Assembly: GCF_964204865.1 (NCBI RefSeq)
Contig: NC_135260.1
Location: forward strand, 14,260,001 to 14,324,000
Length of the DNA: 64,000 nucleotides
Direction of reading: 5' to 3'
From: Styela clava
Lineage: Eukaryota
Part shown: in pieces, positions 1 to 64,000 of the stretch
Layout: every line of letters begins with the position of its first letter
How positions within the stretch are numbered: position 1 is the stretch's first letter
The notes under the pieces: generated by a model
Seen by the model: only the letters and a program-made list of their open reading frames with translations
Told to the model about the DNA's origin: nothing
Databases searched by the model: none
Translations under genes and position numbers: made by a program

Positions 1-525
1 TTATTTAGAAAAGTGAGTGAATACTGTATTGTACATTATACCTTGAAATGTTGGAGAAACTGTGTTTTGAGCTGAGGATTTGCGTGAGTGGATTCGTGTC
101 AGTTTAAAGTTATTATTGGATAATATTGAAAGAAAGCTCATAAAATTTAACAATTTTTCTCGACGAGTTTGTTAAGGAACTTACAAAGGTTATACGTACA
201 CTCACTCACTTAGTAGTAAATGATATTCGTCACCGAAAACGTTACAGCCGAGCACTGAAATGCTAACAGCTTAATAAGTTATTGGGATGATGCTCGATAT
301 TGAATATACGTATATGAGTGAATATGCCATTCTGGTTTTACTATAAAATATTACAAATGCTAAGCTTATTCGATTGATTCTGAATGCATTGCCGATTACA
401 AAACGGTTTCCAGTCGACGTTTCAGCACTAAAATAATAAACTTGAATTCTCCAGAAATATTTAAATGTATTCAAATAGTTACTTTACTTTCTATTAGAAT
501 CAATACCTTTTGTCTTCGAATCCAG

Positions 526-3500
526 GTTTGATTGGTTTTTACGAGCTGATGATGACACGTACCTAAAAGTTGACAAACTGATAAAATTAGTTTCTCGTAT
601 TGATCCTAATAAGCCCTTTGTTGTGGGAAGAGCAGGGTATGGAAAACATGCAGAAGACTATTTGAAGCCAGGAGAAAATTATTGCATGGTAATTATGAAG
701 ATATTTGCCAATGTAAATTATTATAATCACCAAAAGATATTTGAGTAACCAATAATTAAATCGATTTCATGTATTTGTAAATCTCATTTTTTAATTTCTA
801 GTTATTCAGTGATGGTTCATTTCCTTGTGCACGCCTATTTTGAATTAGTGCTGTAACGGGATTGATATATTCGAATTCGAGTCTAGTCATTTGTTTAGAA
901 CTTTAGATAACTCGAATGAATAAAAAAAGTATCTCGATTTTCCCAGACAATATAATTACAGGGTTGAGCAAATTCTAAATATTTATTGCATGGCATGGCT
1001 TAGGGTGGTACCGGCGTATTTCTATCACGGGAAATGTTGAGAAGAATCGGTCCCAATCTATCAGCCTGTCTGAAGGAAATGTACACAAAACATGAAGATG
1101 TGGAATTAGGACGATGTATACGAAAAATCACTGGCATGAAATGCACAGAATCATGGGAGACAACTCACTTATTTTATCAAAATTATGATAGCAGTGGCAC
1201 GTACGGTTCAAATATTGACAAGATTAATCCTAGGAAAAGAGGTATTAAGTCATTTTATTGATACATCTTTTTTAAAACAAGGACGTAAAAAATTATGTAA
1301 ATGACCTATCATTCAAGCGACTCAGGAAAAGTGTTCACTGAATGCACTAATTCTTGTATAATAATAACTTTGTGCATAAATCAATTATATTATTATAAAT
1401 ATAAGAATTTGAAAGTTTAGTATCAAAATGACTCCCGTTTGGCTATATTTTAAACTACTTATTGGTCTTGTGCTATCGATTGGGTTTCTGCGGCATTAGT
1501 TCATCTTCTATGATTTTGTGCCGGAGCAAAAAAGCAAGGATGCTGTGGCAAGAGGGAAGATAACTATCCTATAAGTGATTCAAGAGTCTTGCTGCACACT
1601 AGCACATCTTTAATTTCTGTACAGAAATAAATTTATGCAGTGTGAAGTAAGACTCTTGAATCACTTAGGATACTTACTATTATGGTTACAATTTCTGCGC
1701 TTTCATGAAATTTATATATTTCCACGACAATGCACGCTTTTTATATTTACAGCTTCTGCAGCTACATTCCATTCAAACAAGGATCCCAAATATCAATACA
1801 AACTTCACATTGATGTATTAAGTGACAAATTGAACCAGTATTTGACAAAGATAAGCAATTCTGAGCAAGAAATAAATAGCATGTCATTGCTACTGATCGG
1901 CAGAAATTTTGACATTAAGGTACATACTTTCAGTCATGTACGGGACTTTGATTAAACACGGTTTGCGAATGTTGCAACTTATTGAAATGAAGAAATAATT
2001 CGCATGTAATTTCTCAACGTGTAACAAACAAGCAAAACTTCGAAGAAAAGAAACTTTAAGATGGAAATATTTAACCTCTAAAAAAATATTATTCTTATTC
2101 AAGGCGATTTTATCAATTTATCATAACTTGGGTGAGTTGAAATCAAAAGACTAACAAAACTAATTTACTTGTATTTCAACATATCGTACATACTTCCTTG
2201 GGAGACAATAACACAAATTAATTTTTTTGTTATATATATAAAATGCTATGTGATAAAAAACATGAAACCTACGAGGACTACAATATGCAAGGCAAAAATT
2301 AAAATAAAACATATTGGTAAAACATTTCAAAATAGATTGTCGCAAGAAAGAAATAGGTACAAAACAAAATACTGAAATTGTGGACGTACTTTTACAGATT
2401 CGGTTTCCTAGGCCCTTTTGCATATTCAGATATGATTGTATTTGTCGCAATTAATATGATATGTATACACTGTATTATTTCAGCATGTCCAAAAAATAAA
2501 CTATGGAATTATGACTGATGTTAGTTGGTCACAATTTCGGATCGTACGAAAACTGAAGCTTCTGATAATCGTCATGTTAATAAGCTATTAATATTGCCAA
2601 TATAACAATTTTATCGAATATTCTAGTTATTAATTCTTTTCTATTTATTATATTCACACAGGGTTGGAACTCACACTATGGGTGCAAATGGGATTACATG
2701 TCACGACACAGTTTGTATTCAAGTGCTTGGCCATCTGGCGGGGGAGTTCTCACTGCTTCAAAACTGACTGCTGTAAATAATGTATTCGAGACTTTACCGG
2801 AGCTAAGAAACAAATTTGGGTTGCTAATGACTGCACACATTCACGAAATTACCGTACTGCACTCACGGTATATTGCGAACCCTCTGACATCATTTGATAT
2901 GATATCTACCCTTAAGGTAATCGTGTCGATCCACAAGAAGAAAATTACAATGTATATGAATAATATTCATTACCGGAGAACTTTTGCTAACCTGGCGACG
3001 TTTTTTAAGGAACAAATCCCCCTCGATATTCAAAATCTAAGATTTAAAATATCAGATAAAAATCGCTTGATTATGAATCCCATATCTCCGTTGTCGGAAC
3101 GCGTAAACTTCATTATGGCTCTGAGTGGCCGTCCACAAAATCTAGTTCGTTTCTTACAAAATTATAAAGATGTTTTCTTGTCAAAAGATGAGCGTGTTAG
3201 TCTAACAGTTGTTTATTTCCCAGAAATCTTCCATACAAATTATAATCGTACAGAAGGACCAGTAAATATGGACGATAAAACGGCCCCGATGATGGACGAA
3301 ACATCAGAATTCGTACTACAAAATCTGAAGCATGCTGGAAAAGAATTTCCAGGAGCTGAATTCAATTTCATAAAAGTTACTGGTGGCCTTGCATTTTCAA
3401 GAGGAGCTGGATTGCAAATTGGAGCCAAAAGGATGCAACACGACGATACAAACGATGAACTTCTTTTCTTTTGTGACGTGGATTTGCTTTTTTCACGAGG

Positions 3501-4300
3501 AATATTAAATCATATTCGTCGAAGTACAATTCGGGGAAAGCAGGTTTACTACCCCACATTTTTTAGCCAATATGATCCCAATATAGTTTACGCAAATCAA
3601 AAACCCCCGAAGTCACATTTTTTCATTGAGGAAATTGCTGGATTCTGGAGAACTTTCAGTTACGGCATGGTGTCAATCTACAAAACTGATTTTGAAAAAA
3701 CAGGAGGATTTGATCTTTCAATAGAAGGATGGGGATTAGAAGACCTGAGATTTGTAAGTAGTTATCTATATTATTCGCTCTTAACCAGACTTTGTATGAG
3801 TGAAGCGCCTAATAAGTTTCAAATAACAGTTTATTTTTATTCGAAATTGGGTGTCCAATTGCTTATGGGTTTTACCGTTTGAGCGAAGGGAGTAATTTGA
3901 TATTTTAAACTATCATATCTGGCGTGTGAAACATGTTTAATCAATTAACACAGCAGAGTGAGATTTTTCTGTTTCTCAACAGAATATTCTGAATTAATTT
4001 GTTCATTCATTTCAGTGCACCGCAGTCATTGAAAAAGCTGGATTTGCAGTATTCAAGAGCAATGAACCTTCTATGATCCATGTGTATCACGACAAAAACT
4101 GCCCTGAAGAACTTAGCAAAAAGCAATACCAGGATTGTCTGAATTCACGTGCACAACATTATGGACCTAAAAGTTATTTGTATAATGTGTGGCAAGGCAA
4201 ATTGGAACACGAAGAAGGCGAATACGACCATAATGTAAATATTATTTCAAAAGGAGAAGTTCAACAAGCAAAAAATCCTAGCAGCAAATTTGAATCATAA
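526..4300 (+). CDS. CHSY1: Chondroitin sulfate synthase 1-like (GT31 fringe-like domain + GT7-like domain), 5'-partial; exons 526-688, 1004-1241, 1753-1919, 2662-3753, 4016-4300
   Basis: Spliced translation with GT-AG junctions and consistent phases gives FDWFLRADDDTY...PGENYCM|GGTGVFLSREMLRRIGP...CLKEMYTKHEDVELGRCIRK...|...TFHSNKDPKYQYKLH...|...FSRGAGLQIG...LLFFCDVDL...GKQVYYPTFFSQY...GFWRTFSYGM...GGFDLSIEGWGLED|...IHVYHDKNC...C*. This matches the CHSY1/CHSY3 motif series, with both DxD-type motifs intact (so not CHPF). The N-terminal TM exon(s) lie left of the window. AATAAA at ~4417. Confidence 0.93.
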
Positions 4301-7300
4301 TATATATATATATTATAAATATTTCCTGGCATGCTCAAAAAGCAATTCACTTTCACATATTTTGTACATTCATGGTCGCGATATCAACCAAGTGAATAGT
4401 GACCATTCTTCAAAAGAATAAAGAACGAGCTGCATAAACCTTCTGTATGCTGGCCTGGTCTTCTTTCGTCCACGAATCCACGTGATGTAAACTAAATTTT
4501 TCTTACAGGAAACTCATTTCTAAACTCATAACGCTTGACAAAGTATAGAGGTTACCTAGGTTACAGATCTAGTTCAGTCAGACCTTGGTTTATTTCATCC
4601 CATACAAGAAGATAGCTGTCAGTCGGTTACCGCACATGTGCTTCAATGTTTTGAATCCTCGGCACAACACAAATTCAGATTTAAACTTTTTTGTAACCAT
4701 CGAAATCTTTTGATATTTTTGAAAATGACCGGACTTTTCGTACAAATCGAGGAGAAAAGTCGTAGAGTTTTTAATGTTTAACCTTTACGAAATTATATTT
4801 TTGTTTGCATATTTCCAGCTTCATTCAATAAGTATATTTATTTTTGATACATCTTTATGCTACTTGGCTTTAATGGAAAGTTTTTACATACGAAAAGATC
4901 TTTGTACTTGTTTTGGGATAGAAACAAATATATGTATATTACAACATTAGATCATTCCGGTAGTTCAACGTGTTATAGGAAAATGACAGTTAAATTGTTT
5001 AATAACTTTCATGTTTGACTCACACGACAGCCTACATTCATTTCATAAACAGCTTTCCGCTTCCGACAAATACATTTAAAGACAAATCTCAAATCCCGAC
5101 TATTTCTGTAACAAAAAAATCAGATTCTGATTAGGCCCGTTAGATATTGTTTTTGATTAAAAAGACAAATTTTAAGTTTCTGTTCCTAAACAACGTAAAA
5201 ACATAATTTATTTGAGTTTCTTACTAAACGCATCGGAAAGATACTCATTTTGCTTCACAATGAATGAATTTAATCGCCAATTTCAAATTTATAAAATACA
5301 AACAAAAAGATTTTTATAGTATCGTGGTGAACAACGGCAAAAAAGTCTTACAGGAAAGACAATGATTTGTGTTGATAAAAACTTACTTCAGTTAAATAGT
5401 TCTGTATGTTAGAATCCAGTTGTGCTGAAGATCTACCTCCTATCCACTTCCGTCTGCACATGCATATTAATACAACATAAAATTGAAGGGTAATTTAGTT
5501 GTGGAGAATTTCGCAATTCAAATTATTGGGTCTGGCCTACTTCTTACGGAGCGTGAATTAGGACTTCTTCTTTTTCTTACTCATTATGTTCGCCGACAAA
5601 AATAACCTCAGTGGTCGATGGAAAAGTTAAAATACGAAATACGAAAGTTGCATGGATTAAACAACTTTAACCGGGCTGCAGATGTACAAACATCAATACC
5701 AATCCAATACTTCATACTTAACTGAATAAATCTTCATCTACCAGCATTTCCTCCAGCAGATGCTGTTGCCAACAATTCCAGAATTTGTGATGGAATTCAA
5801 CGCCCAATCAATTGTAGGCCTAATATTAATCTAACTGCATTAGTAAACTGTTAAAACATAAAATTGCCAGCAAGGGAACGAGAAGCCTGCAAAGGAAGTC
5901 AGGTCATTTATTAATTGCCGAAACGACGAATAATTGGAAGACTATTCAAAATGTAAATTTGAAATGCGCTTACAGCAAATGTTCGTTTCTCTTAAGTGAA
6001 ATATAAGAAGACAATACAATGGCACTGGCGGAATCATAAAACTTGGTAAATAAATTGTTGTAAATAAATTAAATTACCTTATTATTCCTTGATCTCCTCC
6101 CCTTACCTACACTTCCGGTTTTAAAAAACAAATCATGGAACCCGTTGGTATATGAAAAAAAACATTAAGCAAATAATATCACCTGTACTATATTCGGAAC
6201 ATCTCTGCACGACCGCATCTTGTCGGGTTCTTATTTCAGAAACGATGGAATGGTACAAACTTCTTTGCGCAGCCATATTCTCCCCGGGGTCTTCGATTCA
6301 GCACAAATACGCTATTTTTCAATACCAGTCTAGTGTTATATTATGGTCTAACTGAAACTCCTAATTTAATGAATATTTATTTATTTAACCGTAGTTTTTG
6401 TTCCGCTCCAGCAGTTTTTTGATGTCAACATTCGCAGTTTGTTTATATCCAGTCGGTTCGCATAAACACTATCTGAAATATATAACATAGCTAACATGAA
6501 ATATATAGGCTGGAAACGCTAACACAAGCTGAAAGCCCTAATCGGGCAATTTGTAGTTATTGAATTCATTCAAATTGTGAATATGAATACATAGTATCTT
6601 ACTTGTTCTGACTCGAATATTTTCTTGTTCTCCATCGCCTTTATTTGTTTACCATCGTCTTTGGTTCAACAATTACACACCAAGAATTATTTAGTACTAT
6701 TCTAAGGCCTAACTGCAGAAATGAGTTGATCGCTAATAATCACTGCAGATTCCGATTCAGATTCGCCTCACTCATTTCAGAACTTGTAATCTCAATTCCA
6801 TTTTGTAGATATTTGAATGAATGATTGCAGGCATAGGTTTAGCGTAACTGCATTAGTATAGCTACAAAAGTCTTAAACATGTCTGTGAGGTAATACAAAG
6901 TTTGATTATAAGAGGATTAGCGACACAAAGATGCACATAAACAATTAAACTTAGAAAATTCACAAATACAAAATCAGTGCTCACCTGACGGCGTCAAATT
7001 TGAAAAAACCGCCTGAGCGCAGACAAATTTTGACGTGGCAAGAAAAAAGTGTAGGTATAATAAAGAAATAAAGCGGGTGAAGAAGACCGCAAAATGAAGA
7101 TGCTTTTTCATTCGTTATTAGGAATCACATGTCTAGGTGACGTAAGAAAATAGCCAAACAACAAAAAAATGATGGAACATGCTGTTTGTCGCATTAACCT
7201 TTTACCACTACAGCCATATAATAATCAAGATAAATTTTATTCTAGACAATATTTATTATGATATTCAGTCATCTGACCAAACGATTATAGGAGTAGATCG

Positions 7301-7592
7301 AAAATTCAACATAGCATCTTGCTATGCCACTACTATTGTATTTAAACACTACAAAGTAATAAAATAACACGGACGATACCTCAAATTTTTGGGACATGTT
7401 TATCTACACTGGGATGCAAGCTTTGAAACTTAATGCCGATTTTTTCGCATTTGAGTGCTAGATTGTCTAACTCGCAGTTTACTTCTGAAATTCGTATAAA
7501 TATATTGGAAGCGACAATGAAAAAGCTTTAACGAAAGCAATAGATCACGGCTTTCCCCTTGCTAATAGATTTCTGTGTACAAAACATCTAGG

Positions 7593-8112
7593 CAGGGGTT
7601 CTCAATTTGGGGTTCGCGAACCCCCAGGGGTTCACGAGAAGATTTCTAGGGGTACTTGGATGAGAGTCGAGTTTTTGTATGTTGCTGTTTTTTTTTAATA
7701 TCCTTTATTAATACCATGGGAAAATGCGTGCCCAATGAAATTAGACGCCAATTGAAACGTAGATTTTACCTGATCTTGCATTGTTGTGATTGTGATGCAA
7801 CAATGTGAAATTCAAAACTGCGTACAAACTGTGAAATCTCTAAAGACAGCGTGCTGCGAGCATTAACGAATTATGCTTATTGAAACTTGGGAGAGATTTT
7901 AAGAATCCATTAGTTAGGCAGGCGAAAAGGGCAACAATATCCAAAAGACGATTTAATTTAGGTACATATGGTCAATTAATTGGTGTTCCAACAAATTGTT
8001 AGTTAATATATCAGTATATCACAACTTTGTTCGGTGTCTGATTACCGGGGGTTCGCGTTCATTGTATCGTGACCTCGGGGGTACTTGACGGAAAAAAGGT
8101 TGAGAACCCCTG
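7593..8112. mobile_element. Non-autonomous hAT (Buster/Charlie-type) MITE, 520 bp
   Basis: TIRs CAGGGGTTCTCAA (7593) / TTGAGAACCCCTG (ends 8112); subterminal GGGGTTCGCGAACCCC palindrome; flanks ATCTAG-G and ATCTAGAG (nnnTAnnn 8-bp TSD type). Confidence 0.88.
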
Positions 8113-8120
8113 ATCTAGAG

Positions 8121-8555
8121 CAACGGTGCACAACCTGCGGCTGTCCACATACAAAATCGCATGGGGAAAAAAATCAAAATATAGGATTTGGCGGCTATGC
8201 TGGCGTATATTGAAGTAAAACAGAAGCACTGCAAAAAGTCAGACGACACGATGCGTCATAATCTCCCCGACCTTCGATTTTTTCAAAATTGTTCAACCAT
8301 TATGCAACTTGCTGCAGCATATCTGCTCAAGAATAGGTCTACATAAAAGAAAATCCGTTTAAAATGCAAATATTATACTTTCAACTAGTCCTACATACTT
8401 CATAATTGGGCCGACTGCACCTCGCATGGGTCAAATATGCGGTCATGACGTCATAAAAGCCAAAGATATTCGCGCGTCTTCAACCCCCTGGAGGCCGTAT
8501 TGAATACAAATAAATGCAATGTGGCCGTCAATAGCAAAACGGTTGTGCACCCCTG
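8121..8555. mobile_element. Second non-autonomous hAT (Buster/Charlie-type) MITE, 435 bp
   Basis: TIRs CAACGGTGCACAACC (8121) / GGTTGTGCACCCCTG (8541-8555); exact 8-bp TSD ATCTAGAG at 8113-8120 and 8556-8563. Confidence 0.88.
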
Positions 8556-8849
8556 ATCTAGAGGAGAACTTACGCACCATGTTCGAAAAAAACACTTCTG
8601 TTCTTAAAACAAAGATCCGAAGTGTACGACTTGTTTTTTTCTCCGGCGTCGTCTTTGCTAATTCGTTGAAAACATATCCTGGACGAAGATGAAACTGTGG
8701 ACTGTCGTACCTCACAGGTGCCGGTACCTGGACTGTCCAAGCTTTGTCAGGTCCCGTGAATATGATAATTCATGCGTCTTGTACCAATGTGAGTTAAAAT
8801 TCCAAATGATTCGACTCATAACTTTTACAGTCTCTTACCTAGTCTACAG

Positions 8850-11800
8850 TGCGTCGCCGGTATCGAAAACTTTCATGTAAAACGGGTTCGCAAATCATAG
8901 CGAAAGACCGCCGTCACGCTTGGCGGATTAAAAAACGTGTTCCCATGTGTAAAACTTATTACAGCGATATTTTGGATAAAATACAAGATCTCATAGGATT
9001 CATAGATGATTTGGTAATAAATAACCATCTAGTGACAACAACAATATTTAATCACTGTTTCGTTCAGGATACCGTATGATTTTCGGGGAATTTGATGGTG
9101 AAACATTTCGTTTCAGCGAAAACTTATTTAGAGAAGAATGAACCTGATCTTGGATTTGGTGTGCTTAGAAAAACATTACAGAAAATTTTATTCGACATTC
9201 TAATTACACCTACAAAATATACTTGCTTCTGGGTGTTTGTTCGTTCCTTTACACTGATTGGGACGCAATAAATTTTAAAAATTAGATAGTCGCAAGATGG
9301 TGATAAAGAGTAAAGAAGACAACAACAATCCACAAGTCAAATAATTTACGTCTCGATTAATTCCAAATGTATTGGAATGGTTTGAAAATCCTATTGCGTA
9401 TTAAATAAAATTATGGAATCGTTCCCTGTTACTAAATATTGCAGTAAACTTCCTAAGGATATCGAGATCGTTGATACGAATAAGAGAGCTCGAATTTAAT
9501 CATACAAAAAATAGAAGAATTTGACTTTAACATCCCTCATATGAATCATCCATTTATACACGAATATATTTTAACTAAAGAAAAATGCTGTATATAATTT
9601 GAAGAAACGTTTCTATGCAGGTAAGGTACATTTGATACCATCCTTGACATTATTCTTTTCCATGGCCATCGACATTTACTTCACCCTTACATCAGATAAT
9701 TAGTTTTAATAAAATGTAAAATGCGTGTGATATAATTTATAAAGCATTTAGCATTAATTTTAAAACAGACGGCTTTGAATCTGCCCGTTGAAGTTTTCCC
9801 AAACGTGGTCAAAATGAAGCAATGATAGTCTTTAATTTTTTTCGTGTGACATCAGCAGTTATGTATGCTATAAAATATTATAAACTCTAAAATATATATA
9901 TACATATACGGTGTATAAATTAATTTGAAAGAAAGAGGAACTTGAACTTGGGACGCACTTTTTCCTCCGAAATAGCTTTTTGTACCAACTTGGAAAGTTG
10001 ATAATTCCATCTAAAGCTTGTCCTAACTACAGATAATATAACAAGGTGAAATACGTGTTATTTCAGCCTGTTATATTTAATTAAAATACCATCATCATGT
10101 GAATAATTCACATGTCTGTAATTATATTTTGAAGCTTTACTTTCCATACCTGATAAGGGGAATAATTCAATTTTTCCGAATTGTTTAACAGTAAACGACA
10201 CTGGAAACCGAATATCAAGTATCAATGGCGTAACATGTTAGTCGAGTCGGCTCCAGCACGGTTCAGCGATAGTATAATATTTTAGACTTGCTGCCAACCG
10301 TATGCTCGCTGATTGCAGCCTCAGATAACATATCTTGAGAAGCAAGATTGTCAAAATGGGCACGTTCATATTGAATCAAGCTGCCCTTCTGAACAAATAA
10401 AACTGACTGCTGTCAGGAAATGGAATAAACAAAAATGTAGCCGAATGATATAAAAAAAATAGACAAAATGGCGATCGGATATGTGGGTAAATTTGGACAC
10501 TTTAATATGGTGTTTTCCCACAGGACCAAAACACTTCTGAATGCATGAAATTTACCGGTTACATCATTGAGAAATTGACATTACTAAATTTACACTTGCC
10601 CAAAGACTTTGAGCGTGATATCGATGGGCAATACTTTGGGAGAGTATTCCTTACAAAGAACAACATATTGATATCAGTGAGCATTTTTCATTCACGCGAA
10701 CCCAATCCCGTGTATTGTCACAAGTTTTATTTAATTTTTTTCAACATGATATTGACTATTTTTATATGATATGAATATACAATGAGATAAGCATTTCGTC
10801 ACGCTAATAACCGAATTGCGTAAGTCATTTTTGGCGATTTTGATTTTTTTATAAAATAGGTATTTATGTAATGCTGCGCACCTGTCTGTTAACTCAGATT
10901 TTATTTTAAGAATTCCGAAACCCATAAAAATGAAGATTTAGTATGACATGCACATTCGTGCAATTGTTTCGTCATAATGAATTATCATGGTTACCGCAGA
11001 ACTATTGTGACGTCACAAAGGCAAAATAACCTCGGCGAAGTATTTTCGAGTTTTTGCATCTCGGATTCTAGCTTGGCGCGTATTAATTTGAATTTATACT
11101 ACAGTATAGGAAGACCTGCACTTGTTATATTCACTGTCCGAGTCCAATTCACCTTGTTTGGCTTTTATATTGGGTGCATTGCTGTTTTATTCTTATATTT
11201 CATCTTAGTATTATTTCGGTGGGTGTGCAGAACGTGTTATATTGATGAAATATATATTTTTGAACATAAAAAATGATGTAATTGAAACTGATTAGCTATT
11301 TTTGGGATTAGACAATGTAGATACTGAGAATTACATTCGTTTTTGAAATGTTTAGTTTTTGGAACTGGTGCATATAGTTAAGTTGCAAAATTGCGTATAT
11401 CCCTAAGTCATAGACACATTTCTGCCTAAGTCACAGTGCGCCATTATGACGTCACTTAACTGCGTCATACAAATTAACTTGAATCCGGCTACGATCAAAA
11501 AGTTGAACCATGGCAAATTATTGACTCTCAATGGCATAACAATATCATTAGAAAGTTTTTTACGTTTTTCTCAAAACTGCTAAAAATGACTTACGCAATT
11601 CGGTTATTAGCGTGACGATTTGTTTTATCATAAAATTAAATCATTAATAGATTGTGAGTTTCAGCAGACATACGGCAGGCCATATTGATACGTGTTTTAA
11701 AATTATACTCAATTAATTTGGTAAAATATTCGTATTTTAGGTCTTTTTGTGAAATTGATAACAACTTTCAGTTATTATGCTCCGATGATTCCCTTGGAAG

Positions 11801-12863
11801 TAAATTGCATGACCGTGCGACCTTATTTTTGAAATATGCTCTGCTCTTACCAGAGTGAAAATCTTGCGGTATACTTTGTCCTGAGTCAGCTAAGGCTGAG
11901 CAAACTCGGCGAAAAGTCCAGTCTAACAGGACAGCTACTGTGGGCGTATGGCTCGACTTGTAAAGAAAAGTCAAACAATGCTACAACCAGACAAAAGTAT
12001 AGTCCTCTGCACTCGAGTATCGGCTTCAAGAGGGCTGTTGAGTGATGATGCCTCTGGTAGGCAAGAGAAGTAGGGATAGTACTTCCACCTGAATAAATAT
12101 TACGCATTGTATCAATGGTGTGCGTCTTCCAAAAAGATAAAATTCCTGAAAGATGGATATTTTTGTTGAACATACATGAAACATAAATATTTGTATTTGG
12201 AGGCACGGTTCAGCTTTGTCCCACATAACAACACATATCGAAATTCAAAGACATATGTAAAATTTTCAGAAAAAGAGAAGATGGGACACCAGATATGAAA
12301 AACACATCAAAATCGATGAGCTTGAATCATTGAATAAAAAATCGATTGGGTGGAATGTCATCAAAGAGTTGTACTGTCTGAGGATATGATTTTATCTTAT
12401 TTGACAATACATGAGGGTTCTCAAACTGTGAATACCTCGAACTGTCGTCATAATATAAAATAAAATAATAAGTTAAATTAAAATTAATTAAATCACACTC
12501 TGAAATAGACTTTCAGTCACGAAAACTATCAGATGTATACTGTTTTATAAATATTTATATTATGTTTAATTTGAAGATATATTCTTTCTTCTATTTAGGT
12601 ACTATGTGCAAAGCTATGTACTGCGTCAAATAATGTCAGTTTCTTTCTGGCCTTACGGTATTTTGCCATTCAGGTCTCAGAGTCAAAGCCATGTAATGGT
12701 TCATTTAATGGTGATATTATCGATTATATTCACTCGCATTGTAAGTATTTTTATAATACTGTAGCGCAATCCTTGTAACACTAAAAATGCTGACATTTTC
12801 TTGTCTTTAGACGAGGATTTAAAAGACGACCGTCAACGTAAAAAGTTCGTGACAAAATCATAG
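8850..12863 (+). pseudogene. Candidate decayed multi-exon gene ending in a MYND-type zinc finger
   Basis: Long mostly open frame 8849-9500 with scattered stops, ending at a strong donor (TGCAG|GTAAGG, 9620/9621). Exon-like blocks 11772-12056 and 12599-12740 have good AG/GT flanks, and 12741-12810 is a textbook 70-nt intron. Exon 12599 reads CTMCKAMYCVK*CQFL, then WP after a frameshift, then VFC, resembling the MYND CxxC..YC...CQ...W..H...C pattern. Confidence 0.35.
10797..11617. mobile_element. Non-autonomous DNA transposon (821 bp) with ~47-bp TIRs and 4-bp ATTT TSD, Sola1-like
   Basis: Left TIR CGTCACGCTAATAACCGAATTGCGTAAGTCATTTTTGGCGATTTTGA; right end ...TCAAAACTGCTAAAAATGACTTACGCAATTCGGTTATTAGCGTGACG; ATTT immediately outside both ends. 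An AWWT TSD is characteristic of Sola1; the superfamily call is inference. Confidence 0.8.
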
Positions 12864-15800
12864 CTAAGTCCAATCGATCGCGGTAAGGATGGCCTTGAAC
12901 TCAACGTAAACATCGAATAGCTGTATCGCGCCATCAATCTTAGGAAAATATACTGAATCGAAAATTTCAGAAGAAAATTAAAACGGTGCCAATTTGTAAT
13001 TTTCTTCCTGTTGTTTATCAGGTATGGATCGAACTTTTTACAAGTTTTACGCTTGATATTATTGATATTCACTTAAGGAGCGGATTCAATGTGATAAATC
13101 GTTAAAAAAAATTTGCATCGAGATTGTTGATTACGAACAAAAGTCTATGATTAGTGATGGATGAGTTATCATACAGAGTCAATGCGTTCTGTGAAATTAG
13201 AAATCAGTATATTATTTGATATTTTTATGCTATAATCGCGGGAAGTTTTGACAACTCCTTTCAGCCAAAGTGGCATCATGTAAATTCGCGTAACTGTCGG
13301 ATTTGAACGGCCGAATTTTTTCCGGCACAACACAGCATACCCAACCATTACGGTCTAGTTGAGATTAGATAGTGCAATGCTCTTGACCAGCGTTTGAAAT
13401 AGAGATGTCCAACATCCCATGTGTGGAGATTTGACATAAGCATAAGCAAATTGTGTTTTTAATGAGTTCAGCTCCCAACATGTATCAGCTAACCAAATAA
13501 CAATATATTTACACGGTTTATTATAGTCCGGAAATAACGTTTTTGTAACCCACTTTTGGGAATAATATCAGTGATTGAATATACTAGTATATAGAGTATT
13601 GTTTTCGTGTTATCATATTTCAAAGAACCTCAACCAAAGTTGTCCCCTTTGATAGATTTCCACGTGACGTAACACACCGAATAAATGCCATATATGGTTG
13701 CCTTCTTTTCGATCAAAACTACCTTATGAAAATAGCAAAACTGAACACCCAAACTGCCTTATCCATTCATAAGCGAATCTTGGATTTTTAAATAAATATA
13801 TAATGGCAATAATTATTGTATGCTTCATGGTAAATTATTATCTTAATAAACCGACAAGTACTGTCAGAATGTTGCCTAAGAATGATGTCATCATTTTTCC
13901 AGTATATTCCATCATATCTTCGGGATTGTAATAGGCAATATGTACTAATTAACATGTTTTTACAGATGATTCATTTTTTATTCATATGGGTTCCGTGTAG
14001 CTAGAATTTTATTTTTTCATCGCCCACTCACATCAAAGGTAGTCCACCGTGTCGTACGCTGATCTTTGTGTAATCACGTGATTTGAGTTGACAATGCATA
14101 GCCGAAAACATTTCTCAAAAATGAAAACAACGACAATACGAATGAGATTGTAAAATACAAAACGACGCATACAAAATTGACATTTTGTATTTTCCTTTTA
14201 TTTTTGCCTCAATTTTGTGCGTAAATGTCGGAAATATGACCGCATTTCAAATTGAATCCACTATTGTTTCAATTAAATTTTTCCTGTACAAAAAAACAAA
14301 CAAAACAAAAAAGAATTTCACGTTTGATAGCGAGTCAGATATGCGCCATAAATAAAACGCGCTACCAAACACGTTTTATTGTAAGTTAACAATTAGCATT
14401 CCCTATTTTTCTCTGGCTTGATCGAATTTTTTGTCTACGCCATTAAAAGGCCCCTTTTTGTTCTCACTTAATGCGTCTATTGGGTATCTGAGAAGCAATC
14501 TTTGTCTGCAAGTTAGCCTGTACATCCTATACTCAAATGATAGACGGGTATTGATTACATTACATAAAATGATACTTTTCACCTGTACCCTTTCAAGTTT
14601 GTCTGTCGCCCGAAAGTATCACAGTTCTGAACGGTCTTAACAGGATATCGCATTCTTCAATTAGCCTGAGAAAAGCTATTTTTGATTTTGTACACGTTTG
14701 GGCGAAACGACAGTTAAAAATCGATTGCGAGCTAAATTCGCCTGACAAAGAAATTTTACTTTTAAATCGCAATCGTTGCTCAGCTTTCCCGTGTGAATAA
14801 CAAGAACATGGAAATTAAGGATATGATAATTTCCATTCAGACACATGTCTCAACTGAACTTTTACTACAGATCGAAACCAATTTCAAATTATCAGATTAA
14901 TTTGCTTTTTCGACCGGATTTTCTCTTTCGGTTTTTGGAATTGAATTTTATGCAAACAAAATGGTTTCTGGTTCGGAACTGGGTGATGATCTTTAACAGT
15001 TATAAATTCTTATTAACCTCTAAACTTATTCCAGAAATCTACCAGGTTCAAGACTAGACAGCATGAGCTTAACGGAAAATACCATTTTCCTAGACATAAA
15101 ATTTATAGTGACTATATTTAATTTCGCATTATCAATCACAATAACGACAATCTTATTAGGGACAGAATATTTCGCATCCTGTCAGAATTTCTCGGCCATG
15201 AACAACAAACTATCTGCCCCAAACCCCTGACACCAACAAAAATGCTTTTTCTTTTTGGAATAAACGGAATTTGATTTACAGTTTCAAAATATCAACTTAT
15301 GATCAATAAAGATTAAAAACGAATAATAAAAATAATAACGATCGGAAATAATAAAAAAAAAACATTTAAATGTCGCATAAGTTGAAAAGAAAAATTAGCA
15401 TAATAATTAAAATAAGCAAAACGAGAATTCTAGCGTTAAAACTATAATATTAAATCAATAAATTTATCAAATAACTAATAATATTTTCAAATACTTCAAT
15501 TTCACACCATTTTTCTGTGAGTGATTTTGGACTAGCAAGAGTCAGAATAAATCATTTATGATGAAGCTTGATTCATAGATGCATTCTACTCGAAGTTCGA
15601 AACTTCAATCAATTACCCTGACTGTCCAACTGAGTGATAAATTCGTCGGCAGAACAGAAAAATTGATTTTGTAATTTACCACCTGTTGGGGCGAGAACAT
15701 ATAAATGAAACACACGTATGGCCAATACATGAAAGTTTTTTGGTTATGATACATTTATCCATGGTTCATACTCGAGAAAAATCTGCCATCAATCTGTCGG

Positions 15801-16678
15801 GACGAAGGGCAGCGAATCAAATCTGATCAACTTTGCATGAACAACAAAATCGTTTAAAACGAAACAACATATACGTCCCAAACTTGGACAAGGATGGTTT
15901 GTGAAACATTTCACCTTGCATAATTATAAGTTTAAACAAATAACAGAAGGCAACTGTCGACTAGCGACTTTTATATATAATTATGGAACAATGCCGTATG
16001 GGAGATGCCCCACTGGGACCTTCAAATCATTATTATGTATAAGTTACAATTCAAACGAGCTGGTAACGGGGTTTTGAAACATATAGGTAAAACAATTTCT
16101 GTTAGTATAAGTAATAAGAATACAATAACAATGAACCTCGCTTCTCGATAAGTATATAAATACTTCTGACGTGAGAAATTTCATGATGGAATTTAGAAAT
16201 TTGAATATTTTTTGTTATTTACAAAAATTAAAAAATCAAAATAATGTATTTGAAATATCAATTGACTGTAACAAGTTCATATTCAAATTGTCTTCAGTTG
16301 GAGAAGTTGAAAAATCAAGTTGGTAAAAAGTATTGATTAATGAATTCATTTTAGCATGAATATGAAATATTTGTTTAGTTTGGGTTAACGTAATACGAGA
16401 ATATTAAACATATTATGTTACCGCCCCCTCAGCTCTATTGTAAATTGGTTATGGTGAAAAAGTAAATTGTCTAATAGGTAGTTGATATAGTCATGTATGT
16501 CTCTGCCCGGAGTCCCATTTCCCACTACAGATTCTACTCCTCTTTGTACACGAGCTCTGCTCGTTCTTTAGTCGGGCTTTTACGCAACGTTTGGCGACTT
16601 TGTCGCAATTGCGTTATCTTCACAGATGCTTCAATTTCGTCGAACGAATAACATACTGTTCATATTGCTTCATGATGT

Positions 16679-18760
16679 TCATACTGCTTCGTATGTCCTC
16701 ACGGATTCGTAACCGTTTGAAGTCGGTGTTTGTCTTTCATATCGAGGTGGTTGGTGATGCCTTGCGTGGTGGTGGTGATTTGACGGCGCTGCTTGTTCGT
16801 CGTGACTTCGCAAAGAGCCGTTTGTCGTATTTGTTCTCGTATGAGTTGTTGATATGGTGTCGTCATGACAGTCGCTACAATAACTTTCACACGTTTCCGG
16901 CGAAGGTATATGTAACAAATTGTGGTTCGAGCTCGCGTTTACCATCAAAGTCACGTCAAACTCTTTTCCCGCATCTTGTGTTGATGACAGGTAGCCTTCG
17001 CGGAAGTTTGATATATTCACGCCTCCAACAATCGCTGAGTCGTACATCCTATCGTTTCGCGAATCGGAACGAGGCATAGCGTAAATTTGCCGGAACGGAT
17101 CATAGGTCATTTGTGCTGTTTCTCTGCGACCATGTTTCCATTTGTACTTTTTTGCGTTTAATCTCTGACAATATATCACCAATACAATGGCTGCTGTAAT
17201 CAAAATGGCGAGAATTGCTATCAAAACAGCAAGCCAAATTGGAATGAAAACCTCGTTCTCTTGAATAGGGGATGCGGTGGTTGATTTCTCTTCCGTGGTT
17301 TTGACGAAATCACAATCGCTTATCGTCAATTCTGAAATGTCTTTGTATGACCCAAGAAGGCATATTATGTAGAGGCGCCCAGGTTTTCTGTTTGTGATAT
17401 CGACTCTAGCTATTCCTCTGTCAATGTCCTTGTAATCTGTTGGGAATAGATCGTAAGATTTGACAATGGACGATACGTAAGTGTATTCCTGCCGTTCGGC
17501 GATGTCAATAATTTCCTGCTGTGAACAATTTTCACATTTCGGTTCTCCACAAAACGCGTTGTATTCGACATAGTCGGGATTACTGGTGTCTGATATCAAC
17601 CACGAGAGCGTGAAAGCTTTCGGAGAGATTGATATATTGTATTTCGGCACTTGCTTTGATGAGCATGTCAAACTCTCATGGTCTAAACTCCGCAATGTGA
17701 CCCCTTGGAAGGCGTTTGGTGTGAAGCATATTGTGTTGCTATCCATTGTCATGAGAGCTGGGGTCTCCGTTAGCCAAGTTTTAAGATACTTGAGGTGGCA
17801 ATCACACTGCCATGGATTGTCGTGCAAAATTACAGTTTTCAGAGAAATTAAGCTTGAAAACGAACCCGGTTCGACGCTCTGTAGTCGGTTGAATGATAAG
17901 TCTAGATGTTCCAAAAATGTTAAACTAGCTAACGACATGGATCTTTCTTGACCGAGTGGTGGAGCATTAATTGACTTCACAAGGTTGTGCGAAGCAAACA
18001 ACTGGGTCAAATTTCCTGGCAACCCCGCTGGTAAGAAAGTTAAACGGTTGTGGCTCAAGTCAAGATATTGCAACTCAATGAGAGAACTCAGAGCGTCATT
18101 TTCAAATGATGTTGAATTAAGCAAATTATTATTCAAATCCAAGCTCATAACGCGGCCGAGATGTTGAACTGCATTTTTCGGCACAGTGTTAATTAGGTTA
18201 TGTCCAAAATGTGCATAGCGAATTCCAGCCGGAAGTCCCTGCGGAACGGATGTTAGCCTGTTCCATTTTAAGCTTATCGTATGCAAATTACTTGCTCCAG
18301 TAAAAGCGGACGGAGATAAGCCTTGGTTTGTTATTGAATTATTATCCAAATACAGAATTTTCAACATGTTTAAACCTTCTAATGATTGACTTCCAATGTA
18401 CTTGATATCGTTGTCTTTCATTGATATCCATGTCAACGACCTTGGTAGATTTCTGGGGAATGACGTCAAGCTGTTGTTTGACAATTCCAACTTTTCTAGC
18501 GACGACAGAGAACTCAAAATATTATCCAAATCTGGATCGTTTAATAACTGATTATTTTGCAGTAAAAGTCTCTTTGTGTCTAACGGTATTCCGAGGGGAA
18601 GTTTTGATAATTTCTTATTCATACAATAGACTGTTTTTCTTGATGAATCGCACCGGCATCTCGGCGGGCACACAGTTGAACTGGAAACGGCATTATCCAA
18701 GAAACAGGTTACTAAAACAACGACGACAAAAGCCACAGACACTTGTAACGTAGTGGCCAT
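16679..18760 (-). CDS. FLRT: Fibronectin leucine-rich transmembrane protein (FLRT family), 693 aa, intronless CDS
   Basis: Signal peptide, LRRNT (CPPRCRCDS...VYC...LPLGIP), 10 LRRs with the FLRT short/long alternation (FPRNLP, VPQGLP, LPAGLP), LRRCT (NPWQCDCHL...C...C), FN3-like domain (ISPKAFTLSW...ITNRKPGRLYIICL), single TM helix, cytoplasmic tail. An intronless CDS is typical of FLRT genes. Confidence 0.9.
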   Translation of the reverse strand: MATTLQVSVAFVVVVLVTCFLDNAVSSSTVCPPRCRCDSSRKTVYCMNKKLSKLPLGIPLDTKRLLLQNNQLLNDPDLDNILSSLSSLEKLELSNNSLTSFPRNLPRSLTWISMKDNDIKYIGSQSLEGLNMLKILYLDNNSITNQGLSPSAFTGASNLHTISLKWNRLTSVPQGLPAGIRYAHFGHNLINTVPKNAVQHLGRVMSLDLNNNLLNSTSFENDALSSLIELQYLDLSHNRLTFLPAGLPGNLTQLFASHNLVKSINAPPLGQERSMSLASLTFLEHLDLSFNRLQSVEPGSFSSLISLKTVILHDNPWQCDCHLKYLKTWLTETPALMTMDSNTICFTPNAFQGVTLRSLDHESLTCSSKQVPKYNISISPKAFTLSWLISDTSNPDYVEYNAFCGEPKCENCSQQEIIDIAERQEYTYVSSIVKSYDLFPTDYKDIDRGIARVDITNRKPGRLYIICLLGSYKDISELTISDCDFVKTTEEKSTTASPIQENEVFIPIWLAVLIAILAILITAAIVLVIYCQRLNAKKYKWKHGRRETAQMTYDPFRQIYAMPRSDSRNDRMYDSAIVGGVNISNFREGYLSSTQDAGKEFDVTLMVNASSNHNLLHIPSPETCESYCSDCHDDTISTTHTRTNTTNGSLRSHDEQAAPSNHHHHARHHQPPRYERQTPTSNGYESVRTYEAV

Positions 18761-18798
18761 TATAATACTTTATTATTTTATGTTATGTTAGCTATCGC

Positions 18799-18820
18799 CT
18801 GTTAATTACAAAATAAACAA
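18799..18820 (-). other. Splice (or SL trans-splice) acceptor 38 nt upstream of the FLRT ATG
   Basis: Minus strand reads GTTTATTTTGTAATTAACAG|GCGATAGC...ATG. Confidence 0.6.
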
Positions 18821-21800
18821 TTCCATTATGGTGACTGCCTAATACGGCTTACAAAAATCGCGGAAATCCAGACACCAAATCCAATTACGCTCGCTAGGAG
18901 TAATGTTCGGACCGCCTTCCTCCATTAGCACTACCATGTCAGAACCGTCTGACTGCCTCTCAGGTTACATTAGCGAGTTGTGGTTTGTTCGGTAAAAACA
19001 AACATTAACTATTCCACCCCTGTGTTCATTAAAGTATGTATAGATTTCTATCTACTAAGATTCCCATAGGTGCTTTTTAAAAATCAATGTCATAATAAGC
19101 AAATAGAATCAGGTGCAATTTTGATCGATGTGAAATAACTGATGAAAGTCTGAATTCTATCTACAGATCTTTTGACACGAGAGATTACGGATGGGTCATT
19201 TGTGGCCCCTGTAAACCACATAGCTGTCATACAGCATGGAATGACTAAATATGAATTCCAACCAAAAATGTACATACATGAGGGTGCCGTAAAAATCCCT
19301 ACTATACAAAGTTACAACCAACTCTTATGCCGACCTTATATTGCAAGCTACCTAATCTAAAATATTGTACTAAAATATCAATATGGATCGATTTATCAAT
19401 AAGGTCTTATAAGGCCGGTCATAATCCGATTTATGTATAAGAACAATATGACATCCTCAAGGACCAAGGTTGTTGGAATTTTTAAATGGAATTAATTATA
19501 ATTTATTTGGATCTCCGCGTATAGAAATTAAAAAATACATGCTTTTCTTTGTAAAAGAAAACCGTGATAAATGAAAAATACGTCATCGAATATCTCATAA
19601 GCAACAAAAAACGCGAAGATACTAATCAGTATGTGGGTGGCAATCCGACTAAAATGTGGGGTCTGACTGAATCTAGGTTTCCGAATGGGTCATTATTCTC
19701 GGAGAATTCTTTATGCGCCAAATGTAAATTTTGTCACAAATTTATCCAACCCAATCGTCTATTTTGATGTTTAGTGAGCATCCCATTCGACTTTTATCTT
19801 AGATTCTTTTATATTCAAGTAACGGACAGCTTGAACCGCATAAAAATTGATGTAATATGATATATTATACCAAGTATGCTATATCGCTCTTTTTTCTACA
19901 GTACAATATTCTAAATCGCGCTTTACAGAATAAACTTCCAAATAACTTTTGCCAAGACTATTTTAGGAGAATACATGGTAAATTTAATTGTAAGCTAACA
20001 ACTACGTTATCTATCATAGGCGAGAATATACTGACATTTTTGCACGTGAGAAAACTGAGTACAAATTTTGCCTATGTTGTATTCAATTTCTCCCCTTCAC
20101 CGCGAAGTATAATTTTACCGCAGCGAAATATTGATATCTAGTACCGAACATTGGCATTGTAACAGCGCTAAAATATCATATAACATGTTGGATGACCTGG
20201 CGGTCAGCGTAATCCAACACTTTTATTTACGCATCTATTGTATATCTGCATGCTAATTTAAGAATGCGAGTAACCTACACTGCTCTCACAATCTGATTTT
20301 TACGATAGCTCATCATAGCTTATACAACCTACAAAATTATAGTTTGTCAACATGATATTAAGTCATTGAGATCCAATCATATCCAGTCTGATACTTAGTT
20401 CGTCAAGTATGGAATGTGGATGGAGCGTTGCTCAAAACTGTGGTCCATTCATAACCTACAATTAAAGATCTCATAGGCTAACCACTGATGTTTAGAAAGA
20501 CACGAATATGTTTGTACACACGACTATTAAAATCGTCGTGAACATTCGATCCCAATATTTCTTACCGTAATAAGTATTTACAAGTTGTAAACCGCTTTCA
20601 TAACGTAAGACATTCTAAACTTATGACTGCACTACTCTGGGAATTATTGCTGACCAAATGACCACTCTGTTCAAAGTACATAATTACTGAATACTAAGTT
20701 AAGCTGTGCTGACAAGCATATATACTATAACTACGACAAAGCGCGGCGAGAAACAATCGGGTTTCCTCAATCCCCTATGATGATTAAAGCTCTAGCGGAC
20801 TTCTTTATTTGTCTTTCCCGTCGCTCGTCGTCAACTTTTTTCTCTCGCTCGTTCCTTCGAAAGTTTGTTAAAGGGATGCGTTACTTTCATTTTAATACGC
20901 ACCAGCAACGCATGGCGCTATAATACAAACAACACACGGTTGTTTATCTCCGTAATTTTATGTCTGTCTTTGGTTTATTAAATTCAGGCTCACGACAAAT
21001 TATGTTACCAGTTAACTCGCCGCTTTCATTTTGAAAAGACAATGGACAGCATCCTCCTCGGTTGCAAAGTACTGATATGACTATTTATCGAGGTAAATCG
21101 CTAATTATATTTACTATTATTGGTCGGCAATATAAATAAATCTCCCTATTTAATTCATTTTGATGCTCTCTCTACTAATCACCATTGCAATTACAAAAAC
21201 CGAAGCATTCACCATATGTCAAGACGCAAATCTAGTGACATCGAACTACCCTTCTATTCTAACGGTAGATTAATTTCTGATTATCCCTTTCACGCGCTTA
21301 CTTAGTTTTATTCAGCACTATTTCTACATCTGTCGTCCCCGCCCTACAATCATGCCCCAAGTATTAATTAACGCATCCGCGAAAGTGAAAAGTTGCATTT
21401 GGCTTTCATATTCGCCTTTCGGAACTTATTAGCGCAGGCGTAATACGCGCGAAGATGAAAGACTGTTTTGCTTCAGTAACTAACCATCGCCTTTGCCGCG
21501 ATTTATAAAATTTAGAGATAATGACGGCCTTCGAATACGAAAAGATTCCTCGTCAAAGCGCATGACGTATCGGGGATAAAGTAAATAATATAGAACGGAT
21601 CCTTTCGCTAAGGATTACATTGTCCATTAATTAAGACGATTTTCCCACACAGTTTTTTGGTAACATTGCACGATAATCATATTCCATGAAACACGGATGA
21701 CAATACAACAGTATTTTATTGCACCAATCAACATTTTTTGCTTTGAGATTTAATAATAAGCCTTTCAGGTCCTGCTTTATGTCGTCCGCCCTCTTTTCTG

Positions 21801-24729
21801 ACCACAAAATATTGAATATCTATAGATGGCAAAGCTTCCGTATTCGTTTACTATTAACTGTTTGGCGAGATAAGCTTAATCCCCCATATCGCGAACAGGC
21901 AGGGCTATCACATGCCCATAATCCCTTGATGGAAACGGTTAACGTTGAAATAAAATAAACTGTCAGCCATGAAAGAATATTTTCAGCACATTATGAAAAC
22001 TCAATAGATGCCAGACTCTGTTGACATTGCCATCGTATTGGATCATAGACTGGGTAGAGCTTGAGTCATCGACGTATTTTCATCGGGGCGTGTCATCGCT
22101 TACACAAATTCAGTCTAACATGGGTACACTTGTCCGACACTCTAACTAAATATGAAATCAGACCCATTGAGAAACGGATTATCATGAACTCAAGGAATAG
22201 CATCTCGAAAACAAATAAATTAAAAAATTCAACAAGTATCGTATTGTGACGCGTGGACTCAACTTTTTTTTGGTAAAATATGTTATTCCAAATAGGGGTT
22301 TATCATTCAAACGTATTTCCATACTTTAATTTAACGCTAACAAATAAAATAATTTATTCCATTTCTTCAATCTATTATAAGTTTAAAACAATATATATTT
22401 ATAATACATAGCTGAACTATTTCTATCTTTTTTATTAAAAGAATAATATTACTAAACATTACATTCAATATATCTAATTCCTCAATTTACCTAATCGTTC
22501 GCTGGTATCAACATGTCACGTCCTTTCGCTCACAAGCCTTCTAACTTGCGTAGTTTATCTATTCATAAATTTTAATACAAAACTTCATACCCCATAAAGA
22601 TAAATCACGTACCGCAAGGCATCACCCAGGCAATGATTCTTTGTACTTAATGGTTATGATTTCTTTGTTGCGCACCGAAACCCGTCATCATTTTTCAATT
22701 TCGACTCAATCCGCCAAAAATGTCACGCTAATAGCAGACTATGCTTCACCGCGCCCTGGCCTCGGCAACTATTCTACTATTATGTGTACAGACTCGACGA
22801 TACATCTTCCCATATGCATACAAAATTGCCCCAGTGAAATTTCCAACTCCCTTTCGCCTGTCTGCCATTGTCGGTCATTCATGAATCAAAAACGATTTTT
22901 TAAATTTCCTGTTGTTTAAATTTGGCCAGTGTTCAGTTGGGGAAAAACTCACGGGCTAAGTTACCATATTACATGCGGGTTCATTTTCGGGAAATACGAT
23001 CCGTGACGATTTAATTTCATCTCTTTTGGTCTAATTTATGCCTTCCTTTGGAGAAATATTTTAAAAAAAGTTTTTCCGCTTTTCTATATATTACGATACA
23101 AAATTCAGAACCATGGTGTAATATATTTTTCAAAAATACCTTCATAAGGGGCACTGCGGGTGTACTAAAAGGCAACTAAACAAACACTTCAAGGCAATAT
23201 CAGTAGGCTAACTATGACATGAAATCTCCGATACTTCATACGGGAAGAGAGCGCAGACGCGCTCGAAACAATATAATCGATGTGATGCGCATAATGAACC
23301 GGAACTAAAGGCGCGAAATTTATATTTTATTAAATTTAAAAATTTTACATCCTACTTAAATAAACAAAGATGTACGGTAACATACTAAACTAAATAAATT
23401 TTAAATTAAAAGGATAAAAGCAAGCGTATCACCTTGTTAACGATACAAGTTATAAATGTAGTTAGATAACACAAATGTTACTAAAACCGTTTCCGCACCG
23501 CAGCTGTTTCCCGTTTAAACCTTCACATTTTTATGTTTAGCCATCAAAAATGAAAGACATTTTAACATGGCTGACCAAACATAAGATGGATAAAAATTGC
23601 GACTGCATGATTCTTTATTTTTGCAAGCAATTTTGTTCATTTATCCTGGCTTACGATATCGCTCGCTGTATTTTTACTTGCGACGATAGGTCTGATCTCA
23701 AACAGTCGCATCTGGTCACCGCGTTAAAATAATAAACACGCTTCCACATCAAAATTCAAAATCCAAATTTCCCAATTTAATATAGCGTTATTTATTTGTT
23801 CACAGATGCTTCATGGAATGCGTAAGACTATAATAATACTCATAATGATTTTCATGGAATGTTTCCACCGATATTAAAAGTTAAAATCGCGGTTTACGCT
23901 GAATGTTTCCTGCCGATGGGTTTATAGCGGTCAAGTACTTTTGAAATTCCTTCCGACTATTATTTGAAAAATAAGAAACGAATGAAGATAATATAATAGC
24001 GCAAACACGAGTTTATATCAAAATTCATATTTTTTTTTAGCATGTGACAGACCGTGGACAAGTAGCCAAGGATATATGTGGCTAAAAAAAAGTATGTCAG
24101 GTTAGAATATCATAACCAATCAATCAGTTGAATGAATCCAATTCGTTCAAACTTTTGGTTTTATTGAATTAATTAATCTCATCCATTGGTGTAATAAATT
24201 ATGCAAGCCATGACGAATCGAAAATATTTCTATTTTCTCAAAAGTAGTAAGTGGATGCTTGTTTGGAGCCTAATATGGTAACGAAATGTGAAAATGTATT
24301 TTCCGGAAGAACAAGATGAAACCACCCCGCTATCAATAGAACATAACATAGTTCACACGCGAATAACGATGCTTTCTTTCAAAATTCAGAGGCTCAAAAA
24401 TCGATATTAAACGGACATAGTAATCGTATAATGCTCAGTCAATGCGCGAACGCTACGGATATTTTACTTCATAAGTTATAACATGACTAAATCCTTTATT
24501 ACTACTGCGTAACAAGTGAACCTGGCCTTCTGCGAATCTAGCAATCATCTTTAATTACTATGCAGATAGAAATTTACATGTCCGCTTTGAAGATCGCCTT
24601 TACTTTTATTACATTGCTTGTTGGTTGTATTTTGCTTTATAATCTTCCAATTCGACGTCACTAAGTTTGTACTCGTGATTTTCAAAATGGAAGCCGGTAA
24701 TTAAAATTTTTATAACATCGCCTTGAGGT

Positions 24730-25130
24730 GATGGTTTAAACTCGTAAAGTACGGGGTTACTTCAGAAGGTTTCTTTGCAGTCAGAAATACGCTAGAACAA
24801 GTTTGAAGTAACTTTGATCAAGCTGCAAACTTACCTGAAGCTTAATTTTCGAAGTGGGTGGCGGATGAACAGACCAAGTGTACGTTTGAATAAATTCTCG
24901 CTTTGCCGCGTAAAAGTTGGTATTTACAAGCATTATTCATGGATGAGCAACACCTTGCTTGATCGTTCCATCCAAGCATTATCTTCGGCCTATTATATGA
25001 ACAAATATTCCTTTATGGGGTAGCGATGGCAATCAAAACACGTTCTTGGCACGCAGCCTCCGATGTATTTTTATTTACATCGAGTTGTTATTGAATGCAT
25101 TCAGTGTTGACATCGCAATACCGAAACCGA
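24730..25130 (+). mobile_element. Highly decayed ISL2EU/Harbinger-group transposase relic
   Basis: Fragments in expected order across stops and frameshifts: STGL, FE*ILAL, QHLA*SF, QIFL, PPMYF..HRVVIEC, resembling YTGL / EQxLL / DLAYRF / IFxxW / MP..F..RVIIDCTE of HTH_Tnp_4 plus DDE_Tnp_4 proteins. Confidence 0.3.
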
Positions 25131-28100
25131 AGGTGGAGACCTTCTTTCCTGGAATATTTCAATGCGCATTCCTGTTAGCTCGGGTTTGAATTGCATAAAA
25201 ATTTATGAGAAAGCGGTGTGCCATGTCTGAAATATGGTAACTGAGTTCTAAAGTTTAAATTGTCTTTGTGTTTGTTTGAGATCCCACGAGGAAGATTGTA
25301 TTATACTAAGAATGTTTCTTCGATTCGGGTGAATTCGCTTCAATTGGACGAGGACGAGATTGATAAAAATCCGACAAGTCATGGGAAGGCAGAATTTAAA
25401 CTGAAAGCGGGTTTTCAATAGACCATCTCACCGACGAACAAATTACTCATACCCATTTACCCCTTGCGCACCCCACTTTGTTACAGCGGGAGATAAAACG
25501 GGTGGCTGTAGAAGAGAATAACATCTACCATTGGATGTCCAAGGGTAACCCATTTCCGCGAGGATACGCCATGAGTTTTGCATGCTACGCGAAAATCCGC
25601 CTCTGTCCTCCAACCGCGACGATACACATTAAGCTCACTTGGAATCTGGCAGAAAATCTTTTTGTGTTTTGAACCACAGTGCTTAGTTAGTGCTTGTCAA
25701 AAAAATTTGAAATTTTTAAATAAAAACATTAAAACCGTCATGGTGTTGGCAACGTACGCATTGGAGAACGGCGCTGAGTCCATTCTAAAACAATGACGTC
25801 ACAGCTGTCTAAATATTACGTTTGACTAATAATCCAAAGAACATTTTAGGCAAATATTTTCGCTATGATCACCCTCAAACAAACTGACCATATGGATACA
25901 AATTAATTAAAATGTCTTGAATATCTTTTGTTCGGCTAAGCATGGGTCATAAATCAGTCTCGTCTTACAAAGCACGCATTACCTACAACCCAAGCTCGAC
26001 CAAACGTGTACACTGATAGACAGAATATACGGAACTTTCCGACTTGACTTCCGAAAACGTCATATTTGTCTGTCAACCGCTCGTGAGAGTATGAAAACCA
26101 ACCATGACATTAAAATAACGAATAAATGATAATATTCAATTATGTAACTATGGGATAAATCAAACACTGTTATTACCAGGGATAAAAATAAACGTTGAGT
26201 CACTAGGGCAATGAAGATATTTCAATCCAAAAATACTGCTATTAAGGATTTTTTTATAAGCTATACGCACAATACTGTTGTAGTACTCGGAATACCACAA
26301 AGATACTGAATATGGAAAATATATTTATCTGAGAGTTTTTGTAGATTTAAATTGAAAATTTGATCATATTCATAATAAAAACCCTGTTAATTTAACAAGT
26401 ATATTTATGTAGTATGGTTCTTCGGACAATTAAATTTTGTCAGAGAAGGCAAATGAATTTAAAACAATATACCTTGTTCTTACAAATGCGTACGACATCC
26501 TTAGAAACACATATCAGACAACTAAATTTCACTAGAATTTTAAACAATAAAAACACCGGCATAAATTGTAATGCAAGTTAAAGTTGCGTTAATGTTTTGC
26601 CTGGGTTGTCGAAATCCTACAAATTTAGTTCCAAATATGAGTTGTCTGCAAAATCGCAATGTAGACTAATAACAATTGTTAAGACTGCTATGTTAAGTTC
26701 CACGCAATTTGTGCTTTAAGATCTTAAAATTTATTGTTTTAATGTGGCTAGATATGGATTTCGAAATTATGATAACTCTGGCATTTTATTACCTGTAAAC
26801 TAAACAACATCTAAAAATAATTTACTATTGTAAGACTTATTTTATATTTTAATTATAAATTTGTGCGAACAATTTATTTATTTATTTTCTTATTTGTCAA
26901 AAGGATTTATTCCAAAGGCTACATTACATTCATAGTCAGTCCTGCATAAAAAGATCGAGATTCGCATCAAAATGAAATTATTGCGGCTTAAGTTCATGTG
27001 CTCCAATTCGGATTATTTATCCCCATGACGACCCCTAAAATCAATTTCTGTCTGGAACAGTCTCTAGAAGGCGTGAAAATATTTTTCTATAAAATCGATG
27101 TAAATAAAATGTGACAATGTTTTGAATCAGAATAATAAAGTTATGAAACAAAAATTGATGTAAAAACACTAAAATATGAAAAAATATGGTTTATATTTTA
27201 TTTCACTTAAAAAAAGAATAGAATAATGCCCATTTTTTGTACCTGGTCTTTTGGGGCCTACGCATAAACTTGCTTTTGTTGAACATTTTTTCCAAAATGT
27301 CCAGTAGATGACGTAGTCTTGTCTCGGCTCAGGTAAATTTACGTTCTTAGGAGATTTTCTATGTACCTCAAAATTCTTGTTATTATACAGCATTTCTCAA
27401 TGTATCATGTCTTTATGTTCACTCAACTCCCTTGAACATGCAGACTGTTTTCAATGTTGAGCTTCAGTCTTGTAATCACAACACTACTTTCTTGAATCAG
27501 TGCTGTAAAAACCTGTCTACCATCCTACGCCTCATTTGTCAAGTTCAATACCATTTCTGTCAGTTTTTCGTCCCCCGGGAAGCGTTCACTCACACTATAC
27601 CTTGCCAACCATGTGTCAATCATAAACCGAACATTAATGTATACGGATCTTTGGCATGTACTTAGTATATCATAGGTTTGATTGAGAAAGTATTTTACCC
27701 CGGTAGCGGGGCTTTATTTTACTAAAAATTGCTTTCCATGCCCTTAACTTGAACTTCGTCTTTGTGTGTTTTGAGGAATAACTCAATTACAACAAATTAT
27801 ACTAAACATCAAAATATTTGGCAATATGTCAATTTTATTCTGTGTTGATTCTATCAAGCATTTTATCCTTTCATTATTGACAAAAAAAAGAGTTTTTTTT
27901 TTCATTCAGTTTTTCTCCCCTTGTTAAAAATAAGCATTAGATGCAAATACAGTATATCTAAACCACCGCGAGTGATACAGAATTCCCAATATAGTTCGTT
28001 CGCAATAACACAGAAGTAATATACCTAGCTTACAATCAAACTAACAAACAACAAGTCAAAACTGTTTCATCTTATTCTTCTCACATTGGTAGAATACTCA

Positions 28101-31100
28101 CATGAACCGTTGGTACTTCGGTATTTATTTTAAACGTCATACCGTCCTATCGATCAGTGGTTGTTAAAATGTTTGTTTATAAACTTGCATCCTTTTGAAC
28201 CTGATTTTACCTTCGTGAATGGAAGTTCATCTTGTCTGAATTACGATTGCGAGTTCGTGTAGAAAATAATATATTATGTAGGCTTAGAGCGTCAAATGAG
28301 AAAGAAGTTGACCTTCGCTCAAATACATAAATAAACGATTTGAATGTTCTTACCACTAAATATGCTTTCTCCCTCTCTCTCAAATGTTCACCATTTTGCA
28401 TTTGGTTACAAAGTTCTATGTAACTTCAGTCACAATGCTAATTAACTTTCTTCTATACTGAAGCGTGACTGCGCATAAATTAGAGTCATCATTTATTTAT
28501 CAGGAAAATTGTGCACTGCGACCTCTGGTCAATTGATACAATTTTAATGCAATTTGAGTCCAACATTTATTATATGTGAGGCAGTTTACATCGAATTTGT
28601 AACCTTAGTATGCAAAATATTAAATGTATTGAATATACCATACACAATATCAAGTTGATATCTCTCTCTTTTTCTCTGTATCTGATCAAAACTTTTCGTC
28701 CATGTTCTAATTCAAAATGCTTCTTAATTAAGCATGGTAGGCCTCATAAGAGCTTTGGAAAATTTGTACCTTCAGCTGAAGACTTTACCTTGAGACCAAA
28801 TTTAATTCAGAAATATTTTATAGATGATAGAATATTTTAGTCATCAGTTAGTAAATAGAATTCTATACTTCTATTCGCCCTATCAATATAAAAAAGTATC
28901 TGTCTATCAATATCATACTTCCAACCACGATATAGAGACCATGCATCCTAATCCACCTAAATCCTGCAAATGATACGACTTTTGGCTAAGTTATACCCTT
29001 ATCACGATGAAAATGTAAATCAGTGTCAGCGACGACGTCTGCTTTTAGATAAATTACGGAATATAAGACTTTCAAGTCGGTAACATTACATGATATGTCC
29101 GATCATTATCATCTATGAGTCCGCTTAACGAACTTTCAATATCAAAACAATTCCGAAATGACCCACTCAAAATGACCATTTTTGTGTCCCATTTATGCTT
29201 GTCCAAATAAACAAAGAAGCAATTGAAATTTTGTGCCTAAGATTAATATCAATACCTCGGTTAAACACAGATCATATTTAAATAAAGCTCTACAGTCTCT
29301 ATTTATCTACGGCTCACACATAATAAGCAATTTAAAAGTTTTCTTCACAAAATGTATCCTATTTAGAACAAGGCTTGGCGCCTCGTTACCTTCCTATAAC
29401 CTCTTTGAAAATATAAAAATCGTCATAATATAGCACATTCCCGAGAGCGAATATACCTAACTACCTACAGTTACATTTTTATGATAATTTATAGCGCAAT
29501 TTACGATCGCCATTAATTATTATTGGCACTATTGAGTCGCACTAGACGCCACGAAATTTATTTATATCCGTAGTCAGCAATGGTGATGTGTCGACTGAAA
29601 TTATTTTAATTTCAAATGCTTGAATAATACTTTGTTTATAATTCAAATAACAAATATATTGTGCAATGCTTCTATAGGTAATAAAATACAAGTTGGGATT
29701 CGAAAACTATTAAATCTTCCAAATAAACTTTTGATTGAGATTTTTGTTTGCAGAATTTCATTTTTCATTGCTTTGATGACGCATATTTCGGGTGCAAAAA
29801 CTAATAAATCACATTCTATTTTTTGTACTTTTCCATTGTGTCGTCTATTTTGTAAATTCGACTTTTCCAGGTATTTTTTAACGAAAGCGTCAAAACAAAA
29901 CAACTTTAAACCGGTACTTTGTTACTACTTTTATCCCCGTATAGATTAGCTGTGATGCTTAATTAGAAAATGAGAGAAAACATTTCCGATTTTTCGTCAA
30001 CATTAACCAATTGTATGAAGAATTCTTTTAGATCACCAAAGTAAGTAAAATGAAATGAAAGGATTTTATACCGCTACAGGTAAGCTAGATCCAATTTGAC
30101 CCAAATAGACGTGGGGCTAATTTAGGGGTAGCTTATACAAAAGGCTTAGAGTTACTTATTAGTATTAGTTACTGGGGGAAAAACAGGTGGGAGTTGGGGC
30201 GCTTTTACGGAATTAGTGAAGTGAAAATTACCCCGTTTTATGTTTATATATAATCATGTAGGGACGCTAATTAAACCGAGTCAAAAAACTTGATTTATGC
30301 GCTGGTTATGTTAGAGTGATCATGATGCGAATTGCATATAGCTTGATAATTGATAATGAACTTCTTTACACCTAAACATGGGTTAGTTTACCCAACGTCT
30401 TTACTTCGATCAATCTTACAAAATAATTGACCTCCTGCCTCGACGTTCGTTATTCGCTGAGCAAACATCTTCAAATCACGTTTCTTTTTTGTGCTTTATA
30501 TTTTTCATCCATATAAAAATCTTTGTTTTCGAATTTTTGATTTATTATCAGAGGAAACCCGGCGGTCAAAAATTCGCACAATGTACACACGAAAAGGGCA
30601 AACATTTCATACGTTTTTTTTTATATACACTGAGTTTATCAAAAAATTGTAAAAATTTGTTAAAAAATTAGACGATACTAAAGAGACTAATTTGTTCAAA
30701 TATTTCACAACGTAAGGTTTCTGGAATTTCTATTTTCAAACGAAAATGTGATCGTTCGAGGAAAGTAGGAGGTCATTGAGAAAGGCTTTGGCGTCGCCAT
30801 TTTGAAAAAATTATCCAAGTTTGAATGAATACAAATGAAGCTTCATTTTACGATTAAATTGAATATTTCTAATTTCTATACAAAGTCAGAACAAAGATTA
30901 AAAAAAAGGCTTTGTGGTGCAATAATAAATTTTGTAACTGGCATCATCCTAGAGTATAATTATATATGAATTTTATCTTCAAATATTGGAACGAATTACT
31001 ACATAATGAATATTTTTGTATATTTAGCCTAAATTATCAAACTCAAAAAAGAAATATAACAAACTTTATCAGGCAAACAATTTTAATAAAACAAATATTT

Positions 31101-34100
31101 GGAAGATAAACAGCTAAAAATTCATTTTCCTATTCGTAATACTCTTATCGTTCGTTCTGTGATAATGTGACCCATTTTTATTCCGGAGACAAACAGATTT
31201 CGTCGTTTCTAAATTTTCCCACGCAGCTTCATGTGGAAATTGTTAGACTATGTCGTTGTCATTCATGATACTAATTTAAGATACTAATCAAACAGGAATC
31301 AGTGTTCATGTGGATCCACGTTTGATCTTGTAGAATCGAGACCATTTCAAACGGGTATAAATAAATACATTTTATTGGAAAATTCTTTCTGGATAATTTC
31401 CCATTTTGATGCACACTGAACATGTACTAATAATCAGTATATTTTACGAAAATCGCTTATGTGATTGAAAGTAGTTCAAGTCCTATGTGGTCGCCAATCT
31501 CAAATTAAATTTACCGAGAATTGTCTTTAGCCCACAGTAACAAATTGGGCTGTCATTTTGGTCTGGTTTGAGTCTACATACATTCAGGTATCTGTATTTA
31601 TCGTCGTCAATCTCAAATGATGAAGGGTCGCGAATCTATCAAATTGTTTTGTTATTGATTTTGCTTACTTGACCCGCATATGATATCAGTCAACCTCAAG
31701 ATTTTATACTTGGGTTTGGTTTTTGAAACAGGTTCCAATTTTAACGGAGCCGTTTTAGACCAGGATTGCATTGCAAATACTGGTCCCCTCTGTCCATAAG
31801 GCTTCATAGTAGTGTCAATTGCCAGCATTAGGATGCATTATCTATCAACTCAGTTATGCAGCTCGCTTGAAGTTGAATCATCTGTGATACTAATAATTCC
31901 ATCTGGTGCTGAGAATGTAATTGTTAATAATGCAAGAAGGTGCGTTAGTTCTCTTACTGACCATTTTATTGCACTTTTCGCAATTAGAACTCTTCCCTAC
32001 GTGAAGTTATATTGCAATATTAATGTTGACAAACGAGAGTTCGTACGTCAAGTGGATTGATTGCAACAAATTCAAGAAGTCGTGGAATAGGCCGTTACTA
32101 CCATTACGTACAAGTGATGAAACTTTATTGTTGTTGTTTTAAATGGGCGGCAATGTTTTTGTTTTTCTCTCGCGCAGAATTCATAATTAAACAATATGTG
32201 TACACAAAAGGTTACTGGAATATCGTGAACCAGACGACCCACGCGTTTGGATATTCTAATTGTAGTGGAATAAAAGGTTAAACTGCTGATAAAGTGATTC
32301 ATTTACCTTTAATGTCTTTGTTGTCATTTGTTTATTAATAAATGAGTTCACTCCTTTAGTGCAGAAAATGCTTTGATATATTATCAATAACAAAACAACC
32401 TTATTCATTCGATTTCTACTGCTAGTGCAAATCGAATTTCTCAAACCGTTATAAAGAAGATCTAAAATTGTTGTATGTATGTGAGTTGTATGTGAGTTCG
32501 TGTCATCTGCTCATATTGCAAATAGTCACACAACGTTGAAATCGATAAACGAAGCTTTTTACCCGATGGTATCAGAAAACGTTTGACAAATTATGGTATT
32601 TGCTGTTTTTATGATAGTGCAATAAATCTGAATAACGTTATGACGTATGTATTCAAGTTCAAAAGCAAACTTGAGACACGAATTTGAAGATTAAATATCA
32701 TAGATTATGAATTACGTAATTTTTCTAATCTTTCAATAATCAGTCTGTTCTAATTTAATCATAAAAACAAATATCCATCAAGTATTTTACTCATAGGCCA
32801 CGTTGGATATTTACCAAAAATGCTTTTATGCGATTTGCACGTGATGAAATATCCAACTTCGTTATATGATAAAAATCGAAAGGAATATAAACGTCCTTAA
32901 AATTGTCAATCACATTTTGGGGATAAATTTCTGACTTAGAGTCCTTTTATTTGAGTAATTAAATCTTTTGCTCATTGTGACGAGATTAGAATAAAATTTT
33001 AGTTTTATTTTGACAAAATATATTAACGTCTGTGATAACAAGGAATATGCAAATTTTCAAATATGGAGTGACGAAAAAATAAAAAAAATAAGCCCGCACA
33101 AGGGAAAGGTCCTATTAGAAATCATCAGCATTGTGGACTGATAGGGCAAACAGCTAGATTATCAGTCCAACTGCTAACATTTTTAACGTCATTTTTGCCC
33201 AACATTTTGTACAAAGTATATCGAATTGGAGAAACTATGCCCAACCATAAAAATCGATCCCTACATTCACCTATTTTGCGTGTAGATCTTTATATGTAAC
33301 TAAAATATAATTGTCGTTGCAAGGGTTAAATGAAAAGTGCAACCAAGATATACTCACGATACGATATAACCCTCAGCAATCAAATATCTTACGTAACTTT
33401 CTTGATATCTGAGCACGGAAAAGGGTATTCTGTTTTGTTTTGATTGAAATATGAAACCACTTAATCATTTTTATTCCTATCATTTTGATTAATATATTGC
33501 AATGTGTAAGGTAGCATACGTTTGAGTGTTTGTCCATTACTATTGTCCACTAACAGTCGATTGTCCGCGCGATTGGTCATCTTGGTTGGTCAAGAATGGA
33601 ACGTGTAAAAACTGATGTCGGTCGCTCGAGATCTTCGACTGGTCGAGCGGTACAGGTATGGATAAATAGACTAGAGGGCTTTGTTTGCGGTTTGTGTGGT
33701 TATCTTTAGAAATTATATTCATCACTTAACGTCTGTTTGGAATCCATCGCTCTACAAGCACGTTTGTGAATTGGAGTAGGTCACTCTTGTATAAATGATA
33801 TTTTAATCGGAAGTGGTTATCAATGCACTCAAGTTGACTCTGTTATTAGCAAAAACGTTCGTTTATATATGACCACTGTCTACTCTAGGTTTTTACCATG
33901 AAAAGGTATTTCATCGCTTTCGTGGCATAGTTTGCGTTTGTGAAAAATGTCCAATTTATCTTGCTTAAATGATTCGTTTAACGCTCGAACAGGGTCGGAT
34001 TTGTAACCACTATCCATCAAAGCCACCATGGAATGATATCTATGTCATTCAAGTGTCCTACGTGCCCCAAACAAAATTCGCTATAGCACACATATCCTTA

Positions 34101-35259
34101 TTATTGTTGATTACAATCACATGTTGATCCTCACGCTGCATATGGTAAAATTAACGCTGCGGTAATTTATCAAGTAAAATATGAAGGGACACTTTTGTGC
34201 TGAGTAGAGCACACAGATAAAACGTATTGCTTCTTATCTATATTTATATTGCTAATATAACGATAAAACCTCTCGCATAGCCGTTATATAGAATATCATG
34301 ACACGATGCATTAGAGTATTTACAAATTTGGGATTAATTCAGTGAAATTTTCACCATCAAAATTTATGTAAAGAAATGTTCTTTATTAATGATTTAAACG
34401 TTCGGGTCTAGCTAGGAGTAAAAATTGATCCGTGATCGACATCGCCAGAGAGATGCAACATGAAACGCAACGAAATTTACAAAATTGGATTGATGTTGCA
34501 GTTCCATTGGAGTACTATTTGTCCTCAAAATTCGTTTTTATGACTAGGATTTCTTTTTTATTTAACAAATTATTTGCTTTTAGCTTCATTTCCTTTAAAA
34601 GAGTAATTCAGAATACAGTATTGTAATTTGCAAAAAAAAAACAGTATCGTTCCGCGATAGATCACGAAGGTGCTTGTTAAGTTGTCTATTTATTAACAAT
34701 TAATGAATTATTACAACGACCTTTGAAGTTCTTGATAATTACATGTTACTCATAGATCACCCGAAGGGCATATTAATTTGAATTGATATGGCGACGCCCT
34801 GGGTGTTTGGTTAAATAAATTATTATTTAATTGAGTAGTGTTAGTTCTATATTATTTACGGTTAGAAAAATTGTACGTTTGATTTTTGTTCAAAGTTTAT
34901 TTGAAAATTCCGTAACCAGTTATTATGTAAAAATGATGCATTTATGTCGTATGTGTACTTTATAAATTTCGTGAACCCGAGATCAAATGATCTGCTTTAT
35001 ATTAGAAATCAAAAAATGGAAATTCCAATATAATCGTGACAACTTAGATTCAAGTGAATATTAACTTATAATGCTTTTAAAACGTATTTGCTGAATATTA
35101 GCGTTCACAATTATCTCATAATGTAAAGCGAATAATTCAAATAGTTTGGTTTGATAAAGCGGTTAGATTACTTTATGAGTAAAAATTCAAACATATAGAA
35201 GTAGGTTACTTTTAGAAAAACACAAATAATAATCTAGAATTTCACAGAAATTTACATAT

Positions 35260-37025
35260 CTAATATGAGCACAGACAGAGAGCAACTTCAAAGCGATTCG
35301 TCGATGATGAATGTATGAAAATTTTGTATATCGGAGAATGTAATAATGATTATATTCTAGTTGTAGTCACAGACTTTTTTAAAATTGTCGACAATATGTG
35401 TCATCTCATCAAATTTTGCGACGGAAACCAGGGTGCCAAATTGGTCATTAATGATCAAACATGCCATATTTGGGAATTAATAATTTGGGCCAAATTGATA
35501 TTTATTTTACTCTATAAATTATACTAGATATAACAAAAGAATCATATATTTTATCTAATGACGATGTTTATTTTTCGTGATTTTTTGGACAAATTTCAAT
35601 ATTGAAGATAAAGTGAATGTGTCGTATTCATCAGAATATTTTAAAAGGAGAAATAAAAAGTAAACAACGGAACAAGCAATGCACAAATTAATATTTAGAG
35701 AAAAAAGTTACATTCTTGAGTCAGGGTCAAAAGTTGAAATGGCTGTTAGGGTAAGTAAGTCTTAAATAATGGGTGTATAATATTTTTCTTTTGACATATT
35801 TAATTGTAATATATGATGATTGCTGAAAATGTCTCTCGCAAAAAAACAAGACATTTTATAATCGTTCGTTATTGTTTTTTACACTGAAGCACTATTTTTC
35901 GTTGAATAGGGGCCCATATCACCACATTGAAGGTTAACCATTGGCCACCCATTTTACAGGTTCCAAGTTTTACTAATTTTTCTTTGATCTCATTTAGACT
36001 TTTGGTTATATATATATCTGTATTACATCATTAACCAAATAAACATAGAAAAACAATGTCGTCATCCCGCATGTTGAACGTCTTAAAAAATGTATAGAGT
36101 TCTGGTCAGCCAAATATTTACCCTAAAATACAAAGGGTGAAATATATGACACATAATTACAACAAGAAAGACTTAAGACAAAATTATTTTGAATACCATG
36201 TTATCCTGCGTGAGCAGTGAATTTGAATGTCTTTCAATTTCTGCGTTATATCTATCCGGTGTTTGGTGATAGACCAACATCTATTTGTTTTAATGTGTAT
36301 GCAGGCAAAATATTTCTAGCGGAAAAAAACATGAGTATTTGGAGGAAGTGCGAGCCTTTCTAATTCGCGATATCGAAGATTAATTATGAGATAATCTTTA
36401 CGAACGATATTATATATTTAGATTTTGATAAAGGAAATTGAAAAATTAGGTGCAGAATCGACAACGGCTGTACTTTTCTATCAATAGCGAAGCAATCAAG
36501 GCATGTTATACTTAAACATCATGATTTCCCGTTCTAAAATTGATTGTCTAACTCTAAGACAAGTCGACAATCACTCTCGTGACTTCCAAGTGGCAATGCT
36601 TACAGATTATGATTATTTTATCGACCAAAGGAAATTGGAAATATTAAAAAATAGAGGGATGAACAATATTAAATCTTTAAGTCGCCAATTACAACTGAAT
36701 TTCCTTAATATTACAGGATTAATATTGTACATCGGTTTCATCGGTTTGGAAATCGATAAAGAATATTTGAGAAAAATGCTGCCGAAAATTAAAAACAACG
36801 AAATTGATATTTTAATTAAACCATCTTACATAATAGGGGAGGGAATTTATTCACCACGAATATTTGATTATATATATTTTTTAAAACTATACTAATACTA
36901 ATGATGTATTTTAGAGTTAGACAGATCAGAATATGATACTCCGCAAAGACTTGGATGAATTGAACTTTAAACTCGTTAGGTGAGGAGATAAAATTGCATT
37001 AAATGTAAAGATATGAGCATTTATG
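35260..37025 (+). pseudogene. Candidate decayed spliced gene of unknown family
   Basis: Donor GTAAGT at 35751, acceptor TTTTACAG at 35959, a frame running from ATG 36056 through several stops into the 130-aa ORF 36503-36895, branch-like TACTAAT x2 plus acceptor at 36914, donor GTAAGT at 37026. Confidence 0.3.
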
Positions 37026-40000
37026 GTAAGTGACCAGCGTTTGGGTGACAATTATGCCTTCAGCTCTAATACTACAATGAAGAAGATGGGGAATAAAAGG
37101 TTGCACTCGCGACCCATTTTCACCAAACCGATGGAACAGTCTGCTTCGAAATCTAGGCTGCAATCAAAACTAATCACACCGTATATTTAATGATAGTAAA
37201 CAAATATAGACACACAAACAAGTAAACAATCACGTGAGCAGGGCCAACACCGCCTAACTGATTCACGAATCAGCTTTGTATTTTTGTTTGCTGTCGTAGA
37301 AGCGTCATAGTTTTGGCGCGAGTCATCCAGCTAAGAATAAATAAGATAAAAAATAAACAAAAAATATTAATTAAACATTTCAGAATCATACAAAGACGAC
37401 GTCTCCAATTTTTCATAAAGATGTTGAGATTCAAACAAAATGAAAACAAAATATTTTCGTTCAATATTTTAATCTTTCTATAGGCGCCAGTATCACGTCT
37501 TGTTGCGTGGGGCCAGTCATTCAAATATTACCTTATTCCAACTCCTGCTAGGATTTGGCAATGTGTAATGCTTATTCAACTATGAAACATCATATAACTC
37601 AGGTGTTTTCGACACAATAACGTCATTAGTAGGATTTGTCAGGGTTGCCAGATGGGAGGCATATTTTCTGTTTGATTTTTGGCAAAATCTTAACATAAAG
37701 TCAATAGGATCGATAATTAGCGAATCGGATTTTCGTTCCTCCATCGAGTCATATTAGACCAATTGAGCGTGAAAGTATTTTCCGGATCGATTCAAGATTT
37801 ACGACGTGGGAGGGGCAACACCATAAAATTCACAAAGGTGATTTGTGTATCGTATTTACAAATATATCATTATATCGAAAGATTATTATCCATTTCGCAC
37901 TGTTTCTAATTCTAGAAGTAATGTATCGATTTCTTAATCATGGTAATAAGAGCAAATTTGAAAGTTCCGAGTAAGAAACGGGTAAGCACCGTTAGTACTG
38001 GTTTTTGAAATGTGTTTATGTCATTTCTTTGCCCCGAAACTGCTTATTCCTATATATGGCACAGCTCGACGTCATGTTAAGAGACAAGTTTTTAATATAT
38101 TTAATTGATGTAGTTCTCAATATATTCAATCTTAAAACATTGCAACTCGTCTTAATGTGTTTCAACCAAGTCATTTCCAAATTTATCTTTTGGGTAAACA
38201 TACGTTTAAATGTATACATATTGTTTTACCAATTTGAACTTTTTACTATATTTTACTATTAGAAAACTTTATTTACTCTAAGCACGTGTTTAGGTATAGG
38301 TGTATGTACTATGTATACGTATAGGTATGGTATTGAATGTATAATTCAATGTGATCATTTGAGTTGGTTATATTTGAAGCAAGGCTGAATTATGGTTATT
38401 ATGAAAATATTCCTTTTTCGACATACTTCATACGATGCTTTGTGTATCATAGAATCGCATAATTCTCTTAATTAAAAATTAGGCCAAAATAGTTACTTCC
38501 CAACCCAAAAATATAAAGATTCGAGAAATATCCATAAAATCATATTATCTTGTCAAGCTGAAGAGATAGATATCTTGAAGTCAAGTTTGTATGGGCAAAA
38601 TTCTAAGTCAGGCATTGTGGCAACTGTAAGTGAGATTAGTTAAATTATAATAAAAGTGACAAAAGCCTAGATTGCCCTTTATTTCTAATTCAAGGAAAGG
38701 TGTAAATTGAAAGTATGCCTCGGTCGTATATTTAAAATTGCAGTGGCCCTAATGCGATGCACACATCTGATTGATGAATGAAAATTAAACAATACCGAAA
38801 AGTGCTAATTCTAAGCCTTAGCGCACGTGTGTGCTTTTTAGTGAATGTCGTTGGTATGATGTCGCACCTATATCGACGAAAGTTCTCACTTTCTTCGGTA
38901 TGAATTGTCCAAACATGAACCGCTTCGACTTCTGGACACGGAACAAATTCACGATTAACGCGCGGTGTTACGTAAAACTCTGCGGGTGAACCAATAAACA
39001 AACAATAATTAATCCAATTAATATTAAATATTGTGTCACTAAATTGTTAATGAATCCAATTCACGGAATTCGATTTTGTATGTGATTACCACAATCCATC
39101 CCCGGTCAGCCATCCGCATTTTAACGAGCAAACAAACCCTCCGTCGCAAACAGCCAAGGAAAAAAAATTAGAAACCAACACATCTTGTCGATGATGTAAA
39201 ATTCATGCAAGCCGTTTTAAATATGACCCAAAAGAGCATATATGGTTATGCGAACGGCAACTCCGATTTCAAATTGAATTAAATGTGTCGTTACGACGTT
39301 ATAATTATCACGATTACTACAAATGAAGTAAAACAAATACAGAAGCCTAATTATTGTTTGTTTTCTCCAATGTCAAATACTTAACAGCTTCCGATTTTAA
39401 ACTTGAAGGATGACTAACACGTCGCGTGATGGAAGAGAACTTCGCTTTAACATCAGTTCAACGAGCGGCACATCATTGCTTAGTGAACGAAAAAATACAG
39501 AATTATGCAAAAGCTTGTAAATTAAGAGAAGAAAACCCATTAACAAAATATATGACGAATTCGTGCCTCTGAAAATATATCCTATCCAACTTTATGTAGA
39601 ACAAATCGAATAACAATTTCAAAATGAAAGAATCAAGAACTGTCCTGTAACATTTTTTATTTTAAGTTTATTGCATCGGATGTCTGTTTCAATTCATTCC
39701 AGTAAATCGATATGGTGAACGATTACATGACAAAAGCAGAAATCTCACGAACCCAAACGGCTTCAGTTTCAGTACTTCATACTTATTAGAATAAAAATAC
39801 AAAGAAAATGCTATAAATAAGCTAAATGATCCTTGCTTGGACTATATGGCTTCCATTCTAAAGATATGCACAAAATGCCAACAAAATAAAACTTCTAGCA
39901 TTGATGCTACCAAGGTAATGAAAACTGCATAGCTGCACACGATCAAGTAAGAAATGTTGACGAATGCACCATACAGTGTTGTTTTCTATGGTCCATTTCT

Positions 40001-41951
40001 TGGCAATGAGCGAACTCTGATCAGAAAATGGTCCCAAATTAAGTGATGAGAGAAAAGTCGGAAATGTAAGATTAACTAACAAAAATATCTCATCGTTGTT
40101 TGTGATGAATAACTTTGATTGAGACAGATGGACGACGTAAACCCTGAGTATAGCCCATGGTCACTAACCATTGTCCATTAAGGATGCCAGATATTTGCAA
40201 CGTTAGTTATTTAACATATTTGAGTTTAACGTGAACAATGGTTTTTTGTATACTGTTATTCGAATCTACAAAAACCTTCTCGTTTAATTGCATGAGAGCC
40301 ATTTTGGAGTGTTTCCGTTGAACAGTTGATGATTCCACCTTCCCCCAGGAATTTGAGGCTCGCGACAACCCAAAGTGATCAGATGTTTGCAGATTAAGAT
40401 TTAAATGAAACATTATCGGGTAATTAGGTTTTCGTCAAAATACAACGTTACTAGAAAGTAGAAACATTTAAAAATTAGCTGACTTAAATCCGGTTACATT
40501 TATATAACTGATTTTTGGTATAGTATTTCTAAACGCTTGGCACAAAAATTGTAACGGAAATTCCAACTGGCAGTTAGTCCTATATATGTGCTAGAAAAGG
40601 AACAGGAGCAACAGTGAATATTATTTCCCCGATAAGAAAATGTTTATATAAATCTCGAAAGTGATTGGATCGCAGATAACAACCCGTTATTAGTAGGAAT
40701 TTCAATATTCACTCAAGCTCGGCAAAAGAAAATTTCTTGGAACTATTCCATACAAACATCGAGCCAAAACTGCAAATGGGCTGTGACCTAATCCCCAGGT
40801 GGCCGTTGCGGAAGGATATAGACTTGGCTGTGTGTTATATTTGAGCAGGGATAACCATGAGTACCTATGCTAAGTGTTCTACTGCCCGTGATAAATTCAT
40901 CCATAATTGTTGTTTATGTTTAAATGTTTTAAATAAACCTAAGACATTCAATGCCCACATCCGTTAACTTGGCCAAGGGGTCACGTCACGGCGGATGACA
41001 TTTTAATTAACTTTCGATTGTCAATTTGGCCTTGTTCCACGTCGGTCAGTTAGTCACGGGACAGGTTGAGGATGCCATGCATTCCATAGCTAATGGCAAT
41101 CAGAATTGCGCATTTTAGCTACAAAACGTCAAAATTAACGACTAAATTAAATAAAACGGTATCAATAAAACTTTTAGGTTGGAGGATATTATTCTATTCT
41201 TAACTAATTTGAACAATAACGTTCCGATGAAAATACAGTACATAATGAATGGTTAACGGCACACAAAGAGAAAACCAAAAAAGTAGTCAATTGCATTTTA
41301 TAGAAATGTGATGTAGCTCGATATGATGTTAAACGCTGGTCGCATCTTCACGGTTATATATCACCCCTAGTGGTGAGTCGAAAAGTGGGATACCGAGTCG
41401 TTGTCTCCGAAAGTGACAGCTCGTAATTCTTGTGAATGACCGCAGTTAAAAATTCAAAATAGGGGAACGTAAAAATGCCACAGATATCGTCGACTTACAA
41501 TATAAAGTATGAGTGGTAAATATATGAATGATATCATACAGCCTATATATGTGTCAGTGACTGAAATAGTACCGCTAAGCATGTGGATACCGTTTATAAC
41601 AACGATTGCCCATGGCTTTCTATACAAAAACACAGCTGTGAACGTTTCAAATTTATAGAAGCTGTAGAATAAGATAATTTGAACAATTCATAAAAATGCC
41701 AATTAAAAAAAGCCTCGATATGATGAGAAAATATTGAAGACAGACTATCGGATTCTAGCTTATATCAGTAATCTCAAAAGGCCACATTTTTGTCTTTATA
41801 TCAATAACAATAAAATCTGCGCCACCATTGAAAGACAAATGAAGTAGTTAAAACAAGCCAAACTATTTTGTAGCATGTGCTCGAATCGTTTTTTTCTCAT
41901 CAGGCCTCGTGCTCCCCACGAATTTCAGACTTGAAATAATTGTTGGTAGTA

Positions 41952-44900
41952 AGCTCATAATAACCAAACGTCGAGGAATGTACTTAATTGTACATATGAT
42001 TTCACACCTATCCCAAACAACTCCAAAAGATTGCTTAGTTCACACATAAAAGCAAACTTCAAAATTTATGTAAATTTTTATTTTCAATACATAAAATACA
42101 AAAAAAAATTTAGTCTGTGTTCACGTCTGTCGAAAAGTTCCATGGTGGTTTATATTTGTATCCGCCTGCATGAAAATATTAACACTTGTTTCAACAAAAT
42201 ATTTTTTTTTTAAAATAGTAATAGAATGGTTTTTGAGTTCATCTTATTTCATCGTATATTTGTTTTTACTGCCAAGCCATCTCCACTATATTTAACACAA
42301 AATCCAATATCTGCATCCAACAAAACTGTAGTACTAAACGAAATTCAATACTTATCCAGAAATATAACCATACATAGTGGAAGATATATATTTGAAATAT
42401 AATATATATGATATAGAATACATAAGAATAAAGTTATCTTTTTAATCGAATGTGCATTAGGCTAATAATTGTATTCAAATTAATTTGAATAGTAATTACC
42501 ATCTTCACTTTGTTCCTTTAACTTATCCGCCTTACGTTTGTTGCCAAAGTATGGGACTTGTCTTGGTAGAAATTCCATGCGATTGACGAATGGTTTTCCT
42601 AATAAAATATTTGTAGTTGATCAGTTTTCATAAACAACGTCAAAAAATAATAAATTATCATTGAAAGAAACATTGAAATAATTTTTGGCGAACAAAATCC
42701 GTATCTGAGTTTTAAACAGGCGAGCATCTACTTAAAATAACTAAACGGGATCAACTTCATTCATTGAGCGAATCATTAATAAGTACATTATTAATTGATA
42801 TATGGGATTGAATAACATGTGCCTCATCATACCTTTCTGTCTTTTGACAGGCATGCCAAGTCTCGTCTCCAAGTTGGAACTTATTCCATAATGACCTGAA
42901 TAATATTATCTTAAATATTTATTTGAGTTTAACTATCCATTACGAAAAAATTAATATTCTAAACCAAATCTGGGTAACAATTAACAAGAAGTGTTTTATA
43001 TACTTGGTCGTCCACACCAAATAACTACTGATATACATAAAAATAGCTCTCCATGCAGCATACGAATTAATCGTATCACTGAAAGTTATACAATTAACAA
43101 GTTGGTCTGTGGACATTTTATCGTATGTATTACTTTTTAATGTAACCGATTAAAACCTTTCCGTCTAACATCCAATTGTAAGAAAATATGTATAACAATT
43201 GGCATGTTTGCAAGAGGACATAAACAAAATCAAACCGTTTGTCCAATTTCTTTTGTAGAAATCCAATTTTCTGTTTAATCTTGGTAGTTTTGTCACGTAT
43301 GGCTAAAAATGAAACCAAAATTAGAAAAGAACTATTTACAAAAGCCCACATTATTTTAAATGACATATATTCGTTCACTAAATCGCAACAAGTAAGTAAT
43401 CGCAATAAAACATTTAAATATTTTTATGTTCATAACAGTGACTTTGAAACTAAAACTTAATCTTGTATGTATAGTATAAAAAAATAAAACCAGTAGCCAA
43501 CTTCTAACCAAATAAACTTTTTATAGTTTCAATGATCTTCTGGTGTACCGGCTCAAATAAGTAAAAATAAAAATATCCAAAAAATTATTTACCTCGAACG
43601 TAGCTTTTTGCCTTTTTGGTTTTGTTTTTTCTAATGCAGTAAGAGAAAAATCCCAAAGTGGAGGGCTTTCCTCGTTCGCGGAACAGTCTAAAATTAAAAT
43701 GAGCTTTTTTAGCTTTTTTTGTTTAAAATTAATTTATCATGTGTTTTTCTGAATGTAATTTTAAGTACAGTATTTAAATTTGAAAAGCTAACGCACAAGG
43801 AAAAGTTCTTAAATTGTTTCATAAAAGCATCATAAATTACCAATTTCTATTTCCTCCATTATTTCTTCATCTTCCTCATTTTCCTCGTCCTCTTTTGGCA
43901 TCATGGCTTCATCCCGACTGCCGTAGTCCTGTTCTGTTACTTGCATGCGATTGTTGAATTTGTCTGAATACAATAAATAAAATGAGAGTTCTAATTTATG
44001 CTACAGTCACGCAACTATACTTATTACGCTACTATATTAATAAGAATAAATGTGTATGGTTAATTAAAATATACTTGTTATACAGGAAACATTACGTATA
44101 TACCTTTATATCGCTTAATAACTGGCATTCCAGGACTTGGTTTTTGTTTCTCAGGCTCGTGGTGCGCTGAAATTATAACAAAGTATAAGCTTCTATTGCT
44201 TCTATGTTATATTATTCTTAGTGTTGTAGTAATATTTTTGCATCAGATGTAAGTGCAATCATTTCATATCATGAGGTAGGTCCCTGAAGTCTTCAAACTT
44301 CCTCATTATTAAGAAAACGAAATGAATATTTAAACCAACCCCATTTATTTTTTCCTCTTCGAAAATACCATTCCTCATTTGAGTGCATTCCTTCTTTCTG
44401 AAAAATAATATGGGATTTTGGAAACTATCTCAAAAAATGGAAATAAGAAACATCCCAATCATTTCTATACCTCGGCCATAGCTCCTTGTTTGTTTTTCAT
44501 TGAATTTCTTCTAATCGGAGCAAAAGGAAAATTCCGAAGTCGAAGAATTACATCGTTTGTAGAACAGTCTGAAAATAAAATTAATATCTAGTTTTCATCC
44601 ATTTTAATCAACTTATCAAGCGATTCAGATTGTCTAATTCTAAAGTGCTTGGATTTTTCAAGCAGACCTACGGTATGAAAAGTTCAAAAGTTTTCATGAA
44701 ATTACCAAGATAATTTCTTAAGTTACCAATTTCAATTTCCTCCCTTATTTCTTTTTCATCTTCATCCTCATGTTTTGTTGAAGTTTTGACTTCTTTTCGC
44801 CGATTGCCGTAATTCGGTCTCGGCATTTGATGGCGATTGTTGATTTTTTCTGGAAGACAATAAGAGCAATAATATTTCGATCTTTTACAGCTGATAGGTG

Positions 44901-47346
44901 ACTGAAAATAGCGATGATAGTGATATTGAATAATTCAGTTAAAGCCCTGAACAATCAAACAATTTCATTGGCCTTTTTTTGGACAACTCACTGTTTTTCC
45001 ATAAATATTGCTTGAGCGAAATAATAAATATATCAAATTTGAGGTATGCTTGTAATTATAATTATATCCTATGTTATACCTTTATATCGCCCAACTGGTA
45101 TTCCAGAATTTGATTTTCCTTTGTCTGGTTTATGGTATACTAAAAATAATGGACAATTGTAATGTTATATTGTTACTATATAGAAAGAATTCTGGGGGCA
45201 TATTGGTAAATAGACGACTAACGAAAAATAATAATTAACGAGTGTTTCATTCATTTATTATTTTTTATTTTATTCGAGATTTTCTCGGTTTGTAAAATTT
45301 CTAATGACTGAATGAACCAACCCAATTTCTTTTCTTCTTTGCGGGAATCCATTTTTTCCTTTGACTTCTGTGATTTTGTGAGTTCGGTTCGATTTTTCAC
45401 CTAGAATTGTATTTTATTTAAAATATTCATGTTAATGAATGTTAATGCGATATAGTGAAAATATCTTGAAAAATTGTTATTGTTTTTACCTTTTTTGTGG
45501 ACTTCACTGTCTTCAAACCGTCCATCTGCGATTCCTTCTTAGTCGAAGTTGAAAGTCGTGAATCATGTGCTTTGGTTGAGATTTTATCCATCGAACGAGA
45601 CTTTTGTTTAACTGTCTGAACTTCTCGAACCTATAGCAGGAAAACATAATATATTACATGGATTCAGTTTACTGATAGAATTGTACTAGCCACTATGCTG
45701 TTTTGGATATTTTAATTTTTTAATACATGGTTTATTTTCTTGTTCATGTCAATGAAAGCTATGCTCTTTCGCAATTTGCTATGCATAGACAGTCAGTATA
45801 TTTTAATAATCTTATGAGAGTCATATTCACAAATTTCTCATATTTAGGTACTAGAGCTAGCACAGGGATAATTGAAACAAACCCAATACAGAACGGGCGA
45901 CCCCTCTTCATTACCATGAGATTATTGGAACGAAGCACTACTCTTTAAGATTAAGTGTTCAATATCTGGACTCGTCTTTTTATACTACCTTGATGATTTT
46001 CGTGCAACTCGAAGATTTTTCTACATCGCCCATGTGTGAACCGATCTCATCTTCATTGGTATTAGAAGTTGCAAGATTAGGTTCGCTGGGAACTGGGACT
46101 GGTTTCGAGTTCATTAAACCGTCTTTGCCTTTTCCTTTTTTATTCTTGGACTGTGGTTAATATATGCAAACAATAAAGCTAAAGCTGTGTCTATGTAAAT
46201 CACAAAATTAATTCAGATTTAAATTTTTTTGAATATTGCAATACAGCAAAGCACATATAAATAATTTAAAATATATGAAATGAATTTGCTTTATATTTTT
46301 TCCTTGGTTATAAATTATCGTATTATTATGATAATATTCAACATACATTTGTTATAATCTCTTTGGGTGCTTCACCTTTCCTCTTCTTGAGAAAGTTTTT
46401 TAACACCTTTATAAAATTAAATAATACGATAAATATGAAAAATATCTTAAGTCTGGAATGATTTCTTTATTGTACCTTTTTTGTGGTCTTCGCTGTTTTC
46501 CCATCGTTCATTTGTGTTTTCATTTTAGTTGTTTTCTTGGTTGAATTTGGAAGAAGGGAAACGCGTTGTCGGAGTGGAAATTTTTGGACCATGAAACCAA
46601 ACTTGCGTTCAAATTTCGGTATTTTTTGACCCTATAGCAGGAAAATCATATCCTAATATTCAATGTACTGACAGAATTGTATAAGACAGTATTTTGGGTA
46701 TTCAAGTAGCTATGTTGTTGTGTGTTTTGCTAAGCATTGTAAGTCGGTATATTTACTTACTTATTCATATTATTGCAGTACAACCTGGCTTCCATTTTTG
46801 CCGTTTGTGTTTACTGTACCTATTTTACCTATGTGATGGGTTCCAGTATTGTATAGTAAAATACTATTATAATAATAATATATATCATACTGATTTTATA
46901 TTTCCTTTCGGTACTTTATCTTTCTTCCCCTTCACTTGCTTCTAAAAACAATATGATTTACTTAAAAGCATTAAATAATAAATACGGAAAACTTCTAGTA
47001 TGTGGAATCATCATTTTGTATTACTTTTGACTTCGCTGCCCCCATATCGTTCATTTGCGATTCCTTGTTAGTTAAACTTTTGTGCGATGCTGGAAGATTT
47101 GTTTTGAGTGTTTTGCGCGGAATAGAATGTATTGCACGCATCTTGTCATCACTTTTCTTCCGAGGTCCTTGATCCTATGATATGAAATCCACATCCTAAT
47201 ACTTGTACTGTGGGTAATAAATTCAATCATTACTGCGTACATCTATGAAATATGATCTGTCGATCAAATGAAAAACCTCATTTAAAACTTGGTTTTGGAA
47301 TAGTAGTAAAGGCCACTTTTCAATATTTGTGTTGCTGTCATATTTG
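41952..47346. repeat. Segmental/tandem duplication, copy A of the part visible twice
   Basis: Collinear, roughly mid-90s % identity by eye with 58594-64000 (offset ~16.6 kb), across exons and introns; similarity starts at AGCTCATAAT. Confidence 0.97.
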
Positions 47347-50300
47347 TTTTAATATAGTTATACAGGACACTCTGAAAAATTATCATTTCTCTCCGATCAT
47401 TATGCTTCAGAAAAACAGTTTACAATTTTGTTACATCACTATCTGTTGTCATCCATTCATGCTAATAAAATCAATATTATTTCATTTTTTCTCGGAGGTG
47501 AAATCTAGACTCATCTTTTTTAATTGCCATAATAATTGTTTTGAAATTCACATTATCCCACCATAATATGGAGTATAATATTATTACATTCAATTTAATT
47601 ATAATAATTTTCAACATACAGTTTTTATATTTTCTTTGGATGCTTTATTTTTAAATTTTCTTCTGAAAAATAATATGATCTACTTGTGAAATATAATATT
47701 AAATACAATAAATATCGTAATTTCAAAAGTATCATTTTTATGTTACCTTTTTTGTGGACTCCGTTGTTTTTACATTGTCCTTCTTCGATTCAAACTTTGT
47801 CGAACTTTTGCTCGATGTCGTAAGAAGTGCAGCGCGTACTTTTTTCTGAACTTTTTGATCCTATAGTAAGGAAATGATGTTGTAATACTTGTACTAATGT
47901 GACTGCACATATCGATAGCACTATCATTGATCAGCTTTTTGCTTTGTATTTATGGGCAGTATATATTACCTATTTTATTATAGATATGTTTACCTCGACT
48001 CTACATTATACGTCGGTACGAAGTTTAAATTTACAGTATTATGGAATAGAATGATATTGGGAAAAATTCAACATACTGATTCTGTATTTCCTTTCGACAC
48101 TTCAACCTTCTTTTTTTGCCTCTGAAAACGATATAATTTACTTAAAAATATTGAATAAAAATAGTAAAATAACTGGCATCTGGAATCAAAATGTGTAATA
48201 CCTTTGTGAATTTCGAAGAAAACTTCTCTGCCTCTAGATCGCTCGTCTGAGTTGCCTTCTCAATGAAACTTTTGTTTGATTGTGGTAGATGAGAATCGAG
48301 TTCTTGTAACGGAATAGGATCGATTACACTCATCTCGTCCTCATTTTTCTCCTGAATATGTCGTTCCTTTTTCGTAAAATCAATGTTATATTACTTGTTT
48401 AGTAAACCCTATTGCTCATCAACTGAGTAAGTAGATAAAACTTTCAAATAATAGGTAATTAAGGCTACACTTTCTATTTGTGCTAGGTACGTAAATAAAA
48501 CAAGAGATCATCTCCTTTTTAGGTGAAGTAAATTAGTCATGAAACGTCTTCTGTTGTAGTTGCTAATTAAACTAGATAGATAGATATTAATCTGACTCCA
48601 AACAGAATATATAATAGGTTCCTTATTCAAGTCGAGATGTCTGTTAATTTGATATAACAGCAAGGATCTAGACAATTGCCTGTATAGATTTTATTTCCTT
48701 CGATAAATATATTACAATAAATTAAATCAAATAAACCAACTTACAAATTTAAGTTATTATTCTCAACAGTAGAGATCATCAGATTATTAATATTTGACGA
48801 TAATGATGACGATCTCTTCTATGTTCGAGATCGCATTTAAAGGGGTACAACAATTTTCTCGATTATTCGAGACCGTTCTTACACAGATTGTTCATGTAAA
48901 ACAAGGTCATTCGACATATCACACAGGAAATTATTCGCTATTTCGCATGTTATGTTGAAATATCATATTGGAATGTTCTTGAATATTCTCCAATATTTAT
49001 GACTTTGGAATTATTTTTAGCCTTGATGTCATTATTTCCAAAATTATTGGTTAATTTGTTACAGTCAAAATAATTTACTTCTATTACTTACCAGGATTTT
49101 TCCTGCCCGATCGAAGTCTCCGTTTCCGTCCCCTTTTTCGGCGGACTTCTTTTTTTTGTCATCTACTACTGCCATTTGATTTGGAAATGTAGAGTTTTCC
49201 TCCATGGTGCCGTCAATAGTAATAGATGCAGTCTATAAAAATATATCAGATATGTTTTGTCCTATGTTTGCGATACAAGTAGCGTGATAATAATCTTTGC
49301 AGTCCGTATCGCAGTTCTGCAAATCTTTCTTTCGTATGCGGCGGAAATTTAATGGCAAAAAAATGGTATCACGTACAAAAAAATTGAAACTTAAAACAAA
49401 GCTACGAATCTTTTCATTCGAATGAAAAAAATGGAAAAATTCGCGACTCTTGAAATGAAATTAAATAGAAAATTGAAACTCATCTTTTTATAATACCTTG
49501 ATGATATTCGTGGAATTCGGTGATGGCTCCACATCGCCCACATGTGAACCCATCTCAACTGCTTTCGTAATTTTAATTACGTGATCTGGTTCGCATGCTA
49601 TGATTGGCTTCAAATTCATCGATTGGTCTTTGTCATTTGTGTGTTTTTTTTGATCCTATGTTATGAGAATAATGATATATAATTGAACTGTAATTAATAT
49701 ACTCGAATAATAAATACTGCGTGTATCACTAATTTTAATAAGGCCAACTTTAACGGGTTATAAAAATCATTGGCCACGAAAATGTTATTTTATAAAGCTT
49801 AGGTCAAGTAAGTTTAGGCAAAAAATTCACCCCAAACGAGAGATCGGTGTTTTTAGATTGAACTTCGTCTTCCCGACCAAGTTTTTCATTTTTTGTCAAT
49901 TCATTAGTTATTGCAACGTTTTCCGGTGAATGGATTGAAGATGTCAACTTTTTTTCGGTAACATCTTTGATCGAAGTGGCTGCCGCCTATAAAGATGTAA
50001 TGGGTGAAATGATGTAAGATGCTGTGAATAAGTTCACGATAATGGCAGCGCGAGTAGGAGTTCCACATGTATCCAATACTGTATTTTTGCTATCTTGTTC
50101 ATTACCATATATTTTGGGAACTCGACATTACAAAGTTCCTTACTTCAGTGGGATTTCACATTATTTAAAAGCGATACTTTCACGTAGAATGAGATTCTCT
50201 ACCTATGTGTGGAAACACTTCAAATATTTGAGACTGTGTCATGTAATCTAATATTTCATACAACACTTCGCTAACCATACTACTCCACAATTCCATTGCA

Positions 50301-53300
50301 TCAAGATTCCGAGGCCATGATAAATGGACTCATAATCATGAATGTTCAAATCTTTTCACAAGGCCAAATTAAGCAAAGGATTTTTTGCATATTAAAGAAA
50401 GTAACCTTTGTTTGCACATCTCCTACATCAAGATGTTGTTCATCTGACAAAGTCGTCCTGTCCACTACTGGTGTATGGCTCGGAGACGTTGAAATATCTT
50501 CAGCAGCACTTTCGACAGAAGTGCCAGATATAGTCTGAAGTAAATGTCATATGTTTAATTTTCGTGATGATAACGAAAGCAACAATATTTGATGTTGTGT
50601 ATTTTGCCTCCTTTTTACATATATGGTGTGAACAATGGAACAAGTTGGTAAGGATTCACGTTTATTTTCGCGCGGGAGCAATTATCAATATCACAATCAG
50701 TATTATCAGTAACTTACGCTTAAATCGAGATGAGAATATTTGCACTATTATTTGGTCTCGTTGATAATACGTAGCAATAATAATACCTTATTGATTTTTG
50801 TTGACTCCGGCATTCTTTCCACCTCGTCCATGCAAGATCCCACCGAATTTGCTTCGTAACAGATTGAAGTTACTGTGTGAGCAATGATTGCAGAAATTTT
50901 AGTAGCTAAATCTGATGCAACTATTTCATTTACACTCTTTACTTGAATTGGAAAGAAACCGGGTGTTGGTGTAGGTGGTATGTTTTGCATATCTTCTTCC
51001 GACTCCTCCAGGATGGGTGAAAGTGTTTGACGGTATGGATAATATTCCGGTTCCGTATTAAACTCAGAAGACTCGTCTTCCAATGAGTTCACTTGCTCTT
51101 TATCGTTGATACCAAGATTAGAAAAAAATGCTAATTCCGGTTTAAATTCACGTGGATATTTGCCGTACGCCCATGAGGGCCTACATTGGAAGTTTTCATT
51201 TTCATTTCGTGGTTTTGTCATTTGGTAATCGCCAATCGAAACGGGAAAATGTATTGTTTTTGAGTGCGTTTTAGATGGCTCATGTATATAACCAGGTACA
51301 GATGAAGAACCTGCGCTCTTAGGTCTTTGTTGGAAGGAATGAGGTACATGCACGTCAAAAGGTTTTGATGGTCCAGTAAATCTTTGAGGTACTAATGCCT
51401 TTAAATTTGGCGAAGAAGGGTATTTTTTGAGCTGTGATTTTTTTAATATTCTCACTTCAGCTGCACCACGAGGAATGTCGGGGAGAGAATTAGCTGAACG
51501 TAGAATTTGAATATATTTATTTGCAGGTTTCCTGGTAAATGTCATTGCCATTCTTGATCTGATGGGAGGTTCTTCTTCTGAGTCTAGCTGACTCAGGTCG
51601 AGTTTCGGAACACAAAGGTTTCTAACTGATTTGACCGGATGTAGCTGTGGCCATGACGACGAACTACGTATCCCTGCCATTGTCATCCTTCCTCTGATGA
51701 CAGGTTCTTCTTCCGAGTCTAGCAGACTCAGATCAAGTTTTGGAACACAGAGATTTCTAAGTGATTTGACCGGATCTAGCTGTGGCCATGACGCACTACG
51801 TTTACATGTCGATTGTTGTTTGCTAATTTCTTCAGCATGGGGCAAGTAGAGAAAAGAAGATTTTATTTGTAATTCCTCGTTCTTTGCTATCTCAGGAATC
51901 TGAGATAAATTTGGAAGAGATGATGGTATGTTCACAGATTTTGTATTCCGAAAATGGGTAACGACTGTACATGGCCCAGTAACTGGATCGTGAGAAGAAG
52001 ATGTTTTATCTCCTTCTCCTTCATATACTTTGCTCAAGTCTAGTTTCGGAATAGCAATAATCGGATCTTCTATTTTTTCCCTCGATTCGGCGTGTATTAA
52101 ATCAAGATTTTGGGTTTGTTCGCCTGAATCGGATAAAACCGAACTTGTAGCGGATGGCTGGTTCAAATGTTGTGGCAATTTCAATCGCCTGATCAAATCT
52201 AACAAACAAGCAGAAATATGCAATTGTGAGAATTCCCTATCAATTGTACTCGGACTCAGGTAAAATAGATCAGGGCTGGAGGATGTAGATATCGGATTTA
52301 ATAATTTCCCACTATTTATTTGCACTCCTGCTTGAAGTAAATTTGTATACGACACACTAGTACGAAATGCGAATTCGCGGACTTGTAATTCTTTTTTCTC
52401 AATTACCAGACTTGATTCAGACAAAATGGATGCTTGATCAACGAGAAAATTTGTGTCTTCCTTTCTGGGGACAAGTTGATTTCCATCAATTTTTTCAACA
52501 AGAGCATGCGATAATGGCGACTTTGATTCGCGCGGTTGTCCACCTGTTACATCAAGATCCGGTGCTGTAAGGCAATGTTCCATGTTCTGGGATTCTCCCT
52601 CTTTGAAATCGATCATTCGTGGAGATGAATGTCTTGCTGGCATTGACATTTCAAAGTCTAAATGATCTGATTGTTTGGAGGAGGCAGAAATGGGAGAAGC
52701 AGATAATTTTGTAATTGCAATTTCATTAGATTGCTTTCTCAAGTCTGGACAGGATACAGAAATGTACAAACTCGATTCCATTTTCACCAGTACTTCACTT
52801 TGGTGAAATAAATTAGGTAATGAAACAGACATCTTCAAACAAGATTTTGCGGCGATCATTACAGATGAACTCGATCTAAGTACGGAGACGTACTTCGATG
52901 TTGTTTTCCCAAATTCTCCATCAAGAACTAACTGGTTCGTTACAATTCTTGTGGCGGACTGGAAAGCAGGTGTATTCGCGTCGATATTATTAAGCGCGAG
53001 CATTGGGGTATCAACATTGTCCTTTTGACTGCTGAAACCGCATAAATCAGGCAAAGATGGCAGCTGTGATGGTATTTTCCTTTCCGTCTCTAGGCGAATC
53101 AAACTCGGGCATGAAGCAGAAAGTGATCGTCTAGCCAACTGCAAAATTCCCGATTCCACCTTTTGATTCAACAAATCTGAGCACGACGCAGAAACATGCA
53201 AACGCGATTTCATTATGCCATCCAATGTACCGAATACATATTTCAGATTCGGACAAGAGACGGTTGCTTTGAAATATGATGATTTTGCGATGTGCAGTTC

Positions 53301-56300
53301 CATAACTCTTTGGCATAGATTTGGATATGATGCCCAAGTGTGAAATGATGTTTGGCGATAATTCATTTTGGCAATAAGTTCTTTTAATTCGGCGTCGAAG
53401 CCGCAGGCCTCAGAAGATTGTGAATCAGCGCACAGAAGACTTTCTAACGAACTATATTCGTCATGATTTGCTTCTTTTGGCATCTAACAAGGTAAAAATT
53501 TTATGTAGAACTATCGTGTCGAGTTATGGACAAAGAAAAAGGCTAGTTATACTTGCTTAGATATCGTAAGAGTATATATAGAGAGTGGCATTTATCAGCT
53601 TTTGATGACCTAAAATGGGAGAGAGTAATAAACTACTGACGTGTTAAAGATGTGAGCTCTTTTTGATTCAAGTGATCATTCGAGGACAACTGATACGATT
53701 TTCAAAAAAAAGAATGAAATTGTAGGTATACAAATATTTTGTTTGTTTTTCAAATATTTTGCTTTCTTGCAGCTATTATCATTCGACATATAATATGTTA
53801 CCTGTGAGACAGTGCCGGAAGTAACAGTCTCATTTAAAGTTGTAACTGTGCCTGCAGACGGATGAGGCTGTTGGTTTACGCCCCTCGACTTGGTGACTGC
53901 ACTCTCCAAACAAGGATGGTAATCAGATCCAGTTTCATTTTCTTGGACTGGAACCTAAATATGAAAGCATTTGTTTAGGTGTATGATGGAGATTTAAGGT
54001 GACAGAGTCTGAACACAACAGTATTAGCAGCAACGTGGTATGCAATCTTGGTCCCTACAATCAGCCTATACATTATACTATATTTGCATAAACAGCGTTT
54101 TGGAAGCCAAGACAGCAGATCAAAGCTCACACACAATGCAGCATTTTCCCGGCTCTCAAAGGGCCACGCTTTTGACATACAGTCTAGTCCTAGTGGCATC
54201 CATTGAGCAGACGAATGTCTGACAGGTGCGGTAATCGCAATGAGACTCCACGCAAACAACAACTGCTTGCGTCTAATAGATCTGTCGAGAATCATATCTA
54301 TATTTTGTTTTTCCAATACGATCATTCTATTTGTGTTGAGATCATATTTAGTTTCATCCTAACGAGATTGTTGGACAGGAAAGTATAATTGTGACATGTG
54401 TCCCCCCACTATGAATCCGCAGATAAAAAAAAAAGGTTAGGCTTATGGATATGGAGTTTGGTTCCAAACTAGTGAAAAAACAGGAACGAGCACAAAAAGA
54501 CAAACGGACTAGTGGCCGTTTTGCTTTTGACCATTGTTTCTTGGTTGAATGGGCACATTCTTTCATGAGGCATAGGAGATCTCAAGCCCCCGTACGTGAA
54601 GATTACAGCTAGGCTACTCGGAATCCATAAAAAACATGTCTAACATGAAATTAATGCTTAGATTGTCTTGGAGAAAGGTTTACTCGAGTTCGTGACTTAA
54701 GGGATGGGGCGTTAGTTAATGGGCGCGCAGAAATGACGTACGACAAGTATCAATTGCGCCTACAGAATTAAACGTGAAGTAAGACAGAAGTAGGTTTGAT
54801 CATTAGGATAACAGGTATTTTCAGAAGTACAATAAAGAGTAAAGATTTAGGAAGGAGAGTCAGTTTAATACACAATAACCTGCACCCTCTAGTAATTGTT
54901 ACACGCTTGCTCAAATTTAGGACCAGCAGTTTTATAACAACCACGCAAATCCATGCCTAAACTGAGAGTAGGCAAATAGTAAAATTTATCATCTTCAACC
55001 GAGAATTTATCGGCTGGTTGCAAATAAATAGCGGGAAACTTACCGACAAGCCCGTCCCTATTGGCATTATTGAGTAAATGACGTAGTCATATATATATAA
55101 AGAAATTATATAACATATATTTGTTACCTTATTCTTTTTTGCCAGTCGAAAAATTTTCAGGATCCATAACAATCCTGCAAGAAAGCAGTTTAAGGATGTG
55201 GGCGAAGGTCCCGAACCCTCGGAGTTCTTTGAATCCTGCAAAACAAGCAATATTCAGCGATTCTAATGGGTATGGGTATAATTGTGTCTAGAACAGAAGT
55301 GCACTACACAAGGCACGTATGCCCAATGTGGCACCTCGAAGTTCGAACGTGGTTCGTGAACGGTTTAGTAAAAAATAATTCTGACATTTATATTAAATCA
55401 TAATGTTTATTCACACTACGGTAGCAAGGCGTTAGGGTGAAACGTGATTTTTTATATTTACCGCAAATCGCAGTAAAGCGCGTTTGAATCGCGATCATTT
55501 TATTAATCGACACATACCTAGCTCCTTGTTCTATCAGAAACAGTAGCCTAATTAACAAATAGTCTCAATGTCCAATTTGACAACATTTTGTTAACCCTTA
55601 TGAACTTTTCTGTTTCCAAAGTAATATGTAGGCTACCAATCGCTTTCTCAATACTAACACCGAAATGCTTGTATACTTTCGCACTGGATTTTCCTATTGC
55701 GGGCATTCTCAATCATGCAAATTTCAGCTACGGACTTGATTCACGGATGAACATTAGATCAGTTGTTCTCAACCTTTTTTCGGTTTGCGGACTGATGCAA
55801 AAGAAAACAATCCAATTTATTGAGAAATTTGCAGCTGTCTTGTTGATATTACACGTGTTAAACGCGGTTCTAATGAAGTTTCTGCAAGGCGAAGTAGAAC
55901 GTTGACTTCCACATGATTTGGTGAGCTTTGCGGGTTTCATTGCGTTGTTTGGAAGAATTCTGGTGCAGTCTAGGCACATGGGAAGCGGTACTTTTTCGCT
56001 GCTGTGAGCAATAGTGAAACCTAGCTCCAAATACTTCTTATCATACTGCCTAATAAGGTCTTCCTTTCGTTTTTTGCTTGTTTCTTCATGATCCATATCA
56101 ACATTGCTGTAAGGTCGTTTCGGGACATGTTGTAAAGTTGAAGTAGCAGTCTCTTCCTCTATCCTGTCAACATCACTAACTTGGTTTTCACCGCTGGGTT
56201 TCTTTCAGAGAACTGGATAATATTTTGTTGTTTGTTTGCCTCCTTTTTACTAGCAAACATCGCTAAATTATTTGCCCACTGTCAAATTAAGGAACGTGCG

Positions 56301-57677
56301 AACTGCGAAGTTCTCAATCAGGTACCGTACTATGTGCTATCAAACTCCTCCGTTATGAATTTACCCGTCGTTATGAGGTCATAGACTTAACGAACATTCA
56401 GCCGTTCAGGGATTGAAATGGACAGAGCACCTCCAACCAAGTTTGGTTGATAGAAGAATACCGGTACTGCAAATCAATAAGAGTTGGAAAATCTCAGAAT
56501 TAACGGACATGCCGTCAATACTTTGTTAAGAGTGGGATTCAAATTATCAATAGCTGGCGACTTTGTATTTTGAATTTTGTGCACCCTAAAATTAAGGATC
56601 GGTTTACAAACTACCGACAATAACTAAGGTCAGTCAACACCAACATTATTTTTTGAAAATATTAAAAAATCGTTGAGGTACAGTTATCGGAAAAGATTTT
56701 AATATATATATCTTTTATAGTGGACGGGATAATCTCAGTTTTTAAATTTATAAATCCCAAAATTTAGGGTCGGATTGAAAACTATCGACTATAACAGACT
56801 AAAGTTAGATAACACTAATATTTTTTTATTGGAATGAAATTATGATGAAATTATGAAGATATAGTTATCCAGAAAGATTTTAATATGGATTATATTGTGT
56901 ACGAGATTAGGAATTCATCGATGTGTTTGTTATTAAGCGCAAATATTCAGAAAATTATGAAGATACAATTATCCAGAAAGATTTTAATATAGATTCTATT
57001 GTGCGATATGAGAGATTCATCGATGTGTTTGTTATTAAGTGCAAATATTCTCGTTACCGCAATTGAATGCAATGATCTATATATATTAGGAATATCGCAA
57101 CTTCTAATGAAGTCAATGTTTTCCCGAGCATACAGTTCCTCGTTGATACGTGCCCTTTATTGTGCCCACAAATTTATGTGATTGTTAACTGGGCAGAATT
57201 CTGGGTGAGTCAGGGGTCGGCGAAACATGCATTGGACACCTAAGTTTGAGTAACGTTTTCATACGACTAAAGAAGACAAAGTAACGATCATTCTGAATCA
57301 AGCAGCGTCATTCCGGTCATGTGCATTTTCTAATCGAAAGTTCAATGTTTGATTGCTACATTTCGCCCAAGTTTTAAAAATAGTCACATAAGTACATTTA
57401 AAAATGTTCTTAGTTATTTTGAATATTCTAGAGACCAAAACATCTAGGTTTTAACTTCGTTTTATCGTTCACAATTACTTTATATACTCCAGTTCGATTT
57501 CATTAGTAACACTATTTTGCTAGAAATCAGCAAATATTAGAATTTAGCAGTTCATCCTCTCACCTTCTTTTTGGTAATTTTAGACTTGGCTCTCCTTTTG
57601 TTAGAAACCTTTTTACTCGAAGTTCCTTCTTTTCGTGAAATGTCGTTTCCGACGTCCACCTTTTTTCTCAATTTCAT
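42110..57677 (-). CDS. Uncharacterised ~1880-aa largely disordered, Ser/Lys-rich modular protein (copy 1); ~30 exons
   Basis: Hand-built GT-AG, phase-consistent model (5'->3'): 57564-57677, 55128-55235, 53802-53954, 50787-53483, 50406-50534, 49831-49986, 49497-49655, 49092-49232, 48202-48351, 48077-48121, 47747-47860, [47620-47662, 43 nt, out of frame], 47025-47174, 46891-46941, 46476-46631, 46347-46385, 45989-46150, 45490-45630, 45322-45400, 45080-45139, 44727-44849, 44471-44568, 44340-44397, 44104-44166, 43841-43963, 43593-43687, 43236-43302, 42833-42895, 42500-42598, 42110-42165 (TAA). AATAAA at 42077-42082 on the minus strand. Open throughout if the 43-nt exon is skipped. Confidence 0.8.
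50787..53483 (-). CDS. Giant internal exon (2697 nt, 899 codons) of the modular gene
   Basis: The 911-aa ORF is bounded by acceptor TAG at 53484-53486 and donor AAG|GTATTA at 50787/50786, phase 0 at both ends. The last 12 ORF residues are intronic read-through. Confidence 0.9.
51541..51800 (-). repeat. Two-copy 135-nt (45-aa) coding tandem repeat
   Basis: SASWPQLDPVKSLRNLCVPKLDLSLLDSEEEPVIRGRMTM vs SSSWPQLHPVKSVRNLCVPKLDLSQLDSEEEPPIRSRMAM; GGTTCTTCTTC anchors at 51568 and 51703. Confidence 0.92.
53990..54450 (-). mobile_element. Decayed non-LTR retrotransposon RT fragment (CR1/L2-like) in intron 2 of the modular gene
   Basis: Minus-strand fragments in RT order: NRMIVLEK, SDIRL/SMDA, LDCMSKA, IAYHVAANT, resembling YRPIS..LEK, DDIRLAMD, LDLSKAF, YHxYADDT. 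Confidence 0.35.
55760..56460 (-). mobile_element. Internally deleted hAT/Buster (ZBED5/SCAND3-like) transposon
   Basis: Terminus CAGTTGTTCTCAACCTTTTTT at 55760 preceded by CATTAGAT (nnnTAnnn); minus-strand RQYDKKYLELGFT...PLPMCLDCTRILPNNAMKPAKL is the characteristic Buster transposase N-terminal zinc-finger segment; the other terminus is not cleanly recognisable. Confidence 0.8.
56585..57050. repeat. Degenerate intronic tandem repeats (~170-bp pair overlapping a ~105-bp pair)
   Basis: AAAGATTTTAATAT with similar flanks occurs three times (~56690, ~56870, ~56975); 56848-56948 and 56951-57050 are near-identical. Confidence 0.75.
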
Positions 57678-58279
57678 TATTTCTACCCCATGATTAAATG
57701 AGTTTGAAATACAGCGCCTCTCATACAATAATGTATTTTGAAATGGCCTGATTTTATGCGAATTTAATGTAATTATAATTTCATATGTCTTTATGACGTC
57801 ATAAGCGATGTGTTTCCATATTTTGTTAATGGTGCGTTGATTTTGGTATTACTTTATACCGCAGAACATTTTTAGTACAATCACTGAGGTCTATTCATGA
57901 TCATTTGCATCCGCACATTAAACATAGAAGTTAGTTGTCTCGTTTCCTAAAGCATAGAGTATTGCCCGATATAAATAGGTTTAGTATATATCCGAAACCA
58001 TCAAAGAGACAGTACAAAACGGACGAACCCTCATTCGAATTCAAGGCTTGGTAACATTTGGCATTTCTACCATACCCGTGCGGATGAATATCAAACAATT
58101 CAATTAGCTGTATAAGACTCGTTAGAATACTCACAACTGGTCAGTTTTGAAAAAAATAAATAAATAATCTGTATATATCATATATTTAAACCGAAGATTT
58201 GAGTACAAGTACAAGTTCGGGAATTAAAGAAGTACAAGGGATTGCGATATGAAAAAAAAAAAGATTTTTATTTTCGCAA

Positions 58280-58495
58280 ATTTGGATTCACTTCTGACAG
58301 AAGGTTTACAACACCTTCCTTCGTTCGATGTTTCTGATTTGTGTGTGCTTCACTGTCGCCGTGAAATCGTCACCGAGGAGAAAATTAATCGAGTTGTGTC
58401 GAGCATAGTTGGCGGGAAGCGAAGGATGGATTTTTAATCGGGGCGATGTATTTTACTTATTCAAATTGCGTTGTTAATATTTGTTGTTTCAAATA
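58280..58495 (-). promoter_or_regulatory. Candidate promoter and non-coding first exon of the modular gene
   Basis: Locally CG-richer island between copy 2's 3' end and the ATG exon; minus-strand donor GAA|GTGAAT at ~58281; E2F-like TTCCCGCCAA (58409-58418) and CHR-like TTTGAA (58460-58465, 58488-58493). Confidence 0.35.
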
Positions 58496-58593
58496 AAAAG
58501 TTGTTTATTAAAATGGATTTTGTATTCACAAAAAGCCAGCTGAGTTGTTGAATCAGTTTGCTTATTGATAAACTGTTGTTGTCTCGCGCTTGT

Positions 58594-61500
58594 AGCTCAT
58601 AATGAACAAAATGTCGAGGAATGTAGTTGTACATATGATTTCACACCTATCCCAAACAACTCCAAACGAGTGTTTAGTTCACATATAAAAGCAATCTTCA
58701 AAATTATGAAAAATTTTATTTTCAATACATAAAATGCAGGAAAAAATTTAGTCTGCGTTCACGTCTGTCGAAAAGTTCCACGGTGGTTTATATTTGTATC
58801 CGCCTGCATGAAATCATTAACACGTTTCAACGAAAAGAATTTTTTTTTAAATAGTAATAGAATGGTTTTTGAGTTAATCTTATTTCATCTCGTATATTTG
58901 TTTTTACTGTCAGGCCATCTTCACTATATTTAACACAAAATCCAATATCTGCATCCAACAAAACTGTAGTACTAAACGAAATTCAATACTTATCCAGAAA
59001 TATAACCAACCATAGTGGAAGACATTTGAAATATGATATAGAATACATAGAAATAAAGATATCTTTTTAATCGAATGTGCATTAGGCTAATAATTTTATT
59101 CAAATTAATTTGAATAGTAATTACCATCTTCACTTTGTTCCTTTAACTTATCCGCCTTACGTTTGTTGCCAAAGTATGGGATTTGTCTTGGTAGAAATTC
59201 CATGCGATTGACGAATGGTTTTCCTAATAAAATAAATTAATTTGATCAGTTTTCATGAACAACGTCAAAAAATAATAAATTATCATTGAAATAAAATTTT
59301 AGCAAACAAAACCCCTATCTGAGTTTTAAACAGGCGAGCATCTACTTAAAATGACTGAACGGTATTAACTTCATTCATAGAGCGAATCATTAATAAGTAC
59401 ATTAATAAATTGATACATGGGATTGAATAAGATGTGCTTCATCATACCTTTCTGTCTTTTGACAGGCATGCCAAGTCTCGTCTCCAAGTTGGAACTTATT
59501 CCATAATGACCTGAATAATTTTATCTTAAATATTTATTTGTGTTTAACTATCCATTACGAAGAAGTTAATATTCTAAACCAAATCTGGGTAACAATTAAC
59601 AAGAAGTGTTTTATATACTTGGTCGTCCACACTAAATAACTACGGATATACATAAAAATAGCTCTCCATGCAGCATACGAATTGATCGTATCACTGAAAG
59701 TTATACAATTAACAAGTTGGTCTGTGGGCATTTTATTGTATGTATTACTGTTTACTGTAGCCGATTAAAACCTTTCCGTCTAACATCCAATTGTAAGAAA
59801 ATATGTATAACAATTGGCATGTTTACAAGTGGACATAAACAAAATCAAAACGTTTGTCCAATTTCTTTTGTAGAAATCCAATTTTCTGTTTAATCTTGGT
59901 AGTGTTGTCACGTATGACTGAAAATGAGGCCAAAATTAGAAAAGAACTATATACACAAGCTCACATTATTTTATATGATATATATTCGTTCACCAAATCG
60001 CAACAAGTAAGTAATCGCAATAAAACATTTAAATATTTTCATGTTCATAACAGTAACTCTGAAATTCAAACTTAATCTTATATGTATAGTATAAAAAAAT
60101 AAAACCAGTAGCCAGCCAACTTCTTACCAAATGAACTTTTTATAGTTTCAATGATCTTCTGGTGTACCGGCTCAAATAAGTAAAAATAAAAATACCCAAA
60201 AAATTCTTTACCTCGAACGTAGCTTTTTACCTTTTTGGTTTTGTTTTTTCTAATGCAGTAAGAGAAAAATCCCAAAGTGGAGGGCTTTCCTCGTTCGCGG
60301 AACAGTCTAAAATTAAAATGAGCTTTTTAGCTTTTTTCGTTTAAAATTAATTTATCATGTGTTTTTCCGCACGTAATTTTAAGTACAGTATTTGAATTTG
60401 AAAAGCTAACGCACAAGGAAAAGTTCTTAAATTGTTTCATAAAAGCATCATAAATTACCAATTTCTATTTCCTCCATTATTTCTTCATCTTCCTCGTTTT
60501 CCTCGTCCTCTTTTGGCATCATGGCTTCATCCCGACTGCCGTAGTCCTGTTCTGTTATTTGCATGCGATTGTTGAATTTGTCTGGATACAATCAATAAAA
60601 TGAGAGTTCTAATTTATGCTACAGTCACGTAACTATACTTATTACGCTACTATATTAATAAGAATAAATGTGTATGGTTAATTAAAATATACTTGTTATA
60701 CAGGAAACATTACGTATATACCTTTATATCGCTTAATAACTGGCATTCCAGGACTTGGTTTTTGTTCCTCAGGCTCGCGGTGCGATGAAATTATTACCAA
60801 GTATAAGCTTCTATTGCTTCTATGTTATATTATTCCTAGTGTTGTAATAATATTTCTGCATCGGATGTAAGTGCAATCATTTCATATCATAAAGTAGTTT
60901 CCTGAAGTCTTCGAACTTCCTCATTATTAAGAAAACGAAATGAATATTTAAACCAACCCCATTTATGTTTTCCTCTTCGAAAATATCATTCCTCATTTGA
61001 GTGCATTCCTTCTTTCTGAAAAATAATATGGGATTTTGGAAACTATCTCAAAAAATGGAAATAAGAAAAATCCTAATCATTTCTATACCTCGGCCATAGC
61101 TCCTTGTTTGTTCTTCATTGATTTTCTTCTAATCGGAGCAAAAGGAAAATTTCTAAGTCAAAGAATTACATCGTTTGTAGAACAGTCTGAAAATAAAATT
61201 AATATCTAGTTTTCATTCATTTTAATCAACTTATCAAGCGAATCAGATTGTCTAATTCTAAAGAGCTTGAATTTTTCAAGCAAACCTACGGTATGAAAAA
61301 TAGAAAAGTTCAAAAGTTAGCATGAAATTACCAAGATAATTTCTTAAATTACCAATTTCAATTTCCTCCCTTAATTTTTCTTCGTCTTCATCCTCATGAT
61401 TTGTTGAAGTTTTAACTTCTTTTCGCCGACTGCCGTAATTCGGTTTCGGCATTTGAAGGCGATTGTTGATTTTTTCTGGAAGACAATAAGAGCAATAATA

Positions 61501-64000
61501 TTTCGATCTTTCACAGCTGATAGGTGACTGAAAAAAGTGATGATAGTGATATTGAATAATTCAGTTCAAGCCCTGAACAATCAAACAATTTCATTGGCCT
61601 TTTTTTGGACAGGTTACTGTTTTTCCATAAATATTGCTTGAGCAAAATGATAAATATATCAAATTTGAGGTATGCTTGTAATATAATTATATCCTATGTT
61701 ATACCTTCATATCGCCCAACTGGTATTCCAGAATTTGATTTTCCTTTGTCTGGTTTATGGTATACTAAAAATAATGGACAATTGTAATGTTATATTGTTA
61801 CTATATAGAAAGAATTCTGGGGGCATATTGGTAAGTAGACGACTAACGAAAAATAATAATTAACGAGTGTTTCGTCCATTTATTATTTTTTATTTTATTC
61901 GAGATTTTCTCGGCTTGTAAAATTTCTAATGACTGAATGAACCAACCCAATTTCTTTTCTTCTTTGCGGGAATCCATTTTTTCATTTGAATTCTGTGATT
62001 TTGTGAGTTCGGTTCGATTTTTCACCTAGAATTATATTTCATTCCAATATAGTTCATTTAAAATGTTAATAAATGTTAATGCGATATAGTGAAAATATCT
62101 TGAAAAATTGTTATTGTTTTGTTTTTACCTTTTTTGTGGACTTCACTGTCTTCAAACCGTCCATCTGCGATTCCTTCTTAGTCGACCTCTTAGTCGAAGT
62201 TGAAAGTCGTGAATCATGTGCTTTGGTTGAGATTTTATCCATCGAACGGGACTTTTGTTTAACTGTCTGAAATTCTCGAACCTATAGCAGGATAATCATA
62301 ATATATTACATGGATTCAGTTTACTGATAGAATTGTACTAGCCACTATGCTGTTTTGGATATTTTAATTTTTTAATACATGGTTTATTTTCTTGTTCACG
62401 TCAAAGAAAGCTATGCTCTTTTGCAATTTGCTATGCATAGACAGTCAGTATATTTTAATATTCTTATGAGAGTCATATTCACAAATTTCTCATATTTAGG
62501 TACTAGAGCTAGCACAGGGATAATTTAAACAAATCCAATATAGAACGGGCGACCCCTCTTCATTACCATGAGATTATTGGAACGAATCACTACTCTTTAA
62601 GATTGAGTGTTCAATATCTGGACTCGTCTTTTTATACTACCTTGATGATTTTTGTGCAACTCGAAGATTTTTCCACATCGCCCATGTGTGAACCGATCTC
62701 ATCTTCATTGGTACTAGAAGTTGCAAGATTAGGTTCGCTGGAAACTGGGATTGGTTTCGAATTCATTAAACCGTCTTTGCCTTTTCCTCTTTTATTCTTG
62801 GACTGTGGTTAATATATGCAAACAATAAAGCTAAAGCTGGGTCTATGTAAATCACAAAATTAATTCAGATTTAAATTTTTTTGAATATCGCAATACAGCA
62901 AAGCACATATAAATAATTTAAAAGATATGAAATGAATTTGCTTTATATTTTTTCCTTGGTTATAAATTATCGTATTATTATGATAATATCCAACATACAT
63001 TTGTTATAATCTCTTTGGGTGCTTCACCTTTCCTCTTCTTGAGAAAGTTTTTTAACACCTTTATAAAATTAAATAATACGATAAATATGAAAAATATCTT
63101 AAGTCTGGAATGATTTCTTTATTGTACCTTTTTTGTGGTCTTCGCTGTTTTCCCATCGTTCATTTGTGTTTTCATTTTAGTTGTTTTCTTGGTTGAATTT
63201 GGAAGAAGGGAAACGCGTTGTCGGAGTGGAAATTTTCGGACCATGAAACCAAACTTGCGTTCAAATTTCGGCATTTTTTGACCCTATAGCAGGAAAATCA
63301 TATCATAATATTCAATGTACTGACAGAATTGTATAAGACAGTATTTTGGGTATTCAAGTAGCTATGTTGTTGTGTGTTTTGCTAAGCATTGTAAGTCGGT
63401 ATATTTACTTACTTATTCATATTATTGCAGTACAACCTGGCTTCCATTTTTGCCGTATGTGTTTACTGTACCTATTTTCCCTATGTGATGGGTTCCAGTA
63501 TTGTATAGTAAAATACTATTATAATAATAATATATATCATACTGATTTTATATTTCCTTTCGGTACTTTATCTTTCTTCCCCTTCACTTGCTTCTAAAAA
63601 CAATATGATTTACTTAAAAGCATTAAATAATAAATACGGAAAACTTCTAGTATGTGGAATCATCATTTTGTATTACTTTTGACTTCGCTGCCCCCATATC
63701 GTTCATTTGCGATTCCTTGTTAGTTAAACTTTTGTGCGATGCTGGAAGATTTGTTTCGAGTATTTTGCGCGTAATAGAATTTATTGCACGCATCTTGCCA
63801 TCACTTTTCTTCCGAGGTTCTTGATCCTATAATATGAAATCCATATATTAATACTTGTACTGTGGTTAATAAATTCAATCATTGCTGCGTACATCTATAG
63901 GGAATATGATCTGTCGATCAAATGGAAAATCTCATTTAAAACTTGGTTTTGGAATAATAGTAAAGGCCACTCTTCAATATTTGTGTTGCTGTCATATTTG
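58594..64000. repeat. Segmental/tandem duplication, copy B (runs off the window end)
   Basis: Matches 41952-47346; e.g. ORF pairs 43239/59854 and 46694/63346. Confidence 0.97.
58748..63826 (-). pseudogene. 3' part (18 exons) of the duplicate modular gene (copy 2); C-terminally truncated or pseudogenised
   Basis: Same exon series as 42110-47174 but with CGA>TGA (61158-61160), TGG>TGA (60986-60988), CAA>TAA (60227-60229), acceptor CAG>CAT (60785) and donor GT>TT (59850). Exons 61353-63826 remain open. Confidence 0.75.

What the first reader, a model, noticed from the sequence alone, without database searches (positions are those of the whole stretch)
42110..57677. Hidden ~30-exon, ~1880-aa orphan gene built by serial exon-module duplication
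The ORF track shows only the 911-aa exon, but 29 further small exons can be chained with canonical splice sites. Seen in sequence: exons 1-18 all have phase-0 junctions, so any internal one could be skipped freely. Three families recur: type A 'DQK....ESQMxDxKxxKSTKK' (47747, 47025, 46476, 45490), alternating Lys-rich micro-exons 'KK..PKGN.KS' (48077, 47620, 46891, 46347), and type C 'GSH[VM]GDVE.S...T.IIK' (end of giant exon, 49497, 45989). Their flanking introns are also homologous (repeated CTATAGCAGGAAA acceptors on the + strand). I recognise no globular domain. Inference: a lineage-specific, fast-evolving disordered scaffold with large combinatorial splicing potential; the Lys-rich repeats suggest a germline/sperm or cytoskeletal role, but that is a guess.
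Basis: partly seen in the sequence, partly recalled or inferred. Interest (0 to 1): 0.78.

Follow-up and report, generated by a model that had tools for sequence, protein, structure and literature searches.

The report
Modular orphan gene, sea-squirt five-copy family
The predicted many-exon gene is real: it is one of five near-identical copies in the sea squirt Styela clava, it was built by repeated copying of small exons, NCBI already lists its sister copies as uncharacterised proteins, and its function is still unknown.

Summary
On the minus strand, 57677 to 42110, 29 exons with canonical splice sites give an open 1,894-codon frame. They match, exon for exon, the RefSeq protein "uncharacterized protein LOC120334243 isoform X1" of Styela clava, which is a sister copy 115 kb away (94.5% identical).

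Spliced contigs from four public runs show 13 of the 15 tested junctions cleanly. The other two are seen only in part.

One claimed micro-exon (47662-47620) is 43 nt here. It breaks the frame and is skipped in all four runs.

The gene is not a singleton. The same contig carries five copies, four intact and one pseudogene that starts about 1 kb upstream.

Duplication is nested:
- repeats inside the giant exon
- five [A-exon + micro-exon] units with homologous introns
- three type-C exon ends
- three rounds of a four-exon C-terminal module
- whole-gene copies

No relative outside S. clava turned up among 1.84 billion representative proteins, and there was no Pfam or PDB match.

Most RNA differences match the sister copies, so expression of this particular copy is only weakly shown. 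Function is unknown. The sperm or cytoskeleton guess could not be tested.

The scan found a similar exon-amplified gene elsewhere in this genome (s1-822885). It is a different gene.

The parts
57564..57677 (-). exon 1 (38 codons, ATG at 57677, Lys/Arg-rich)
   Evidence: Open and phase 0, donor GT. 33 of 38 residues match P0003 residues 1-38. The 261-nt stretch around it is 96-97% conserved upstream of the three intact sister copies. Not tested with reads.
55128..55235 (-). exon 1b (36 codons, holds the hydrophobic stretch LNCFLAGLLWILKIF)
   Evidence: AG/GT sites, phase 0. 36 of 36 residues match P0003 39-74. Not tested with reads.
53802..53954 (-). exon 2 (51 codons)
   Evidence: 48 of 51 identical to P0003. 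96-97% DNA identity in L002-L004. Not tested with reads.
50787..53483 (-). exon 3, the giant exon (899 codons). It holds 16 S-x-S-x-P-x-L-like motifs and old internal repeats.
   Evidence: ORF. Donor GT at 50786. Joint 50787/50534 seen in X2 and X3. Four intact copies. Motif count 16 against a shuffle mean of 1.25 and maximum of 6, with a pattern fitted after the fact. Internal repeats found.
51543..51793 (-). 135-nt tandem repeat inside the giant exon (a 45-aa unit, twice)
   Evidence: TRF: period 135, 1.9 copies, 87% matches. Protein repeat 561-600 against 606-645, 80% identical.
50406..50534 (-). exon 4 (43 codons)
   Evidence: Joint to the giant exon in X2 and X3. The joint to exon 5 is listed only as 49988/50429 with 15 letters between, which I read as the same junction in a form 6 nt shorter.
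49831..49986 (-). exon 5 (52 codons)
   Evidence: Joint 49654/49830 (cut +1) in X1 and X2.
49497..49655 (-). exon 6C (53 codons, DQK start and type-C end GSHVGDVE..IIK)
   Evidence: Joints on both sides. 76% identical over 117 nt to exon 15C (D3).
49092..49232 (-). exon 7 (47 codons)
   Evidence: Joint 49232/49497 in X1-X3. The link to exon 8 is seen only as loose ends at 49091 and 48367.
48202..48366 (-). exon 8A (55 codons, A-type). An alternative acceptor lies 15 nt downstream at 48351.
   Evidence: Loose ends place the acceptor at 48366. A RefSeq isoform of a sister copy lacks exactly these 5 residues. Aligns with the A family.
48077..48121 (-). micro-exon 9m (15 codons)
   Evidence: Joints 48121/48202 (X2, X3) and 47859/48076 (4 of 4 runs). 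Family D2.
47747..47860 (-). exon 10A (38 codons)
   Evidence: Joints on both sides in 4 of 4 runs. Family D1.
47620..47662 (-). Decayed cassette micro-exon. It is 43 nt here and breaks the frame, 42 nt and in frame in copies 2 and 3, and deleted in copies 4 and 5.
   Evidence: Skipped by joint 47173/47746 in 4 of 4 runs. One X3 joint 47658/47747 with 3 letters between fits a 42-nt form (my reading).
47025..47174 (-). exon 11A (50 codons)
   Evidence: Joints in 4 of 4 runs.
46891..46941 (-). micro-exon 12m (17 codons)
   Evidence: Joints 46941/47025 and 46630/46890 in 4 of 4 runs.
46476..46631 (-). exon 13A (52 codons), a cassette in a sister copy's RefSeq isoform
   Evidence: P0001 lacks these 52 residues.
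46347..46406 (-). micro-exon 14m (20 codons), an alternatively spliced cassette
   Evidence: Included in X2 (joints 46404/46474 and 46150/46347). Skipped in X3 record 12, which goes from 46476 straight to 46150. RefSeq isoforms lack it.
45989..46150 (-). exon 15C (54 codons, type-C end)
   Evidence: pieces with 0 other letters in 4 runs..
45490..45630 (-). exon 16A (47 codons)
   Evidence: Joints 45628/45987 (4 of 4 runs) and 45398/45488 (X2, X4).
45322..45400 (-). exon 17 (79 nt, phase 0 to 1), first exon of C-terminal module round 1
   Evidence: Joint 45139/45322 in 4 of 4 runs.
45080..45139 (-). exon 18 (60 nt, phase 1-1), a cassette in RefSeq isoforms of sister copies
   Evidence: The loose end at 45080 carries the start of exon 19 in X2, X3 and X4..
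44727..44849 (-). exon 19 (123 nt, phase 1-1)
   Evidence: Repeat families D6 and D7 against exon 23. Its link to exon 18 is seen as a loose end.
44471..44568 (-). exon 20 (98 nt, phase 1-0)
   Evidence: Junctions not tested with reads.
44340..44397 (-). exon 21 (58 nt, phase 0-1), module round 2
   Evidence: Junctions not tested with reads.
44104..44166 (-). exon 22 (63 nt, phase 1-1)
43841..43963 (-). exon 23 (123 nt, phase 1-1)
   Evidence: D6/D7.
43593..43687 (-). exon 24 (95 nt, phase 1-0)
43236..43302 (-). exon 25 (67 nt, phase 0-1), module round 3
42833..42895 (-). exon 26 (63 nt, phase 1-1)
42500..42598 (-). exon 27 (99 nt, phase 1-1)
42110..42165 (-). exon 28, last coding exon, stop TAA at 42112-42110
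58718..64000 (-). 3' part (exons 11A to 28) of the neighbouring copy 2, a pseudogene. It runs off the window's end.
   Evidence: stops in exons 20, 21 and 24, acceptor AT at exon 22, donor TT at exon 25. Outside the window, exon 7 is 2 nt short and the giant exon is split and carries one TAA.

Best explanation
This is a real protein-coding gene of the ascidian Styela clava. It lies on the minus strand from 57677 to 42110. It has 29 coding exons plus one decayed cassette and encodes 1,894 residues.

It is one of five copies on one contig, four intact and one pseudogene. No relatives are detectable outside the species.

Nested duplication built it:
- About 24-residue motif-bearing units and a 45-aa repeat inside the giant exon.
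- DNA-level tandem copying of [A-exon, short intron, micro-exon] units and of type-C exon ends.
- Three rounds of a four-exon C-terminal module.
- Most recently, whole-gene copies.

The middle exons all begin and end in phase 0, so single units can be gained, lost or skipped without breaking the frame. Transcripts use this: several cassettes are included or skipped.

Inferred function, not shown: a non-enzymatic scaffold or linker protein with three parts.
- A Ser-rich head carrying an array of S-x-S-x-P-x-L sites that look like phosphorylation or docking sites.
- A strongly basic, Lys-rich, low-hydropathy spacer whose length is set by cassette splicing.
- A basic, aromatic triple-repeat tail as the likely binding end.
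For: Open chain and splice sites:
- 29 exons, all AG/GT, 5,685 nt open.

Transcripts:
- 13 of the 15 junctions in the laid stretch appear as CT..AC joints, that is GT..AG on the minus strand, in contigs of 1 to 4 of 4 runs from 3 studies.
- The other two junctions are seen in part, and the 18-19 link appears as a loose end.
- The listed indels in exons are 6 and 3 nt. The one in an intron is 1 nt.

Public model:
- The exons tile RefSeq XP_077973931.1 (P0003) residues 1-1894 in order, 1,782 of 1,885 residues identical.

Copies:
- Five giant-exon copies on C14, four of them with 899 open codons.
- All small exons keep frame and splice sites in copies 3-5.

Constraint:
- dN/dS is 0.30-0.85 in the giant exon and 0.33-0.79 in the small exons.
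- dN is 0.013-0.028, against intron divergence of 0.049-0.059.

Duplication:
-. Intron homology reaches z 15.7.

Cassettes:
-.

No relatives:
- 2 hits among 1.84 billion representatives, one a sister copy and the other a weak repeat match.
-.
- No Pfam family and no PDB sequence match.

Composition:
- Middle part: 16.9% Lys, net charge +34, mean hydropathy -1.04.
- Tail: 8.8% aromatic residues, net charge +17.
Against: - Expression of this particular copy is weakly shown. Of the 40 listed RNA differences from the window, 30 carry the base of copies 4 and 5. Only one low-depth unspliced piece (X4, 47401-47660, 0 differences against 13 or more in every other copy) is specific to the window copy.
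- The runs are only guessed to be RNA.
- Junctions 1-1b, 1b-2, 2-3 and 19 to 28 were not tested with reads. They rest on conservation and on the sister copies' RefSeq models.
- The function is inference from composition and motifs alone.
- A crude charge-hydropathy measure puts 29 of 42 windows of the giant exon on the folded side, so 'scaffold without a fold' may be wrong for the head.
- dN/dS reaches 0.85 against the nearest intact copy, which is close to neutral.
Confidence: 0.85

Rival explanations
1. The window copy is a silent or dying duplicate. The spliced RNA seen comes from the sister copies, and this copy is intact only because it is young.
For: - 30 of 40 RNA differences match copies 4 and 5.
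- Most pieces fit a sister copy as well as, or better than, the window.
- Its 43-nt cassette is frame-broken.
- The neighbour 16.5 kb upstream is a pseudogene.
- It lacks the distal alternative first exon that the sister copies have about 4.6 kb further upstream.
- dN/dS is 0.85 against copy 4.
Against: - All 29 exons are open with canonical sites, while copy 2 has gathered at least seven disabling changes at similar divergence.
- One contig matches the window alone.
- Exon 1 and its upstream flank are 96-97% conserved.
Confidence: 0.2
2. It is a diverged member of a known conserved family, for example a cytoskeletal, ciliary or chromatin protein, that sequence searches cannot see.
For: - The tail has conserved aromatic and basic positions in three repeats.
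- The giant exon is not clearly disordered.
- The exons after the giant one went only to word-index searches, which carry length limits, and to the Pfam and PDB-sequence scans. The giant exon also went to the HMMER library. No fold search could be run.
Against: - phmmer of the giant exon against 1.84 billion representatives found only the species' own family.
- Pfam had no family above threshold on 20 of 29 exons scanned singly, or on the full sister protein.
- No PDB sequence match at E up to 1.
Confidence: 0.1
3. The chain is over-extended. The giant exon and the downstream Lys-rich exons are two separate genes, or the small exons are non-coding repeats.
For: The small exons are short and A-rich, and no ORF list shows them.
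Against: - One X2 contig (record 11, 1,750 letters) runs from the giant exon through exons 4, 5 and 6C. Other contigs link every later exon up to 19.
- Frames and splice sites are kept in three other copies.
- Exon dN is below the intron rate.
- The RefSeq model joins them.
Confidence: 0.03

Closest known systems
RefSeq 'uncharacterized protein' LOC120334243, LOC120334300 and LOC120348174 of Styela clava (XP_077973931.1 and other isoforms)
   Same: Same contig, same 29-exon order, 94.5% identical residues, same cassettes.
   Different: They are the sister copies 115, 228 and 250 kb away, not this locus. I could not learn whether the window copy has a RefSeq model of its own. The 42-nt cassette is 43 nt here.
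Modular disordered proteins built from phase-symmetric exons. I saw only the abstract of PMC3632108 (Schad et al., Nucleic Acids Res 2013). Titin PEVK and nebulin exon arrays are examples from recall.
   Same: Symmetric (0-0 and 1-1) exons, tandem exon duplication, low-hydropathy charged segments, cassette splicing.
   Different: No sequence relation. Here the units are two-exon and four-exon modules with their introns, and the whole gene is itself amplified.
Micro-exon genes (MEGs) of schistosomes (recalled, not read here)
   Same: Short symmetric exons that can be skipped to vary a protein.
   Different: Only 10 of 29 coding exons are 81 nt or shorter, and they give 602 of 5,685 nt. The N-terminus is Lys-rich, not signal-peptide-like. 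No sequence relation.
The other exon-amplified 'hidden giant gene' of this genome noted by the scan (s1-822885)
   Same: Same species, tandemly amplified phase-0 exons, already listed by NCBI as uncharacterised, no relatives.
   Different: A different piece of the genome and an acidic product. Not compared here.

Membership tests
S. clava LOC120334243-type gene family | Giant exon of 899 codons, more than 90% identical | tested here: met
   94-95% identity to three intact copies. 43-54 differences in 899 residues.
S. clava LOC120334243-type gene family | Colinear 29-exon structure with the same phases | tested here: met
   Exons tile P0003 residues 1-1894 without gaps other than split codons. 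All small exons are found in the copies.
S. clava LOC120334243-type gene family | Location in the C14 cluster | tested here: met
   All five copies lie within C14:14.31-14.56 Mb.
Any Pfam family | A hit at or above the gathering score | tested here: not met
   0 families for the giant ORF and for 19 small exons. The full sister protein gave only the CCT motif at 9.2 bits against a cut-off of 28.4.
Micro-exon genes (schistosome MEG type; definition recalled) | Most of the coding sequence made of symmetric micro-exons | tested here: not met
   602 of 5,685 coding nt lie in exons of 81 nt or less.
Micro-exon genes (schistosome MEG type; definition recalled) | Signal peptide, secreted product | not tested
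   No signal-peptide tool is on hand. Exon 1 is Lys/Arg-rich.
14-3-3 / AMPK-family type phospho-site arrays (consensus recalled) | Repeated basophilic Ser sites with Pro at +2 and Leu at +4, phosphorylated in vivo | tested here: inconclusive
   16 motif matches against a shuffle mean of 1.25, with a pattern fitted after the fact. Motif residues vary less among copies than expected (5 against 10.3, P = 0.04). Phosphorylation cannot be tested here.

The most novel reading that the evidence does not exclude
A species-restricted gene family in active birth and death at two levels: whole copies, and single cassette exons. The 42-nt cassette is intact in two copies, frame-broken in one and deleted in two. 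Copy choice plus cassette splicing would then give a varied set of Lys-rich spacers behind a head made of a new repeat of about 24 residues that carries a phospho-site.
Probability: 0.2. Interest if true: 0.55.

Novelty: new member of a known kind. Interest (0 to 1): 0.3.

Why it matters
It is a clean, datable example of how a long protein can be assembled from nothing recognisable. Copying happened at four nested scales: within an exon, two-exon units, four-exon units and the whole gene. Phase symmetry keeps every step in frame.

The five copies catch one cassette exon in three states: usable, frame-broken and deleted.

For annotation, it shows that the window copy is colinear with the RefSeq models of its sister copies, and that its upstream neighbour is a pseudogene.

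It does not open a long-standing question, and the function is unknown.

Tried and rejected
**Searches that found nothing**
- Pfam on the giant ORF, on 19 small exons and on the full sister protein.
- PDB sequences.
- Word-index protein searches with the 911-aa ORF (only proteins of about 500-1,600 aa were candidates) and with the 327-aa tail of P0003 (only about 180-570 aa).
- Papers naming the three LOC numbers: 0 among 8.1 million PMC papers and 0.36 million preprints.
- The search for Styela clava genome papers listed nothing on this family. I read none of those papers.

**Rejected**
- The one hit from another source (P0002, a 472-aa repeat protein from an ENA contig, E 1.4e-6) is a repeat-on-repeat match at 26% identity around SWP.L. 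I do not take it as a relative.

**Loose ends of contigs**
- The long loose ends at 45274, 45488 and 48393 are not in the window or in the fetched loci.
- They map to C2 and C1. The two loci compared (L013 on C2, L015 on C1) share nothing with this gene. I read them as chimeric contigs, not as alternative exons.

**Other steps**
- A plain blastp self-comparison of the giant exon returned only the diagonal. Windowed queries against a masked copy worked.
- A relic on C4 (44% identical over 128 aa, with stops) was seen and not followed further.

**Left out**
The window model was searched exon by exon. Whole-protein questions were put to the public sister proteins returned by the tools.

Full report
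**Observation**

An ORF list of 41-59 kb shows one long frame, 911 aa on the minus strand at 50748-53483. I read the minus strand and checked coordinates by script.

- 29 exons with AG acceptors and GT donors give one open frame of 5,685 nt, which is 1,894 aa plus stop.
- All boundaries from exon 1 to the start of exon 17 are phase 0.
- Exons 17-28 follow the phase pattern 0-1-1-1-0 three times.
If included, it shifts the frame into stops.

**RNA evidence**

The look-up of sequencing runs listed 12 holders from 4 studies. Eight are guessed to be RNA, and none is on record as RNA. I laid X1-X4 (3 studies) on 45050-51049.

Junctions:
- The stretch holds 15 predicted junctions, from giant exon to exon 4 through exon 17 to exon 18.
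- 13 are listed as joints whose skipped part begins CT and ends AC on the + strand. That is GT..AG on the minus strand. Each is seen in 1 to 4 of the 4 runs.
- Junction 4-5 appears only as a joint with 15 letters between. I read it as the same junction in a form 6 nt shorter.
- Junction 7-8 appears only as short loose ends. They place the exon 8 acceptor at 48366, 15 nt upstream of my first guess.
- The loose end at 45080 carries the start of exon 19 in X2, X3 and X4.

Cassettes:
- The joint 47173/47746 skips the 43-nt cassette in 4 of 4 runs.
- One X3 joint (47658/47747, 3 letters between) fits a 42-nt form of that cassette.
- Micro-exon 14m is included in X2 (and weakly in X4). It is skipped in X3 record 12, which passes from 46476 straight to 46150.

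Other points:
- Listed indels inside exons are 6 nt (49155) and 3 nt (49546). The listed 1-nt indel (48502) lies in an intron.
- The tool says 8 further joints and 131 pieces were not shown.

**Public annotation and copies**

A search of the window's own genome (377 Mb, 380 contigs) with the giant exon found five copies on contig C14:

| Copy | Start on C14 | State |
|---|---|---|
| Window copy | 14,310,787 | intact |
| Copy 2 | 14,327,278 | split, with a TAA |
| Copy 3 | 14,426,208 | intact, 94-95% identical to the window copy |
| Copy 4 | 14,538,956 | intact, 94-95% identical to the window copy |
| Copy 5 | 14,560,970 | intact, 94-95% identical to the window copy |

A 44%-identical relic with stops lies on C4.

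phmmer of the giant exon against 1.84 billion representative proteins gave 2 hits:
- P0001, 95% identical and 1,842 aa.
- P0002, a weak repeat match that I reject.

The source names P0001 and its cluster mate P0003 (1,894 aa) as "uncharacterized protein LOC120334243" isoforms X6 and X1 of Styela clava. A further cluster of 30 members, of which 15 were listed, holds isoforms of LOC120334243, LOC120334300 and LOC120348174. Comparing their giant-exon parts with the fetched loci places them:
- LOC120334243 is copy 3.
- LOC120334300 is copy 4.
- LOC120348174 is copy 5.

None of the listed proteins is the window copy's product. Fifteen members were not listed, so I cannot say whether the window locus has a model.

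The window's 29 exon peptides tile P0003 from residue 1 to 1894 in order. 1,782 of 1,885 residues are identical.

**Alternative forms in RefSeq**

Isoforms of the sister loci lack:
- exon 13A (52 aa)
- exon 14m (20 aa)
- exon 18 (20 aa)
- the first 5 residues of exon 8
- one Lys at an exon start

Others use other first exons. A distal first exon lies about 4.6 kb upstream of exon 1 in the sister copies, as 82% matches to the exon 1 stretch. The window copy has no such match. The 3' end of copy 2 lies about 1 kb upstream of its exon 1.

**Duplication architecture**

- *Inside the giant exon.* There is a 135-nt tandem repeat (80% identical at protein level). Older repeats also show: 91-150 against 235-293 (35%, E 9e-7) and 39-83 against 365-409 (31%, E 1e-4). 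Sixteen S-x-S-x-P-x-L-like motifs are often 24 residues apart (pattern fitted after the fact).
- *Middle part, A-exon plus micro-exon units.* Five [A-exon, 69-89-nt intron, micro-exon] units are present: 8A/9m, 10A/43-nt cassette, 11A/12m, 13A/14m and 16A/17.
  - Support comes (families D1, D2, D4, D5, D8) and the alignment.
  - A-exon DNA copies are 69-77% alike. The micro-exon copies, with their donor flank, are 60-82% alike.
- *Middle part, type-C ends and introns.* Three type-C ends are present: the giant exon's end, 6C and 15C (family D3 at 76% over 117 nt). Intron homology is significant for some pairs and decayed in the rest, so the copying was of DNA segments, introns included.
- *Tail.* Exons 17-20, 21-24 and 25-28 repeat a four-exon module. 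Rounds 1 and 2 are 886 nt apart. Evidence is families D6 (84%) and D7 (72%), and the peptide alignment. Their introns are mostly no longer alignable.
- *Whole gene.* The copies are 92.6-100% identical in the small exons with 20-nt flanks. The internal duplications are shared by all copies and are therefore older.

**Fate of copies and cassettes**

- Copies 3-5 keep frame and splice sites in all small exons examined. Exons 4-28 were examined; exons 1, 1b and 2 lay outside the fetched pieces.
- Copy 2 carries these disabling changes:
  - exon 7 is 2 nt short
  - stops in exons 20, 21 and 24
  - AT for AG at exon 22
  - TT for GT at exon 25
  - a broken giant exon
It does not agree that the damage is confined to the tail. 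The extra damage lies beyond the window's end.
- The small cassette is 42 nt and in frame in copies 2 and 3, 43 nt in the window copy, and deleted in copies 4 and 5.

**Constraint**

| Region | dN/dS | Other figures |
|---|---|---|
| Giant exon, between intact copies | 0.30-0.85 | dS 0.025-0.076 |
| Small exons, window against copies 3-5 | 0.33-0.79 | dN 0.013-0.027 |
| Introns, window against copies 3-5 | not applicable | divergence 0.049-0.059 |

Selection is weak but present. Four 899-codon frames without a stop point the same way.

**Which copy is expressed?**

Of 40 listed differences between the RNA contigs and the window, 22, 25, 30 and 30 carry the base of copies 2, 3, 4 and 5 respectively. 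Most pieces fit a sister copy at least as well as the window.

Only X4 record 21 fits the window alone. It covers 47401-47660, is unspliced, has depth 4.3 and shows 0 differences, against 13 or more in every other copy.

The junction evidence therefore holds for the family. Expression of this copy is only hinted at.

**What it may do**

| Region | Lys | Other composition | Net charge | Mean hydropathy |
|---|---|---|---|---|
| Head (giant exon) | 6.5% | 14% Ser | -7 | -0.43 |
| Middle | 16.9% | not noted | +34 | -1.04 |
| Tail | 13.8% | 8.2% Arg, 8.8% aromatic | +17 | -1.49 |

On a crude charge-hydropathy rule, the middle and tail fall on the disordered side (my calculation from the figures). 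For the giant exon, 29 of 42 windows fall on the folded side.

My best guess is a non-enzymatic scaffold with three parts:
- a motif-array head that is read by kinases or docking proteins (the resemblance to 14-3-3 / AMPK-type sites is from recall)
- a basic spacer whose length is set by cassette splicing
- a repeat tail that binds a partner

All of this is inference.

**Limits**

- Run metadata are coded, so no tissue is known.
- I left out the step of joining the window's exons for searches. The window model was searched exon by exon.
- Nine exons reached Pfam only through the sister protein P0003: 1b, 9m, 12m, 14m, 15C, 16A, 18, 21 and 28.

**Verdict**

It is already modelled by NCBI for three sister loci, and it belongs to a known kind: a lineage-restricted modular protein built from phase-symmetric exons. 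I saw only the abstract of PMC3632108 on that kind. No paper names these loci. Interest is modest.

Noticed in passing
window 55728-56096 (-) and about 55660-55708 (-): A 122-aa ORF in the intron between exon 1 and exon 1b has no Pfam hit at E up to 1. From recall, it looks like the N-terminal part of a hAT/ZBED-type transposase. Just downstream of it, the window reads M-P-A-I-G-K-S-S-A-K-V-Y-K-H-F-G before a GT. This resembles the alternative first exon (MRKPALGKSSAKVYKHFG) of RefSeq isoform X3 of sister locus LOC120334300. It may be an exonised transposon fragment.
   Followed up: partly
window about 58718-64000 and beyond (G000:C14:14318718-14329934): Copy 2 of the gene starts about 1 kb upstream of exon 1 and is a pseudogene with at least seven disabling changes. 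Some of them (exon 7, giant exon) lie beyond the window, so the damage is not confined to the tail exons.
   Followed up: yes
G000:C14:14437270-14437436, 14550371-14550537, 14571332-14571462, 14575494-14575649: 82%- and 79%-identical copies of the exon 1 stretch lie a few kb upstream of the sister copies. They probably are the alternative first exons seen in RefSeq isoforms X2 and X3. The window copy has none.
   Followed up: partly
G000:C4:3802813-3803163 (L007): A fragment 44% identical to residues 253-378 of the sister protein, with stops. It is a relic or a much older relative on another contig.
   Followed up: partly
window 50787-53483 (-), residues 52, 76, 100, 124 and 378, 402, 426 of the giant exon: The S-x-S-x-P-x-L-like motifs recur at exact 24-residue steps in two runs. 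Distant parts of the exon align at 31-40% identity. This suggests a repeat unit of about 24 residues, not scattered short motifs.
   Followed up: partly
Not part of this finding.
   Followed up: no
G000:C2:29010670-29011004 and C1:4204464-4204493: Long loose ends of contigs that touch 45274, 45488 and 48393 map to these places. The two loci compared (L013 on C2, L015 on C1) share nothing with this gene. They are probably chimeric contigs joined through A-rich words.
   Followed up: yes
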